Assembly (NCBI GenBank): GCA_018303505.1
Contig: JAGVYA010000040.1
Location: forward strand, 6,809-70,808
Reading direction: 5' to 3'
DNA length: 64,000 nt
Source of the DNA: Candidatus Woesearchaeota archaeon
GTDB taxonomy: Archaea; Nanobdellota; Nanobdellia; Woesearchaeales; GW2011-AR4
The position numbers and the translations under genes were made by a program. Position 1 is the first letter of the stretch, and every line of letters starts with the position of its first letter. Below the pieces are notes generated by a model. That model saw nothing but the letters and a program-made list of their open reading frames with translations, searched no databases and had not been told where the DNA came from. Positions 1 to 64,000 of the stretch are shown here, one piece after another.

Positions 1-1
1 C

Positions 2-757
2 TATGGCAATCCAGAAAAGCCAGAAACTTTTTATGATTTTTATGAAGGGGTAAGAGGAATTGCGGATGCTGCAAAGAATTTGTATTACAAAGGAACAACT
101 TATGCTGTGCCTGTTGTATCTGGAAATGTGAGCTTCTATAATGAATCCGCTTCCGGCAATGCAATTGATCCATCGCCGATAATTGCATGCATTGGCGTTT
201 TAAAAGATTACAGCAAGGCCATAACAATGAAGCTTAAGAAAGAAAACTCAGCATTGTTTTTAGTTGGAGAAAGAAAAGAAGAGTTTGGAGGCTCGGTTTA
301 TTATGATTTGCACAATGAAATTGGCGCAGTTGTTCCAATAATTGACTTTGAAAAAGAAAGAAACATGGTTTATGCTGTTATTGATGCAATAAGTGCGGGC
401 TTGCTTTTATCATGCCATGACATAAGCGATGGCGGATTGGCAACTACAATTTCTGAAATGATAATGGGAGGAGATGCAGATGGTGAAATTGGAGCAGAAA
501 TTAATCTTGATTTTTCAAATTTAAGAAATGATAAATTATTATTTTCAGAAACAAGCGGGTTTATTTTTGAAGTTGAAGACAAAAATATGCAAAGATTAAC
601 GAATTTATTCAGATTTTATAAGCTGAATTTGATGAAGTTAGGAAAAACAAATGGGAAAAATCTTGCAATAACTAAAAATAATAAGAAAATTATAAATTTA
701 TCAATTTCAAAATTAAAAGAAGCATGGACAAGAGGGTTTGTCGAGGCGTTGGAATAG
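2..757 (+). CDS. purL: Phosphoribosylformylglycinamidine synthase II (PurL), C-terminal part. The 5' end lies outside the window
   Basis: The frame is open from nt 2. The translation GNPEKPETFYDFYEGVRGIADAAKNL...SGNVSFYNESASG matches the PurL AIR-synthase-related C-domain. purQ follows immediately. Confidence 0.8.
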   Translation, partial: YGNPEKPETFYDFYEGVRGIADAAKNLYYKGTTYAVPVVSGNVSFYNESASGNAIDPSPIIACIGVLKDYSKAITMKLKKENSALFLVGERKEEFGGSVYYDLHNEIGAVVPIIDFEKERNMVYAVIDAISAGLLLSCHDISDGGLATTISEMIMGGDADGEIGAEINLDFSNLRNDKLLFSETSGFIFEVEDKNMQRLTNLFRFYKLNLMKLGKTNGKNLAITKNNKKIINLSISKLKEAWTRGFVEALE

Positions 758-760
758 AAA

Positions 761-1573
761 ATGAGAAAACCAAACATTGCAGTCATTTACTTTCCCGGCA
801 ACAATTGTGAAGAAGAATCTCTAAGGGCTGTTCTAGCCACCGGAATGGAAGGCAAAATTGTAAGATGGAATGAAAGAAGAGGAATTGAAAAATACGATGG
901 ATTTATTATTCCAGGAGGCTGGGGATATGAAGACAGGATTAGAGCAGGGGTTATAATGGCAAAGGATCCTGTTTTTGACTTGATAAGAAAAGAGGCAGAA
1001 AATGACAAGCCAGTCTTGGGAATTTGCAACGGCGCGCAAGCTTTGGTTGAATGCGGCATGATACCCGGGCTTAAAGATAATGTTGAAATGGCATTAGCGC
1101 CAAACAAAAATCCTTTTGTGAATGGTTATTACTGCGCATGGGTTTATATTAAAAGTACAGAAGAACAAAATAGGTGCATATTTACAAAATTTATAGAAAA
1201 AAATGAAGTAATCCCAATTCCAATTGCGCATGGCGAAGGCAGGTTTATAACCAAAGACAAGGAGTTGATTTCCAAATTAATCAAAAACAAGCAGATTATT
1301 TTTAGGTACTCAACAAAAGATGGAAAAATAGAGGAAAGCTTTCCAACAAACCCCAATGGAGCGGTTGATAACATTGCTGCAATATGCAACAAAAACGGAA
1401 ATGTGATGGCCATTATGCCTCATCCTGAAAGGGCTTCTTTCATAAGGCAGCTGCCTGATACAACTGAATTAAAGAACAAGTTTGTTGGCAATGCAAAGGC
1501 AATGGAGGATCCTGCGCCTGCAATGCATGTTTTCAAATCAATGAAAAGTTATATCGAGGAGGAGATTTTGTAA
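761..1573 (+). CDS. purQ: Phosphoribosylformylglycinamidine synthase I (glutamine amidotransferase PurQ)
   Basis: Class I GATase fold with the catalytic GICNGAQ motif and a HPER-like C-terminus. It sits 4 nt after purL. Confidence 0.85.
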   Translation: MRKPNIAVIYFPGNNCEEESLRAVLATGMEGKIVRWNERRGIEKYDGFIIPGGWGYEDRIRAGVIMAKDPVFDLIRKEAENDKPVLGICNGAQALVECGMIPGLKDNVEMALAPNKNPFVNGYYCAWVYIKSTEEQNRCIFTKFIEKNEVIPIPIAHGEGRFITKDKELISKLIKNKQIIFRYSTKDGKIEESFPTNPNGAVDNIAAICNKNGNVMAIMPHPERASFIRQLPDTTELKNKFVGNAKAMEDPAPAMHVFKSMKSYIEEEIL

Positions 1574-1574
1574 A

Positions 1575-2600
1575 ATGAAAGCCATAGTTTTACATAACAA
1601 AGGAAATGCAGACCAGCTAAAATTCGAGGAAGTTGAAACTCCAAAAATAAATGATGACAAAGTTCTTGTTAAATTAAAAGCTGCTTCAGTCAACCATCTG
1701 GATGTATGGGTTAGAATGGGGCATTTTCCAGTCAGTTATCCTGTAATTCTAGGATGCGAAGGCGCAGGCGACATTGCTGAAGTTGGAAAAAATGTTCAAG
1801 ATTTTAAGAAAGGAGACAAGGTTGTTGTGCTGCCAAGCATAACATGCGGGCAATGCGAATATTGCTTAACAGGCAATGATAACTTGTGTAAAAATGCAAA
1901 AAGATTGGGAATGACGGTTAATGGCTGTTATTCTGAATATGTTAAAGTTCCGCAACAGAATTTACTTTTAATGAATGATAAGATTAGCTATGAAGAAGCA
2001 GCTTCTGTGCCTGTGACTTTTGGCACTGCATGGCGTGTTTTGATGAGCCTTGCAAAGATAAAGCCGGGAGAAACAGTGCTCATACAAGCAGCTGGCTCTG
2101 GTGTTGGCACTGCTGCAATACAGATAGCAAAATTGGCAGGGGTAAAAGTGATTGCATCAGCAGGAAGTGACGAGAAGCTTGACAGGGCAAAAGAGCTTGG
2201 GGCAGACTTGCTGGTTAACTACTACAGAAACCAGAATTTTGATGAGGAAGTCAAATATTTGACGAATGGCAATGGCGTTGATGCTGTTATCGAGCAGATT
2301 GGAGGAAACATATTGCCAAGAGCTTTGAATTGTTTGAAAAAAGGCGGAAGATTGGTTACGCTTGGCACAACCGCAGGCAATAAGATAGAGATTGATGTGC
2401 AGCATTTTTACAGGAACAATTTAACAATGCTTGGAACATCAGGCATTACCCAAAAAGAAATTAGAGACGTGTTTGAGCTGGTTAAAAATGGGAAACTCAA
2501 GCCAGTAATTGACAGGACATTTTCCTTAAAAGACGCAAGCTTAGCGCATAAGTACATGGAAGAAAGAAAAAATTTTGGAAAGATTATTTTAAAACCTTAA
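1575..2600 (+). CDS. Zinc-type alcohol dehydrogenase / quinone oxidoreductase (MDR superfamily)
   Basis: N-terminal GroES-like region (VNHLDVWVRMG) plus a Rossmann motif AAGSGVGTAAIQIAK. Length is 341 aa. Confidence 0.7.
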   Translation: MKAIVLHNKGNADQLKFEEVETPKINDDKVLVKLKAASVNHLDVWVRMGHFPVSYPVILGCEGAGDIAEVGKNVQDFKKGDKVVVLPSITCGQCEYCLTGNDNLCKNAKRLGMTVNGCYSEYVKVPQQNLLLMNDKISYEEAASVPVTFGTAWRVLMSLAKIKPGETVLIQAAGSGVGTAAIQIAKLAGVKVIASAGSDEKLDRAKELGADLLVNYYRNQNFDEEVKYLTNGNGVDAVIEQIGGNILPRALNCLKKGGRLVTLGTTAGNKIEIDVQHFYRNNLTMLGTSGITQKEIRDVFELVKNGKLKPVIDRTFSLKDASLAHKYMEERKNFGKIILKP

Positions 2601-2729
2601 TGACATGCAATAAGTTATTTTTTAAAATTAATAAAAGTTAATGCGTTATGCAAGAAAAGACAATATTCAAATAAAAAATTAAGTTCACATTAATAGCAAT
2701 ATCACAAAATAAATAATGAAAAAATAAAA

Positions 2730-3188
2730 ATGCCAACAAAAACAGTTGAGATGATTGTAAGCCTGAAAGTGCCTGACACTACTGCAATTACTGCACTACA
2801 AACACTTCAAAAAATTGGATTTAATAAAATCAAAAGCGTTAAAAGAGAGGATGATTACAAATTTTTAATTGAAGGTGATGATAAAAATTTCAAGGATAAG
2901 ATATGCAAGGTGGATATTTTGGTTAATGCTAACAAGCATTCATATGAATTTTCAATATCAAAAGAAAATGATATAAAAATTTTAGTAAAAAATATAAATG
3001 ATGATGTAAGTGGCTTACTATCAACATTAAAAAATCGGCTTGGATTTAAAAATATTAAGAAAGTTGAAAAAGCAATACTGTGGAGCTTAACAATAGAAGC
3101 TGAAGAAAAAGAAGCAAAAGAAATTGCTGATAAAGCTGCAAAAGAATTGCTTGTTAATGAGCATTATCAGGAATATGAGATTTTATAG
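2730..3188 (+). CDS. purS: PurS, tandemly duplicated and fused (two PurS-like halves in one ORF)
   Basis: The product is 152 aa, whereas PurS is usually about 80 aa. Both halves show the PurS pattern. The second half ends ...KELLVNEHYQEYEI, a typical PurS C-terminus. Confidence 0.6.
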   Translation: MPTKTVEMIVSLKVPDTTAITALQTLQKIGFNKIKSVKREDDYKFLIEGDDKNFKDKICKVDILVNANKHSYEFSISKENDIKILVKNINDDVSGLLSTLKNRLGFKNIKKVEKAILWSLTIEAEEKEAKEIADKAAKELLVNEHYQEYEIL

Positions 3189-3196
3189 GTGATTGG

Positions 3197-3964
3197 ATGA
3201 AAAAAGCATTAATAATATTCGGATCAAAAACCGATGAAAAAGTCTATAATGAAATAGCAAAAGTTTTGAAAAAAGAGAAAGTTGATTTTGAGTTAAGAGT
3301 TAGTTCTGCGCATAAGACTCCAAAGGATGTTGAAAAAACTTTGCAGAATGATTACGCAGTTGTAATTGCAGGAGCTGGGTTGGCTGCTCATTTGCCAGGA
3401 GTAGTTGCTGCAAAAGTCATAAGCCCTGTTATTGGAGTGCCTTGCGGAGGCAACTATCAAGGCTTGGATGCTTTGCTTGCAATAGCGCAAATGCCTCCTG
3501 GAATTCCTGTTTTGGCTGTTGGCGTCAATAAAGGCGAGATTGCTGCTCAAAACTGCGCAAAGATGATAAAGAAATACGAAAGCGTGACAATAATTGGAGA
3601 CAAAAATAATGATGCTGCAAAAAAAGCAATAGAAACTTTAAAGAAATTCAATATCATTCCTGTTTTTGACAATAAGCCAAATCCTAAAACAATCAATATA
3701 GAATTCACTTATTTTGACGAGCCCATCGAGAAAAAAGGCGAGCTTGTCATTTACTGCCCGTTGCTTTTGGAAAAAGACGACAAGGCAGGAGCAGCTTTGA
3801 ACTTCCTCAAGCACACAAGCCATGGCCTGTGGGTTGGGTTAAACAATGGAATCAATGCGGCAATTGCTGCTGTCGAGATAATGAACATTGACAATGAATA
3901 CGAGGAATTATTAATAACCTACAGAAGGGAACTGGGGAAAAAGGTTTTGGAATCAAATAAGTGA
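3197..3964 (+). CDS. purE: N5-CAIR mutase PurE with a C-terminal extension of about 95 aa that looks like a degenerate PurE half
   Basis: The N-terminal 160 aa is PurE: SAHKTP...AGAGLAAHLPGVVAA...PVIGVP. The C-terminus (GLWVGLNNGINAAIAAVEI) resembles a second, decayed PurE repeat. Confidence 0.75.
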   Translation: MKKALIIFGSKTDEKVYNEIAKVLKKEKVDFELRVSSAHKTPKDVEKTLQNDYAVVIAGAGLAAHLPGVVAAKVISPVIGVPCGGNYQGLDALLAIAQMPPGIPVLAVGVNKGEIAAQNCAKMIKKYESVTIIGDKNNDAAKKAIETLKKFNIIPVFDNKPNPKTINIEFTYFDEPIEKKGELVIYCPLLLEKDDKAGAALNFLKHTSHGLWVGLNNGINAAIAAVEIMNIDNEYEELLITYRRELGKKVLESNK

Positions 3965-4171
3965 AAATAGTGCAAAAAATTTTTATATTATGATTAAATG
4001 TCAGATTCTATTTATTGGATTTTTTACTTTAACTGTAGGAATATCGTACATAACATTCAAAAAATAATAAAAACCCGGGTTACAGAAACAGGCTATTGAA
4101 CCTCAGGTTGATTCGCACCCATTTAGAAGTAATTTAGATGCAGGTATTTATAAACTTTTCGCCTGGGTAGA

Positions 4172-4271
4172 GCCAGGGTGGCAGAAGCAGGCATTGCGCT
4201 TGCCTCAAAAGCAAGTGGGTTCGCACCCATCTGGGTTCAAAACTTCCTTAGTGGAAGTCCCAGCCCTGGCG
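4172..4271 (+). tRNA. tRNA-Leu(CAA) carrying a 16-nt non-canonical intron in the T-loop (position 59/60)
   Basis: The 7-bp acceptor stem GCCAGGG/CCCTGGC is perfect. D-arm is GCAG-AAGCAGGCA-TTGC. The anticodon arm is CTTGC-CTCAAAA-GCAAG with a perfect 5-bp stem. The 15-nt variable arm TGGGTTCGCACCCAT is typical of Leu. The T-arm reads CTGGG-TTCAAA[ACTTCCTTAGTGGAAG]T-CCCAG; the inserted hairpin interrupts an otherwise canonical TTCAAAT loop. A TATA-like TATTTATAAAC lies about 20 nt upstream. Confidence 0.6.
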
Positions 4272-4320
4272 CCCAATAAACAATCAAAAAACCAAAAAAA
4301 ATTTAAACCACTAAACCAAA

Positions 4321-5289
4321 ATGCTCTCCGACACAATTCTAAAAAACCAATTAAAATACACTTTGGATAAAACCGACTTCAAAATCGGCAAAAAATATGA
4401 AGGCAAGGTTAGGGATAATTACATTCTGGACGGAAAAAGAATAATCATAACAACTGACAGAATATCTGCTTTTGACAGGGTTTTGTGCACGATTCCATTC
4501 AAAGGGCAGGTGCTTAACCAAATTTCAGCTTTCTGGTTTGAAAAAGCAAGTAATATTGTGAAAAACCACGTAATCAGCGTTCCAGACCCGAATGTGATGA
4601 TTGTCAAAGAATGCAAGCCTTATCCTGTTGAAATGGTTGTTAGAGGATATATAACGGGCGTTACAACAACATCTGCCTGGTATAACTATGAGAAGGGCAT
4701 AAGAAATTTCTGCGGCAACATCCTGCCGGAAGGATTGAAGAAAAACCAAAAATTTGACAAGCCAATTATAACTCCTTCAACAAAAGCAGAGCATGGCTTG
4801 CATGACGAATCAATTTCAAGAGAAGAGATAATAAAAAGGGGATTGGTGGATGAAAAGATATACAAAAAAATGGAAAAGGCAGCCCTTGCTTTGTTTGATT
4901 TTGGCACAAAGCTTGTTGCAAAAAATAATCTAATCTTGGTTGATACAAAATATGAGTTTGGCGAGCTTAATGGCGGGCTAGTTTTAATTGACGAGATTCA
5001 CACACCGGATTCCTCAAGATTCTGGATTAAAGATACTTATCAAGAATTATTTTCAAAAGGGCAAGAACCCCAAAAGCTGGATAAGGAATATGTAAGGCAA
5101 TGGCTTGCAAACAAAGGGTTTATTGGGGAAGGTTCAATTCCGAGCATTCCAGATGAAGTGAGGATAGAAACTGCAAAAAGATACATGACAGCTTATGAGA
5201 TGGTGACTGGCAAAGAGTTTAAGGCAGGGAATGAAAATGTATTGGGTAGGATAAGGAATAACTTAGAAAAAAGTGGAATTAAGTTGTAA
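4321..5289 (+). CDS. purC: SAICAR synthetase (PurC)
   Basis: DRISAFDRVL motif, length 322 aa, and purine-cluster context. Confidence 0.85.
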   Translation: MLSDTILKNQLKYTLDKTDFKIGKKYEGKVRDNYILDGKRIIITTDRISAFDRVLCTIPFKGQVLNQISAFWFEKASNIVKNHVISVPDPNVMIVKECKPYPVEMVVRGYITGVTTTSAWYNYEKGIRNFCGNILPEGLKKNQKFDKPIITPSTKAEHGLHDESISREEIIKRGLVDEKIYKKMEKAALALFDFGTKLVAKNNLILVDTKYEFGELNGGLVLIDEIHTPDSSRFWIKDTYQELFSKGQEPQKLDKEYVRQWLANKGFIGEGSIPSIPDEVRIETAKRYMTAYEMVTGKEFKAGNENVLGRIRNNLEKSGIKL

Positions 5290-5391
5290 TTAGAAAAATC
5301 CCAATTATTCACTCTGAATTAGGAATTCATTTAAATAAAATTGAAAAACAATTATAAAAAATATCACTCTAATTTTTAGGAGGCATAAAAA

Positions 5392-6546
5392 TTGATTAAA
5401 AAGATTGCAGTAGCGACGGGTGGTGGAGACTGTGGCGGACTAAATGCAACAATAGAAGCTGTAGTGAAAACAGCAACCAACTGGGGCATTTCAGTTGATA
5501 GCTTTAAAAGAGGATGGGAGGGTTTTATATTTGATATGAGAAGACCTTTGAGACTTTCTGATGTGGAAGGAATTCACTCATTAACCGGCACTCTAGCTCA
5601 AACTTCGAGGACAAATCCTTATAATTTTACAGGTGAATTGGGTGGACGATTTTTTGAAAAGGCAGATGTATCAAGTCACGTGGTGGAAAACATAAAAAGA
5701 GAAGGGATAGATGGAGTAATTATGTGTGGTGGTGATGACACTCTTAGTGTAATCCCGAGGCTTATAGTAGATTATGGGGATTTTATACCTTTTGTCGGAA
5801 TACCAAAAACAATGGATGGCGATTTGCAGGTTTATAGTTTAGGCATTGATACTGCAATTAATAGGGCAAAACATGTACTTGAAGATTTTGTCCCGATATT
5901 GAAGGCTAATGGTAGTATAGGTTTTGTTGAAATTTTTGGTAGGGATGTCGGTAGAGTAACATTTAAAGCTGGTATCTCTGGAGGGGCAGATGTTATACTA
6001 ATACCTGAAATATCTATAGACTTGGAGTATACTCTTGATTTTATTGCAAAAAGATATGAGGAAAGAGCAAGAAATAATGATGGAACTTCCTATGTTTTAG
6101 TTGCAGTTGCGGAAGGAACAGGGCATCCAATAACAAGAAAGAGAGTATACCAGGACAAAAGTAAAGATAGTTTTGGTCATGGAAAATTAGGCGGAATTGG
6201 TGAGGTACTTGCTAAACTAGTTTATGATAGATTAAAAGATGATACTAGAATTAAAATGTATGTAAGAAATTTAGATATAAAAACACAGAGTCCAACATAC
6301 AATGTAAGGGGAGGTGCCACATTATACTCTGATTCATACATAGGTCAAAAATTAGGGGCAGCGGCTGTTCAGTATTTGTTAAATGGCGCAAAATCTGGAA
6401 TGGCTGTTGTAAATTTCGACGAATCAGGACAAGTTCGATTAATGCCTATTCCAGAGTTGGTTAAACCTAGGACAGTTCACATGGAAGTACTAAACTTATT
6501 TGAGAAATCTGGATTGTATTGTTTTGGAAGAAAACCCGGGAGGTGA
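5392..6546 (+). CDS. pfk: 6-phosphofructokinase (PFK-A family, ATP- or PPi-dependent)
   Basis: Motifs GGDCGGLNA, MCGGDDTLSV and IPKTMDGD are diagnostic for PfkA. It uses a TTG start preceded by an AGGAGG Shine-Dalgarno sequence. Confidence 0.8.
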   Translation: MIKKIAVATGGGDCGGLNATIEAVVKTATNWGISVDSFKRGWEGFIFDMRRPLRLSDVEGIHSLTGTLAQTSRTNPYNFTGELGGRFFEKADVSSHVVENIKREGIDGVIMCGGDDTLSVIPRLIVDYGDFIPFVGIPKTMDGDLQVYSLGIDTAINRAKHVLEDFVPILKANGSIGFVEIFGRDVGRVTFKAGISGGADVILIPEISIDLEYTLDFIAKRYEERARNNDGTSYVLVAVAEGTGHPITRKRVYQDKSKDSFGHGKLGGIGEVLAKLVYDRLKDDTRIKMYVRNLDIKTQSPTYNVRGGATLYSDSYIGQKLGAAAVQYLLNGAKSGMAVVNFDESGQVRLMPIPELVKPRTVHMEVLNLFEKSGLYCFGRKPGR

Positions 6547-6592
6547 TCCTTCAAAACCTTTTAATACCACCTTTCTTTTACTGATTTCCTCT

Positions 6593-7332
6593 ATGAACCT
6601 CTCCAAAGAAAAAAGAGTAATGCTTCTTGCTGCAAGAGAAGCTGAAAAAGTTCTAAAAAAATATTACGGCAGAAAGGTAGAAGTCAAAATGCTGATTTGG
6701 AAGCTGACAAGGCAATAAAAAGAACAATAAAAAAATATTTCCCAAATCACAGCATTCTTACGGAAGAAAGCGGTTTTGAGGACAATAACTCAGATTACAA
6801 GTGGGTAATCGACCCAATAGACGGTACGCACAACTTCTTGCGCGGTATCCCTATTTTTGGCACCTCAATTGCCTTGGAATACAAAAATGAAGTAATTCTC
6901 GGGATTCTTAATTTTCCAATGCTAAAGCTAAGGGCAATTGCGGAAAAAAACAGAGGAGCATTTTTGAATGGAAAAAAATTGAAAGTTTCAGCCAAGCGGG
7001 ACATTGACCACTCATTTATACTGATGGAATTTTCTTATGCCAACAGAAAAGAAAAAATAGGGTTCTTGGAAAAATTAATTCATGAAGCTATCGATATAAG
7101 GAATTTTGGCTCTGCTATCTACCATTTATTGCTTATTGCTTGCGGCAAATGCGATGGATTCATAGTCTTGACAACTCAGGAATGGGATGTCGCAGCAGGA
7201 TTTCTGCTTGTTGAAGAAGCTGGTGGGAAAATTACCAACTTACATGGACAAAAATGGGATTTCCACGATACAAGGTATATTATATCAAATGGCAAAATTC
7301 ACAATAAGCTCTTGGAATTTGTCAAAAAATGA
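6593..7332 (+). pseudogene. suhB: Inositol monophosphatase / fructose-1,6-bisphosphatase family (SuhB-like) gene disrupted by a 1-nt deletion frameshift near 6686-6689
   Basis: The N-terminal part (MNLSKEKRVMLLAAREAEKV...GRKVEVK) is in one frame. The rest (ADLEADKAIK...WVIDPIDGTHNF...WDVAAG) is in the -1 frame. Adding one A to the A4 run at 6686-6689 restores a continuous ...VKNADLEADKA... It may also be an intact gene with a homopolymer sequencing error. Confidence 0.65.
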
Positions 7333-8078
7333 AATTAATAATTCTGGGAAGCGGAACAGCAGTTCCTTTATTGGAAAGAAATTGTGCAGGATACCTGTTA
7401 GAGGCAGGCAACAGAAAAATATTGCTTGACACTGGAGCAGGGACTATAAGAAGGTTATTGGAGGTAAAAGCGGATTTGTTTGAGATTGACAATATTTTCT
7501 ACACGCACCTCCATAACGACCACATCAATGATTTAGGTGCCATCATTTGGAGCAATAATTACGGCGGAATAAGGAAAAGGGCGTTAAATATTTACGGACC
7601 TTATGGACTCAAAAAATATTGCAGAGCTCTGATTAAAAAATTATTGAAACCGACAAAATTGCATTTTGATTTTATTATTGAAGAATTGAAAAATTCAGAA
7701 ATAAAAATTGGCAATATAAAGATAAAAACCCAGCAAATTAAACACAGCCCTGCAACTAAAAGCATTGCGTACAGAATTGAGCATGGAAACAAATCTCTAG
7801 TCTACACAGGCGATACAGAATATTGCAGCGAAACAATAAAAATATCAAGAAATGCCGATGTTGTATTAACAGAGTGCTCCTTTCCGGATAGTAAGAAGGT
7901 CGAAGGCCATTTAACTCCCTCCCTTGCCGGGAAAATTGCAAAACAAGCGAATGTTAAAAGGCTGGTATTGACTCATTTTTATCCTGATGTTCTAAAAACA
8001 GGCATCAAAAAAGAAGCTTGTAAGGAGTTTAAAGGAGATATTGTTCTTGCCAAGGACAAAATGGTCTTAAATATTTAA
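7329..8078 (+). CDS. Metallo-beta-lactamase fold hydrolase (RNase Z-like)
   Basis: HLHNDH (HxHxDH) motif and an N-terminal glycine-rich start ILGSGTAVP. Length is 249 aa. Confidence 0.6.
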   Translation: MKLIILGSGTAVPLLERNCAGYLLEAGNRKILLDTGAGTIRRLLEVKADLFEIDNIFYTHLHNDHINDLGAIIWSNNYGGIRKRALNIYGPYGLKKYCRALIKKLLKPTKLHFDFIIEELKNSEIKIGNIKIKTQQIKHSPATKSIAYRIEHGNKSLVYTGDTEYCSETIKISRNADVVLTECSFPDSKKVEGHLTPSLAGKIAKQANVKRLVLTHFYPDVLKTGIKKEACKEFKGDIVLAKDKMVLNI

Positions 8079-8117
8079 TGAACATTCTTTTTTAAAAAAT
8101 AGAAAAGTTTATAAATA

Positions 8118-9008
8118 ATGAACGATTTTTGCATAATGATGGAAATAGGCCAAAACTTAAAAAACAGAATCCTAAGGGCCCAAAAGAACGAGCTCACAGA
8201 GCATATAATTTACAAGAAGCTCTCTGAAATAGCAAGAAATGCAAAAATCAAAAGAATTCTTGAAAAAATCTCGGCCCAAGAGCTTTCCCATTACAATTTC
8301 TGGAAAAATTACTCACATCAAGTCATAGCGCCAAATTATTTCAAGGCGCATTTTTACTGCCTAATTTCAAAATTTCTGGGCTTAAATTTTGGCTTGAGGC
8401 TGATGGAAAGAGGCGAAAAAGCTGCGCAAACAGCTTATGAAGAGCTGAAAAAGATCCATCCTAAAATTAAGAACATCCTGAAAGATGAGCAAAATCATGA
8501 AGACAAACTTTTGGATTTGTTAGGCAAGCAGGAATTGACGTATACGGGCTCTATAATCCTAGGTTTAAACGACGCTTTGGTTGAGTTAACAGGGGCTCTT
8601 GCAGGCTTTACATTGGCGTTTACAGAAACAAGAATTATTGCAATTGCCGGGCTTATAAGCGGCATTGCCGCATCACTTTCAATGGCTGGTTCAGAGTACC
8701 TCTCCACTAAGGAGGAAGGAACAAGAGAACCAATAAAAGCAAGCCTTTACACAGGTGTTGCTTATATTCTTGCGGTTTTTTTATTAATCCTGCCTTATTT
8801 TATCTTTAAAAGTTCTTTACTATCTTTAGCAACAACATTGATTATTGCACTGCTAATCATTTTAATTTTTAACTTTTATATCTCTGTCGCTAAAAATATA
8901 CCTTTTAAAAAAAGATTTTTAGAAATGGCACTCATAAGTTTAGGTGTGATGATAATAAGCTTTTTTATAGGACTATTAGCAAGAAAATTCCTTAATATTG
9001 AAATTTAA
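8118..9008 (+). CDS. VIT1/CCC1-family iron/manganese transporter with an N-terminal ferritin-like domain
   Basis: A soluble N-terminal helical segment is followed by hydrophobic segments with the GLNDALVELTGALAGF motif typical of VIT family proteins. Confidence 0.55.
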   Translation: MNDFCIMMEIGQNLKNRILRAQKNELTEHIIYKKLSEIARNAKIKRILEKISAQELSHYNFWKNYSHQVIAPNYFKAHFYCLISKFLGLNFGLRLMERGEKAAQTAYEELKKIHPKIKNILKDEQNHEDKLLDLLGKQELTYTGSIILGLNDALVELTGALAGFTLAFTETRIIAIAGLISGIAASLSMAGSEYLSTKEEGTREPIKASLYTGVAYILAVFLLILPYFIFKSSLLSLATTLIIALLIILIFNFYISVAKNIPFKKRFLEMALISLGVMIISFFIGLLARKFLNIEI

Positions 9009-9022
9009 ATAATGGTGGGAAA

Positions 9023-10693
9023 ATGAAAGATTTGCCTAATATTTTCACAAAAATAAACGTACAGATACTTGAACTTCTTTCAAGAGAAAAACTGCATATA
9101 AGAGAGATTGCAGGAAGAATAAAATGCTCTCCTGCAAAAGTGCATGCATGCATAAAGGTTTTCAAAAAAAATAACATTGTCAAGGAAGTTAGCGAGAAAA
9201 ACAGGAAAGTTATTGTGTTGAACCTTGAAAATGAGCTGACAAGGCAAATTCTTCAATTAATAAATATAGACAAAAGCATTGAAGGCCCTTATTTAGTGCC
9301 GGAAAAAATAAACTTGTTTGATGCAATAAGCCCGCTTGATTTCAGGTATTATGGAAGAAATAAGAATATATTTGCAAAATTGCAGCCATACCTTTCTGAA
9401 GCAGCTTTTATAAAATATGCCTTGAAGGTTGAATCAGCTCTTACAAGAGTTCTTGCAAAAAACCAAATCTGCTCGAAAAGAATTGCTGATGAGATGGAAA
9501 AGGCATGCAGACAAGTCACTCCAGAGCAAGTCTATGCCGAGGAAGACAGGATAAAGCATAACATAAGAGCGTTGTCAAACTGCATAAGGAATAAGGTAAG
9601 CGAAGAAACAAAGCCATTTGTTCATTTTACAGCTACAAGCTATGACATAATTGCAACTGCTGACGCATTAAGGTACAAGGATTTTACAAATAATGCTCTA
9701 ATTCCAGAATTATTAAAATTCCAGTCAATATTAATTAATCTTGCTCTTAGGGAAAAAGGTGCAATACAGATTGGAAGAACACATGGGCAGCATGCTGAGC
9801 CAATTACATTTGGCTTTGCAATTGCGCAGTATGTAAGCCGTCTCGGAAATTCCATACTAAAAATCAGAAAAGCAGCAAACAATTTAAGGGGAAAAATGGC
9901 AGGCGCTGTAGGAGCTTACAATGCATCCTCATTATTTTTTAATGAGCCTGTTGAGTTTGAGAAAGAAGTCCTAAATGAACTTGGGCTAAAAGCATCTCCA
10001 ATTTCAACGCAGATTGTTGAAGCAGAGTTTTTGGCTGATTACTTAAGCGGCATTATCTCTGCATTTGGAGTATTGGCAAATTTAGCTGATGACATGAGGC
10101 ATCTTCAAAGAAATGAAATTGGCGAAGTTGGGGAATTTTTTGAATCAAAGCAGGTTGGCTCATCAACCATGCCGCAGAAGAGAAATCCAATAAACTTCGA
10201 GAATGTAAAAAGCATGTGGAAAGAATTTATGCCGAGAATGATGACAATTTACATGGACCAAGTATCTGAGCACCAGAGAGACCTGACAAATTCCGCATCA
10301 ATGAGGTTCATCCCGGAAATATTGGCTGGGTTTTACGTTTCTGTTTTAAGGCTGAATAGAGTTATGTCTGAATTGGCTGTTGACAAGGAAAATATGAAGA
10401 AAAATTTTGACATGAATAAAAATATGATTGTTGCAGAGCCGCTTTACATTTTGCTGGCTGCAAACGGGCATCCTGATGCGCATGAATATGTAAGGGAAAT
10501 GACTTTAAAATCGCAATTGAGCAAAATTCCATTAATTTCCTTGGTTAAAAAAGATAAATCAATAAAACAATATTTGAAAAAATTCAATAAAAAGCAATTG
10601 GAAATTCTAAACAATCCTGAAAAATATGTTGGGATTGCCGCAGAAAAAACCGAGATGATATGCAATTATTGGAAGAAAGAGTTGAAAGTATGA
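9023..10693 (+). CDS. purB: Adenylosuccinate lyase (PurB) with an N-terminal winged-helix DNA-binding domain of about 95 aa fused to it
   Basis: Residues about 100-556 are PurB (ISPLDFRYYG..., fumarate-lyase signature GSSTMPQKRNP). Residues 1-90 (ILELLSREKLHIREIAGRIKCSPAKVHACIKVFKKNNIVKEV) form a TrmB/MarR-like wHTH. There is no stop codon between the two parts. Confidence 0.7.
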   Translation: MKDLPNIFTKINVQILELLSREKLHIREIAGRIKCSPAKVHACIKVFKKNNIVKEVSEKNRKVIVLNLENELTRQILQLINIDKSIEGPYLVPEKINLFDAISPLDFRYYGRNKNIFAKLQPYLSEAAFIKYALKVESALTRVLAKNQICSKRIADEMEKACRQVTPEQVYAEEDRIKHNIRALSNCIRNKVSEETKPFVHFTATSYDIIATADALRYKDFTNNALIPELLKFQSILINLALREKGAIQIGRTHGQHAEPITFGFAIAQYVSRLGNSILKIRKAANNLRGKMAGAVGAYNASSLFFNEPVEFEKEVLNELGLKASPISTQIVEAEFLADYLSGIISAFGVLANLADDMRHLQRNEIGEVGEFFESKQVGSSTMPQKRNPINFENVKSMWKEFMPRMMTIYMDQVSEHQRDLTNSASMRFIPEILAGFYVSVLRLNRVMSELAVDKENMKKNFDMNKNMIVAEPLYILLAANGHPDAHEYVREMTLKSQLSKIPLISLVKKDKSIKQYLKKFNKKQLEILNNPEKYVGIAAEKTEMICNYWKKELKV

Positions 10694-10702
10694 TTTATTA
10701 CT

Positions 10703-10823
10703 ATACTCACGGACAAAAAATATTGAACAATTGTTGTCCATTCGTAATATGTCGGAAATTGCAAAAATGTATAATAAATTGTTACAATTTCCGAGCATGC
10801 TCAAAAATCTTTGATTTTTGACA
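10703..10823. repeat. Copy A of a conserved intergenic element of about 125 bp (two hairpins plus the GAGCATGCTC palindrome), upstream of fabI
   Basis: It shares TATACTCAC..., an exact 20-mer TTCGTAATATGTCGGAAATT and an exact 22-mer ATTTCCGAGCATGCTCAAAAAT with copy B at 52022-52160. Both hairpins carry compensatory substitutions between the copies. Confidence 0.7.
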
Positions 10824-10950
10824 AGCAAAAGACATTGATTTGACAATGCTTAAGCTTTCATTCAAATTCCAGCTTCTCAGTAAGATTTATAAAGCAAGAT
10901 TGTTTCTTCGACGTAATATAAAAAAAATAATATTTTGGAGTAATGACAAA

Positions 10951-11724
10951 ATGAGCGTTGCAATTGACCTGAAAGGAAAAAAGGCAATAGTTTTTGGAAT
11001 TGCCAATGACAAGAGCATTGCGTGGCACATAGCAAAAAGGCTGAATGATGCTGGATGCAGGATTGCAGCAGGCTATCAGGAAAGAGTGGAGCAATTATTT
11101 TTGCCTTTGATGAAGGAATTAAACAATCCGGTTTATGCAAAATGCGATGTTGTTGACGATGCCCAAATGGATTCTTTCTTCAAGAAGATTCAAGAAGATT
11201 TTGGAGAATTTGATTTTTTGATTCACAGCATTGCATTTGCCAAAAGAGAGCACTTGCAAGGCAAGTTTATGGATGTTGACAAAAGAGGCTACCAGGTTGC
11301 TCATGAGGTAAGCGCTTATTCCTTGATAGAATTGGCAAGAAGGGCAATGCCCATGCTCAAAAAAAATGGCTCAATAATAGCAATGACTTATCTCGGAAGT
11401 GAGAAAGCTGTGCCTGGCTACAACATAATGGGCGTTGCAAAAGCTGCTCTTGAATCATGTGTTAGGTATTTAGCTTGCGATTTAGGCGAGAAAAAAATAA
11501 GAGTCAATGCCATATCTGCTGGGCCAATTGCAACGCTAGCTGCATCCGGCATTGCAAACTTTCCAGAGATGCTTCTAAACTATGTTGCAAAAGCGCCATT
11601 AAAAAGAAACATTACAGCAGACGAAGTTGCAGACTGCGCATTATTTCTTTGCAGCGACTTGTCAAAGGCAATAACTGGGCAGGTTATTTTTGTGGATGCT
11701 GGATACAATATAATGGGGATTTAA
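10951..11724 (+). CDS. fabI: Enoyl-[acyl-carrier-protein] reductase FabI (SDR family)
   Basis: GIANDKSIAWHIAK glycine motif and the Y-x6-K region MTYLGSEKAVPGYNIMGVAKAALESCVRYLA closely match FabI. Confidence 0.75.
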   Translation: MSVAIDLKGKKAIVFGIANDKSIAWHIAKRLNDAGCRIAAGYQERVEQLFLPLMKELNNPVYAKCDVVDDAQMDSFFKKIQEDFGEFDFLIHSIAFAKREHLQGKFMDVDKRGYQVAHEVSAYSLIELARRAMPMLKKNGSIIAMTYLGSEKAVPGYNIMGVAKAALESCVRYLACDLGEKKIRVNAISAGPIATLAASGIANFPEMLLNYVAKAPLKRNITADEVADCALFLCSDLSKAITGQVIFVDAGYNIMGI

Positions 11725-11773
11725 TTATATTGTAAATAATAGGGATTTAATTATATTGTAAACTTTAGCTAAA

Positions 11774-11786
11774 AACCTTTATAAAC
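11774..11786 (+). promoter_or_regulatory. Archaeal BRE/TATA promoter AACCTTTATAAAC, 22 nt upstream of the purM ATG (leaderless-type)
   Basis: The same 13-mer occurs at 20347-20359 upstream of rpS3Ae at the same spacing. Confidence 0.5.
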
Positions 11787-11807
11787 ACCAATTCTTACTC
11801 TTTTAAT

Positions 11808-12911
11808 ATGAAGCAAAGCTACCAAGAGCGGGAATCAAAAGCTGTTGATGCCATTAAAAAAGCAATTCCTAATTCTTTAAAATCAAATATGCTTCAGCAA
11901 AGCAAAGGCATGTTTGCTGAGCTTTATGAAAATAATGAGGTTTTTCCTAAGCATTACATTGCAACTGCTATTGACAGCGTAGGCACGAAAATAATAATTG
12001 CAGAAGCCATGGAAAAATACGGCACAATTGGCATTGATTGCGTTGCCATGAGTGCAAATGACTTGGCAACTTTAGGCGCAGTTAGCCCTTTTTTGTTTAT
12101 GAATTGCATATTGTGCCAATCTGAAATACAGGAAAAAAGAATAACAGGAGATATAGTGAAAGGAATGTCAAAAGGTTTAGAGCAATGCAATGCTTCAAAT
12201 ATTTTAAAAAATTCAATTAAGATTAATTTTGGAAAAGGAGAAACTGCTTCAGTAGATGAATTATTAAGTTCGCCAAAAAGCGGTTATGCTTTTGATATCA
12301 TTGGTTGTATGGTAGGTTTCATTGAAAAACAAAAATTAAATAGACGAAAAGTAAAAGCTGGACAAAAAATAATTGCATTAAAAAGCTCTGGGACTCATTC
12401 AAACGGCTATACAGATTTAAGGCATTATTTATTGAAAGGGGATTTTGAGACAAGGCAAGAATTCAAGAAAAAATACAAAGGCAGATTTAATTTGGATGAT
12501 AAATTTGATGGTTCAACAATCGGCAAAATTCTGTTGGAGCCAACAAAAATCTATATTCAAACTATGGCAAAAATATCAAAAAATTTTGATGTTGTTGGTA
12601 TAAATAACACTGGTTATGGCTTAAAGAATTTCAATAGAATTAAAGAAAAAGTTGAATTCAGAATTAACACGCCATTAAAACCGCAAGCAGTTTTTAGTTT
12701 GATGCAAAAAGAATCTGGATTTAGTGATGAACAAATGTACAAAACCTTCAACATGGGAATGGGATTTTTTGTGATTTGCAATAAAGAAGATGTTGATGAT
12801 ATTTTGCAGATTGCAAAGGATGGTGGTGTTGTTGGGGAAGTGAGAAATGGTAATGAAACTGTAACTGTTTTGGAGAAGTTTAAGAATAAACTCTCATTTA
12901 GAGGATACTAG
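11808..12911 (+). CDS. purM: AIR synthase family protein (PurM-like)
   Basis: DSVGTKIIIAEAMEKYGTIGIDCVAMSANDL matches the PurM N-domain DGVGTK signature. Purine context supports the call. Confidence 0.65.
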   Translation: MKQSYQERESKAVDAIKKAIPNSLKSNMLQQSKGMFAELYENNEVFPKHYIATAIDSVGTKIIIAEAMEKYGTIGIDCVAMSANDLATLGAVSPFLFMNCILCQSEIQEKRITGDIVKGMSKGLEQCNASNILKNSIKINFGKGETASVDELLSSPKSGYAFDIIGCMVGFIEKQKLNRRKVKAGQKIIALKSSGTHSNGYTDLRHYLLKGDFETRQEFKKKYKGRFNLDDKFDGSTIGKILLEPTKIYIQTMAKISKNFDVVGINNTGYGLKNFNRIKEKVEFRINTPLKPQAVFSLMQKESGFSDEQMYKTFNMGMGFFVICNKEDVDDILQIAKDGGVVGEVRNGNETVTVLEKFKNKLSFRGY

Positions 12912-12946
12912 TGCCTTATCTTGTGCCTCAGAATCATATACGTTGG

Positions 12947-13423
12947 TTAGATATCACCTAGTTTTTCTGCGGCTTTATCCCTTCTGTATGTGTATACTAT
13001 TGCTCCTCCACCAACACCTATAAACGCAGAAATAAAAAAAATCAAACCTTCCGGACTATCTAGTCTGGTGTTAGTTGGATATTGTTCAAGATCACCGTAT
13101 TCTTTTGCAATATCTTCTGCATACGGAAATGATGCTAGCGATTCTCTTTCGTTGGAAAGCTTGCGCAATCTTCTTTCCAATAAATTCCTAACAACTTGGG
13201 GATCTCTATATTTTGTATGTATTGCATTATGGGAATCAACTTCCTTAACTGTTTTTGAAAGCTCTTGTCGAACTTCATGTAGTCTGGCTATTCCAGGATT
13301 AGCATGTCTTATATTGCGAAGCCGAGCTTCATAAAATGACTCACCAATAATAATACCGCCGAGTCCACTTAATCCAAAAACCGCTACTCCTATTAGTGCA
13401 CTTTCAATTCTAGATAATGACAT
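12947..13423 (-). CDS. Membrane protein with two TM segments (N-terminal TM, coiled central segment, C-terminal GxxGG TM); paralogue of the next gene
   Basis: It has hydrophobic ends and a charged Arg/Glu-rich centre. The overlapping plus-strand ORF is Ser/Leu-rich antisense noise. Confidence 0.5.
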   Translation of the reverse strand: MSLSRIESALIGVAVFGLSGLGGIIIGESFYEARLRNIRHANPGIARLHEVRQELSKTVKEVDSHNAIHTKYRDPQVVRNLLERRLRKLSNERESLASFPYAEDIAKEYGDLEQYPTNTRLDSPEGLIFFISAFIGVGGGAIVYTYRRDKAAEKLGDI

Positions 13424-13498
13424 TTTATTGAATACAAGTAAACAAGGTCAATTTAAAAAGATTTGGTATTTCAATCTTGAGAAGTATAATTTAAACAA

Positions 13499-14020
13499 TT
13501 ATTTGGTTGAGTCTTCATCAGTTAAATGAAATTCGATAGTGCCCTCCTTCTTGGCTGGATTGCCTCCCGTAAGTAGCGCTCCTAACAAGCCAACAACAAA
13601 TGCGGCTCCGCTTACCCAAGTAATTTTATCATACATATCCTGTTGTCTAATTACGTTTCTAACTTCAACTCGCGACATTAATACCCTATATTCTCTAGCT
13701 AAATCAAGTTGATTGGTAGAATATTGATAAACTCTATCAGGTGATCCTCTGGCTTCGCCCTTTCTAAATAAATCAGAAATCTCTCTTGTCAATTTAGGAA
13801 TTTCAGCTTCTATTTTTTGCACTCTTCCAAGTACACGATTTGAATCATAAGGGGAGATATATGTGCCATAAACAACACCACCCAGTCCAATAAAACCTGC
13901 GGCTGCAACTGATAGCATAAACTTAGTATACATTCTCTGCCCAATGTTAAGTCCTTCTGCACTTATAGGTTTTTTCTTCCATATTAACCAACTTAGAAAT
14001 AGCAATTCTTTTAAAAACAT
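13499..14020 (-). CDS. Membrane protein with two TM segments; paralogue of 12947-13423
   Basis: Same TM-coil-TM architecture, in tandem on the same strand. Confidence 0.5.
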   Translation of the reverse strand: MFLKELLFLSWLIWKKKPISAEGLNIGQRMYTKFMLSVAAAGFIGLGGVVYGTYISPYDSNRVLGRVQKIEAEIPKLTREISDLFRKGEARGSPDRVYQYSTNQLDLAREYRVLMSRVEVRNVIRQQDMYDKITWVSGAAFVVGLLGALLTGGNPAKKEGTIEFHLTDEDSTK

Positions 14021-14054
14021 TTGCAGTCAATAAAAGAAAAACAAAATTAAGATT

Positions 14055-15056
14055 TCACTCATAACAAAGCACTGTCCTTGCTGTATTCCTTACCTCGACT
14101 GCTGTGGCTTTGAGATTTTCAACAATTTTAGCGATTGCTACTAGATTTGAGTTTGCAGTTTTGCTTTTAGTGCTTGCATGCATGTTTGTATATCTTTCTA
14201 GGAATTTGTCGCAAACTGCAGTTCTATCTTTATTTGTCACTTCTATGCCGATTGCAGCCTTCTTATCCTGATTATAATAGGACTTCATGACTTCATTGTA
14301 AGCCTCGCTTATGTCAGTGTGTATCTTGTCAAGCTCTGCAAGCGTTGCTCTTTCAAAGTTAGCTGTGGACAAGTATCTTGCAATTCTTTTCTGCCTGTCT
14401 GCTATTTTTTCCAGCCTTAAAATAGTGATTATATCGCTATGAAGTTGCCATGAATCTATGCCAAGAGATTTAGCAATACGGGGGTTTTTCATTGCGTTTT
14501 TTAAAACCCTGTAGCCAAGGAAATAAAGCCTGTTCACATCAAAATCCCTGTTGTGTATGCTCTCATAGTTGCAATGCCCCCTATAGCATAATATTGTGTC
14601 TTCCATCATAGCCCTTGTTATTATATCCATCCTTCTTATTATGTTGCTGATGGATATTTCATTGATATTGATTAGGTTTTTCGCAACAATCCTTGTAGAA
14701 GTTTGCTCCATTATCTCCAAGCCAGAAAGATTCCTGATTATATCCTTTATCTTAGGAGCTCCTTTATCATTATTATCAAATAAGATGTTTATTGTGTCAT
14801 AGCCATTTAAATAAGAAGATACAATTTCTGCTTTCAGCATTTCAATATCCTTATTTTTAGAATCTATATCTATCTCTTTAAAATCCAGTTTTTTTTCCTG
14901 CTGGTTTGCGCTTAGAGTCAGCCCAAAGCCATCATCGCTTACAGAAATCAAGTCGCCTTTTTTTAAATTATTTTTTTCAACCCAGCTCTTTGGCATTGAT
15001 ATGATATAAGAGCCTTTACCGAAGCTTATCAATTTTCTGACATCAATATTAACCAC
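14055..15056 (-). CDS. PhoU-family regulator with an N-terminal AbrB/SpoVT-like swapped-hairpin domain
   Basis: The N-terminus VRKLISFGKGSYIISMPKSWVEKNNLKKGDLISV is AbrB/MazE-like. Two helical PhoU-like repeats follow. This matches the archaeal PhoU homologue architecture. Confidence 0.6.
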   Translation of the reverse strand: MVNIDVRKLISFGKGSYIISMPKSWVEKNNLKKGDLISVSDDGFGLTLSANQQEKKLDFKEIDIDSKNKDIEMLKAEIVSSYLNGYDTINILFDNNDKGAPKIKDIIRNLSGLEIMEQTSTRIVAKNLININEISISNIIRRMDIITRAMMEDTILCYRGHCNYESIHNRDFDVNRLYFLGYRVLKNAMKNPRIAKSLGIDSWQLHSDIITILRLEKIADRQKRIARYLSTANFERATLAELDKIHTDISEAYNEVMKSYYNQDKKAAIGIEVTNKDRTAVCDKFLERYTNMHASTKSKTANSNLVAIAKIVENLKATAVEVRNTARTVLCYE

Positions 15057-15404
15057 CCCCTTTTGGGCTAATTTGTTTTGCTTATGTAAAATTAAGGCAT
15101 ATATAAAGATTATTATTAAAAATTATAGATATTGTAGAATATATTGTGATATATAGATAAATTCTTTTTTATATAGTATATATGTTATATAGGTTAATTA
15201 TTTATATAAAAACCCAACATTTGTTGATAAGTGGGGTGATGATGTGCTAAAAAAAAGGCATTACAGCGATGAAGAAAGCGATGACGGCAATAACATCTAT
15301 TCAAAAAATGTCAGGGAATTATTGCTTGATGACGATGAATTAAGCCCAATGGAAGAGGCATTTATGAACGGTTATGAGGATGCCGTATAAAAAGGTGGTG
15401 GGAA

Positions 15405-15545
15405 GTGGCAAGATACGTTTGCATTAACTGCGGGACTTTTATTGTGAAAAGCGCGATAAGCGATCCTTACATGTGCAGGGACTGCGAGAGATTATTGGAA
15501 GGCACTGAAGGCAGGGAGAGGTATAATTATCTCGATAATTATTAA
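15405..15545 (+). CDS. Small zinc-ribbon protein (CxxC-x17-CxxC), about 46 aa, GTG start
   Basis: (V)ARYVCINCGTFIVKSAISDPYMCRDCERLLEGTEGRERYNYLDNY. Its stop overlaps the next ATG as taATGg. Confidence 0.35.
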   Translation: MARYVCINCGTFIVKSAISDPYMCRDCERLLEGTEGRERYNYLDNY

Positions 15546-15850
15546 TGGGGGTAAAAATGAAGCTGCACCAGCAGTTTGACTTGAATCTTAACGCTTTAAA
15601 AATAGATGATTTTAAGGATATACCTAAAGCAATAAATGAAATCCCGGTTTTAGTTGAAAAACTGATTAAGGATTTGCTGGAAGAAGGCTACATTGTTATT
15701 GAATCATCTGCTCGTTATATGGGAATCCCGAAAAGCATAACAGTTGTGAAGGATTTTACAGGCCCTTTTGTCACAAAGTTTTCTGCAAAGGTGCAAAATG
15801 ATTTTAATGCTCTTTCTAATACAATAGGTATTGAGAAATTGTTTGAATAA
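15545..15850 (+). CDS. Hypothetical protein (101 aa)
   Basis: ORF only. Confidence 0.4.
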   Translation: MGVKMKLHQQFDLNLNALKIDDFKDIPKAINEIPVLVEKLIKDLLEEGYIVIESSARYMGIPKSITVVKDFTGPFVTKFSAKVQNDFNALSNTIGIEKLFE

Positions 15851-15924
15851 TAGACGTGTCTAAAACCCTCAAATTCCGCCTTTTTAAGCCGTAAAAAGCC
15901 ATTCTAATTAGGAAAGATACATAA

Positions 15925-16668
15925 TTAATTTATTAACAAAACGTGACCAATTTTTTGTTGATATTCTTTTGCTACTACAATTATAGACCTGTGTATTTCT
16001 TTATCACAAGTAAAAAACCCCATAGTGCCTATATCTTGATTACAAGATAATATCTCAGCAGCTAATAAAATATCTTCGTAATCTTTCTTATTATCAAATA
16101 TCTTATATTTACTTTCTTTAATCTTTTGAATCCACTCTTCATAAGTATCATATTGCTCTATATTCATTACATAAAAACTATGGAAAAAGTGCAAAAATTT
16201 ATTTAAAATTTCTTCCGCTCTTTTTTCTGCTTCCACATTATACTTCTCTCTAAATTCACCAAAAACCCCATTATTTTCAAATAACTCAGGAATAGAATAT
16301 TCTGTTAAGAGTAGATTTATAAAATTTTTAACACCACCTATATTAAAAGTTATTTCTTCAGATTTTTCTTTAATAAATTTTTCAATCTGTTGGTGTATAT
16401 TCGCAGATAGTGCGAGAGTGCTTGGTTTATAAGTTTCTGAGGGAGATTTACTTCTTTTAGTTTTTTCTTCTCTAATAGCAATCTCAATTATTGCACAACA
16501 AGTGGTCAAATAATCTTTGTAAGTGTATATAAAAACATGTTTTACTCTTGCTAATAACACATAATCATTTCTTTTATTTTTAGCCATAAAAAGCCAAACT
16601 TTATTATGAAATAAATCATTAGAATTACCATAAGCAAAAATTGTATTTACGTCGGAAGACAACTTCAT
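15925..16668 (-). CDS. Hypothetical protein; the C-terminal approximately 60 aa resemble the last two strands of a PIN/nuclease fold
   Basis: ORF with DILLAAEIL...FFTCDKEIHRSIIV (T-x-D-k-d motif). The rest is unassigned. Confidence 0.4.
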   Translation of the reverse strand: MKLSSDVNTIFAYGNSNDLFHNKVWLFMAKNKRNDYVLLARVKHVFIYTYKDYLTTCCAIIEIAIREEKTKRSKSPSETYKPSTLALSANIHQQIEKFIKEKSEEITFNIGGVKNFINLLLTEYSIPELFENNGVFGEFREKYNVEAEKRAEEILNKFLHFFHSFYVMNIEQYDTYEEWIQKIKESKYKIFDNKKDYEDILLAAEILSCNQDIGTMGFFTCDKEIHRSIIVVAKEYQQKIGHVLLIN

Positions 16669-16671
16669 TTT

Positions 16672-17373
16672 TCAAACATTATAATTAGGTTTAAATCCCA
16701 GTTGGTATAACACAGATATTCGCTCTGATCCAAGAAGTTTAGCAAAATACTCAAATTTTTTATCTTTAGCTTTATCTAAATGCATAAATATGTATATAAT
16801 CCTTAATAAAAAGTATTCAATTGGAATTCTTGTTTCGTTAAACTTTAAGATAGTGAAAGATGATAACTTAATATCCTTATATTTATTATAAAGTTCTTTT
16901 GATTGTTCTTGTATGTATTTAAACACTAACATTATTTCATTAAGTAATTTAATTTCAGATATAGACATATCAGAAGTTTCATTATATTTAAGTGCATCAT
17001 AAAATTCTTTTGCAAATTTAGAATATTCCAACATAGAATCTACTAAAACTTTCCACCTAATTTCTTGAATATTTTTATTTGTTAGTTCCTCTACGCTACA
17101 TTTTCTTATTAATTCATCTGATATACCAAAAAGTTCATTTAATTTGTCAATATTTTTAAAAAATATCTTGAGATTCCATTGTTCTTCAGGCAGAGTTTTC
17201 ATGAATTCATTTAGCTTTTCAATGTCTATGTTCCTGCGCTTTAACTCATTAAGAACAAGCTTGGCATTAATAGAATGATCTTTCTCAATAAAAAGTTTGT
17301 CTAGATAAGTTCTGACCGTAGACATAAATTCTTCTACCTTACTTGAGAATTGGTCCGAATTAAGAGAATCCAT
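16672..17373 (-). CDS. Hypothetical alpha-helical protein (233 aa), co-oriented partner of 15925-16668
   Basis: ORF with a 4-nt gap to the downstream gene, so operon-like. Confidence 0.4.
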   Translation of the reverse strand: MDSLNSDQFSSKVEEFMSTVRTYLDKLFIEKDHSINAKLVLNELKRRNIDIEKLNEFMKTLPEEQWNLKIFFKNIDKLNELFGISDELIRKCSVEELTNKNIQEIRWKVLVDSMLEYSKFAKEFYDALKYNETSDMSISEIKLLNEIMLVFKYIQEQSKELYNKYKDIKLSSFTILKFNETRIPIEYFLLRIIYIFMHLDKAKDKKFEYFAKLLGSERISVLYQLGFKPNYNV

Positions 17374-18126
17374 GCATACCCCCTACACATTGGAAATACT
17401 TATCGATTTTTAAAGGTATAGGGTTGTAATAGAAAGACCATTTAATAACTTGAATTGATATCATAAGGTAACCTCTTTTCCTATATTTTTATATCTTGAA
17501 GTATTATATTTAAATATATTTCGTTTATTAGTGCTTTTTATCAAATCTCTGGTAAGTCAAATATAAACTCAATTTTTGCATTTGTGAACTACAAACAGTC
17601 ATCTTAAAAGGCTTAAATTCTGCCTTGTCAAAAATCATAGATTTTTGAGCATGTTCAAATTCTGCTGAATTGGTAAGTCTTGTGTAATTACTGCCCTTTA
17701 AAATGGCAGAATTTGCCCATTTTAACCCTTAAAAAGCCATTCTAGGAACGAAAGGTTTATATAGTTAGGCTCTCTAAAAATCATGGGTTTAAATACTATT
17801 TTATCGACTATAAATTTGGGGTTTTAATAATTTTCATATAAACCGAAATTAGACATAAAACTAGATGGATTATGTTGATTAAATAAATTAATGAGTTAAA
17901 ATAAAAAATAAATTAAATTTGCATTAAACAAATTAAAAATTATAAAAAAATAAACGAGAGCGACCTTTAGATTAACAAGTGAATAAGGTGACCCGCTTTT
18001 AATTTTTTTATTGAATACATAGGCGAGGCGTAAATTAATGGCAGACAATTTACGCCGAGCATTAAAATTTGTTGCCGAAGGCAACGGATTGAAGATAAAA
18101 GTAAATTAAATCAAATTAAAAGATAA

Positions 18127-20082
<1,956 letters not shown>

Positions 20083-20120
20083 GGATTTTAGTTATATTTT
20101 TAAAATTAATTTTTCAATCC

Positions 20121-20143
20121 GAAAATTTGCGAAGCAAATTTTC
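20121..20143. terminator. Perfect 10-bp inverted repeat GAAAATTTGC-GAA-GCAAATTTTC, 40 nt after the gyrB stop
   Basis: Palindrome read directly. It could be a terminator hairpin or a protein-binding site. Confidence 0.35.
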
Positions 20144-20345
20144 AATAGATTGTGCTCAGCCTCGCTGTCCGCCACACGCTCGGCTTCGCCGATTTATTCA
20201 TCACAACAATCGCAACGGTTTACTTTCCTCTCCTTGTGAATCTAAAAGTCGTTCTAGTTTTTTATTGAATTTATTTTGTCATAATGAGTTTTTGTTTTAA
20301 TGTATAATTTTTATTGTAGTTATTGATTTTAATTACTCAAAACAT

Positions 20346-20360
20346 AAACCTTTATAAACC
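20346..20360 (+). promoter_or_regulatory. BRE/TATA promoter AAACCTTTATAAACC upstream of rpS3Ae
   Basis: The same motif sits at the same spacing upstream of purM. The archaeal TATA box TTTATAAA lies about 28 nt before the ATG. Confidence 0.5.
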
Positions 20361-20387
20361 ATAATAATTTCCAAAATCTTAATCAAA

Positions 20388-20987
20388 ATGCCAGAACAAG
20401 TTGTAAAATTAAAGAAAAAGCAATGGTATCCTATATTGGCGCCAAAGCAGTTTGACAATGTAGTTATAGGGGAAACTTTAGTGTACGAGCCTAATCAAAT
20501 GCTGGGCAAAACACTAAGCCACAGCTTGATGAACCTGATAAATGACACGAAAAGGCAAAACATCAATATTCATTTTAAAGTTGTTGAGGTTGAGGGCAAT
20601 AATGCGAAAACAAGCATTATTGGCTACCAGATAATCCCCTCTTCTATCAAGAGATTTGTCAGGAGAAACAGCGAGAAGATGGACATGGCATTCACCTGCG
20701 AAACTAGCGATAATGTTTTCTTGAGAGTCAAGCCATTGGTTATCACAAGAGGGGATGTAAAAGGCTCAATTGCCGCAAAACTTAGAAACAATATCGTAAG
20801 CTTTCTTGTTAAAACAATTAAAAAGATGACGTACGATGAGATTATTAATGACTTAATCTCCCGCAAGATGCAGGACATCATGAGGGCAAACTTCAATAAG
20901 ATATATCCATTGAAAGTGTGTGAAATAAGGTATTTGGGCGTTGAAGCAAGAGAAAAACAAGAGGTTAAAGCTGAAGTTAAAGAGTAG
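20388..20987 (+). CDS. rps3ae: Ribosomal protein S3Ae (eS1)
   Basis: The N-terminus KKKQWYPILAPKQF... and a length of 199 aa are characteristic of archaeal S3Ae. Confidence 0.85.
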   Translation: MPEQVVKLKKKQWYPILAPKQFDNVVIGETLVYEPNQMLGKTLSHSLMNLINDTKRQNINIHFKVVEVEGNNAKTSIIGYQIIPSSIKRFVRRNSEKMDMAFTCETSDNVFLRVKPLVITRGDVKGSIAAKLRNNIVSFLVKTIKKMTYDEIINDLISRKMQDIMRANFNKIYPLKVCEIRYLGVEAREKQEVKAEVKE

Positions 20988-21038
20988 AAATAATTTCAGC
21001 TGCAAATTGTTACTATTTTATTCTATATGCAACTAATT

Positions 21039-22007
21039 TTAGCTTTCTGTATTTTGACTTACGACTGGACGCAATATCTCAACAAATTTGTCTCTTAAGC
21101 CTTTTCTAGCAACAATAATAGTTAATGGCTCATTTCTACCTGTGTATTTTTCCAATTGATTTCCATAAATGTCAGATATTTCCAACCCACAACCCAAAGC
21201 AATTGGTATGACGCTTGCAATATCATATGGATACAACATCGCTCCGCTGTCTGGCCAAAGAGCTCTTGGATCAATGTAAGCATCAAACTGATTTCTTAAG
21301 ATATTTAGAATATCAATTGTTGTTGCTCGAGAACCATCGTATACTCTAAAATCTTTTTTAGTTTTATCAGCTTCTAAAATAGCTTGTTCTATTTCGCCCT
21401 TCTTTATTCGCTCTCTGTTTGAATAGCCTACAACCATTATCCTTGTGCTAGTGTCACCACGCTTTTCTTCAAAATCTTTTGGATTAAGCAAAGTTCTATC
21501 ACAAAATGCCATATAACCATCATCAACACGTACACCAGAAAATATATTTCTATTATGCATATCGTAAACTGCACCAATTGTTATCGAGTCCATTCCCTCA
21601 TCCTCACATAGTGCTATAGCCACAGTTCCAACTGGTGAATAGCCAAGTACAGAAGCTTTACTTCTTTTTGTATTGGTTGTTCCGTCTATTTCATCAATTC
21701 TTAAAACCCTTCTTTTATTTTCAAGGCTTTCTTGCGGTTTTTCTGATTCTATGTCTTGTAGTTCATGCAACTCAAAAAGGTATTTTCCTTTAAATCTATT
21801 TTTCTCTGAAAATCTGCTAAAATGCTCCTCTAAAGAACCCATAGTACATTCGTACGCTAATCTATCAATACTAGATTCCTCATGCCCTCTTATATGACCT
21901 ATGTCGTGCACTGGACCTTTGTATTCTAAGATTTTTTCTGCAACATCTCTAACAACCTCTTCTAATGCAAACATGTATTCCATTCTTAAATTTAGTGGGT
22001 GAACCAT
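21039..22007 (-). CDS. Inositol monophosphatase/FBPase (FIG) superfamily phosphatase
   Basis: IDEIDGTTN (DPIDGT-like) and WPDSGAM...DIAS motifs. This is a second IMPase-family gene in the window, and it is GC-richer than its surroundings. Confidence 0.55.
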   Translation of the reverse strand: MVHPLNLRMEYMFALEEVVRDVAEKILEYKGPVHDIGHIRGHEESSIDRLAYECTMGSLEEHFSRFSEKNRFKGKYLFELHELQDIESEKPQESLENKRRVLRIDEIDGTTNTKRSKASVLGYSPVGTVAIALCEDEGMDSITIGAVYDMHNRNIFSGVRVDDGYMAFCDRTLLNPKDFEEKRGDTSTRIMVVGYSNRERIKKGEIEQAILEADKTKKDFRVYDGSRATTIDILNILRNQFDAYIDPRALWPDSGAMLYPYDIASVIPIALGCGLEISDIYGNQLEKYTGRNEPLTIIVARKGLRDKFVEILRPVVSQNTES

Positions 22008-22526
22008 TTTGTCACTTAATTAGTCTATAATGAATTATTACATTGACTCTCTATGGACTATATTTTTATAAATATTTGTAAACTTTATAAATCTTTTTTT
22101 ATTACGGGACTGTTACGTTAATCATGTCTGAGAAAAAAGTGCCGTCTAGGTGGCTTCTTATACCATTTCCCAAATTCTTTTGATGCGGCTTTTGTTCAAA
22201 GATTTAATCTTGGAGGCAGACATGTCCTCTTTAAATTTGCTTTCTCGAGCAGAGGAGATGCTTCAAAGAGCTTCTTTGCCTAAACGCCACTTCGCCAGAC
22301 ATTTCTGGAATAACTATAATAGGGCATACTTGCTTAAATACTTTACGAAAAAGTTAAGGTAACAGTGCCTTTTATTACTATTTAAAAGTCAACATTTTTG
22401 TTACCATTGTTTGGCTCATAACTTTACATAACAATTCCCTGACTTACTATATTTTATTCAGCATCATACTAAAAACTTATAAAATACGCTATTTTTCTTT
22501 TTATTATAGCCCCGCTAAGACGCTTT

Positions 22527-22634
22527 AGCCCCGTAGAGAGTCATGCTCGCGGAATCTAGCGGTCAAGGATAGGGCCCTCTGGAGTAATATTACGTAGAGA
22601 GGCTCTGACGGCAGTTCGAATCTGCCCGGGGCTA
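22527..22634 (+). tRNA. tRNA with two introns, tentatively Gln(CUG); the 5' end could alternatively lie at 22508
   Basis: The 3' half is unambiguous: T-arm GGCAG-TTCGAAT-CTGCC, acceptor 3' strand CGGGGCT pairing with AGCCCCG, discriminator A. Proposed mature parts are D-arm ATCT-AGCGGTCAA-GGAT and anticodon arm GGGCC-CTCTGG|A-GGCTC, with a 17-nt intron at the canonical 37/38 position. A second intron of about 18 nt sits between the acceptor strand and the D-arm. The AGCCCCG acceptor strand is duplicated 19 nt upstream. Confidence 0.5.
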
Positions 22635-22712
22635 TCTTTTTTTAAATATAAGAAAAAACTAATAATTCAATCAAAAATAAAAACCCAATAAAATAAAAAT
22701 CAAAAAATAAAA

Positions 22713-23379
22713 TGAAAAAAATAATAGCCCAAGGTGCAGAAGCAAAATTATTCTTGGAAGATAATAAAATTATCAAAAATAGATTTTTAAAATCATACAG
22801 GATTAAGGAAATTGATGAAAGATTGAGGGGCTTCAGAACAAGGAGAGAAGCGCGAAGATACTGCAAAAATTAGAAGGAATAAATTTTCCAGCTCCAAAAT
22901 TAATCAATAACGATGAAAAAGAAAACTTACTGATTGAAAAGATTGATGGAAAATTAATTAAAGATATTCTTGAAAAAGCCGATTACGGAAAATTATGCGA
23001 AGAAATTGGAAGAAAAATAGCAATTTTGCACAACAACTCAATAATACACGGCGATTTAACAACATCAAATATGATATTAAACAAAGAAACGTCGATAAAT
23101 CGCAAAGCGATTTTCGATCGTGCTCGAAAATCTATGATTTTCGACATTTATTTTATTGACTTTGGGTTGTCGTTTTTTTCTGAAAAAGCTGAGGATAAAG
23201 CTGTTGATTTGCATCTATTAAAAGAAGGGCTTGAATCAAAGCACTACAGAATATGGGAAAAATGTTTTAAGTACGCTCTTGAGGCTTACAAAAAAGAAGC
23301 AAACAAAAGCAGTGAAACATTAAAACGGCTTGAAATTGTTGAAAAAAGGGGGAGATATCGTGCAAGGAAGGGAAGTTAA
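22713..23379 (+). pseudogene. bud32: KEOPS kinase Bud32 (Kae1-associated Ser/Thr kinase) with a 1-nt deletion frameshift near 22855
   Basis: The N-terminal part (MKKIIAQGAEAKLFLED...RTRREAR) is followed by a stop. The -1 frame continues KILQKLEGINFPAPKL...HGDLTTSNMIL...IDFGLS, with the catalytic loop and DFG motif. It may be an intact gene with a sequencing error. Confidence 0.65.
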
Positions 23380-23970
23380 GGCAATTCTGTTTGATATGGA
23401 CGGCGTATTGGTTGATTCTATCGATGCCTGGCGTCATGTATTTAATGATACACTAAAACATTTTGGATTTAAAAAAATTGCGAAAAAAGATTTTATCAAA
23501 GATTTTGGGCGCCGATAGAGCATGATGTTAAAAAGCATTTCAAGGGAAGAACAATAAAAGAGGTTGAAAAAATATACAATTTAAATTTTAAGAAAAGAAA
23601 AAATCATGTAAAATTATTCCCTCAATCAATTTCTGCTTTAAAACAGCTAAAGAAGTACCCAATAAAAATTGGTTTAATAACAAATTCTACACTATTTATT
23701 ACTTCTACAATATTAACTCATTTTAGAATTAAAATATATTTCAAAGTCATAGTCACAATGGATGATGTCAAAAGAAGAAAGCCGGCTCCAGATATGATAC
23801 TGAAGGCTTGTAAAATCCTGAAAGTAAAACCCAAGAATACAATTTTGGTAGGCGACACTAAAAACGATATGATTGCTGGGAAAAGGGCTGGCTGTATTAC
23901 TGTTGGGTATAAGATGATGGGAGATTATAGGATAGATAAACTTTATTCTATAACAAGGTTTTTAAAATAG
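23366..23970 (+). pseudogene. HAD-superfamily phosphatase (HAD-IA type) with a 1-nt deletion frameshift near 23510
   Basis: Motif I LFDMDGVLVDS sits in one frame. Motif II GLITNS and motifs III/IV KRRKPAPD...VGDTKNDMIAGKRAG sit in the -1 frame. A missing C in GGGCGCCG would fuse them. Confidence 0.6.
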
Positions 23971-24238
23971 TCCACTTTTAGTAGTTACAAAATCAAAAGT
24001 TTTAAATATAAGTATGCTTTCCTACTAATTATGAAACGAGTTGATTGTCTTCATATTAAGTAAAATTAGTTCTGATTTAAATAGTTTCAACTCTAAAAAT
24101 TCGATTATTTTAAGATTTGCAGATAGCTGTATAACTATACATCATAATTGCTAAATTCTTTCATTGTTTAATTTAAAGTCTATCATTTGTTTTTACTTTT
24201 ATTAGCAAAATATCAAAATAATATAAAAAATCAAAATG

Positions 24239-24310
24239 GCAGCAGTAGTTTAGTGGTAGAATATACGACTGTGGCTCGTATGGCGCGAGTTCAATTCTCG
24301 CCTGCTACCC
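24239..24310 (+). tRNA. tRNA-His(GUG)
   Basis: G(-1) plus acceptor GCAGCAG/CTGCTAC with one C-A mismatch at 2:71. D-loop AGTGGTA, anticodon arm TACGA-CTGTGGC-TCGTA, T-arm GCGAG-TTCAATT-CTCGC, discriminator C pairing with G-1. No intron. Confidence 0.75.
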
Positions 24311-24336
24311 TATATAAATTTAGGGAGGAATTGAAA

Positions 24337-24933
24337 ATGTTAACTGAGAGAAGATTGCAAATTGGAGTGATGGGTTCAGCACAAGACCTTAACTACAGCA
24401 GAAATTTAGAGGAACTAGCAGAAGAAGTTGGTAGTTGGATAGCTAGAGGAGGTGCAATACTTGTATTTGGAGCAGAAAAAGATTATGATAGTTTATCAAC
24501 AGCTGCTTGTAGAGGCGCAAAGAAAGAAAGAGGACTAACAATTGGTTTTACTTATGGCAGAGGCAAAGATATTTACCAAAAAGACGCAGATATAATTGTA
24601 GTGACTGGTATGGAACGAGGAGGGGGCAGAGAGTTTGTGCTAGCAGCAAGCTGTGACTGCATGATAGCTTTAAGCGGCGGCTCTGGCACATTAAACGAAC
24701 TTGTTGTAGCATACCAATTAGGAATTCCCATGGTAGCTTTAAAAGGTACGGGAGGATGGGCAGAAAAACTTGCTGACCAATATTTTGATGCAAGACAAAG
24801 ACTGAAAGTTATTGGTGCAGACACACCAAAAGAAGCTGTTGAAATAGCATTTGAACAAGGTGGGAAATACATAGCTAAATTTAGATATAAAACATATGTT
24901 AGTCCTGAAAGTGGGTTAACATTTTTGAGATGA
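24337..24933 (+). CDS. LOG/TIGR00725-family Rossmann-fold nucleotide-binding protein
   Basis: GVMGSA and SGGSGTLNEL motifs, with a GGAGG Shine-Dalgarno sequence before the ATG at 24337. The longer ORF from 24187 is rejected because it runs through tRNA-His. Confidence 0.55.
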   Translation: MLTERRLQIGVMGSAQDLNYSRNLEELAEEVGSWIARGGAILVFGAEKDYDSLSTAACRGAKKERGLTIGFTYGRGKDIYQKDADIIVVTGMERGGGREFVLAASCDCMIALSGGSGTLNELVVAYQLGIPMVALKGTGGWAEKLADQYFDARQRLKVIGADTPKEAVEIAFEQGGKYIAKFRYKTYVSPESGLTFLR

Positions 24934-25698
24934 TTGAAAATGTACCGTGAAAATATCTATGATGTTATCAAAGCAACAGGGGAAAGAGTAACAACTTTAG
25001 TTATTCCTAAAAACACAGGACTAAAAGGATATGCTTGGCAAGTTTTGAAAGAAGCAGGACTCGATTTAGGTAATGCAAAACAAATAGACAAAGCTACATT
25101 AAAAGTTGGAGATATAGATATAACTCTATTGTTAAGAAGAGGTGAAGATATACCGCAAATTGTGATGGACGAATTTAGATTAGGAAACATAGTGTTAGGT
25201 GTAACCGGCGATGATTTACTGGATGAATATCGTTTAAGGAATCCTGAAAATACCCTTAAAGTTGAGAACACATATGACTGGTATGACGAAAATGCAAGAT
25301 TCAATAGACCTGCGCTTTCTTTTGTTAATAGGAATGGTGATGTAAATGATATACCTATTGAAGCAAGAGTAGCAGTTAATGGAAAATACGAATATAACGG
25401 GAGATTATATCTTTCAAAGAGCCCTTTATTGAAAGGTAGAAAATTTATATTAACAGTTTATAATGGTGATTTAGAAGATAGAGTTGCAAAAGGGGCAAAT
25501 GACTGTTGCATTGATACAGTTTACACAGGAACTACAATTGACACAATTGATGAATATGGATTAAGGATAGTAGAAATTATAAGGTTTAGCGACCTTGTGG
25601 TTATATCAGCTTTAAGAAAAGATAGTTCAAAATTGCTTGAACTTATGGCAAAAGATATCCCAAGAGGACCCGTAATAGAAAGAAATAAATTTAGTTAA
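24934..25698 (+). CDS. hisG: ATP phosphoribosyltransferase (HisG) homologue
   Basis: The N-terminus LVIPKNTGLKGYAWQVLKEAGLDL and the signature region AKGANDCCIDTVYTGTTI match the HisG PROSITE-type motif. No other his biosynthesis genes are nearby. Confidence 0.6.
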   Translation: MKMYRENIYDVIKATGERVTTLVIPKNTGLKGYAWQVLKEAGLDLGNAKQIDKATLKVGDIDITLLLRRGEDIPQIVMDEFRLGNIVLGVTGDDLLDEYRLRNPENTLKVENTYDWYDENARFNRPALSFVNRNGDVNDIPIEARVAVNGKYEYNGRLYLSKSPLLKGRKFILTVYNGDLEDRVAKGANDCCIDTVYTGTTIDTIDEYGLRIVEIIRFSDLVVISALRKDSSKLLELMAKDIPRGPVIERNKFS

Positions 25699-25724
25699 TT
25701 ATTTAAACAAAATACAAGATGTGA

Positions 25725-27005
25725 TTGGTTATGAACCTTCAAATACCAAAAGGAACACGTGATTTTTCACCAGAAGAGAAAATAGTTATGGATAAGATAG
25801 TCAGCACTCTAAAAGAAGTTTTTGAGCTTTATGGGTATGCGCCTTTAGATACTCCAATTCTTGAAAGATTTGACGTTTTGTCATCAAAATATGCAGGAGG
25901 AGCTGAGATATTAAAGGAAACATTCAAGCTGAAAGACCAAGGCAGCAGAGAGCTTGGCTTAAGATATGATTTAACAGTTCCAATGTGCAGGTATATTGCT
26001 ATGAATCCGACAATTAAGATGCCTTTTAAAAGATATCAAATTGGTGAAGTCTTTAGAGACGGCCCTGTTGCTTCTGGAAGGTACAGGCAGTTCACCCAAT
26101 GCGATGTTGATGTTGTCGGCTCTTCCTCCATGTCAGCTGATGCAGAAATAATTGCTTTGATTTACGTTGCATTCTGCAAATTAAATTTTGAAGTCAATAT
26201 CAAAGTGAACAATAGAAAATTGTTAAATGACATTCTGAATTATTGCGGCATTGAAAAAAGCAAGCAGGAAAATGTTATTTTGTCTATTGATAAACTTGAA
26301 AAGTTAGGTATTAATGTTGTAAAAAATGAATTAAAAGAGCAGAAAATAGATATTGGCAAGATAGACAAAATAATCAACATAATAAACATTAAAGGAAACA
26401 ACAGCGAAAAAATATCTCAATTAAAAAAAATTTTAAAAGATTCCAGAGGATTAAATGAGATTGAGCAATTGTTATCCTATTTAAAAAATCTTAATTTTGA
26501 AGCTGATTTTGATGTTTCTCTTGCAAGAGGGCTTGCTTATTACACAGGCGCTGTTATTGAAACATTTTTGAAAAGCAGCAGCGTTAAAAGCGCAGTATGC
26601 GCAGGCGGCAGATATGACAATATGATTGGAGCTTTCTTGGGCAAAGGAAATTATCCAGCTGTGGGAGTCAGCTTTGGAGTTGACAGAATTTATGATGCAG
26701 TTGTTGAAAAGCAAAAGACAAAACGAAAAACTAACGCTAAAGTTTACATAATTCCAATCAAAACCTTGAATGAGGGCATGAAAATAGCGCAGCAGTTAAG
26801 AGATGCTGGAATTAACACAGACATTGATTTGATGGACAGAGGCCCAAGCAAAAATCTTGAGTATGCAAATTCATTAGGCATTCCTTATGTTGTTTTTGTC
26901 GGAAAAAAAGAATTGCAGGAGAATAAAGTAAAGTTAAGAGATATGAAGATTGGGAAAGAAGAAATGTTTGATATCAATGATATTATTAGGAAATTGAAAA
27001 GTTAG
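25725..27005 (+). CDS. hisS: Histidyl-tRNA synthetase
   Basis: Class II aaRS motifs, the N-terminus IPKGTRDF and an anticodon-binding C-terminus. Length is 426 aa. Confidence 0.85.
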   Translation: MVMNLQIPKGTRDFSPEEKIVMDKIVSTLKEVFELYGYAPLDTPILERFDVLSSKYAGGAEILKETFKLKDQGSRELGLRYDLTVPMCRYIAMNPTIKMPFKRYQIGEVFRDGPVASGRYRQFTQCDVDVVGSSSMSADAEIIALIYVAFCKLNFEVNIKVNNRKLLNDILNYCGIEKSKQENVILSIDKLEKLGINVVKNELKEQKIDIGKIDKIINIINIKGNNSEKISQLKKILKDSRGLNEIEQLLSYLKNLNFEADFDVSLARGLAYYTGAVIETFLKSSSVKSAVCAGGRYDNMIGAFLGKGNYPAVGVSFGVDRIYDAVVEKQKTKRKTNAKVYIIPIKTLNEGMKIAQQLRDAGINTDIDLMDRGPSKNLEYANSLGIPYVVFVGKKELQENKVKLRDMKIGKEEMFDINDIIRKLKS

Positions 27006-27395
27006 TTATTTTATAAATTCTACATTTGGCAATTCATGAAAATGCGAGTCACCTGTAAGAAATCTTGCCTTATTTGCTATAGCAACCATATAACCTATGC
27101 AATCTATGTAGGATATTTTAATTTTTTTTGACCTTAAATTCTTTCTGAAAACCATTGATTTGCTGATAACATTAATGTCAAAATCAATTGCATATACGGA
27201 AAATTTTTTTAAATATAAGTCTGCTACTTCAAGATTAAAATTAGTAAGTAGGAAATAATGCAATTCCGCTAGATTGTATTTAGTTGTTATCAATACTTTA
27301 TCCAAGCAAGGTTCGTAATTTTTATTGCCTTTCACTATTTCTATCATTGCGTAAGTGTCCAAGAAAAAGTCCATTCTAGTCGAACCTGCTTTCAA
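27006..27395 (-). CDS. vapC: PIN-domain toxin VapC
   Basis: Motifs FFLDT, YIDCIGY and LTGDSHF. It overlaps the upstream antitoxin gene. Confidence 0.6.
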   Translation of the reverse strand: MKAGSTRMDFFLDTYAMIEIVKGNKNYEPCLDKVLITTKYNLAELHYFLLTNFNLEVADLYLKKFSVYAIDFDINVISKSMVFRKNLRSKKIKISYIDCIGYMVAIANKARFLTGDSHFHELPNVEFIK

Positions 27396-27609
27396 AAGCC
27401 CTGTCTATGTCTTTCATTATTTCGTCTGTTGATTTTTTAATTTTGCCTTTCAAAGTTCCAAAAACCTCACTTGCAGGACTTGATTTTTTGATTACCAATA
27501 TTTCTACTTCTTCATTTGGGTTTATTTTCTCTTTTTCAAGCTCGCTTTTTGATAGCCTAATACCGAATGAATTACCCCATGGTTGCAGTTTCTTTATAGT
27601 TTTTAGCAT
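27376..27609 (-). CDS. vapB: AbrB/SpoVT/MazE-type antitoxin VapB
   Basis: Swapped-hairpin motif LQPWGNSFGIRLSK. Length is 77 aa. Confidence 0.55.
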   Translation of the reverse strand: MLKTIKKLQPWGNSFGIRLSKSELEKEKINPNEEVEILVIKKSSPASEVFGTLKGKIKKSTDEIMKDIDRAFESRFD

Positions 27610-27661
27610 TTTGTATATACCGTATAATTATACTATATATACTTATATTTAAACTTTTCTG

Positions 27662-28552
27662 TCACATCTTCGTCAAAACAATAACCTCTCCTTCATCATC
27701 AATCAAAATAGAATGCTCTGCTTGGGTTACAATGCCTTTATTAACCTCAACTAGAGGAGGAAATTGATGAATCATGCCAAGCTGGGTTAATTCCCTTAAT
27801 GCAAAGTTTGCCTTTGCTCCAAATTTTCTTGTGAGCCATCTTTTTGCAAATGGCAAGCCTTCATAAGTTTCTATCTCTTTCAAAATCTCTCTTGTTATAG
27901 GGCTTCTTGCTGGCTTTTTATGCTCAAGCATGAACACTGTTGCTAAGCCGCTTTCATGAACAACTCCGGAGCCTGTTGTTGCAAAAGGCTCAACTGCAAA
28001 AGCCATCCCTTTTTTCAAAATTGTTTTATCTCCATTGTCAATATTTGGAATTGTTGGATTTGTATGGATATTGTATAAATCTAATCCGTGCCCTGACAAA
28101 TTTCTTACTGGAGTATATCCATAACTTTTGATTGTGTCATTTATGACTTTGCCAATCTCCCTTAACTCAGTTCCTACATTGACAATTTTTAATGATTCTT
28201 CCAATGCTTTTTGCGCAGCCTTGACTAAATCATTGTATTTTCCAGATAAATCAATTGTATAGGCGTTGTCGCCAATTGCACCATCAACATGGACCCCTAA
28301 ATCTAAGCTTATAACTTGCTCCTCAAAAACAGTTTTATCTTCTTCTTCAGCGCAAAAATGAGCAGCAATATCATTGCATGAAATCTGAACAGGAAAAGCT
28401 GGTTTGCCGCCTAGCTCAAAAATTTTCTTCTCAATTAATTCGGTTGTTTCTAAAAGCGAGTTGCCATGTTTAATCAATGATTTTCCATATTCCAGAACTT
28501 CAGCAGAGATTTTTCCTGCTTTGATGTAGTTTCGCTTGGTTTGCGAGTCCAT
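27662..28552 (-). CDS. map: Methionine aminopeptidase, type 2 (archaeal)
   Basis: Pita-bread fold with metal ligands in the regions DLGVHVDG and HGLDLYNIH. Length is 296 aa. Confidence 0.8.
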   Translation of the reverse strand: MDSQTKRNYIKAGKISAEVLEYGKSLIKHGNSLLETTELIEKKIFELGGKPAFPVQISCNDIAAHFCAEEEDKTVFEEQVISLDLGVHVDGAIGDNAYTIDLSGKYNDLVKAAQKALEESLKIVNVGTELREIGKVINDTIKSYGYTPVRNLSGHGLDLYNIHTNPTIPNIDNGDKTILKKGMAFAVEPFATTGSGVVHESGLATVFMLEHKKPARSPITREILKEIETYEGLPFAKRWLTRKFGAKANFALRELTQLGMIHQFPPLVEVNKGIVTQAEHSILIDDEGEVIVLTKM

Positions 28553-28792
28553 AGACAGAGAAAGAGTTTGAAGATTTTATTTAAAGGTTGTGTAAATCGA
28601 CTTAAGAAGAGATTTTAATATTAACAGCCAATGGAACATCTATCTCTTTTAATTTTTCAGTCCTCTTCTTAAAATTTGATCTTCCTTGAACTCATACGCA
28701 GATACTGCATTAAGCTGCAAAGATTGTTGCTTTCCTAATTGCCAATTTTTATTGTAGTTTTCTGTAAATATAACGAATTTTTTGTTTTGGGT

Positions 28793-30067
28793 TTATTTTA
28801 AAATACTCCAAGTATCTGTCCATTTCTCTGATTTTCCGGAGAGAATATCATATGCTACTTTTACACCACTAGATAACCAAAGCGCAGATGACATTGCCTT
28901 ATACGCTGTAATTTGATGATAGTGTCTTAAAGTTTTAAAAAACTCCTTTGGTGTCTCTTCTGGATTACCACCAAGGGGCATACTTATTAGGGGGGAAGCA
29001 AATGATAGTGCAGTATCCCCTATTAGGAAATATTCTACAAAATCAGGTGAGAAATAATATATAATGGGTAATGAAACGAATGTTGCAGTATACAGTGTAG
29101 ATTCAATAAAACCTGGGAGGATGGTCGAGTAAGCAAGAGCCTTGGCTTTAGAATGTGGTCCAAAAAGGTCTTTTTTATGTAGATAAAGATTTTGCCATGT
29201 ACCGGTATGCCACCTAAAAGATTGTTTAAGTTGAGATTCTAGGGTAGTTACATCTTCTGCACTTACAACAGCATCTTGAACAACTCCTACTTTGTAACCT
29301 TCTTCTTGTAGTCTCCACGTATATGCAGTATCTTCAGTTTTTGTGCCAATTGGGATCTCAATATTTTTTAGTATATCAGACCTGACCATAAATGAAGCTC
29401 CACAAACAACAAACATAGCACGCCTGTATTGTTGTGCAGTCTTCCTAAATTTTCCAAGTTTGTTTACCCATTCCTTTCCATAATGAAAGTATTTAGCCAA
29501 GTAATTGTCTGGCGGAGTAACAAATCCAAAAGATGTTACTGCTGCAACATTCTCATCTGTAAATCCAGAAACTAATTTTTCAAGTACATCAGGAGCTAGT
29601 TTTGTTGACGAATCCTTCAAATAAACATAATATCCTAAATCAACATTTGTATCTCTTACAAGACAATTAATTTTTTCTGCTTTGCCAATCACACCATCTT
29701 TTGACCAATAATATACATTAGGGAATTCTTTACTTAATTTATTGATTATTCTACTGGTGTTATCAATATTTGAATCAGAAATGTATATGTTTTTTATTGG
29801 ATATGTTTGTTTAAACACATCCAGTACTATTTTTTCTATAGTTTTTTCTTCTCCATGAGCACTAATTACAACTGTGACGTCTTTTTTTGGTTTCTTAGAT
29901 ATAAGGGCATCGATAGAATCGCTCTCATTATAAAGTCCAGATACATCCTCAAATTCATTTTTTCTAGAACCTCTTCTAAGCTTATTTTTGGTCCAGTAAT
30001 ACGCAAGAGTTCCAATGTCTATTGACATTGTAATTGGTATTACTAAATATGGCATCCCCACTCCCAT
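28793..30067 (-). CDS. Processive family-2 glycosyltransferase (cellulose/chitin/PNAG-synthase-like) with a QxxRW motif
   Basis: N-terminal TM, GT-A domain, then QSFRWHTG (QxxRW) followed by C-terminal TM segments. Confidence 0.65.
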   Translation of the reverse strand: MGVGMPYLVIPITMSIDIGTLAYYWTKNKLRRGSRKNEFEDVSGLYNESDSIDALISKKPKKDVTVVISAHGEEKTIEKIVLDVFKQTYPIKNIYISDSNIDNTSRIINKLSKEFPNVYYWSKDGVIGKAEKINCLVRDTNVDLGYYVYLKDSSTKLAPDVLEKLVSGFTDENVAAVTSFGFVTPPDNYLAKYFHYGKEWVNKLGKFRKTAQQYRRAMFVVCGASFMVRSDILKNIEIPIGTKTEDTAYTWRLQEEGYKVGVVQDAVVSAEDVTTLESQLKQSFRWHTGTWQNLYLHKKDLFGPHSKAKALAYSTILPGFIESTLYTATFVSLPIIYYFSPDFVEYFLIGDTALSFASPLISMPLGGNPEETPKEFFKTLRHYHQITAYKAMSSALWLSSGVKVAYDILSGKSEKWTDTWSILK

Positions 30068-30223
30068 TTTATTTTACCTCGCTAGTTCTTGTACATTAAC
30101 CAAACCTATGATAATTTATCCCAATACTTAAATTTTTCTATTAATAAGTAGTTACAAAAAAAGAGGATATAAAATACTCGTCTCATAAAATTATTACTTC
30201 ATGTTTTTGTGCATGAATTTACA

Positions 30224-31591
30224 TTAGATAGGCTTTTTACTACTAGTATTCTTATTGATCATTCTGAGGGCATCAAAAGGCGGTTTATTATACCTACTTG
30301 CATTTAAGTACATAACGCTCCTTTTTATTCTGTTTGAATACTCTTGATCTTTTGGTATTCCCAGCAGCTCCTTACCTTTTTTAACAAGATTGTCAAATTT
30401 TTTATTTGAAAAATACTTATATAACTCATTACAGATAACATGAAAAGCGACAGTATCTTCAAAAAGTATTGAATTATATGTTTTATCTTTTTCATTATTA
30501 AAGAGAGAATAATACAATAAATCTGCAATTAATTTGTAAGATTCTTCAATAGAAACATTGCCTTTGTGGATCTTCATAAGGCCTTTAGTAACATCGTCAT
30601 TGACTCTATTTAAGTCGTCGCTTTTGGCAAGGAATAAAGGAATTATATGGGCAATGTAATTTTTTCTTTCATTTAAAGCCCTAACCTCTCTTTTGGCAAT
30701 ATCAGTTATCATGAAATTTTCATCAACAGCAGCATCACCTCTAACGTAAACAGCATATGTCAAATCATAATTGGATAAATCTCTTCTGTCCTTGATAGAC
30801 TTTAGAGAAGCCAAGCTTAAAATTATGTTGTTATGTGGGTCAAAGATACCTTTACTACTATTATATCTGGGATTAAAATAAGGGTTTTTGGGGTCTTTGA
30901 CCATTCTTAATGTTTTTTCTAAAGAATTAATATTAATTTGCCCCAATCCAAAATCAGTTAATTGTGGATTGATGTCAATAGGAATCATCGAAGATTCAAG
31001 TATAAAAAATCTAGTTGCAAATTCAGGATCAATACTGTAATAATTGCTTTCCTTTTCGATAAGTGATTTTAAAGGTATTAACCTTGCTAAAGTAATGTTC
31101 TCCCAAGGAGTAAGTTCTCTTATCCGATAATCTTTAAACTGCACTATTTCTTCTAAAGTTAAAATTTTTCTATGTGACACTCTCTCTTTTGCATTTGCAA
31201 TTTGTAAAGTCTCGTCTTGATAATCAATTTCAATAATGTCTTTAGGTATTTGAATAGGTATAACTATCTCTGGTTTTTCCACAAGAGTTGGATTTTCTGG
31301 TTGCTTTTTTTGGTAAACATAATTGATTACTTTTACATATTCTTCCTTCATTTGCTTTGTCATCTCTGGAATTGTATAAGTAAGAACAGAAGGAGAAGCT
31401 ACTATTAAAATTCCTGTGAGAACTGCAACAGAAGATCCTAAATATCTTCTAATTCGATGTCCTTTTGGATTTTTATGGCTATTTAGAGTATCGTTTAGTC
31501 TAAATGCTGATGAATTGGATTTTTTATCATCTCTGTTAAAAAAATCTTTTGGATCCATATTCGCCGAATATAATTTATAATACCTTGCCAA
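30224..31591 (-). CDS. Membrane-anchored protein with an SLT/lysozyme-like (lytic transglycosylase) domain
   Basis: N-terminal TM anchor and an ES...GLGQI motif (FILESSMIPIDINPQLTDFGLGQININ) that resembles the SLT catalytic E-S and GLMQ motifs. Confidence 0.4.
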   Translation of the reverse strand: MARYYKLYSANMDPKDFFNRDDKKSNSSAFRLNDTLNSHKNPKGHRIRRYLGSSVAVLTGILIVASPSVLTYTIPEMTKQMKEEYVKVINYVYQKKQPENPTLVEKPEIVIPIQIPKDIIEIDYQDETLQIANAKERVSHRKILTLEEIVQFKDYRIRELTPWENITLARLIPLKSLIEKESNYYSIDPEFATRFFILESSMIPIDINPQLTDFGLGQININSLEKTLRMVKDPKNPYFNPRYNSSKGIFDPHNNIILSLASLKSIKDRRDLSNYDLTYAVYVRGDAAVDENFMITDIAKREVRALNERKNYIAHIIPLFLAKSDDLNRVNDDVTKGLMKIHKGNVSIEESYKLIADLLYYSLFNNEKDKTYNSILFEDTVAFHVICNELYKYFSNKKFDNLVKKGKELLGIPKDQEYSNRIKRSVMYLNASRYNKPPFDALRMINKNTSSKKPI

Positions 31592-31604
31592 TAAAATACG
31601 TAAA

Positions 31605-34600
31605 CTAACTTACTATTACCCCGCACATCTCTACCGCATCGGTTGAGGTCCACGCCCATCCGCATGTTTCTAATATAATGGTGTCGGCCAAGAAGTTATC
31701 ATTAAACTTCTTTGTTAAAATACATGTGTTATCAGGTCCGGCATACACAAGCTTTTGTTCCGCAGTTGCATTGTTTTTTAACCACATCCTGTTCCAGCAT
31801 ATATCATAGTCCCCAAATATGGTAAAATTTTTAACCATTATTAATTTAGGGTAAGATAATGTTATATTAGCTTTTACGTTCCAATTAGTAGGGTTCCACG
31901 ATTTTTGGGTGCCACTCCAGATTGAGCACTCAATGTCCGCGTCAGGGGCACCAGTAGCATATATTGGCTCAGACCCGGTATTGCTTGATGTAGCATTTGC
32001 TGAAATAGCAAAATTACATAAATTAATAAATGTTTCAATAGTACATAGATTACTGCATCCATCCCCATTTACGAGGTTACCGTCATCACATTGCTCACCT
32101 GATTCAAGAATCGAGTTGCCACATTCTGGTAAGGGAGCACCTTTTACCACACGAATGTTCCTAACCCCTGAGGGATTAACATTAAACCTTATTGAGGAAC
32201 CATCTCTTTTAAAAGAAGTTACAACATTATCAATCTCAACTTTCTGCACGTTGCTTGAATTTACAAAAACTTTTATAGATATATTTTGGTTGAATAGCAG
32301 AGAACTTAAATTCCCAACTAAATTAAATGTAATTTCTGAATCTGTTTCTACCAAGTTTTGTATTTTTGCATTTTGTCTCTCTTTAATGTATTTCGCAACC
32401 TTACCAACAGGTGCAACCCACAAATCCTTAGTGGCAAGATAATCTATAGAGCCATTATCTTGGCATTCGTTGTGGAATACGAAGTTTACCCACTTATGCC
32501 GAGTTTCTGCATCATCTGCAGACATAAAATAGCTTGGTGGCTCTAGTGTCCTATCATGATAACCTGGCGTATTTAAACTTTTGATGTTCATAAAATCAGC
32601 AGGGTCTTTATCTTCCAACTGGTTGATATGATATCCGCGGGCTGAAACATAATATTCGCTTGTTATTGTTTTCATTTCTTCGTTATTGATGCCACAAGGC
32701 CATGCAAATGATGAAAGATCTTCTCGTGGCATTGGAATATTAGTTAAAATATCATTTATATTTGATCCCAGCTCTTGCCTTAATGTTGGCTCATTCATTA
32801 CCAAGCAGGAATGTGATTGTGTATGTCCTCCTATTTCATGTTTTTCAGCATATATGTCTCTCCAAAGATTCCATTTTGCTTCGTCAAAAGAACTAGTTTC
32901 AGAGAGGTAATAAGTTCCCTTGAATCCTTTTTGGTTTAGTTTATCTCTACAGGAAGAAAAACTATCGTCTATCGAAACAGATGCTGCTCCTCTATGGCAA
33001 TCCTGCCAGTCGCAAATCACTGCAATTGTAGGCACTATAGTCACGGGGTGCCTTAGATTATAAATTTCTGCAGGCTTTAAGAATTTAATTCTTGAATCAT
33101 TCTTGGCCATCAACAATGTTGTTGTGTATATGTTCCATTTTTGTTGATTTACTATTGGCTGAATTTCTGACATCATAAAATCCTGCTGATGGCTCATTAA
33201 AGAAACAACTTTGGTGCCATTTATGTAAAGCATGTCGCTGTCATTAAAAGCAATTATCTCTTCTATTACCTGCTCTGGTTGTTTAAAAGCCTCCCCAGGA
33301 CCAGGCTGTCCACTAATTGTAAGACTTACTGAGTATTGTATTACATCGTAATCGGGCAATGGATTAATGTGACCATATTCACTTACATATTGGTCAAAAT
33401 AAACCTTAAATCCAAGATCGTGGGTTGCATCCCTTATAGTCTCAGTAAACCTTCCAAGAAGTTGATTGTACGAAACAGGAGATGTTACATTAGAATAACC
33501 TATTTTTTCCAACTCGGTTATATATTTATTTTGCCATTCTTGAATTACCGATTTAACCTGAGAGTAAGACATCATGTCAAGTGGTGTTCCGTTGCTTGAA
33601 CTTTCACCTTTGAGTATAAGCTCAACATTTTTACTAGAGTACATATTTCCAATGATTTGATTGAATTCATTGTTGTCCATGGTGCCAGGATAAAAACTTA
33701 ACCCAATGGGTATGTTATTATCGTCATGCCATTGTCTTAACTGGTCGTAAAAGAAGAACCAGTCTGGATCAATACTGCCATCGATATCGCCAACATAGGG
33801 CACGAGGTATACCGACACATTTGAAGTTGTTGTATTTGTTGGTAATTCTTGACTATCTTGAACTGGCGTATACTCAAAACTGAAATACATGTCCTTACTA
33901 TCGTATTTTGTAGTTTTTGTAAAATTATTATTTGATATTAGCATATATGAATTAGCACCGTCATAAGAATAGTAATCAATTAATTTTCCATCTGAGAAAG
34001 TATCAGTACCTCCAAAAGTTTTCCAATTATTAACTAAATTTCCGCAACCTCGTGGACATTCCAGTATTAAATTGTAAAAAGTATTATTTGATATTATTAC
34101 ATTTCGATTTAATGTACAATTCCCAATTTCTGGTTTTGTTATATTTTTTAGTTGGCAGCTCCCTAAAACTTCATTTGATGTTGTATTCCTAATTTGTGCA
34201 TATAGAAATCCCTGTCCAGTTCCTTTCACAGGGCTATATTTTATAGATACTGCACTTATATTTAATTTTCCAATTAAACTCCTAAACCTCTGTCCCTGTC
34301 TATTGTAAATATCTATGAAATGCCCGCTAGTAAAAATTTCACCTTGTTCTGGTAAACCCTTCCATTCACTACTTACATTAATAGCAAACTTTAATCTTTC
34401 TGAACTCACTGAAGGTGCCTTAAAATTACCTCTAACACCTCTTTCTCTTCTAAATGATGTATCTTTTATACCACTTGGTGTATAGAACTCGTTATCTCCT
34501 GTTGTGTCCATAACTGCCACTCCTAAAGAGATGTATTTTGAACTGCTACAACTGTCACAGTACCAACAAAAATGGTAAACTGTTCCTTGGTTTATAGTTA

Positions 34601-34994
34601 TTAATGGCACACTTATATTTAGATCAGATACACCATAATTAATCGTTTTATTAATAAATGTTAACCATGTTCCGCTTGGATTTCCTCCATTATCTGCCAT
34701 AAACCCTATTGTAATTTTGGGAAAACCTTTCCTACCTTTTAAATTAAAAGAAATAGCTGTAACATCTCCAGTTTTTGTTGAGTTAAATCTTTGACACTCG
34801 TATTCCATATTAACATCTAATTTTGTATTGTACGATGATGATACTGATGAAAATTGCCCAAATGTGGCTCCCTTTACATAAGCAATATTAATAACTAAAA
34901 TTAAAATAAATATCAATAACAATTTTAATTTCTTATTCAATTTACCTCCAATTGTTTCCGCACATAATGGCAAACTCTTAATTTCTTGAATCAT
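31605..34994 (-). CDS. Giant secreted protein (1129 aa) with a CE4 polysaccharide-deacetylase-like domain and a C-terminal Cys-rich repeat (CGNGxxExGEQCDDGN...DGCS)
   Basis: Signal peptide or TM at the N-terminus, many N-x-T sequons, NodB-like SIDDS...GGHTQSH motifs, and the repeat ECGNSILESGEQCDDGNLVNGDGCSNLC. Confidence 0.55.
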   Translation of the reverse strand: MIQEIKSLPLCAETIGGKLNKKLKLLLIFILILVINIAYVKGATFGQFSSVSSSYNTKLDVNMEYECQRFNSTKTGDVTAISFNLKGRKGFPKITIGFMADNGGNPSGTWLTFINKTINYGVSDLNISVPLITINQGTVYHFCWYCDSCSSSKYISLGVAVMDTTGDNEFYTPSGIKDTSFRRERGVRGNFKAPSVSSERLKFAINVSSEWKGLPEQGEIFTSGHFIDIYNRQGQRFRSLIGKLNISAVSIKYSPVKGTGQGFLYAQIRNTTSNEVLGSCQLKNITKPEIGNCTLNRNVIISNNTFYNLILECPRGCGNLVNNWKTFGGTDTFSDGKLIDYYSYDGANSYMLISNNNFTKTTKYDSKDMYFSFEYTPVQDSQELPTNTTTSNVSVYLVPYVGDIDGSIDPDWFFFYDQLRQWHDDNNIPIGLSFYPGTMDNNEFNQIIGNMYSSKNVELILKGESSSNGTPLDMMSYSQVKSVIQEWQNKYITELEKIGYSNVTSPVSYNQLLGRFTETIRDATHDLGFKVYFDQYVSEYGHINPLPDYDVIQYSVSLTISGQPGPGEAFKQPEQVIEEIIAFNDSDMLYINGTKVVSLMSHQQDFMMSEIQPIVNQQKWNIYTTTLLMAKNDSRIKFLKPAEIYNLRHPVTIVPTIAVICDWQDCHRGAASVSIDDSFSSCRDKLNQKGFKGTYYLSETSSFDEAKWNLWRDIYAEKHEIGGHTQSHSCLVMNEPTLRQELGSNINDILTNIPMPREDLSSFAWPCGINNEEMKTITSEYYVSARGYHINQLEDKDPADFMNIKSLNTPGYHDRTLEPPSYFMSADDAETRHKWVNFVFHNECQDNGSIDYLATKDLWVAPVGKVAKYIKERQNAKIQNLVETDSEITFNLVGNLSSLLFNQNISIKVFVNSSNVQKVEIDNVVTSFKRDGSSIRFNVNPSGVRNIRVVKGAPLPECGNSILESGEQCDDGNLVNGDGCSNLCTIETFINLCNFAISANATSSNTGSEPIYATGAPDADIECSIWSGTQKSWNPTNWNVKANITLSYPKLIMVKNFTIFGDYDICWNRMWLKNNATAEQKLVYAGPDNTCILTKKFNDNFLADTIILETCGWAWTSTDAVEMCGVIVS

Positions 34995-35012
34995 TTTATT
35001 TATTTGTATATA

Positions 35013-35110
35013 TTATTTGTGTATATATTACCCATTATTCGTGTTTGTTATTAGCTATTTATTATTTGTGTATATATTACCCATTATTCGTGTTTGTTAT
35101 TAGCTATTTT
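35013..35110. repeat. Perfect tandem direct repeat, 2 x 49 bp, in the intergenic region upstream of the giant-protein gene
   Basis: TTATTTGTGTATATATTACCCATTATTCGTGTTTGTTATTAGCTATTTA occurs twice back to back, with a partial third copy before it. Confidence 0.8.
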
Positions 35111-35112
35111 GT

Positions 35113-36627
35113 TTAGTTACTAGCTAAGAATGCTTTAGCAACAAATTTCGCATCCTCTTTATTTAATAGTGGGTATATCGGTAAAGATAAGGCGTATTTA
35201 TGGGCTAAGTCTGTATTCATTATACTTTCGTTTAAACATAGTAATTGATGTAATGGTTTGTAAATCGGTTTTTTAGCTTCAACCCCAAACAATTTTAATT
35301 TATTCGCAACACGCTCTGGGTCATCTACTAAAACAATGTATCTATAAAATAAATTATTTTCATCAAATCTTCTGAGAAACATATTTTGATGGGCGGTATC
35401 TTGCAATACCTGTCTGTAAAATGCCGCTATTTCTCTTCGCTTTTTTATGAATTCAGGCAATCTTTTAAATTGTTGAATTCCCAAATAAGCATGCAAATCA
35501 TCCATCTGAAAGCTATGCCCTAAAATAAATTTATCACTTTCGTCTGTTGTCATAAGTTTTTTTGCTTTTTGGTAGGTATCTTCATTTTTTGTTACTAATG
35601 CTCCACCCCTCCCTGTTGTTAATAGTTTGGTGGCATAAAAAGACAAGATTGCCATCTCACCCATTGCACCTATTTTTCTACCATCATAGTCAGCACCAAA
35701 ACATTGTGCACAATCCTCTATTACTGGTGTACTGTATTGTCTTAATTGATCAAAGTCTTTTATTGGGATCCCAAACATATGCGCTGCAATTATTGCTTTT
35801 GTATTTTTTGAAATTTTTTCTTCTAAACCTTTTTTAGAAATATTAAAGTCGTCATGGTTTATATCAGCAAATATCGGCTTAGCACCTGTATGGATAACTG
35901 ATTGTAACACAGACATACACATATAAGGAGGAACAATTACCTCGTCCCCTTCTTTCACACCTAACGCCTTCAAACCTAAGAGTAATGCATTTGAACCGCT
36001 ATTTGTTAAAATAACCTTGCTTCCTAGATAATCTTCCAATGTCTGTTCAAAGGAAGTAACCATAGAGCCATCAGCAAGTCTTCCTCCTTTAAGTAAGTCT
36101 TCAATACCCTGCCTGTATTCTACGTCTAAAGTTGGTTTTGAATGTTTTATTGTTGAAGTCGCTGTTTTAAGCGCTTTAAAGAAATCGTACCTGTTAATTC
36201 TATCATCACCCATCGTATGCCCTACGATATGATAACCAGCTTCTGTATACATCTTGTTAGCGGTATTATTTGGAATTTGGGATTTGAAATGTATTCCGCT
36301 TAAACCTAAATCAGCACATTTCTTTTCAAATTCCGTCAACAGTTTCTTACCTATTCCCATTCCTCTATAATTTTTATCAACAACCACTTTTCCAAAATAA
36401 GCAACGCCTGGATTGCTTTCAAAACCTATAGAATAACCAACTATTTCATCTCTCCTCATTGCCAAAAAACTCAAGTCCCATTTATTATTAATTTCCCTTA
36501 AAAAATTTTCATCTGTCCAAGGTCTTTCACCTATACCTACCCAATTATGTTCTAAAGCTAATATTCCTTCAAGTTTTGAAATCATTGTTTCCCTGTTTAA
36601 TTGTAATATCTTAACTTCTTCTGTCAT
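35113..36627 (-). CDS. Bifunctional GNAT N-acetyltransferase / DegT-DnrJ-EryC1 PLP-dependent sugar aminotransferase
   Basis: The N-terminus has the GNAT motif VVVDKNYRGMGIGKKLL. The C-terminus has DegT motifs (TNSGSNALLLGLKAL, FYATKLLTTGRGGALV). Length is 504 aa. Confidence 0.65.
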   Translation of the reverse strand: MTEEVKILQLNRETMISKLEGILALEHNWVGIGERPWTDENFLREINNKWDLSFLAMRRDEIVGYSIGFESNPGVAYFGKVVVDKNYRGMGIGKKLLTEFEKKCADLGLSGIHFKSQIPNNTANKMYTEAGYHIVGHTMGDDRINRYDFFKALKTATSTIKHSKPTLDVEYRQGIEDLLKGGRLADGSMVTSFEQTLEDYLGSKVILTNSGSNALLLGLKALGVKEGDEVIVPPYMCMSVLQSVIHTGAKPIFADINHDDFNISKKGLEEKISKNTKAIIAAHMFGIPIKDFDQLRQYSTPVIEDCAQCFGADYDGRKIGAMGEMAILSFYATKLLTTGRGGALVTKNEDTYQKAKKLMTTDESDKFILGHSFQMDDLHAYLGIQQFKRLPEFIKKRREIAAFYRQVLQDTAHQNMFLRRFDENNLFYRYIVLVDDPERVANKLKLFGVEAKKPIYKPLHQLLCLNESIMNTDLAHKYALSLPIYPLLNKEDAKFVAKAFLASN

Positions 36628-36655
36628 TTTTTCCTCAAACGATTATTACACGTAT

Positions 36656-37423
36656 TTATTCTGGTTTTGGTAAAATAGTACCCATATTCAAAATAAAATC
36701 AATAGAACACATATAAGGTAAAAAATCCGGATGATGTAGTTGTTTATAAACAGGATGATTAAATTCTTGGAATTTAATGGAAATTCCTTTTTTTTCAAAG
36801 GGGTCAGGCACCAAATAGCTTTTTCCCCCATCACCGCTTAAATAAACAACATTGCTGATATTTTTTTCTATTGCAACTGCTTCGCACAATGAAGCTAGGT
36901 TTATAGACCCTTTGCACTCAGACTCCTTATCCATTTCAATATCATGTTTATTAATAAACTCGCTAGATGTAACTATTTCAGTTCCTAATTTAAAAACTTG
37001 TTTGATATAGTTAATAAAACGCATATTATAGTCTCTCAAAGATTCACATGGGTCTCTAAATAACTGCTCGAGTTCTGGATGAAATTCATTAAAATACTGT
37101 GCTTTATCATAGAACAAATGTATATCTCTAAGCATATCTTCATACCAGTACAATTTTCCTTTAACTTTTGTATCTAATTTTATGCGAACATCTTTTATAT
37201 CATCGAGGCTTTCATAAACTGGAATTGTAAGCCATTTTGAATTTGGAGTCCCATCATCGGTGACACCAGGTATCTTTATTCTGTTTCTGTGATGAAAATC
37301 CCTCTTTACAAACTGCACATCGTCTCTTATTAAGAAAACATCTGCTCTTGACATTTTATCAGTAAAACCAATGTAGGGCAAGAAATTTGGCTGATGTGCT
37401 GCAATAACCAACTTTTCAGTCAT
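36656..37423 (-). CDS. WbqC-family protein (polysaccharide biosynthesis)
   Basis: The N-terminus IAAHQPNFLPYIGFTDKMSRADVFLIRDDVQF matches the WbqC family pattern. Confidence 0.55.
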   Translation of the reverse strand: MTEKLVIAAHQPNFLPYIGFTDKMSRADVFLIRDDVQFVKRDFHHRNRIKIPGVTDDGTPNSKWLTIPVYESLDDIKDVRIKLDTKVKGKLYWYEDMLRDIHLFYDKAQYFNEFHPELEQLFRDPCESLRDYNMRFINYIKQVFKLGTEIVTSSEFINKHDIEMDKESECKGSINLASLCEAVAIEKNISNVVYLSGDGGKSYLVPDPFEKKGISIKFQEFNHPVYKQLHHPDFLPYMCSIDFILNMGTILPKPE

Positions 37424-37429
37424 TTTTAA

Positions 37430-38056
37430 TCAGCCTCTGATATAGTGGTTTGAAATGAATGGCTCAGCATAACTTATAATGGAGTTGTCGCCATTTATTA
37501 GACTGCCAAAGAAAATAGCAGTAGCCCTGATATAATCTGGATGTATTTTCTGAGACTGACTTTTATGGGCACTAATCGCTTCGATTTTTTTTTCTAACAT
37601 TTCCCCATTTCCCATAACAAAAATATTTGGTAAGAATTCTTTTTTTGGAAATGAACCTCTATAAAGAAGAACTTGAGGTACCTTTTTGAAAGCTGCCATT
37701 GAAGCCTCTGCAACAGCAACATGGTCCTGATGAGTATCATGATCAGCATGAGTCATAACCAAATAAGGATTTACTTTTGAGGAGATATTTTTAAGGTCGT
37801 CTATAATTTGCACCATTTCAGGAAAACTAGTGTCTTTATATGATAAGAAAATCAAATCATCTATGCCTAAAATCTTTGCAGCATGTTCTGCCTCTTTTTG
37901 CCTTGTAGTTGGACTACCCCTACTTTCACCAGAAGAACAAACAACAGAAATAACTTTGTTACCTTTTTCTTTCTCACTCAGGATACTCATTCCTGCACCA
38001 ATTTCATAGTCATCTGGGTGAGCCCCAACAACTAAAACTGTTTTATCATCCTCCAT
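37430..38056 (-). CDS. PIG-L/LmbE-family N-acetylglucosaminyl deacetylase
   Basis: VVGAHPDDYEIG motif and a later HxDH region. Length is 208 aa. Confidence 0.65.
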   Translation of the reverse strand: MEDDKTVLVVGAHPDDYEIGAGMSILSEKEKGNKVISVVCSSGESRGSPTTRQKEAEHAAKILGIDDLIFLSYKDTSFPEMVQIIDDLKNISSKVNPYLVMTHADHDTHQDHVAVAEASMAAFKKVPQVLLYRGSFPKKEFLPNIFVMGNGEMLEKKIEAISAHKSQSQKIHPDYIRATAIFFGSLINGDNSIISYAEPFISNHYIRG

Positions 38057-38160
38057 TTTATCCTTTTTTAAAGGTTAAATTTGAGTTAAATATAGTCGAT
38101 CAAAAGGTTTAACGGCTTAATTTAATCCAAACAAATTATATTGTTCTTTCTTAGAGTGTT

Positions 38161-39036
38161 CTAAAAACCTTTCCAAATTCCTATAACGAATCTCACAAAA
38201 TCGCCTTTTGCACCCTCTGGAGAATCTCTATTACCCGCTTCAATTCTGCTGTAAAAAGGTATACCTCCAATGTTTAATGTTGCTTCTGCACCTCCTGCAT
38301 ATTCGCTATATCGATTCCAAGGTCGATTATTGGAATCAGTAGAAATCTTTGCTCTAACAGATGGAGCGTCCAAGGCAAATGAGGCATATTCGTTGTCAAA
38401 TTTAATTAATCTCAAACCAACTTGGCCTTCTAATTTCGCTAACACACTTTTTTCTAAACTATGATGGCTAACTTCACCATTTCCTTGCACAACCGGAGTT
38501 AATGGAAAAGTTTTTGATTTTGTTAAGTCTGGACCAAAAAATCTGTGCCAAAACTCTGCATAAGCTCTGTAGAAATTGCCACTAGCTTCATCATTATATT
38601 TATTTTCTCTGTAGCCTGCTTCTAAGCCAGCAGCGAGTATACCTTTGTATCTTGCTTGAATTCCAATCGCTGCTTCAGTATAATTATTCCAGGGATGCTC
38701 TCTTCCTTTTCCATCATCTTTTATTTTTCCTCTTATTAAAGGGGCAATTATTGAATAATCATCTTTTTGTAAGAGGGTATAACCCGAAGAAGCTGCCAAT
38801 TCGCTTGTTGTTTCATCAATACCTCCTGTAAGCACTTCATGCTGCGCATTTACATGGCCTGTTAGTCTGTTTGTTAAATCCAAAGCTTGTGCTTTAGTTG
38901 GACTTGTCACACAAAATGTTGTTGCCAACGCTAATCCAGTAACACCCCCCCCTATTTTCTTTAACACATTTCGTATATAATTTTGTCTAGTATGTATATC
39001 ATTTATACCAACACCCACATGTGTTTTATTGTTCAT
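38161..39036 (-). CDS. Secreted hypothetical protein (signal peptide ending AQA), GC-richer than neighbours
   Basis: ORF with an N-terminal hydrophobic segment and an AQA-like cleavage site. Confidence 0.4.
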   Translation of the reverse strand: MNNKTHVGVGINDIHTRQNYIRNVLKKIGGGVTGLALATTFCVTSPTKAQALDLTNRLTGHVNAQHEVLTGGIDETTSELAASSGYTLLQKDDYSIIAPLIRGKIKDDGKGREHPWNNYTEAAIGIQARYKGILAAGLEAGYRENKYNDEASGNFYRAYAEFWHRFFGPDLTKSKTFPLTPVVQGNGEVSHHSLEKSVLAKLEGQVGLRLIKFDNEYASFALDAPSVRAKISTDSNNRPWNRYSEYAGGAEATLNIGGIPFYSRIEAGNRDSPEGAKGDFVRFVIGIWKGF

Positions 39037-39474
39037 ATTTAACCCCCCGTTCTTTAGTTTATTACTTTAAAATGATAAAGGAATTATCATTATATTTAAA
39101 AAATTATCGTTTTTTTTAGGCTTGCGTGGATATTAACCATTTATCCTGTTAAAGTAAGCTAATCTTCTCCTGTTATGCAAGATTATCCTAGCAGTTACAT
39201 GGGCTAAAATAGAAGAAATCCTTCTTTTTGTTATCATTCCGTACTTTGTCTTGAAGCTCGAGTGGAAACTTTCAGAGTGGCTTCTTATGTGATATTCTGT
39301 AAGCCATGACATAACATCAACAAATAAATCCATGTATATGGATTTCCACGCAACGCCAACCTCTCCTTAAATAGTAATTGTTGCAGTAAATTGATATCAT
39401 ATTAAAAGAGAGGGTTAAGGAACATAAACTGCGAGAAGCAAACAACAGCCCCAAGAAATTAAGTGGAGAGAGTC

Positions 39475-41367
39475 TTACTTCACCCTTACAGTCTCCAAAT
39501 TCCTTGGAGCAACTGTCTCTATTCTAAATCCCTTGTGTATAGAGCTTGCTAAATCCAAACATCTTGAGTTCTCTCCATGATTAATTATGACTTTTTTAGG
39601 CCTTGGCTCGCATTTTGCAACAAAGTTCATCAACTGGTTTCTTGAGGAATGCCCGGAAAAGCCTTCAACAGTATGCACATGCATCTTAATCTGGAGCATT
39701 TCCTGCTTGCCGCCGTCTGAAAATGTAAATTCCCTTTCCCCCTGCTGTATCCTTCTTCCCATTGAGCCTTCGCCTTGATAATTTACAAAACCGATTGAAT
39801 TCTTCGGGTTGTCGCAAAGGTGCTTTAGGTATTCAACTGAAGGGCCTCCTGTAAGCATTCCGGATGTTGCTAAAATCACGCAAGATCCTGTATTCTCAAT
39901 AACATCCATTCTTTCCTTTTGAGAGCCAACTCTCTTGAAAATTTCATGCAAAAACGGATTTTGGTCTTTGTGGAAGATCAGCTTTCTGACTGAATTGTTA
40001 AGATATTCCGGATAAGCCGTGTGTATTGCAGTAACATCCCAAACCATTCCATCTATGTAGACTGGGACAGGAGCCATCCTTCCTTCCCTTGCCATTTGCT
40101 CGATTGCAAGCATGACCTCTTGCGCTCTTCCAACTCCCAATGTCGGTATCAAAACTTTGCCATTCCTTTCAACTGTTTCTTTTATTACATTCATTAACTC
40201 CTCATCAGTTTCCTGCCTGTGAGGCATGATATTATCTTTGCCCCCATACGTTGCCTCAAGCATTAAAGTTTCCAGTCTTGGAAACATTGTAACAGCCGGC
40301 TCAAGCAGCAATGTTCTTCCATACTTCTGGTCGCCGGAATACAAAATATTATGCAGCCCATTTCCAACATGCAAGTGAACCATAGCACTGCCTAGTATAT
40401 GCCCTGCATTGTACATTGTCATTCTTACATCTGGGGTGATATCGCTGACTTCATCATACTCAAGTGTTATGGTGTGTTTTACCATTTCTTTAATTTCTTC
40501 TGATGTGAATATGGGGTCAGTGCCGTCTGCTCTTTGTATTTTTATGTAATCAAGCAATAGCAAAGCAGCAACGTCTCTTGATGGCTCTGTGCAATAAACC
40601 GGCCCTTTATAGCCGTATTTAAACAGATAGGGTATAAAGCCGCAATGATCAATATGCGCATGACTTAAGATAACAGCATCCAATTCGCTAATATTAAATT
40701 CCGGCGCATCAAGATAAGGGTATGGCTTGTCATCTGACGCAACATTAATCCCGCAATCCAGTAAAACTCTTGATTCAGGGGTCTGCAAAAATATGCAGCT
40801 TCTTCCAACTTGCCTTCCACTTCCCAAGTATGTAAGCCTTATCCATTCATGTTTCTTTTCCCTTCGCCAGCCGTCATAAATCCTATGGCCTACTTTATCC
40901 AAAAATTTTCTTCTGTAATCGCTGTGCTGGTAAAGAACAGCCCTTATGTTTTCAATTAACTTTGACCTTATTGCAGGCTTTCTCCTTATCAACGGCACCC
41001 ATAATGTCTGCACCCTTATATCCCTTAAGGTTGCTCCTTGCTTGCCTATTGCCAGTCCGGGCTTGTCAGCTTCGACTATTACTCTGCTTCTCTGCGGGTC
41101 AAAAATAACCTGGTCAACTCCTGCTTCTTCGGGGATTATGGAGCGTATTAATCTTTCAGCCTCTTCTGCATCCATTGTAATGCTTGGGTCTGGCCTTAAC
41201 TCAACTCTTTTTTTAATATTGTCAACTATCCTTTTTATAATTCCGTTATTGTTCAAGAAAAAGTCCTTGTCCTTTGTGTACAGGACTATGTTAGCGCCTT
41301 CAAAATTTACATCACTTATCTTATTTTCAGGAAGATTCTTCAGAATTTCCTTAATAATGTCTCCCAT
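39475..41367 (-). CDS. aCPSF1 / FttA: KH-domain beta-CASP metallo-beta-lactamase ribonuclease (archaeal transcription termination factor)
   Basis: Two N-terminal KH domains and an MBL HxHxDH motif (LSHAHIDHCG). Length is 630 aa. Confidence 0.85.
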   Translation of the reverse strand: MGDIIKEILKNLPENKISDVNFEGANIVLYTKDKDFFLNNNGIIKRIVDNIKKRVELRPDPSITMDAEEAERLIRSIIPEEAGVDQVIFDPQRSRVIVEADKPGLAIGKQGATLRDIRVQTLWVPLIRRKPAIRSKLIENIRAVLYQHSDYRRKFLDKVGHRIYDGWRREKKHEWIRLTYLGSGRQVGRSCIFLQTPESRVLLDCGINVASDDKPYPYLDAPEFNISELDAVILSHAHIDHCGFIPYLFKYGYKGPVYCTEPSRDVAALLLLDYIKIQRADGTDPIFTSEEIKEMVKHTITLEYDEVSDITPDVRMTMYNAGHILGSAMVHLHVGNGLHNILYSGDQKYGRTLLLEPAVTMFPRLETLMLEATYGGKDNIMPHRQETDEELMNVIKETVERNGKVLIPTLGVGRAQEVMLAIEQMAREGRMAPVPVYIDGMVWDVTAIHTAYPEYLNNSVRKLIFHKDQNPFLHEIFKRVGSQKERMDVIENTGSCVILATSGMLTGGPSVEYLKHLCDNPKNSIGFVNYQGEGSMGRRIQQGEREFTFSDGGKQEMLQIKMHVHTVEGFSGHSSRNQLMNFVAKCEPRPKKVIINHGENSRCLDLASSIHKGFRIETVAPRNLETVRVK

Positions 41368-41486
41368 TGTTTAGAAATTTATTTAGTTTATTTTTGAGAT
41401 TATTTTTAAATTGATAATTTATTTAATGAATCCTTATAAAATCCGAAAATTATTGAAAAATTTTATTGAATACTTTTATAGAAAAG

Positions 41487-42125
41487 TTATACTTCAATCT
41501 TCAGCTCAAATTCTTTGGAAAATACTTTTTTAACGCCGTCTTTTGTAATGGTGATGATGTCTATTCCATTGCCGGATGCTATATCTCTTTGCACAGCTGC
41601 ATTTATGCTCTTTGCAGCAAGCTTCACACCTTCGTCAATGCTCAAGCCTTTCTTGTACAGTGTTTCCAAAACGCCGAATACCATTACAGAGCCAGAGCCA
41701 GAAGAAATGTAATCGTCAACTTCAACAATTGAGCCGTCAGGGCTCAAATCATAAAGATGAAAGCCGCTTGAATCTTTGCCGCCTACAATGAAATGGGAAA
41801 TGCCCGGTATTAAGCTTAGTTTTCTTATATTGCTGTAGACAAAGTTTGCCAGCAAATTTGCTGCCTCTTTTACGTTTGTTTCTCTGCCTGTCCTTATATC
41901 TTTTAATTTTAGCTCTGCCTTTAAATATTTCGTCAATAACTGCACATCAGAAACAGTTCCTGCCACTGTAACAGCTATATTGTCTGTTACTGATATTATT
42001 TTGTCAAACTTTTTCCATGCTATTAAATATCCGGAAGTTGCCCTTTTGTCTGCAGCTAACACTAAGCCATCTTTGCAAACTAATCCTAAAGTTGTTGTGC
42101 CTGTTTTCAAATCTCTGTTATCCAT
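41487..42125 (-). CDS. psmB: Proteasome beta subunit
   Basis: A propeptide followed by TTTLGLVCKDGLVLAADKRATSG. Length is 212 aa. Confidence 0.85.
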   Translation of the reverse strand: MDNRDLKTGTTTLGLVCKDGLVLAADKRATSGYLIAWKKFDKIISVTDNIAVTVAGTVSDVQLLTKYLKAELKLKDIRTGRETNVKEAANLLANFVYSNIRKLSLIPGISHFIVGGKDSSGFHLYDLSPDGSIVEVDDYISSGSGSVMVFGVLETLYKKGLSIDEGVKLAAKSINAAVQRDIASGNGIDIITITKDGVKKVFSKEFELKIEV

Positions 42126-42515
42126 TTTAAAACCGGAAGAATTTCTTATATGTTTAAGATATTGAGCTTGTATTTAAATGTTGCGGAATCGAAAGCTGAA
42201 AATTAAAGTTTTAAATTAATCTTTGTGGGAAAAAACAGCAAGATATCTTTGTTCTGGGTGTTGTCTTATTTGATCCAAAGCATTTTGTTTTAATCCCTGA
42301 GCCCTGCAATAGGGTATTGTTCCAAGCGAAGCATCAATAAAATATCCGCTTTGGCCTCCAATTTGGTCAGGATAAAACCCATGATTGATTAATGCTTTTT
42401 GCTCAATTGGTGTTAGTAGTGATTTTGGAACCCAGCCAAGTACCAAATCATGTACGCCTGGTTCTCTATTCCAGGTTCAGGAAGTTGATTTATACTTATT
42501 TTTTCCATTTCTTTT

Positions 42516-43286
42516 CTACTTCAAACTTTCCTCAAACAAAACATTTACAGCATTCACAAAGAAAGGGCTGCTTACCCATATTGCAACTTCGTAATCCGGC
42601 GCTACATTGACGTTTGAAACCATGAACAGCATTTCCTTGCTGTCTACACTTACAAAACTTGAATTTGCATTGTATTCAACGTGCTCGATATTTTGCAGCT
42701 TCTTGACAAGAGGCTTATTTTGAGCGGTGTAAAGCCTTGCTTTTATTCCCTTTTTTGAAAAGCTCGGCATGAAATTTTTCAATAATTTTACATTCCTTTC
42801 AGCATGCTCTTGAGTTGACACAATAACAACGCTTGACTTTGATTTTGACAACATATCCTTTACGTACCTGTTAATGCTTGTCCTTCCTACAACTGATTTT
42901 GATATGCTTGAGATATCGATATGCTGCACCCCGGTCTTGTGCAATAACTCCAATTCCTTGAACTCTTCAGTTTCTTTTATGCTTTCAAACTGCGCTGTCA
43001 ATTCATCTGCCTCTTCCTTAATGTTTTTTTTGACTCTGTTAAGTATTACATCAGGCTCAACAGCAAGATATTTTATAGGCTTTCCAATCTTCATAATGAT
43101 AAATCCTTTTTTCTCCAATGATTCAAGAACATCATAGCACCTGCTTCTAGGAACTCCAGAAATATCAGCAAGCTCGCCTGCGGAAGCTATGCCCCTGCTA
43201 AGCAAAGCAGTCCATATCTTAACTTCATAAATATTCAATCTAAAGTGTTTCCTCAAATCCTGCAAAAATTGTTTTTCCTGCTGCAT
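42516..43286 (-). CDS. TrmB-family transcriptional regulator
   Basis: N-terminal wHTH (IYEVKIWTALLSRGIASAGELADISGVPRSRCYDVLESLEKKGF) plus a C-terminal effector domain. Confidence 0.7.
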   Translation of the reverse strand: MQQEKQFLQDLRKHFRLNIYEVKIWTALLSRGIASAGELADISGVPRSRCYDVLESLEKKGFIIMKIGKPIKYLAVEPDVILNRVKKNIKEEADELTAQFESIKETEEFKELELLHKTGVQHIDISSISKSVVGRTSINRYVKDMLSKSKSSVVIVSTQEHAERNVKLLKNFMPSFSKKGIKARLYTAQNKPLVKKLQNIEHVEYNANSSFVSVDSKEMLFMVSNVNVAPDYEVAIWVSSPFFVNAVNVLFEESLK

Positions 43287-43406
43287 TATTGATTAGAAGT
43301 ATTAATTACCTCTATTTAAAGGTTTCTATTATGTAACTACTTTAAAGGGGTTATACTAAAACTTATAGTAATATAATTAATTTTGAAAAAACAATAAGAA
43401 AAAAAT

Positions 43407-44471
43407 TTATCCCCTTCTCCTGAACAAACTTATCACAAGAACAATTCCAACAATTACTGCAACAACCTCTGCAATTATAATTCCTGTTACAAATGCATTG
43501 CTTTTCAAAAAACTTTCTTGAGTTACAGTTGCCCCTGCTGGTGTTTCCTCCACAACTGTTGTTGTGGTTCTGCCTGTTGTTGGTGTTATTACTGCAACTT
43601 CTTCGTCTTCTTCTGTAGTGCTTTCTGTTGTTTCCTTTTTTAATGTTGCGCAATCACTTACTGTCAAGGTTACTGTTTCCTCAGCTTTTTTCCTGTCATT
43701 GTCGTACAATGCCCTTAGAATTATTGGATAACTTCCTGCTTCAGCATCACTAGGAACATTAAAGGTATAAACTTTTGAAAACCTGCTTTCGTCTTCGTTC
43801 GGCTCAGCATCTAAATCGCCAACATCATCTTTCAAATCAATGCCGAAGTCAGAGTTTAATACATGAAAAGTTACATCCTCTTCATCTTCGCTGCCAATGT
43901 TTATTGCTGTTACGCCAACCTGCACATTCTTCCTGTTGCATGAAACCTCAGCTGGGCTCAATGTTTTTCTTGTTATCTTAAGCAAATGGTTTTCTTTCTC
44001 TACCTCAAGCCTTAATCTCATGTCAGCGTCATGGTCTGTTCCATTTTCATCCTCACCTTCAGCATGTATTGTAACATCAAATGTGTCTTCATCTATCTCT
44101 ATAGGCAGCTGGAACTTCAAAGTCACTTTTTTGTCTCTTCCAGCTTTTAAATCAAAATCAGAAGATTCCTCATCCAAGTCATCACCATCATCTACCTCCT
44201 CAATTGTTATTTCAATCGATATATCTTCTATATCTAAATCTTCTGCATCTGTAAAGTTGTTCTTAACCTCAACCCTGAACTCAACTGTATCACCTGGCTC
44301 TGCTTCGTCATCAATTGTGTCACCATCATTTAGGTTCTTTGATGTTTTGCTGCCTACCTTTACATCAACATCAGAAAAGCTTAATCTTGGAGTTGCAGCA
44401 TAAGCTATGCCTGCCAAAAATACAAATACAATAAAGCTTAATAAAAATACCCTTAAACTTATCTTAACCAT
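43407..44471 (-). CDS. Acidic cell-surface protein with an N-terminal signal peptide and a C-terminal TM anchor (RRRG tail)
   Basis: Signal peptide, Asp/Glu-rich repeats, a Thr-rich linker and a C-terminal hydrophobic helix. Confidence 0.5.
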   Translation of the reverse strand: MVKISLRVFLLSFIVFVFLAGIAYAATPRLSFSDVDVKVGSKTSKNLNDGDTIDDEAEPGDTVEFRVEVKNNFTDAEDLDIEDISIEITIEEVDDGDDLDEESSDFDLKAGRDKKVTLKFQLPIEIDEDTFDVTIHAEGEDENGTDHDADMRLRLEVEKENHLLKITRKTLSPAEVSCNRKNVQVGVTAINIGSEDEEDVTFHVLNSDFGIDLKDDVGDLDAEPNEDESRFSKVYTFNVPSDAEAGSYPIILRALYDNDRKKAEETVTLTVSDCATLKKETTESTTEEDEEVAVITPTTGRTTTTVVEETPAGATVTQESFLKSNAFVTGIIIAEVVAVIVGIVLVISLFRRRG

Positions 44472-44584
44472 TTTACCTATGCAAAAAGCCCCTACTATTT
44501 AAATTTTTTGCTATTTTCTAATAGTAACGTTAGAAGGATATGAGATTTAGGGCAAGCAATAAAAACAAAGCTTAACGTGCCCAT

Positions 44585-45217
44585 ATGAACTATTTTTCAA
44601 ATCAGCAGAAAGTTTATAAATCTTCTTCTAATTTTATTTTTATGGTTGGCAATATCCCGAATTTCACAAAAATTGATATCTTAAGATGCTTTCTAAGGTT
44701 CAATAAAAATATCGGAAGACAGGAACTTGCAAAAGAACTTGAGATTGGAGAAGGCACTGTAAGGACGATACTTGAAATGCTGAAATCCAGAAAACTGCTT
44801 GATTCAACAAAAAAGGGGCATTTTTTGAGCAGAAAGGGGGAAGAAATGTTAAATCAAATTAATAATGTTGTGAAAATTACGAAAAACATAGCAAGCAAAA
44901 ATCTCTACCCTGATTTTAAGAAAATTGGAGTATTGTTAGAATATGGCTCCAGCTTAAAAGAGTTGTATAAACTGAGGGACATAGCAGTGAAACATGGCGC
45001 TGATGGAGCCCTGATCTTAAAATTTGATAAAAAGCTTTATGCACCAGAGTCCGATTTTGGGCAGGACTACAAAGAACTGGAAAAATTATTTAATTTTAAG
45101 AATGATGACGTGCTGGTTATTGCTTTTTCAAATGAAAAAAGAAAAGCGGAAAATGGAGCTCTTGCGATTGCAATGGAACTGAATGAAACATTAAAAAAGT
45201 TTATAAGCGAATTTTGA
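44585..45217 (+). CDS. Winged-helix domain protein (putative regulator), hypothetical
   Basis: GRQELAKELEIGEGTVRTILEMLKSRKLL resembles a MarR-type HTH. The rest is unassigned. Confidence 0.4.
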   Translation: MNYFSNQQKVYKSSSNFIFMVGNIPNFTKIDILRCFLRFNKNIGRQELAKELEIGEGTVRTILEMLKSRKLLDSTKKGHFLSRKGEEMLNQINNVVKITKNIASKNLYPDFKKIGVLLEYGSSLKELYKLRDIAVKHGADGALILKFDKKLYAPESDFGQDYKELEKLFNFKNDDVLVIAFSNEKRKAENGALAIAMELNETLKKFISEF

Positions 45218-45229
45218 AAAAGAGTTAAT

Positions 45230-46117
45230 ATGCTGATTATAAGCTGTTCGCATGGGAAGCATTTAGGCTATTTAATAGCGGGAAGATTGCATAAAAAATA
45301 TTCTAATTTAATAGTTAATAAGTTTCCGGACCATGAATTGCGCATCAGGTTTGAGGTTGACTTAAAAAATAAGAATGTTGTTTTAGTGCAATCCTTTTAT
45401 GGAAATGTTAGCGATTGCATTATTGAAATAATCTTAGCAGCTAAAACAGCTAAAGAATTAGGAGCAAGAAGAGTGATGCTAATTGCTCCTTATTTTCCTT
45501 ATATGCGGCAGGACAAAAGATTTCATAAAGGCGAAGCTGTGAGCCAACATATAATCGCAGACTTGATTGACAAGTATTTTGATGCTGTTTATTTAATGGA
45601 CCCGCATTTGCACAGAAAAAACAAACTGGAAAATGTGTTTAAAATAAAATCGAAAAAATTAACTGCTAATTCTTTGATTGCGGATTATATCAAAAAACAC
45701 ATAAAAAATCCTGTGATTATTGGCCCTGATGAAGAGAGCTATAAATGGGCAAAAAATGTTGCTGAAATGCTTAATGTTGAATCAGGAATATTAAAGAAAA
45801 AAAGGTATTCTCCCTATCATGTTGAAGTGAAATTGAACAAAAAGATTGATTTAAAAGATAAAAATGTCGTTATTGTTGACGACATTGTAAGCACAGGCCA
45901 TACAATCTTGGAGACAGCAAAAATTCTTAAAAAATTAGGCGCAAAAAATATTTATTGCATTTGTGCACATGGAATTTTTGTTAATGACGCTTTTAAAAAA
46001 TTGAATAAAGCAGGAGTTAAAGTTGTTTCTACTAATACAATACCAAATAAGGCGGCTAAGATTGAGGTGAGTGGTGTGATTGCTAGCTCTTTGAAACAGT
46101 TTTTACTTAACCGCTAA
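45230..46117 (+). CDS. prs: Ribose-phosphate pyrophosphokinase (PRPP synthetase)
   Basis: PRPP-binding loop VVIVDDIVSTGHTILETAK. Length is 295 aa. Confidence 0.8.
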   Translation: MLIISCSHGKHLGYLIAGRLHKKYSNLIVNKFPDHELRIRFEVDLKNKNVVLVQSFYGNVSDCIIEIILAAKTAKELGARRVMLIAPYFPYMRQDKRFHKGEAVSQHIIADLIDKYFDAVYLMDPHLHRKNKLENVFKIKSKKLTANSLIADYIKKHIKNPVIIGPDEESYKWAKNVAEMLNVESGILKKKRYSPYHVEVKLNKKIDLKDKNVVIVDDIVSTGHTILETAKILKKLGAKNIYCICAHGIFVNDAFKKLNKAGVKVVSTNTIPNKAAKIEVSGVIASSLKQFLLNR

Positions 46118-46174
46118 ACTGAAAAAATTTATAAAAACAGCAAGATTAGCTCTTAGATATAAGACAATTCATTA

Positions 46175-46492
46175 TTGAAATGGGGTGGTTATACTTATAA
46201 AATGTTACGAATGTATTCATTGCGTATGTCTGATTCTATAAGAATCAATGGTCCTTGTGTTAATATTGAAGTCATTGTACGAGAAATCAGCAAAAATAGA
46301 AAGGATAGGACAGGACAAATAGAAGTTCTAGGCAGCCCATTTATAGCGGAAGGTTCATACATTGGGGTGTCAAAGCATAAAGAAATTGCATTAGCGCCCG
46401 GTATTAGTGTAAAAGTTGCTGATAGGACGTCTTCTAATAATTATCTTAGGTTATATTTTGAGAATATTTCCCCAGGTTATGCTATTAAATAA
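46175..46492 (+). CDS. Hypothetical protein
   Basis: ORF only. Confidence 0.3.
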   Translation: MKWGGYTYKMLRMYSLRMSDSIRINGPCVNIEVIVREISKNRKDRTGQIEVLGSPFIAEGSYIGVSKHKEIALAPGISVKVADRTSSNNYLRLYFENISPGYAIK

Positions 46493-46531
46493 CATTACAA
46501 TAAATGATGCCAGTAAATAAATAAGAATATT

Positions 46532-48022
46532 TTAGTACCCCTTCCCAAACACTGCCCAGAATTTAGCTTCTTTTCCGCATTGAACACAATTTCCTTTTGC
46601 AGCTTTCTGCTCAAATGGAATGCATCTGCAGGTTGCTCCCTCTGTTTTGTTTTTTATAGAACTTTCACATTCATCGTGTCCACAGAATAATGCTTTAGCC
46701 ATTTTTTTGCTTTTTATAACATTTACAAAATCATTAAAGTTATGCACTTCAACAGTGCTTTTGGTTAAATATTCTTTTGCTTTTTTGAATAGATTATCCT
46801 GTATCTCATTCAATGTTTGCTCAACTTTTTTTTCCAAATCTTTTGTTTTGATTGTGGTTTTTTCATTATTGTCCCTTCTGGCTAAAACAAGCTGCTCAGC
46901 CTCAACATCTTTTGGGCCAATCTCTATCCTTAATGGCACTCCTTTTAGCTCCCATTCATTGAATTTCCAGCCCGGTGTGTAGCCGTCCCTGTCGTCAAGC
47001 TCAACACTATAATTTTTGGCTTTTAATTTTTTGACTATTTCCTTGGCTTTTGCAATAATATTCTCCTTATTTTCCTTGAAGACAATCGGCACAATAACAA
47101 TATGCACTGGGGCTATTTTTGGGGGCAAAACCAATCCTTTGTCATCCCCATGGGCCATGACAATAGCCCCTATTGTTCTCGTGCTTAACCCCCAGGATGT
47201 CTGCCATACATATTTCTCTTTTTCATCCTTATCCAAGAATTTTATGTCAAATACTTTTGCGAAATTCTGCCCAAGCAAATGGCTTGTGCCCATCTGCAAT
47301 GCCTTGCCATCAGGCATAAATGCTTCAACTGTTGTTGTGTAGTCAGCGCCAGCAAACTTTTCCTTGTCAGTTTTTTTGCCTGCAATGACTGGGATTGCCA
47401 TGAAATTTTCAATCAAATCAACGTATTCAAACAGCTGCTGCATTACTTCTCTTTCAGCGTCTTCTCTTGTTGCATGCGCTGTATGGCCTTCCTGCCATAA
47501 AAATTCTCTTGTTCTTAAGAAAGGCTTTGCGTGCTTGAACTCCCACCTTACAACAGAATTCCACTGGTTTAAAAGCAATGGCAAGTCTCTCCAAGATCTA
47601 ATCCATTTTGCATAGCTTTCATACATAATTGTTTCTGATGTAGGCCTTATGGCTAATTTTTCATTTAATTCTGTGTCACCAGCTTTTGTAACCCATGCGA
47701 CTTCTGGATTAAATCCTTTAACATGCTCTGCTTCTTTCTTTAGCAAGCTTTCCGGTATGAACATAGGAAAATAGCAGTTTTTGTGCCCTGACCTTTTTAT
47801 TTTATCGTCAAAAATTTTCTGGATTTTCTCCCAGATTGAATAAGAATTTGGCTTGAAGATAATGCAGCCTGATACAGAAGAGTAATCAATCATGTCTGCC
47901 TTTAAGACTATCTGGTTGTACCACTCGTTAAAGCCTTCTGATTTTTTTACCGATAAGCCAGCGACTTGTGAGCGAGTTTCGCTTCGCTCACTCGCATTCG
48001 ACTGTTCTTCTTTTTGTTCCAT
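46532..48022 (-). CDS. proS: Prolyl-tRNA synthetase, archaeal/eukaryal type, with an N-terminal extension of about 28 aa encoded by a GC-rich hairpin-forming segment
   Basis: Class II motifs and the C-terminal zinc-binding CGHDECES...C. The canonical start region ...EGFNEWYNQIV is preceded by MEQKEEQSNASERSETRSQVAGLSVKKS. Confidence 0.85.
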   Translation of the reverse strand: MEQKEEQSNASERSETRSQVAGLSVKKSEGFNEWYNQIVLKADMIDYSSVSGCIIFKPNSYSIWEKIQKIFDDKIKRSGHKNCYFPMFIPESLLKKEAEHVKGFNPEVAWVTKAGDTELNEKLAIRPTSETIMYESYAKWIRSWRDLPLLLNQWNSVVRWEFKHAKPFLRTREFLWQEGHTAHATREDAEREVMQQLFEYVDLIENFMAIPVIAGKKTDKEKFAGADYTTTVEAFMPDGKALQMGTSHLLGQNFAKVFDIKFLDKDEKEKYVWQTSWGLSTRTIGAIVMAHGDDKGLVLPPKIAPVHIVIVPIVFKENKENIIAKAKEIVKKLKAKNYSVELDDRDGYTPGWKFNEWELKGVPLRIEIGPKDVEAEQLVLARRDNNEKTTIKTKDLEKKVEQTLNEIQDNLFKKAKEYLTKSTVEVHNFNDFVNVIKSKKMAKALFCGHDECESSIKNKTEGATCRCIPFEQKAAKGNCVQCGKEAKFWAVFGKGY

Positions 48023-48075
48023 TGTATTTTAGACTCTTTATTTGCTTATATAAAGATTTTGGTTATTAATAAAAA

Positions 48076-48279
48076 TGGGGCTGCGAAGATTCGAACTCCG
48101 GCCACGAGGCTTCTCATAACTGCGAACGAAGTGAGCACTCGAGACTTTATGTCTCGCAAAGACTTGAAAACCTTGCGTTTTCAAGTTCCCAAAAATGCCA
48201 AAGGCATTTTTTAGGACGTCAACTGATTTCGCGGTTGCCCGAACCCCGGATACTGCCAACTATACTACAGCCCCAATCT
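48076..48279 (-). tRNA. tRNA-Pro(CGG) with an intron of about 130 nt at the canonical 37/38 position
   Basis: On the minus strand: acceptor GGGGCTG/CAGCCCC (7/7), canonical D-arm GTAT-AGTTGGCA-GTAT, anticodon stem CGGGG/CCTCG, loop TTCGGG|G, variable loop TGGC, T-arm CGGAG-TTCGAAT-CTTCG, discriminator A. The spliced product is 72 nt. The intron contains at least three clean hairpins (AATGCC-TTT-GGCATT, GAAAAC-GCAAG-GTTTTC, GAGAC-ATAAA-GTCTC). Confidence 0.7.
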
Positions 48280-48320
48280 TTGTGTTTAATCGCGATATTT
48301 AAACATTTTCAAGAAAAATT

Positions 48321-50531
48321 TTATTTAACTTGTATTATTCCGGAATATCCCAAGCCTTCAACTTTGTATTTGTTAGTTGTTGAATTGAGAGTACATTTGT
48401 AGAATCTTTTTGTGCTCCTGCCATTGCATCTAATTTTAAATTCCATTCTTTTATTGCATTTACTGCTTATGTTGCTTATTGACGGAATATTGTCATCTTT
48501 AATACAAAGTTTGTTTAGCGAAACATTAATCTTATCAACATACAAAGTTTTTCTCGTTCCTTCTGGCATTCTCAAGCCTCTGACAAAAAATGAGCCTTTT
48601 TGATTTGGCAATTGCTTATCAATTGTCAAATTTGTTAAATTCAACACATTCTTGGAAAAATTAAAATCAAATTCGATTATTGTCAAGTTTGCATCAAAAA
48701 ATCTAACTCTAAAACTTTCATTAAAAAACCTTGATAAATCACTTGAATTTCCAATAAATATTGTAAGATTAATTGTTGATGTATTTACAGATTTTTCATT
48801 GCCGATTAGCTTATCAATAATGTCATTAATTCCATCGTTATCTATATCATTTTCCGAAGCATTAAGAATGGTTATTTTGAAGACAAGAGAGTCACTAAGA
48901 AATCCGTCTGAAACAATGGCTTCTAAAACATATTCGCCACTGTCATTTGTTGTTGTATTCCATTGAAAAACATTAAAGCTATTTGAAAATTTTGAAAAGT
49001 TAATTGAAAAAGACAGTTCATCTTCATTTGGATCAGAGGCTGAAAGGTTTATTATTATCTTAGCTGTCTCGTTTATTGTAATATTATTAATTGGCTCTAA
49101 AGTTGGCTTTTTATTTAATTTTATTATAAGCCTTTCAGCATTATTGCTTTCGTTTAGCTCTTCTACAAAATCGTTTAAGTCAGCAATGGCTGTTATTTCA
49201 AAGTCAGAGAAATTAGTAAAATTAAATTTGTGGACTATTTGTGAGTTGACATTCAATAAATTGGATTTGTTTGTTTTTGTGAATGTGTTATTATCAAAAA
49301 TTTCTGCAAAAACATTGAATGCGTGCTTATTTCCTGTGTTTTTTATAATGACTTCAATTGATACATTGTTAATTCCATAATGATATTCGCCAGAAGCTGA
49401 AATATTAACAATCAAATCAGGCAAATTTGGCTTGTTAAAATCATTAAAATTATAGTTTCCAGTTATATAAGCATTATTTATTAAGTCCACTAAATTTCCA
49501 TTTTCAAAAAGTTTGGTATATTTCACAATAAAAGGCCCATTGAGCTTTTTGCCATATATCTTTGAGCCATTAATTAAAATTGAAAGGTTATTATCTCCAA
49601 ATGCTAAGAAAAAGGTTGTATTTTTTATCTCAACAATATTGTCGAATAAATCGTACAATCCTAGCAATATATTGTAATGATTGTCATTAAATATTTTGGC
49701 ATTTGCATTAATCTGAAGCAAATTGAACTCGTCGTCATTGTCTGTATCAATTCCTGTGTCTGAGAATTCGGATAAATAAGCTGTTTCGGCAAAATCCCTG
49801 AAATCGTAGAATGAAATCACTGCATTTATTTTGATTACCTTTTTGCCAATTTTTACAGAAGAAATATTAAAATTTCCAATATAGTGCGTTCTTTTTATTG
49901 TTTCATTGTCAAAATTAAATATTAAGTCTTGAATTGAATTTGTTATTGTTTTGTTTTCCTTAATAGAAATTATTGAATTGTTATAAGCTAAAAACAATAT
50001 TGTTTCAAAAGTTCCATTAATATACGAGTTTATAGTTACATTTACTTTTAACATTTTATCAACCTTTGAATCCTTGATGCTTAATATTTCAAATCCTTTT
50101 TCATAATTTGTGTATTCTTGTGTCAAGATATTGTCTTTTCTATATTTTAGACTGAAGCTCGAATTGTAAATTTTTACTGAGTAATTGAACTGATTTTGTG
50201 ATAAAAGTATGGTATTGAGCATTATATTCAATTTATTTATTCCGGCATTTAAAGTAACATTTGTTTCATTTGTTAAGATTCCATTTTTATCTAACAGATT
50301 AATTACAAAAATAAAAATGTCATCTGCATTGTTTGTTGTCAACTCAAAAACTAAAGTGTCGTTAATGCCATTGCTGTTTTTGTCAATCATGAAGTCTTTG
50401 AACTCAGTCACATTCATTTGCGGCGATGTTGCTGAGAAAGAGTATCTTGCTATTAAATCTTTAATCGAGAGGGAGTAAGCTACTGGAATTAGAAATAAAA
50501 CAACTAAAAATATTACCACCCCTTTGCTCAT
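48321..50531 (-). CDS. Large Asn-rich secreted or cell-surface protein (736 aa)
   Basis: Signal peptide, many N-x-S/T sequons and repeated beta-rich segments. Confidence 0.5.
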   Translation of the reverse strand: MSKGVVIFLVVLFLIPVAYSLSIKDLIARYSFSATSPQMNVTEFKDFMIDKNSNGINDTLVFELTTNNADDIFIFVINLLDKNGILTNETNVTLNAGINKLNIMLNTILLSQNQFNYSVKIYNSSFSLKYRKDNILTQEYTNYEKGFEILSIKDSKVDKMLKVNVTINSYINGTFETILFLAYNNSIISIKENKTITNSIQDLIFNFDNETIKRTHYIGNFNISSVKIGKKVIKINAVISFYDFRDFAETAYLSEFSDTGIDTDNDDEFNLLQINANAKIFNDNHYNILLGLYDLFDNIVEIKNTTFFLAFGDNNLSILINGSKIYGKKLNGPFIVKYTKLFENGNLVDLINNAYITGNYNFNDFNKPNLPDLIVNISASGEYHYGINNVSIEVIIKNTGNKHAFNVFAEIFDNNTFTKTNKSNLLNVNSQIVHKFNFTNFSDFEITAIADLNDFVEELNESNNAERLIIKLNKKPTLEPINNITINETAKIIINLSASDPNEDELSFSINFSKFSNSFNVFQWNTTTNDSGEYVLEAIVSDGFLSDSLVFKITILNASENDIDNDGINDIIDKLIGNEKSVNTSTINLTIFIGNSSDLSRFFNESFRVRFFDANLTIIEFDFNFSKNVLNLTNLTIDKQLPNQKGSFFVRGLRMPEGTRKTLYVDKINVSLNKLCIKDDNIPSISNISSKCNKRMEFKIRCNGRSTKRFYKCTLNSTTNKYKVEGLGYSGIIQVK

Positions 50532-50642
50532 TTTTAGGGCGAAATAACACGATTTTAAAAAGGTTTCTTTATGACATGTTAGCTAAACGAAATTTTTATA
50601 AAAGCATGGCAATTCTCACATAGATTTTATATTATTAATTGG

Positions 50643-51998
50643 GTGTACTTCATGAAAAAAGAGTTTTATATAAGTGCGATTTTATTTGTCTTTTGCTTTG
50701 CATTAATTTCTGTCGTATATGCTGATTCTTCAGGTCCAAATAACCCTGCTGCAGCAATTGATGACGCCAGCATTGGCACAGAAGTTTGGAATGACCCAGA
50801 AAATGTAACATCCTCTGACGATTTAAAAGCAGCTGTAAGGGTCGATGATTTTGAAATTTCACATTATATCAAAGCAACTGATTTTGGATTTTCAATTCCA
50901 TCTGATGCGATAATTAAAGGTGTTATTGTTGAGATAGAAAGAAGAGTAAGCTCAAATACGTCAGGCAGCATTGTCAAGGATGCTTCTGTGAAATTAGTAA
51001 AAGAAGGTGTTATTTCTGGCGAAGATAGAGCAACTGGTACAAGTTATACGAATGTGGATATTGTTAAAACTCATGGCTCTGCAAGCGATTTGTGGGGATT
51101 GAATTTAAGTTTTGCTGACATGAATGACGAGGGCTTTGGAGCAGCTGTTGCTGTTACAAAAGCAAATGATGCTGGCGGCTCGCGAGAAGCAAGAATTGAT
51201 AATATAAGGATTACAGTTCATTTTAGTATTCCAGAAGAAGCCAATGCAACAATAACTTTGCTCAAGCAAGTTGTAAATGACAATGATGGAACTGCTGAAG
51301 CCGATGATTTCGAATTGGAGATTGATGGCATTGATGTAGAGCAAGGTGTTCCGATTGAGATTAGTGCCAATGAAAGTCATTTTATCGATGAAGAGAATGT
51401 TGAGGGTTATGTGTTTGCAAATATTACAGGAGATGAAAAGTGCCCAGATAGCTTAGGCGAAAATTTTACTTTAGACGAAGGCGAGAATATAACTTGCATA
51501 ATAACAAATGATGATGCTATTGTGGAAAGTGATCTAAGGGAAATCAAAATGAATATTCTTGGTGATTTAATAGAACTGCGGAATAATGCAAGTGCAGAGC
51601 ATGACCAAAGAAGATTGGGCATGGCAATTAGAAGCTTAAACAAGTCGCTTCAACCCGAATTCTGGATTGATTCCTTGCATTTAAGCGAGCATGGCGAAGA
51701 GGCATTCAAAAAAGAAAGGAAGGCTGTCAAGGAGCTGCAAAACACGATGAAGTCAAAGAAAAGCTTATTGTCTGATGCTCAATTGGAGGATTTCATTAAC
51801 AGGATTCTGGATGTTGATCGCAATCTGGCTTTGATTGCCATTGAGGATGCTGAAGAAGCTGAAGGAGAAGAGAAGTTCATAAAAAAGGCAAATTACCAAA
51901 TTGAGCTGGGAGATGAAGCAGAGTCAGAAGGCAGATTCAGGGGAGCGGTTAATCATTATCTGCAGGCATGGGAGTTTGCTGTGAAGGCGGTGGAGTGA
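50643..51998 (+). CDS. Secreted hypothetical protein (451 aa)
   Basis: ORF with a signal peptide MKKEFYISAILFVFCFALISVVYA and an acidic C-terminal helical region. Confidence 0.45.
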   Translation: MYFMKKEFYISAILFVFCFALISVVYADSSGPNNPAAAIDDASIGTEVWNDPENVTSSDDLKAAVRVDDFEISHYIKATDFGFSIPSDAIIKGVIVEIERRVSSNTSGSIVKDASVKLVKEGVISGEDRATGTSYTNVDIVKTHGSASDLWGLNLSFADMNDEGFGAAVAVTKANDAGGSREARIDNIRITVHFSIPEEANATITLLKQVVNDNDGTAEADDFELEIDGIDVEQGVPIEISANESHFIDEENVEGYVFANITGDEKCPDSLGENFTLDEGENITCIITNDDAIVESDLREIKMNILGDLIELRNNASAEHDQRRLGMAIRSLNKSLQPEFWIDSLHLSEHGEEAFKKERKAVKELQNTMKSKKSLLSDAQLEDFINRILDVDRNLALIAIEDAEEAEGEEKFIKKANYQIELGDEAESEGRFRGAVNHYLQAWEFAVKAVE

Positions 51999-52021
51999 AT
52001 GATATAAGTTGATTTTTAATT

Positions 52022-52160
52022 TATACTCACCCACAAAAATTATTGGGTATTGTTATGGGTTCGTAATATGTCGGAAATTTTTATTATTCATTAATTTTGC
52101 AAAAATTTCCGAGCATGCTCAAAAATTCCATCATGTATTCGTAAATTGGAATTTTTGACA
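52022..52160. repeat. Copy B of the conserved intergenic element, upstream of polB, followed by the odd palindrome TTGACAGTCAA
   Basis: See copy A at 10703-10823. Exact 20-mer and 22-mer matches, plus covarying hairpins. Confidence 0.7.
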
Positions 52161-52362
52161 GTCAACAACAAAAATACATTAAACCTAATTACTTTGTTGG
52201 TTGACTATATTGATTTGCTTAAGGAAAATAATGTTTACTTGAATATTGAGAAGGAGGATGTCGAGCAGGCGCTTGATACAGCTAGAAAAGTAATTTGAAT
52301 TCACATTGATTTTTCTTCAACTTACCAACACTTTTATATACCAAAAAAGCTTCTCGTGCATT

Positions 52363-54822
52363 ATGGCTGAGAAAATAGAGTTTTTTCCTTTGGATGCAAC
52401 TTATAAAATAGATAATGGAAAGGCAGTCATATATTTATACGGAAGAACATCTGATGGCAGGCAGATTTCCATTCTTGACAGCAACTTTGAGCCTTATTTT
52501 TATGTCATTCCAAAAGACGGCATTGACATAAGCGAAAAGCTTGAAAAAATAAGAATAGAGAATGTTAATGATGTTTCTTTTGTAGCAAAAACAGAAACTG
52601 TAATTAAAAAATTTCTCGGAAAGGAGGTTTTTGCAATAAAGGTTTATACTAACCTGCCGAGCAGCGTACCTGTCATCAAGGATGTAATAAAAGAATGGGA
52701 AGCTATTGAGTCAGTGCATGAGTATGACATTCCCTTTGTCAGGAGGTATTTGATAGATAAAAACATAACGCCATTAATCCTGCATCAAGCAATTGGCGAA
52801 TTTGCAAACCAGAAATCAAGGGTTGCTGTTTTTAAAGCAGACAATATAGAGCAGGTTAGCAGCGATACATTGCATAATCCAAAAGTTTTGGCATTTGACA
52901 TCGAAACATACAGTCCCTTTGACCTTGCCATTGATGCTGAGAAAAATCCAATAATAATGCTTTCTTTCTATGGGGAGAATTTCAAAAAGGCTTTTGTATG
53001 GAAAAGATTCAAAACTGATATTGATTACATAGAATTTGTTGACAGCGAGTCAGAATTAATCGAGAAATTCAAGGAAGTCATTGAAAGCTACAAGCCTGAT
53101 ATCTTAACAGGCTACTTCTCTGATGGATTTGATTTGCCATATATAAAAACAAGGGCTGACAAGTACAAGATTAAGCTTGACATCGGCTTGGACTATTCTG
53201 AATTAAAAGTTAAAAGTACTCGCGAAACGACAGTTACGATAAATGGCATAACTCATCTTGACATATTCAAATTCATAAAAAAAGTGATAGGCGGAGTCCT
53301 GGAGACATATTCTTATGACTTAAATGCCGTAGCTTCTGAACTGCTTGGTGAGAAAAAACACGATGTTTCACTGGCAGATCTTACAAATACGTGGGACAAT
53401 AATCACGAAAATCTTGAAAAGTTTTGCGAATATAACCTGCACGACTCGCTCCTGACTTACAATCTGGCAGTAAAAATGCTTCCCACTATAATAGAGATGG
53501 TTAAAATAGTGGGCATACCTATTTACGATGTTAACAGGATGGGATTCTCGCAGCTTGTTGAATGGTACATAATGAAGCAGGCCCCTCAATTTAATGAAAT
53601 TGCCCCTAACAAGCCAAGTTATGATGAAGTGCAGCAGCGCAGGCTCAACACATACAAGGGTGCTTTTGTTTATGAGCCCAAGCCTGGCTTCTATAAGGAT
53701 ATTGTTGTTTTCGACTTCAGGAGCCTGTATCCAACAATTCTAAGCTCGCATAACATAGGAACTGATACAATTAATTGCGCTTGTTGTGAAGACATAGCAA
53801 AAGCCACACCCGGAGATGAAAGTGAGAAGCATTGGTTTTGCGCCAAAAGAAAGGGATTTATCCCTACATTAATAGAAGACTTGATTTCAAGAAGAATAAG
53901 GATAAAAGAAATAATAAAGCAGGAGAATGATGAAAAGTTTGCATTTCTTGATGCTCGTCAAAATAGCTTGAAATTACTGGCAAACTCATTTTATGGCTAC
54001 TTGGGTTTTTTTGGAGCAAGATGGTATTCTATCGGATGCGCAAGAAGCATAACTGCATGGGGCAGGTTTTACATTCATAAAGTAATTGACAAGGCACAAA
54101 AAGAAGGATTTTTTGTCTTATATAGTGATACAGATAGCGTTTTCTTGACACTTGACGGAAAATCAGAAAATGAAGCCAAAATATTTGCAGAGTCAATTAA
54201 TTCGGAACTGCCCGGGATTATGGAGCTTGAATACGAGGGATTTTATCCAAGCGGAATTTTTGTATCTGCAAAATTAAGCCCATTTGGAGCAAAGAAAAAA
54301 TATGCCTTGATGTCCCAGCAAGGTACTTTAAAGATTAAAGGTTTTGAAACAGTAAGACGCAACTGGTCCTTGATTGCCAAAGATGTGCAGGAAAAAGTTT
54401 TGGAAATAATACTGAGGGAGAATGACACAAAAAAAGCGCTTGAGTATGCCAAGAACGTAATCAGTGATTTAAGAAACAAGAAAATACCGATTGAAATGGT
54501 TGTGATTCGTACACAATTGCAAAAAGATATTTTGGATTACGCTGCCAAAGGCCCTCATGTTGCAGTAGCCCAAAAGCTAAAGAACAAAGGCAGGTCTATC
54601 GGGCCTGGCTCAATAATAAAATATGTTGTAACTCAAGGAAACGATATGATAAGGAATCGCTCCAAGCTGCCTGAAGATGTCAAGGAAGGGGAATACGATG
54701 CGGATTACTACATCAACAACCAGGTAATTCCATCTGTTGAGAGAATTTTTAATGTTTTAGGATATAAAAAAGAAGACTTGCTTGAGCAAAAAGAGCAGAC
54801 AAAACTGGAAGGGTTTTTTTAA
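52363..54822 (+). CDS. polB: Family-B DNA polymerase (PolB)
   Basis: Exonuclease motifs (FDIETY), polymerase motif A (DFRSLYPTI), motif B (KLLANSFYGYLG) and motif C (YSDTDSVF). The ATG at 52363 lies 22 nt downstream of the TATA-like TTTTATATA. An alternative upstream TTG/ATG at 52306 is possible. Confidence 0.85.
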   Translation: MAEKIEFFPLDATYKIDNGKAVIYLYGRTSDGRQISILDSNFEPYFYVIPKDGIDISEKLEKIRIENVNDVSFVAKTETVIKKFLGKEVFAIKVYTNLPSSVPVIKDVIKEWEAIESVHEYDIPFVRRYLIDKNITPLILHQAIGEFANQKSRVAVFKADNIEQVSSDTLHNPKVLAFDIETYSPFDLAIDAEKNPIIMLSFYGENFKKAFVWKRFKTDIDYIEFVDSESELIEKFKEVIESYKPDILTGYFSDGFDLPYIKTRADKYKIKLDIGLDYSELKVKSTRETTVTINGITHLDIFKFIKKVIGGVLETYSYDLNAVASELLGEKKHDVSLADLTNTWDNNHENLEKFCEYNLHDSLLTYNLAVKMLPTIIEMVKIVGIPIYDVNRMGFSQLVEWYIMKQAPQFNEIAPNKPSYDEVQQRRLNTYKGAFVYEPKPGFYKDIVVFDFRSLYPTILSSHNIGTDTINCACCEDIAKATPGDESEKHWFCAKRKGFIPTLIEDLISRRIRIKEIIKQENDEKFAFLDARQNSLKLLANSFYGYLGFFGARWYSIGCARSITAWGRFYIHKVIDKAQKEGFFVLYSDTDSVFLTLDGKSENEAKIFAESINSELPGIMELEYEGFYPSGIFVSAKLSPFGAKKKYALMSQQGTLKIKGFETVRRNWSLIAKDVQEKVLEIILRENDTKKALEYAKNVISDLRNKKIPIEMVVIRTQLQKDILDYAAKGPHVAVAQKLKNKGRSIGPGSIIKYVVTQGNDMIRNRSKLPEDVKEGEYDADYYINNQVIPSVERIFNVLGYKKEDLLEQKEQTKLEGFF

Positions 54823-54885
54823 ATAAGTGCTATTGCATGTTTAAAATAGAAGAGTTTAAAAAACTTATAATAATACTCTATAAAA

Positions 54886-55170
54886 ATGTACGAATTAATA
54901 CCAAGGGAAGTAAGGCAGCAATATGGTGGAAGAGCAGAAAGAGTACCTAAACAATTAAATTCTACAGATGCGCCTATAGACCTAAATGTATTACCCTATA
55001 ACGTAAAAGAGTTATTATTTAGGGACATGAGCTTAGGAGATAGGCTAGTAACAGAAGAAATAGCTAAAAATGTAAAAAGACGATCTATGGATTTAAGTAA
55101 ATTAGCCGAGCAGGAATTTATAGAAATGTTAAGAAGATTGCCGCCACAGCAATCGGTGGATATTTTCTAA
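54886..55170 (+). CDS. Hypothetical protein (94 aa), GC-richer
   Basis: ORF only. Confidence 0.3.
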   Translation: MYELIPREVRQQYGGRAERVPKQLNSTDAPIDLNVLPYNVKELLFRDMSLGDRLVTEEIAKNVKRRSMDLSKLAEQEFIEMLRRLPPQQSVDIF

Positions 55171-55272
55171 ACAGTGTATATTTAAAAAATCAACAAATAT
55201 ATATCATAATTCTATAATAGCTAAATTTCCATACTAAAAATTTAAATAATAAACTGAAATTCAATAATTAAA

Positions 55273-58200
55273 ATGCTCCAAAACTACGAACCAACTAAGC
55301 AAGAGCCAGAAATACTTGAATTTTGGAAAAAGCATAATATTTATGAGAAGGCCAAGGAAAAGAATAAAGGCAAAAAAAAGTTCTATTTCTTAGATGGGCC
55401 GCCGTATACCTCTGGAAAGGTTCACCTCGGCACAGCGTGGAACAAAGCGCTAAAAGATTCTGTATTAAGGTACAAAAGAATGCAGGGCTTTGATGTTTGG
55501 GACAGGGCTGGCTATGACATGCATGGAATGCCGACAGAGCAGGCTGTTGAAAAGAATCTTGGCTTGAAGCACAAAGATGAGATTCCAGTTTATGGAGTTG
55601 CAAATTTTGTAAATGCATGCAGGGAATTTGCAATAACCAACATGCTTTCAATGAATGAAGATTTCAAAAGGATAGGTACATGGATGGATTTTGACAATGC
55701 TTACCAATCCATACAGAATACTTTTATGGAAGGCGAGTGGTGGCTTATAAAAAAAGCATATGAAAATGATAGATTATATGAAGGGGAGAAAACAATGCAC
55801 TGGTGCGCGTCATGCGCAACATCATTGGCAAAGCATGAGCTTGAGTATGAAAACATAAGCGATGATTCTATTTTCGTAAAATTTCCAGTCAAAAACAAGC
55901 AGGATGAATTCTTAATCATATGGACAACAACTCCATGGACAATCCCATTCAACTTAGGAGTCATGGCTAATCCTAACTTTGATTATGTAAGGGCAAAAGT
56001 TGGCGATGAGATATGGATTGTTGCAAAAGCATTGGCATCAAGCTTGATAAGCGGAGTTGCTGAAAAGCAATTTTCAATTCTGGAAGAGTTTAAAGGTGAC
56101 AAGCTAGTTGGGCTAGAGTATGTGCATCCATTTGAAAATGAAACTCCTCAATTTAGGGACTTAAAGCAAAAACACCCAAAAGTTCATACTGTTGTTTTGA
56201 GCGAAGAATATGTTGACACAAGCGCAGGCTCTGGATTGGTGCATATGGCTCCCGGCTGTGGACCAGAGGACTATGAAGTTGGGCATAGAAATAATGTTCC
56301 TCCATTCAATACCTTAACAGAAAGGGGGGTTTTTGATGAAACAAGCAGTATTTTCAAGGGTTTGACTGCAAAAAAAGATGACAAGTGGATAACGGAGGAA
56401 ATAAAGAAAAAAGGGCTTCTCGTTGCAGAAACAAAAATAGAGCATGACTATGCGCATTGCTGGCGCTGCAAGAATCCTGTCATTTACAGGACAACAACAC
56501 AATGGTTCTTCAAAATTGAAGACTTGAAAGACAAGATGAGGGAATTAAACAAAAGCATAAAATGGATTCCTGATTTTGCAGGCTCCAGGAATTTTGACAA
56601 TTGGCTTGCTAATTTGAGGGACAATGGAATCACAAGGCAAAGATACTGGGGCACCCCATTGCCTGTTTGGAAATGCAATCAATGCAATGATTTTGTAGTT
56701 GTTGGCTCTGTTGAGGAACTAAAGAATCTTGCAGGCAGAATTCCAGATGATTTGCACAAGCCATGGATCGATGAAGTCAAAATAAAATGCAAATGCGGCG
56801 GCATCAAAGAAAGAACTCCTGACATTTTGGATGTGTGGATAGATGCCGGCTCTGCATCATGGAACTGCCTGGATTTTCCAAAAAGAAAAGACCTGTTTGA
56901 AAAGCTTTATCCCGCTGATTTCATTTTAGAAGGCATAGACCAAATCAGAGGCTGGTTTAATCTTTTGTTTGTTGCTTCAATGGTTGCCATGGATAATGTG
57001 TCATTCAGGGCAGTTTATATGCATGGCTTCATTAATGATGCCCAGGGAAGAAAGATGAGCAAATCTCTTGGCAATTACATTCTGCCGCAAGAAGTTGTGA
57101 TGGATTACGGCGCTGACACATTGAGGTATTACATGATTGGAGGCACAGCTCCAGGAGTTGACATCAACTATAACTTTGATGATATGAAGGTCAAGCATAA
57201 AAATTTGATGGTGCTCTGGAACTTGCATAAATATTTAATAGACATGGCCAAAAATCTTAAAGCAAATCCTATTGATTTAAAGCTGGAAAAAAGCAAGCTT
57301 GACATCGAAGAGCTCTATATATTGTCCAAGCTTAATTCAGCAATAAGCAATGTAACTGAATTATTCGATGACTACAAGCTAAATGAAATTCCCTGGCAAG
57401 TTGAAGAATTGTTTTTAGAGTTAAGCAGGACTTACATCCAATCAACAAGAGAAAAGGCATCAATGGGAAGCGAGGAAGATAAAAAGATTGTTTTATACGC
57501 TGTTTATAATGTTTTATTGGAATCATTAAAATTGTTTGCGCCGATTGCGCCCTTTATAGCAGAAATGATACACCAGAACTTGAGGCATGAATTCAAGCTA
57601 AAAGAAGCCAGCATTCATTTGTCTGACTGGCCAAAATATAATGAGGATTTAATTGATAAAAACTTAGAAGAGTCAATGCAAATTGTAAGTGAAGTCATAC
57701 AGGGCGCTCTTGCTGTAAGGGAAAAAATGCATCTTGGTGTCAGGTGGCCTGTAAAGGAAATTGTTATAGCTGTAAAGGATAAGAATATAGCGAGCGCTGT
57801 TGAAAAACTAAGGGAAGTAATAAAAAAGCAAGTAAATGCAAAAGAGGTAAAAATTATTGAGTCAATGCCAAATGTCAAGGTAAAGATAAAGGCTGATTAC
57901 TCAAAAATAGGGCCCAAGTTTGGCGATAAAGCTCCTAAGATAATCGCCAAGCTTACAATTGACAGCCCTGAAACTGTATTGAAGCACATACAGGAAAATG
58001 GAAAGTATTCTTTTAATGCTGATGGAGAAACTATGGACATTGTAAAAGAGGATTTATTTGTTACAAGAGATGTCCCTATGCCTTATGAAGAAGGCATTTT
58101 CAAGCAGGGTCTAATTTATCTAAACAAGGAAATGACAGATGAATTGGAATCAGAAGGCTTTGCAAGGGAGATAATGAGAAGAGTACAGGCTTTAAGGAAA

Positions 58201-58416
58201 AAAGCTGGATTGCAGAAATCCGACAATATATCCTTATTTATTAAGACTGATGAAGAGTTAAAAGAGATGCTTAAGGTATGGAATTTGGTGATTAAAGAGA
58301 AAGTTGGTGCTTCGCAATTCAGGATTTCAGAGCTTGAGCCGAGCAAAAAGCATGCTTTTGTAAGCAATGAAAAGGTAAAAGGCAAGGAATTTGAAATACA
58401 TTTGGAGAAGGTATAG
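55273..58416 (+). CDS. ileS: Isoleucyl-tRNA synthetase
   Basis: HIGH-type motif (PYTSGKVHLGTAWN), KMSKS motif, editing domain and zinc-binding motifs. Length is 1047 aa. Confidence 0.9.
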   Translation: MLQNYEPTKQEPEILEFWKKHNIYEKAKEKNKGKKKFYFLDGPPYTSGKVHLGTAWNKALKDSVLRYKRMQGFDVWDRAGYDMHGMPTEQAVEKNLGLKHKDEIPVYGVANFVNACREFAITNMLSMNEDFKRIGTWMDFDNAYQSIQNTFMEGEWWLIKKAYENDRLYEGEKTMHWCASCATSLAKHELEYENISDDSIFVKFPVKNKQDEFLIIWTTTPWTIPFNLGVMANPNFDYVRAKVGDEIWIVAKALASSLISGVAEKQFSILEEFKGDKLVGLEYVHPFENETPQFRDLKQKHPKVHTVVLSEEYVDTSAGSGLVHMAPGCGPEDYEVGHRNNVPPFNTLTERGVFDETSSIFKGLTAKKDDKWITEEIKKKGLLVAETKIEHDYAHCWRCKNPVIYRTTTQWFFKIEDLKDKMRELNKSIKWIPDFAGSRNFDNWLANLRDNGITRQRYWGTPLPVWKCNQCNDFVVVGSVEELKNLAGRIPDDLHKPWIDEVKIKCKCGGIKERTPDILDVWIDAGSASWNCLDFPKRKDLFEKLYPADFILEGIDQIRGWFNLLFVASMVAMDNVSFRAVYMHGFINDAQGRKMSKSLGNYILPQEVVMDYGADTLRYYMIGGTAPGVDINYNFDDMKVKHKNLMVLWNLHKYLIDMAKNLKANPIDLKLEKSKLDIEELYILSKLNSAISNVTELFDDYKLNEIPWQVEELFLELSRTYIQSTREKASMGSEEDKKIVLYAVYNVLLESLKLFAPIAPFIAEMIHQNLRHEFKLKEASIHLSDWPKYNEDLIDKNLEESMQIVSEVIQGALAVREKMHLGVRWPVKEIVIAVKDKNIASAVEKLREVIKKQVNAKEVKIIESMPNVKVKIKADYSKIGPKFGDKAPKIIAKLTIDSPETVLKHIQENGKYSFNADGETMDIVKEDLFVTRDVPMPYEEGIFKQGLIYLNKEMTDELESEGFAREIMRRVQALRKKAGLQKSDNISLFIKTDEELKEMLKVWNLVIKEKVGASQFRISELEPSKKHAFVSNEKVKGKEFEIHLEKV

Positions 58417-58420
58417 AAAA

Positions 58421-58819
58421 CTAATAACTTTCAACCTTAATTCCTTTTATTCTTTGGAAATGTTCTTTATCTCGAGTTATAATTTTATTGCAATTGTTGG
58501 ACAACATTGCCCCTGCAATTAAGCAGTCATGAGTTTCTATTTCTACGCCTTTTTTAACCAAATCGCTAGCTATTTGTGATGCTCTAACTGAAGAATCATA
58601 ATCAAGATTTAATATATTCAAATTACTTATAAATTTCATTAAACCTTCTAATTCGTTGTCATAACTTGCTTGCTTTTTTCTTAGTACACCAAATAATATT
58701 TCAAATATGTTCACAGTTGTTGTTGCAAGTTGCTCATTCTTTACTTTATCGCAAGCTTCAATAGCTTCTGGTTTATTCTTAAGAAAATCGATAACAAGTG
58801 TGCTGTCCAAGCAAATCAC
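58421..58819 (-). CDS. vapC: PIN-domain toxin VapC
   Basis: Motifs ICLDSTLVIDFL, HDCLIAGA and ITRDKEHF. It overlaps the upstream gene by 4 nt. Confidence 0.6.
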   Translation of the reverse strand: MICLDSTLVIDFLKNKPEAIEACDKVKNEQLATTTVNIFEILFGVLRKKQASYDNELEGLMKFISNLNILNLDYDSSVRASQIASDLVKKGVEIETHDCLIAGAMLSNNCNKIITRDKEHFQRIKGIKVESY

Positions 58820-59058
58820 AAACCCTCAATCCTCCTGAGCAAGGACTTATAAGAATTTTTTCTGAGTTGTCTTATGGACTTTTTCATCTCTTCAACTTCC
58901 TTATCATTTAAATGAGCCCATAAACCTGCGCATTCCATTATATTACCTTTTTTAGGCACAAGTCTTCTAAGTTCTTCGGAGAAGCTTTCATTAGGCTTCT
59001 TATTTCTAACTAAAATTTCATGTACATCATCCATTATAGATATTGTTTTTGTTCCCAT
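58816..59058 (-). CDS. vapB: VapB-type antitoxin (ribbon-helix-helix-like)
   Basis: The N-terminus TKTISIMDDVHEIL is typical of archaeal RHH antitoxins. Confidence 0.5.
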   Translation of the reverse strand: MGTKTISIMDDVHEILVRNKKPNESFSEELRRLVPKKGNIMECAGLWAHLNDKEVEEMKKSIRQLRKNSYKSLLRRIEGL

Positions 59059-59147
59059 CTGTGTATGTGTATGTGTACATATATTTAAAACTTTCGATTT
59101 TGTAGATCTTTACAGAAAACTATTTATACAACCAAACTCTAAAGCTA

Positions 59148-59666
59148 TTGGGTGATATAATGGTTGACGCAAACCTTCTTGTAACGCATGAACCTTCGCA
59201 TGCAGGAAGCGCTAAAGAGAACGTGGAAAATGCATTAAAAGCCATAAAGCAAAAAGCAAAATTTCTAAAATCCGATAGTGAGGGGGTTTTTAAGCTAAGG
59301 GTTGGGAATGCAAAGAAGATAGTCAAGAGTTTAAGCAAGCTGAAAGGCAAAAAAGCAATGTTTGAGCATACATTCCACTGGATTCCAATTGAGAAATGGA
59401 CAGCTGCAAATGTCAAGGCAATGCAAAAAGAAATAAAAAAGCTGCAGAAAGGCATAAAGAAAACTGAAAAATGGAAGATGGACCTGCACAAAAGGCATTT
59501 TGAAATGTCCTTAACAGAATTGATAATGAAATTGACAGAAGTTGTGGACAAGCCAAAGGTTGATTTGGATAATCCGCAGAAAATTATAGCAGTGCAGATT
59601 ATGGGCAAGAAGGCGGGATTGGCGCTGCTGAACAAGGACGAGATGATGACTGCAGCACATGACTAA
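59148..59666 (+). CDS. Lys-rich hypothetical protein
   Basis: The plus-strand ORF is chosen because the overlapping minus ORF is Phe/Ser-rich antisense noise. Confidence 0.4.
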   Translation: MGDIMVDANLLVTHEPSHAGSAKENVENALKAIKQKAKFLKSDSEGVFKLRVGNAKKIVKSLSKLKGKKAMFEHTFHWIPIEKWTAANVKAMQKEIKKLQKGIKKTEKWKMDLHKRHFEMSLTELIMKLTEVVDKPKVDLDNPQKIIAVQIMGKKAGLALLNKDEMMTAAHD

Positions 59667-59714
59667 ATTTAATCAAAACTTATATATACTTCTTATTTCT
59701 TAAAATCTTTTATC

Positions 59715-60182
59715 GTGGCTAAACAGAAAACCATATCAAAAGACATTCCTCTGGCAGAAATTACTTTGAGAAGGTACGAAAAGCCAGCAAACTTAAGCGA
59801 AAGGGAATTAGTAAGAAAGCTTTGCCTGTCTATTGGATTGCTGCAGCCAGGCGATTCTAGGGATGTTGTTGTAGATGTCCTTAATGTTTTGATTAAGGCA
59901 AAAAAAGAGCAAAAAAGCTGGACAAGCGATGAAATCTGCAGTCTTGTAATTGAAGAAAGAAAAAAATTAAAATTGCCAATGCTTGGCATTGCATCCTCAA
60001 ATATAAGAAGGCAATTGAAGAGATTAAAAGATTCATTACTTGTTGAAAAAAGGCTTAACGCTTACAGAATAACAGAGCATGATAATTTGAATCAAATCTT
60101 TGAAGACAAAATTGAGAAAATGTTGCTGCCAAGCATTAATTCTAGGATCAAGGAATATTTGAAGAGGATTGACGAATTGTAA
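59715..60182 (+). CDS. Hypothetical protein (155 aa)
   Basis: ORF only. Confidence 0.35.
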   Translation: MAKQKTISKDIPLAEITLRRYEKPANLSERELVRKLCLSIGLLQPGDSRDVVVDVLNVLIKAKKEQKSWTSDEICSLVIEERKKLKLPMLGIASSNIRRQLKRLKDSLLVEKRLNAYRITEHDNLNQIFEDKIEKMLLPSINSRIKEYLKRIDEL

Positions 60183-60212
60183 AAATTTAAATATAACTTA
60201 AATTTTCTGTTT

Positions 60213-60779
60213 TTGATGGATTTAGCATGGGGTGATGAAAGGACAAAGCAATTCGTTACCAATGTAGGCCTGATTACAAGCAATGGGCCTTATGGCAACA
60301 ATATAATGGCTTGTGAATGGACCCACCATGTTTCTTATGAACCTGGATTAATTGTAGTTTGTATAAGGCCAACTGATGCAACTCATGATAATATTGCGAA
60401 GACAAAAGAATTCGGAATTAGCTTGTGCGCTTCTGACCAAAATTTAATTTCAAGTATTTCTGGAGGCAATTCCGGGAAAAGTGTTGATAAGATTAAGGCT
60501 TTAAAAGAACTTGGCTTTAAATTTTTCAAGGGCAAAAAAACAAATGTATTATTAGTTGAAGGTGCTGCAGTGAATGCCGAGTGCAAATTAGTTAAAGAAA
60601 TTACACTTGGTGATCATACAACTTTTGTAGGAGAAGTGGTTGAAGCATATTCTGTTAAAGGCAAAGAACCGCTTGTCTATCATGGCCAAAGATATTGGAA
60701 GCTTGGCCCAAACATTCCAAAACCGCCACAAAATGAATTGGATAGAATAAGTAGAGTTATTGAAAGATATAAGAAGTGA
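60213..60779 (+). CDS. Flavin reductase-like (FMN-binding split-barrel) protein
   Basis: NVGLITSNGPYGNNIMACEWTHHVSYEPGLIVVCIRP resembles the flavin reductase-like domain. Confidence 0.5.
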   Translation: MMDLAWGDERTKQFVTNVGLITSNGPYGNNIMACEWTHHVSYEPGLIVVCIRPTDATHDNIAKTKEFGISLCASDQNLISSISGGNSGKSVDKIKALKELGFKFFKGKKTNVLLVEGAAVNAECKLVKEITLGDHTTFVGEVVEAYSVKGKEPLVYHGQRYWKLGPNIPKPPQNELDRISRVIERYKK

Positions 60780-60927
60780 TTTTATTTTAATAAATTAAAA
60801 TTTCATATTTTATGCTCGTCTAAAAAACGAAATATTTAAATACATGCTCAATTTTGTATTCGATAAATAAGACGGGGGTTGTTTGACATCGTCTTAACAA
60901 TGAAAAACAGAGGGAGGTAAATCTAAA

Positions 60928-61176
60928 ATGGCAGAAAAAGTAGCAAAAGTTGGGGTAAAAAAACAAGCAGGCTACCTTTATTTTGTGGATAAGAAAGGAA
61001 ATGTAGCCAGAGCCAAGATGTCAAGAGGCGGCAGAAAGAAAGGCAAAGCCAAGGTTGAATTTGTGGCTAAAGCCGGTGTAAAGAAAAAGTCCGGTTACTT
61101 GTACTTTATTGACAAGCACGGCGATATATCAGCGGCAAAGATGGCACGCGGCGGAAGAAAGAAGAGAAGAAGATAA
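60928..61176 (+). CDS. Small basic protein made of two tandem repeats of about 33 aa
   Basis: KVGVKKQAGYLYFVDKKGNVARAKMSRGGRKK and KAGVKKKSGYLYFIDKHGDISAAKMARGGRKK. A GGAGG Shine-Dalgarno sequence lies upstream. Confidence 0.5.
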   Translation: MAEKVAKVGVKKQAGYLYFVDKKGNVARAKMSRGGRKKGKAKVEFVAKAGVKKKSGYLYFIDKHGDISAAKMARGGRKKRRR

Positions 61177-61194
61177 ATTCTTTTTTTATTTTTT

Positions 61195-62115
61195 TTATTT
61201 TCTATTTTTATATTCTATAGCTAATAATTTCTTTAAGGAATAAATTGCAACTTTAATTTGCCTGTCATTAGGCTCTTTTGTAGTGATTTTTTGAAGCCAT
61301 AAGCCGGGCATTGAAACCAATTTAAACAAAAAATTTTCCTGTTTTTTGTCGCTGATTTTCAATATTTCATATGAAATGCCTGCAATCGCAGGAATCAGCA
61401 GAATCCTAACTGGAAATAAAATGCTCCGTCTGGCCCAAGCATTCAAGCTCAAAAATTGGGGATAATAATAAATAACCAGAGACGGCAATATCGAAAAAAC
61501 AAAAATGCTGATTACAAACACAATCAACAAGAAAGACGTTCCGCATCTTGGATGCAGGGTGGTGAATTTTTTAACATTTGCAGTGCTAAGCTTTTTGCCT
61601 TTTTCATAGCAATGGATCGCTTTATGCTCAGCTCCATGGTATTGAAATAATACATTTACATCCTTCATAAATGATATCGCTGCAATATAGATTAAAAAAA
61701 TTAGAATTCTTATAACGCCATCGACGAAGTTGAACAGCATTGGCTTTTCTTCCTCAGCAAATCCCAATAGATTTGTTAAAAAATAAGGCAGTGCTATGAA
61801 GAATGATATTGCAAATACGGCAGAAAGGGTTATTGCTAAAATAATATCCTTTCTTCCCATTTTTTCTTCCTTAGGAGCTGCTTGCTGAGCAGACCACATT
61901 ATTGATTTCATTCCAATAACTAACATCTCTATAAGATTAACAAATCCGCGAATAAAGGGCCATTTCAAGAAATCATATTTTTTCTTTGGAATTGCAGCTT
62001 TTTTCACTACAATTCCTTTGTTCTTTCTCACAGCCACAACATATTTGCTAGGGCCCCTAATCATTACTCCTTCAATTACTGCTTGACCGCCTACGTTGAG
62101 TTTTTTATAAGCCAT
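61195..62115 (-). CDS. DUF1385 (YqhQ-like) membrane-associated metal-dependent hydrolase
   Basis: GGQAVIEGVMIRGP and HGAEHKAIHCYE motifs. Confidence 0.6.
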   Translation of the reverse strand: MAYKKLNVGGQAVIEGVMIRGPSKYVVAVRKNKGIVVKKAAIPKKKYDFLKWPFIRGFVNLIEMLVIGMKSIMWSAQQAAPKEEKMGRKDIILAITLSAVFAISFFIALPYFLTNLLGFAEEEKPMLFNFVDGVIRILIFLIYIAAISFMKDVNVLFQYHGAEHKAIHCYEKGKKLSTANVKKFTTLHPRCGTSFLLIVFVISIFVFSILPSLVIYYYPQFLSLNAWARRSILFPVRILLIPAIAGISYEILKISDKKQENFLFKLVSMPGLWLQKITTKEPNDRQIKVAIYSLKKLLAIEYKNRK

Positions 62116-62148
62116 ATTAGATCTTTTTGTAGTTTATCGGATAATAAA

Positions 62149-62646
62149 TCAAATATCCCAAGCTTTGCTGTCGTCAACTACTAAAATGATGTCGTGTTTT
62201 GGTACGTATAAAATACACTGACTTGGGGAACTTCCATCATTAAACATTAATTGATAATGGGCATGCGGAAAATTGCGCCTGAAAACTTCAAGCACTGTCC
62301 GTCTAAGTTCTATTTCAAATTCTTTTGTCTTAGTTTTATGGTCCAGAGATAAAGCTTTCCTTATATTTGTTCCAGCTATTATGATTTCAAGATTGCCACT
62401 TTGTCCGCCATACTCACTTATAGCTGGTGAAAGCTCTTCCCTGAGCTTTTGCTGAATCTTTTTTAAAGCATCCTCCCCTCCTCCGTTATCAAAATGTCCT
62501 ATATAACCTTCTTTTCTTGTGGTATGATGGATTACATATGATGTGCAATACGTCGCCTCTGGAGAGATTCCTACATCATAGCCTTTAACTTTTGCTATAC
62601 TTGCCCTAGAAGGTATACCATTATAGACATTAATAAGATTCTCCAT
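62149..62646 (-). CDS. Hypothetical protein
   Basis: ORF only. Confidence 0.35.
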   Translation of the reverse strand: MENLINVYNGIPSRASIAKVKGYDVGISPEATYCTSYVIHHTTRKEGYIGHFDNGGGEDALKKIQQKLREELSPAISEYGGQSGNLEIIIAGTNIRKALSLDHKTKTKEFEIELRRTVLEVFRRNFPHAHYQLMFNDGSSPSQCILYVPKHDIILVVDDSKAWDI

Positions 62647-62731
62647 TTCTTCTCGAAATTAAGGGGCTTTTATAAAATTTACTACATCCTCTCCAAAACC
62701 TTTATATCTATTCAATTATTGTCCTTTAATT

Positions 62732-63184
62732 ATGAAATGCCCTTACTGCAACTATGAGGAAACACAAGTAATTGACACGAGAGAAACTGAAAACCTAGAA
62801 GCCACTAGGAGAAGAAGGGAGTGCTTGAAGTGCAACAAAAGATTCACAACTTATGAAAGGGTTGAGGGAGCTGAGATTATTGTTGTCAAAAAAGACGGCG
62901 GAAGAGAACGCTTTGAAAGGCAAAAACTGCTTAATGGCATCTTAAAGGCTTGCGAAAAAAGAAATATAAGTCTTGAAAAGATTGAAAAGCTTGTTGACGA
63001 AGTGGAGTCAGACTTGAGAAAAAGGGATTCTGTTGAAGTTGAAAGCAAAATAATTGGAGAAATAGCAATGAAAAAGCTCAAAACCTTGGATAAAGTTGCT
63101 TACATAAGATTTGCTTCTGTTTACAGGGAGTTTGAAGACTTGGAAAGGTTTGAAGAAGAACTGGAGAAGTTGCAGAAAAAATGA
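62732..63184 (+). CDS. nrdR: Transcriptional repressor NrdR (zinc ribbon + ATP-cone)
   Basis: MKCPYCNYEETQVIDTR...CLKCNKRFTTYERVE is the NrdR signature N-terminus. Length is 150 aa. Confidence 0.8.
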   Translation: MKCPYCNYEETQVIDTRETENLEATRRRRECLKCNKRFTTYERVEGAEIIVVKKDGGRERFERQKLLNGILKACEKRNISLEKIEKLVDEVESDLRKRDSVEVESKIIGEIAMKKLKTLDKVAYIRFASVYREFEDLERFEEELEKLQKK

Positions 63185-63741
63185 TCATCGGCCTCACAGG
63201 CAAAAACGCTTCCGGCAAAGGGGAAGCTGCAAATTACCTTAAATCAAAAGGATTTGTTTATTACTCGCTTTCTGATGTAATTAGGGAAGAAGCAACAAAA
63301 AGAGGAATTGGGCATTCAAGGGATAACTTGATTAATTTGGGAAATGAGTTAAGAAAAAAATTTGGCCCAGATTATTTAGCAAAGCAGATTAACATTAAAA
63401 TAAAGCAACAGCTAAAAAAGAAAAAAAACTTTGTGATTGACAGCATAAGAAGCCCGCATGAAGCAAAAGAACTGATTAAAAACAAAGGATTTATCCTTGT
63501 TGGAGTTGACGCTCCGATTGAATTGAGGTTTAAAAGGCTGCTTGAAAGAAACAGGTTGGGAGATGCGAAAACATTGGAGGAATTCAAACAACAGGAGCAA
63601 AGAGAAAATTTAAAAAGCGACACCAATCAACAACTTGATACCACATTCAGTATGGCTGAAAAGATTATTTTAAATGAAAGCTCACTAAAGGAATTGCATA
63701 AAAAGATTGATAATTTGTTAAAGGAAGTTGGGGGTAAATAA
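63181..63741 (+). CDS. P-loop kinase (dephospho-CoA kinase / nucleoside-monophosphate kinase-like)
   Basis: Walker A region GLTGKNASGKGEAA. Its start overlaps the nrdR stop (ATGA). Confidence 0.45.
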   Translation: MIIGLTGKNASGKGEAANYLKSKGFVYYSLSDVIREEATKRGIGHSRDNLINLGNELRKKFGPDYLAKQINIKIKQQLKKKKNFVIDSIRSPHEAKELIKNKGFILVGVDAPIELRFKRLLERNRLGDAKTLEEFKQQEQRENLKSDTNQQLDTTFSMAEKIILNESSLKELHKKIDNLLKEVGGK

Positions 63742-63790
63742 AAAATCCATAGAAATTAGATAAAATCAATACTCCTTCGGCAAATTTTAC

Positions 63791-63910
63791 TCGCGGCTGG
63801 TAGCTAAGCGAGCGAAAGCGAGCTTTCGCATTCCACTGCCGCGACATACATTTTAAAGATGTATAGCGAGCTGGGTTAATGCCCAGCGAGAGTAGATTTG
63901 CGAAGCATAT
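63791..63910. ncRNA. Candidate structured RNA or regulatory element: a GC-rich triple-hairpin segment in an AT-rich intergenic region
   Basis: The outer stem TCGCGGC/GCCGCGA encloses GCGAAAG-CGAG-CTTTCGC. It is followed by ATACAT-TTTAAAG-ATGTAT and GCTGGG-TTAATG-CCCAGC. The hexamer AGCGAG recurs four times. Confidence 0.3.
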
Positions 63911-63946
63911 TAAATAAAATCAAAATAATATAGAAAATAAATAAAA

Positions 63947-64000
63947 ATGACAAGAGTAAATTGGGAACCATATTTTATGAACATTGCCAAGCAGGTTGCA
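63947..64000 (+). CDS. dCMP/cytidine deaminase-family protein, N-terminal fragment; the 3' end lies outside the window
   Basis: MTRVNWEPYFMNIAKQVA matches the dCMP deaminase N-terminus (xxWDEYFMxIAxLVA). Confidence 0.45.
   Translation, partial: MTRVNWEPYFMNIAKQVA

Follow-up and report, generated by a model that had tools for sequence, protein, structure and literature searches.

A hairpin-rich 127-nt intron in a tRNA-Pro(CGG) gene and a dispersed palindromic element in the neighboring proS gene of a woesearchaeote

The 64,000-nt stretch of Woesearchaeota DNA analyzed here (the window) carries on its minus strand, at 48274-48076, a tRNA-Pro(CGG) gene with a 127-nt intron after position 37. 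On the same strand and head-to-tail, as the preliminary description had it, proS starts 53 nt after the tRNA gene. The explanation that we consider probable as a whole is that the tRNA-Pro(CGG) of this DPANN archaeon is an ordinary functional gene, whose bulge-helix-bulge (BHB) intron has grown to 127 nt, and that an insert near the start of proS is a palindromic element that landed in frame. This explanation builds on the gene structure, the series of homologous genes in relatives and the multiple copies of the element, all of which are plain in the sequences compared. The intron is of a known kind, and a regulatory role is not supported.

The tRNA-Pro(CGG) gene and its intron

Joining the exons yields a perfect 72-nt cloverleaf, with 7/7 pairs in the acceptor stem, the D-loop AGTTGGCA and the T-loop TTCGAAT, exactly the fold reported earlier, and ARAGORN calls the joined exons tRNA-Pro(cgg). 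In the window the gene is missed by default ARAGORN and by Rfam, at the gathering thresholds as well as at E <= 10; once introns are allowed, ARAGORN reports tRNA-Pro(cgg) at c[48075,48275]. The intron placement of the program (an intron of 105 nt at 39/40, together with a long extra arm) was dropped in favor of 37/38, because relatives carry intron-less alleles and these decide the position. The alleles without intron in L172, L173, L082 and L176 read CCGGGGTTCGGG|GCCTCGTG, and thereby fix the splice junction. In the window the insert is 3' of the anticodon, at a distance of one nucleotide (GGTTCGGG|intron|GCCTCG), and the spliced exon junction is predicted to be GGTTCGGG|GCCTCGTG. On the strength of the intron-permitting ARAGORN call, the cloverleaf and the intron-less alleles, the tRNA-Pro(CGG) gene proposed earlier is real. 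Its extent had been given as 48076-48279; the gene is there, with the 5' strand of the acceptor stem at 48274-48268 instead of 48279-48273.

The 5' exon (positions 1-37, GGGGCTGTAGTATAGTTGGCAGTATCCGGGGTTCGGG) occupies 48238..48274 on the minus strand, as indicated by ARAGORN and the joined exons, and the 3' exon (positions 38-73, 48076..48110, minus strand), delimited from the sequence and the joined exons, ends in discriminator A, CCA not being encoded. A putative archaeal BRE/TATA promoter, AAAATGTTTAAATAT, can be read upstream (48295..48309, minus strand), its TATA-like part TTTAAATA ending 21 nt before G1; the same AAAA(T/G)(C/G)TTTAAATA precedes the homologous tRNA genes of L082, L083, L174 and L175, and we infer that it functions as a BRE/TATA box. 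The T5 tract read directly after the gene (48071..48075, minus strand) is its probable terminator. Five further assemblies, all independent, carry the same gene and intron without any difference, which makes six in all.

The intron spans 48111..48237 on the minus strand, as determined from the intron-less alleles, a strict BHB scan and the fold, which bears out the earlier estimate of about 130 nt between positions 37 and 38. It folds into one closing stem and three perfect hairpins with stems of 9, 10 and 6 bp, so that the description of the intron as rich in perfect hairpins stands, with these lengths in place of 5-6 bp. Folded alone the intron reaches -42.4 kcal/mol (z = -4.4 against shuffled sequence). 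Perfect hairpins with a stem of at least 8 bp number 27 in the window, 3 of them within 250 nt at tRNA-Pro/proS (Poisson probability of such clustering ~2e-4). In the closing stem P1, the 5' strand AACCGCGAA (48228..48236, minus strand) pairs with TTCGCAGTT at 48118..48126 on the same strand, and 8/8 pairs are kept in L083. The hairpins, all on the minus strand, are H1 (AAAAATGCC/GGCATTTTT, 48188-48216), H2 (ACTTGAAAAC/GTTTTCAAGT, 48162-48187) and H3 (CGAGAC-AUAAA-GUCUCG, 48140..48156). H1 contains a T5 tract (48191-48195) that matches the terminator of the gene in length and could end transcription early.

In the modeled precursor the intron is able to adopt a BHB motif, albeit a slightly relaxed one. 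Its central 4-bp helix, recovered by constrained folding and by the strict scan, pairs U32 U33 C34 G35 with UGAG of the intron 3' strand (48113..48116, minus strand) as U32.G, U33-A, C34-G and G35.U. The bulges GG|C and AA|G border this helix, and the anticodon stem has 5 bp. What relaxes the motif is a single unpaired A opposite the 5' bulge, which makes a 3x1 loop. The strict scan recovers the 127-nt intron with H=4 and h=5, as well as introns of relatives, both those of 13 nt and those in the T-loop; for the 127-nt intron h'=0, the inner helix being out of register by the unpaired A. The BHB form has -66.9 kcal/mol versus -69.6 kcal/mol for the constrained optimum, and unconstrained folding prefers other local pairing by 2.7 kcal/mol. 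RNA folding by free energy, the route to the motif proposed in the preliminary description, does not choose the BHB form unaided.

In the mechanism that we favor, transcription would proceed from the BRE/TATA box of the tRNA gene itself, ~25 nt upstream. P1 would draw the intron ends together in the precursor, and U32-G35 would pair with the intron UGAG, leaving the two 3-nt bulges GG|C and AA|G. A splicing endonuclease would cut both bulges, an RNA ligase would join the exons, and CCA would be added. The intron would be of the protein-spliced BHB type, and splicing as deduced from the sequence would give an excised intron with the circular junction ...TATGAGAA|CAACCGCG. A group I self-splicing intron was considered and rejected, as the intron has only 127 nt compared with a core of ~200 nt or more and matches no Rfam intron family at E <= 10.

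Intron turnover among relatives

Homologous tRNA genes (n=14) in close Woesearchaeota reveal rapid intron turnover. The intron at 37/38 measures 0, 13, 18, 74, 122 or 127 nt, that at T-loop position 59/60 is absent (0) or 18-50 nt long, and no similarity was found between the introns at the two positions. On the ProRS tree the presence of introns is patchy. BLAST against all loci returned L083 as the only locus matching the window intron, which consists of the 74-nt core of L083 plus a 55-nt insertion made up of H1 and H2 (48162..48216, minus strand, from the alignment). The core structure is common to both: 19/19 pairs are kept between the window and L083, where slid controls pair at ~30%, and H3 reads CGGAGC-AUAAA-GCUCCG in L083, with three base-pair changes on both sides. 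Neither H1 nor H2 has a further copy in the window or the sampled loci, and a search of the 64-kb window with each intron hairpin gave no second copy. A derivation of H1/H2 from the T-loop intron of relatives was tried and rejected, local alignments being no better than shuffles. On the contig of L001 only the 3' part of tRNA-Pro is present, and no 5' acceptor was found there.

Fourteen homologues of one tRNA gene offer a rare close-range view of archaeal introns arising, growing by nested hairpins and vanishing. The versions with a T-loop intron are also missed by standard tRNA finders and Rfam. As finders miss such genes, DPANN tRNA sets are likely under-called, and completeness or decoding inferences for DPANN drawn from such sets could be wrong.

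We take the length of the intron to be an evolutionary by-product, not a device. The excised intron could instead be functional itself, persisting as a stable structured RNA, perhaps in circular form, or working as a guide or a regulator, as the box C/D RNA in tRNA-Trp introns of archaea does; we regard this as unlikely. Its fold is far better than that of shuffled sequence (z = -4.4, as above). The window and L083 have P1, P2 and H3 in common, three pairs having changed in a compensatory way and the AUAAA loop not at all, and over its first 28 nt the core does not differ although the tRNA exons do. Yet the core is known from two sequences only, and 64/500 shuffles reach the same covariation, so that the comparison has little statistical power. 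H1 and H2 are missing from the only homologous long intron, and the closest relatives by ProRS have no 37/38 intron or one of 13-18 nt. Motif searches of the intron detected neither C nor D boxes (box C has no exact match, and CUGA does not occur at all) nor an ACA box following a hairpin, and even at E <= 10 the intron matches no Rfam family.

It is very improbable that the tRNA gene is disrupted or in pieces, whether as a pseudogene broken by inserted DNA or as a split gene with a 5' half ending at the intron T5. The intron tract does equal the gene's own terminator, and the L001 contig has only the 3' part of the gene. Both exons are nevertheless complete and agree with the alleles that lack the intron, the two splice sites are brought into register by P1 and the central helix, and the gene is identical in six assemblies. 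Moreover, one half follows the other on the same strand, with a single promoter-like motif ahead of them and none before the 3' exon.

The proS insertion and a dispersed palindromic element

The proS gene (46532..48022, minus strand) encodes an archaeal/eukaryotic-type prolyl-tRNA synthetase of 496 aa (Pfam; NCBIfam TIGR00408, 634 bits). It has a BRE/TATA-like promoter of its own, AAAATCTTTATATA (48047..48060, minus strand), which all ten relatives in the alignment have at the same spacing to the ATG, regardless of what precedes it. Homology of ProRS to PDB structures begins at residue 26. A GC-rich inverted repeat had been described in the DNA encoding part of the ProRS N-terminus, and it is indeed present, with the arms GTGAGCGA/TCGCTCAC at 47968-47991 (minus strand). 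It forms part of a copy of a palindromic element, identified by alignments and nhmmer in codons 8-21 (SNASERSETRSQVA, 47960..48001, minus strand), a 42-nt stretch with 55% GC versus a window mean of 34.8%. The insertion replaces one codon, for a net gain of 39 nt or 13 codons, in frame and stop-free.

The atypical extension of about 28 aa previously assigned to ProRS should accordingly be redefined as a net 13-codon, lineage-specific insertion, one copy of a palindromic element that occurs repeatedly. A tail of ~12 aa is present in relatives as well, and the window adds 13 aa to it. Conservation extends to the ~12-aa tail and not to the inserted 13 aa, which occur in only 4 lineages and are missing from ~110 of the 120 close ProRS genes compared. 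Between the window and L161 the element is identical at 40/42 positions, compared with 79.6% identity in the rest of proS. From its frame we infer that the insert is translated, in which case the segment would carry SNASERSETRSQV. The 30-aa N-terminus had no match among 1.84 billion representatives, as expected for so short a query, and the peptides encoded by the element gave no candidates in the protein database.

Copies of the element were found at five distinct sites in ~1.1 Mb of sampled DNA (nhmmer E-values 6e-17 to 3e-8), a count for the neighborhood of proS, all sampled loci being proS-centered. Two sites lie in proS: its start (window and relatives) and, in other lineages and reversed, its C-terminal zinc loop. 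The others are a spacer between genes, an additional site of the L083 locus, and the inside of the 122-nt tRNA-Pro intron of L179/L180. The zinc-loop insertion (2 lineages, opposite orientation) adds 13 codons between the zinc-binding cysteines; it and the N-terminal insertion at codon 7/8 each measure exactly 13 codons and lie outside the conserved ProRS fold, in the zinc loop and before residue 26, respectively. The element is ~40-48 nt long, consists of the core GTGAGCGA/TCGCTCAC and imperfect outer arms (CAGTCGA...TCGCTG), and folds with -15 to -26 kcal/mol on both strands. Comparison of filled with empty sites (42 versus 3 nt and 45 versus 6 nt) shows no clear target-site duplication. The 64-kb window holds no second copy besides the one in proS, and the element pattern had 0 matches in viral contigs. 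The 3' part of the window intron (CGAGTG|CTCAC) was also tried as a collapsed copy and rejected (p >= 0.11); as this similarity is not significant, the link between intron and element rests on L179.

The favored account is that the ~40-nt element landed in frame in the unstructured N-terminal tail of ProRS, where it would be translated. Because a relative carries the same element in its long tRNA-Pro intron, tRNA introns and tolerant protein loops would both act as sinks for hairpin DNA. The spread over sites suggests that the element is mobile. Tentatively, we extend this to the proposal that ~40-nt hairpin elements are actively mobile in Woesearchaeota and survive where they are harmless, in spliced tRNA introns and in frame in disordered tails or loops of essential proteins, inflating DPANN tRNA introns from ~13 to >120 nt and adding peptides to housekeeping enzymes as an archaeal counterpart of the Rickettsia palindromic elements (RPEs). 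If so, an element better conserved than its host gene would point to recent spread or copy correction. One palindrome in a tRNA intron, in two places of ProRS and in spacers would make up an undescribed class of small archaeal repeats able to alter proteins.

There is little to recommend the idea that the proS hairpin is a cis-regulatory mRNA element, either a translational attenuator or a ProRS autoregulatory operator, acting with the upstream tRNA. In its favor, the hairpin reaches -21.3 kcal/mol at +32 to +55 of the coding sequence, its nucleotides are more conserved than the surrounding coding DNA, and tRNA-Pro is linked to proS in many lineages. The hairpin is, however, missing from ~110/120 close ProRS genes, L163 has an uncompensated change that breaks the stem, L162 has lost the stem, and the loop lacks an anticodon-like GG and differs between copies. 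The element also occurs reversed at the proS 3' end, between genes and within a tRNA intron. In L161 and L163, which carry the insertion, other genes lie directly upstream of proS, with no tRNA-Pro in the limited upstream sequence; insertion and tRNA adjacency are thus independent.

Least credible of all is a second BHB intron, in the proS mRNA and cut by the same endonuclease, of the kind found in the cbf5 pre-mRNA of Crenarchaeota: the window copy does fold in silico with 3-nt bulges on opposite strands (AAU and AAG) around the 4-bp helix GCGA/UCGC, but cutting there would take out 31 nt and, through the frameshift, run into a TAA stop, the geometry is not kept in the other five copies, a strict BHB scan of the proS mRNA gives nothing, and both coding insertions have 13 stop-free codons, as expected if translated.

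The location of tRNA-Pro upstream of proS is widely conserved, each gene having its own promoter. In 170 proS-centered loci, 13/30 tRNAs called by ARAGORN are tRNA-Pro, and all of these (13/13) lie upstream on the proS strand. These counts support a non-random tRNA-synthetase linkage for proline, and the bias across DPANN and Bathyarchaeia suggests that the linkage is conserved. The preliminary description had counted two tRNAs in the window next to their cognate synthetases; this is correct for tRNA-Pro/proS. The tRNA-His(GTG) gene (24239..24310, plus strand) is merely near hisS (25725-27005, plus strand), 1.4 kb upstream on the same strand with one gene, a HisG-like ORF (24934-25698), in between.

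Comparison with known systems

Archaeal BHB introns at 37/38 of tRNAs are cut by the splicing endonuclease EndA and the exons are joined by an RtcB-type ligase. The window intron resembles them in its 37/38 position and in the canonical tRNA that the exons form, and would do so in its putative 4-bp central helix and two 3-nt bulges, with predicted cuts after the second nucleotide. With 127 nt it is at the top of the published range for archaeal tRNA introns (11-129 nt, median 12-25 nt; PMC4090602). Many disrupted tRNA genes, and endonucleases with broadened specificity, have been reported for DPANN (PMC5829648). The window intron differs in that an opposing unpaired A relaxes its 5' bulge, and in its interior, where three perfect hairpins take the place of a single helix or guide RNA.

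A long structured 37/38 intron is also present in the tRNA-Trp of Euryarchaeota, in which a box C/D small RNA resides. In contrast, the window intron has no C, D, C' or D' boxes or Rfam match, belongs to a different isoacceptor, and is absent from the closest relatives. Non-canonical and multiple tRNA introns, with gain and loss, are known from Thermoproteales and 'Caldiarchaeum' (PMC4090602; PMC3293823). Shared with these are presence and absence at canonical and T-loop positions of one gene in close relatives, and gain tied to inserted DNA; here the host belongs to DPANN and growth is by nested short palindromes, not by a 1.8-kb recombinase-bearing element.

REP elements are mobilized by RAYT (TnpA-like) transposases, are extragenic and have a conserved GTAG-type head. 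The element is like them in size (~35-45 nt) and in its imperfect hairpin, and is found inside genes as well. No palindromic repeats or MITEs from DPANN turned up in the collection of papers searched, and the element, which resembles RPEs, appears to be undescribed in these archaea. RPEs and prokaryotic MITEs insert in frame into genes (PMC10969869). Compared with RPEs (~100-150 bp) the element is far shorter (~40-48 nt), its copy number is so far small, no clear target-site duplication is seen, its host is archaeal and one copy lies in a tRNA intron. It shares with RPEs and MITEs the occurrence of a short palindrome at unrelated sites and in both orientations, including sites at the surface of an essential housekeeping protein, where the insertions keep the frame and bring in no stop.

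Structure of the tRNA-Pro(CGG) gene

The preliminary description had read a minus-strand tRNA-Pro with an intron of about 130 nt between positions 37 and 38. With default settings, ARAGORN reported only tRNA-Leu and tRNA-His in the window and no tRNA-Pro, and Rfam only tRNA-His; relaxing the Rfam threshold to E <= 10 still gave no hit in 47800-48400. When introns were allowed, ARAGORN reported a tRNA-Pro(cgg) at c[48075,48275], placing a 105-nt intron at 39/40 and adding a long extra arm, which we rejected for a simpler solution read from the sequence. In this solution the 5' exon has 37 nt (48274-48238, minus strand), a 127-nt intron (48237-48111) separates position 37 from position 38, and the 3' exon of 35 nt (48110-48076) ends at the discriminator A, CCA not being encoded. 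Joined, the exons form a 72-nt tRNA-Pro(cgg) cloverleaf with a 7/7 acceptor stem (ARAGORN). The exon junction is independently proven, because homologous genes lacking a 37/38 intron (proS-centred loci L172, L173, L082, and L176 of relatives) read CCGGGGTTCGGGGCCTCGTG straight through, and the original reading thus holds. Gene and intron are base-for-base the same in five other metagenome assemblies, and the intron is therefore no assembly artefact.

A 73-aa minus-strand ORF (48038-48259) overlaps the tRNA and the whole intron, and annotating it as a gene would be wrong. Immediately upstream, the tRNA is preceded by a gene for a 736-aa Asn-rich CARDB-domain protein (48321-50531); the order CARDB protein, tRNA-Pro, proS is common to the window, L174, and L175.

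Folding also gave a candidate bulge-helix-bulge (BHB) splice motif, at 37/38. With the cloverleaf imposed, the intron ends pair AAC.CGCGAA with UUCGC.GUU (closing stem P1), and UGAG of the intron is able to pair with U32, U33, C34, and G35. The resulting bulges, G36 G37|C and A A|G38, are predicted to be cut after the second nucleotide each, the canonical geometry, and the sole deviation is an unpaired A facing the 5' bulge. This conformer lies only 2.7 kcal/mol above the constrained optimum. A strict BHB scan (4/4 central pairs, outer helix >= 3) recovered the 127-nt intron, and in relatives the 13-nt introns (L174 and L175) and four of the T-loop introns (L083, L002, L084, and L001). A published survey associates DPANN endonucleases that have an extra loop with markedly disrupted tRNA genes and with relaxed motifs (PMC5829648).

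Linkage of tRNA genes to their cognate synthetases

The proS gene (46532-48022, minus strand) encodes the three expected Pfam domains and matches NCBIfam TIGR00408 from residue 25 (634 bits), and a protein identical to its product is named proline--tRNA ligase of "Candidatus Woesearchaeota archaeon". Close homologues, approximately 120 in number, were from metagenome bins assigned to Woesearchaeota or Nanoarchaeota. We surveyed 170 non-redundant proS-centred loci (1.02 Mb) with ARAGORN. tRNA-Pro (anticodon CGG, GGG or TGG) accounted for 13 of the 30 tRNAs, against an expected 3/46 (binomial P ~2e-8, for loci that are not phylogenetically independent), and lay upstream on the proS strand in 13/13 cases. 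The long-intron and T-loop-intron genes are mostly additional to this count.

Within the close clade the spacer between tRNA-Pro and proS measures between 40 nt and 3.5 kb, widening with inserted genes; in L173 (L173:3592-8452) the order is tRNA-Pro, tRNA-binding-domain protein, proC, proA, proB, proS. The motif AAAATCTTTATA(T/A)A is kept before every proS aligned, whatever gene is upstream. Because in the window it sits between the T5 tract of the tRNA and the proS ATG, the two genes look like separate transcription units. The second linkage proposed, tRNA-His with hisS, exists, but the genes are not adjacent: after the tRNA (24239-24310) come first a HisG-like ORF, which scores below the NCBIfam cut-off, and then hisS (above the TIGR00442 cut-off). 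Amino-acid biosynthesis genes were observed between or beside tRNA and synthetase in the same L173 interval, in L161:1-3991, and in window 24239-27005.

Toxin-antitoxin-type pairs (RHH/PIN, HicAB, UPF0175/DUF3368) are inserted beside proS in several relatives (L175:6308-6944, L176:6335-6756, L174:8534-9325, L172:1598-1798), which makes the surroundings of proS a likely hot spot of small insertions. A non-coding block of ~50 nt (TATGCAAAGAGTTGRTTGCCTTCCGCGTTTGCAAT...TTTCTAGATT) is conserved between a MarC gene and tRNA-Pro in three relatives (L001:2130-2180, L173:3236-3290, L176 about 2275-2330) and is absent from the window.

Length and turnover of the intron

On its own, the intron has a folding energy of -42.4 kcal/mol (z = -4.4); the fold consists of P1, a short P2 and, on the minus strand, three perfect hairpins, in agreement with the at least three noted earlier: H1 (9 bp, 48188-48216), H2 (10 bp, 48162-48187), and H3 (6 bp, 48140-48156). 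Perfect hairpins with a stem of >= 8 bp number 27 in the window versus 9-22 in shuffles; 3/27 fall inside 250 nt at tRNA/proS (Poisson P ~2e-4), and of all these hairpins only that of proS is GC-rich. A search of the intron for box C or D motifs found none. As archaeal tRNA introns span 11-129 nt, with medians of 12-25 nt (PMC4090602), the window intron is extreme yet within the known range, and is an unusually long example of a known intron kind. ARAGORN calls of tRNA-Trp(CCA) in other DPANN loci have introns that, with boundaries as called, exceed this range (183 nt, L009:2344-2602; 234 nt, L031:1322-1631).

Contigs of genomes and metagenomes were scanned with ProRS and individual ProRS proteins were looked up, which together gave 14 homologous tRNA-Pro(CGG) genes from lineages with ProRS 78-93% identical to that of the window. 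The 37/38 intron measures 127 nt in the window, 122 nt in L179, 74 nt in L083, 18 nt in L162, L178, and L001, and 13 nt in L174 and L175, and is missing from L172, L173, L082, L002, L084, and L176. At 59/60, in the T-loop, introns measure 50 nt (L083), 45 nt (L002), 31 nt (L082), 30 nt (L084), 29 nt (L173), 22 nt (L178), and 18 nt (L001); the other seven genes, including that of the window, have none. Intron presence is patchy on the ProRS distance tree, where the nearest relatives of the window lack the 37/38 intron while the more distant L083 shares it.

The T-loop introns (18-50 nt) show good BHB geometry (L083:1032-1081, L002, L082, L084, L173:3442-3542, L178:4806-4919), and ARAGORN with introns allowed left the tRNA-Pro(CGG) genes of these loci unreported. 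L001:2190-2352 (ProRS 88-89% identical) holds only the 3' two-thirds of the tRNA, directly before proS, with 18-nt introns at both positions; the GGGGCTG acceptor strand was not found on the whole 5.4-kb contig, and the partial gene represents either half of a split tRNA or a gene in decay.

The L083 intron is homologous to that of the window: BLAST matches the first 21 nt exactly, and identity is 91% once 55 nt are removed. These 55 nt, missing from L083, are exactly H1 and H2; the window intron is therefore an L083-type core with two inserted hairpins. L083 preserves 19/19 base pairs of P1, P2, and H3, versus ~30% with slid partners. Three H3 pairs are altered on both sides around an unchanged AUAAA loop, a pattern that could reflect selection or hairpin-biased mutation, which two sequences cannot distinguish. 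No further copies of H1 or H2 were found in the window and loci.

The ProRS insertion and a dispersed palindromic element

Homology to solved structures begins at ProRS residue 26, equivalent to residue 9 of Thermus ProRS. The ProRS of relatives is nearly always 482-483 aa long, with the N-terminus MEQKEEQLGLTVKK. The atypical extension of about 28 aa described previously contains a real insertion, SNASERSETRSQ(V/L) after MEQKEEQ, but the net gain is only 39 nt (42 nt in place of one codon). Alignment of the N-termini, as had been proposed, showed it to be shared with the relatives' proteins P0003 and P0018 and decayed at the same place in P0021, but lacking from nearly all others. The GC-rich inverted repeat is present: the stretch has 55% GC (window, 34.8%), contains GTGAGCGA/TCGCTCAC, and folds at -21.3 kcal/mol.

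A pattern search followed by an nhmmer profile found this sequence at four other sites, in the form ...ATGCGAGTGAGC, a variable centre, then CTCGCTCACAA(C/G)TC(A/G)C.... One copy is intergenic, 17 nt before tRNA-Pro in L173, and one lies at L083:192-247. Another, within the 3' end of the L082 proS and in reverse orientation, adds VSCERVSNEAHSH between zinc-binding cysteines; these 13 residues recur in P0031. The last is nested in the tRNA-Pro intron (122 nt) of L179 and of its independent Logan assembly L180 (E = 3e-8). The ProRS extension is thus one copy of a small palindromic repeat, the only one in the 64-kb window.

There is little support for the proS hairpin as a regulatory element: it is missing from most proS genes, its stem has an uncompensated change in L163, and in L162 the stem is lost. 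As a BHB intron it was rejected, since cuts at the BHB-like bulges of the window copy would excise 31 nt and lead into a TAA stop, and other copies lack the bulge geometry. Where carriers of the insertion are concerned, proS is directly preceded by other genes (proline biosynthesis genes in L161, an unrelated ORF in L163), and no tRNA-Pro was found in their limited upstream sequence.

Between the window and L161 the repeat is identical at 40/42 positions, a level reached by just 0.2% of 42-nt windows, versus 79.6% for the rest of proS; L162, equally distant overall, retains merely 23/42, and carriers do not form a single branch on the ProRS tree. Recent spread or copy correction fits this better than simple vertical descent. 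No clear target duplication was seen between filled and empty sites. Since the L179 copy shows that the element enters tRNA-Pro introns, nested hairpin insertion is the most economical account of the growth of the window intron; a tie between its own hairpins and the element was tested and could not be made.

At L083:88-237 an element copy provides the ATG of a 49-aa ORF (MRVSSLRTRSQLT...), which is probably spurious and shows the element to be capable of creating start codons. A second repeated palindrome, TTTCCGAGCATGCTCAAAAATC, often followed by NNN-GATTTTTGA, has four copies between genes of the window (10787-10821, 17628-17655, 23109-23144, 52104-52127) and one in L001 (about 800-830), and could be a protein-binding site or terminator.

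No description of elements like the proS repeat in DPANN archaea was found in the literature searched; the known elements that resemble it most closely are the Rickettsia palindromic elements (PMC10969869).
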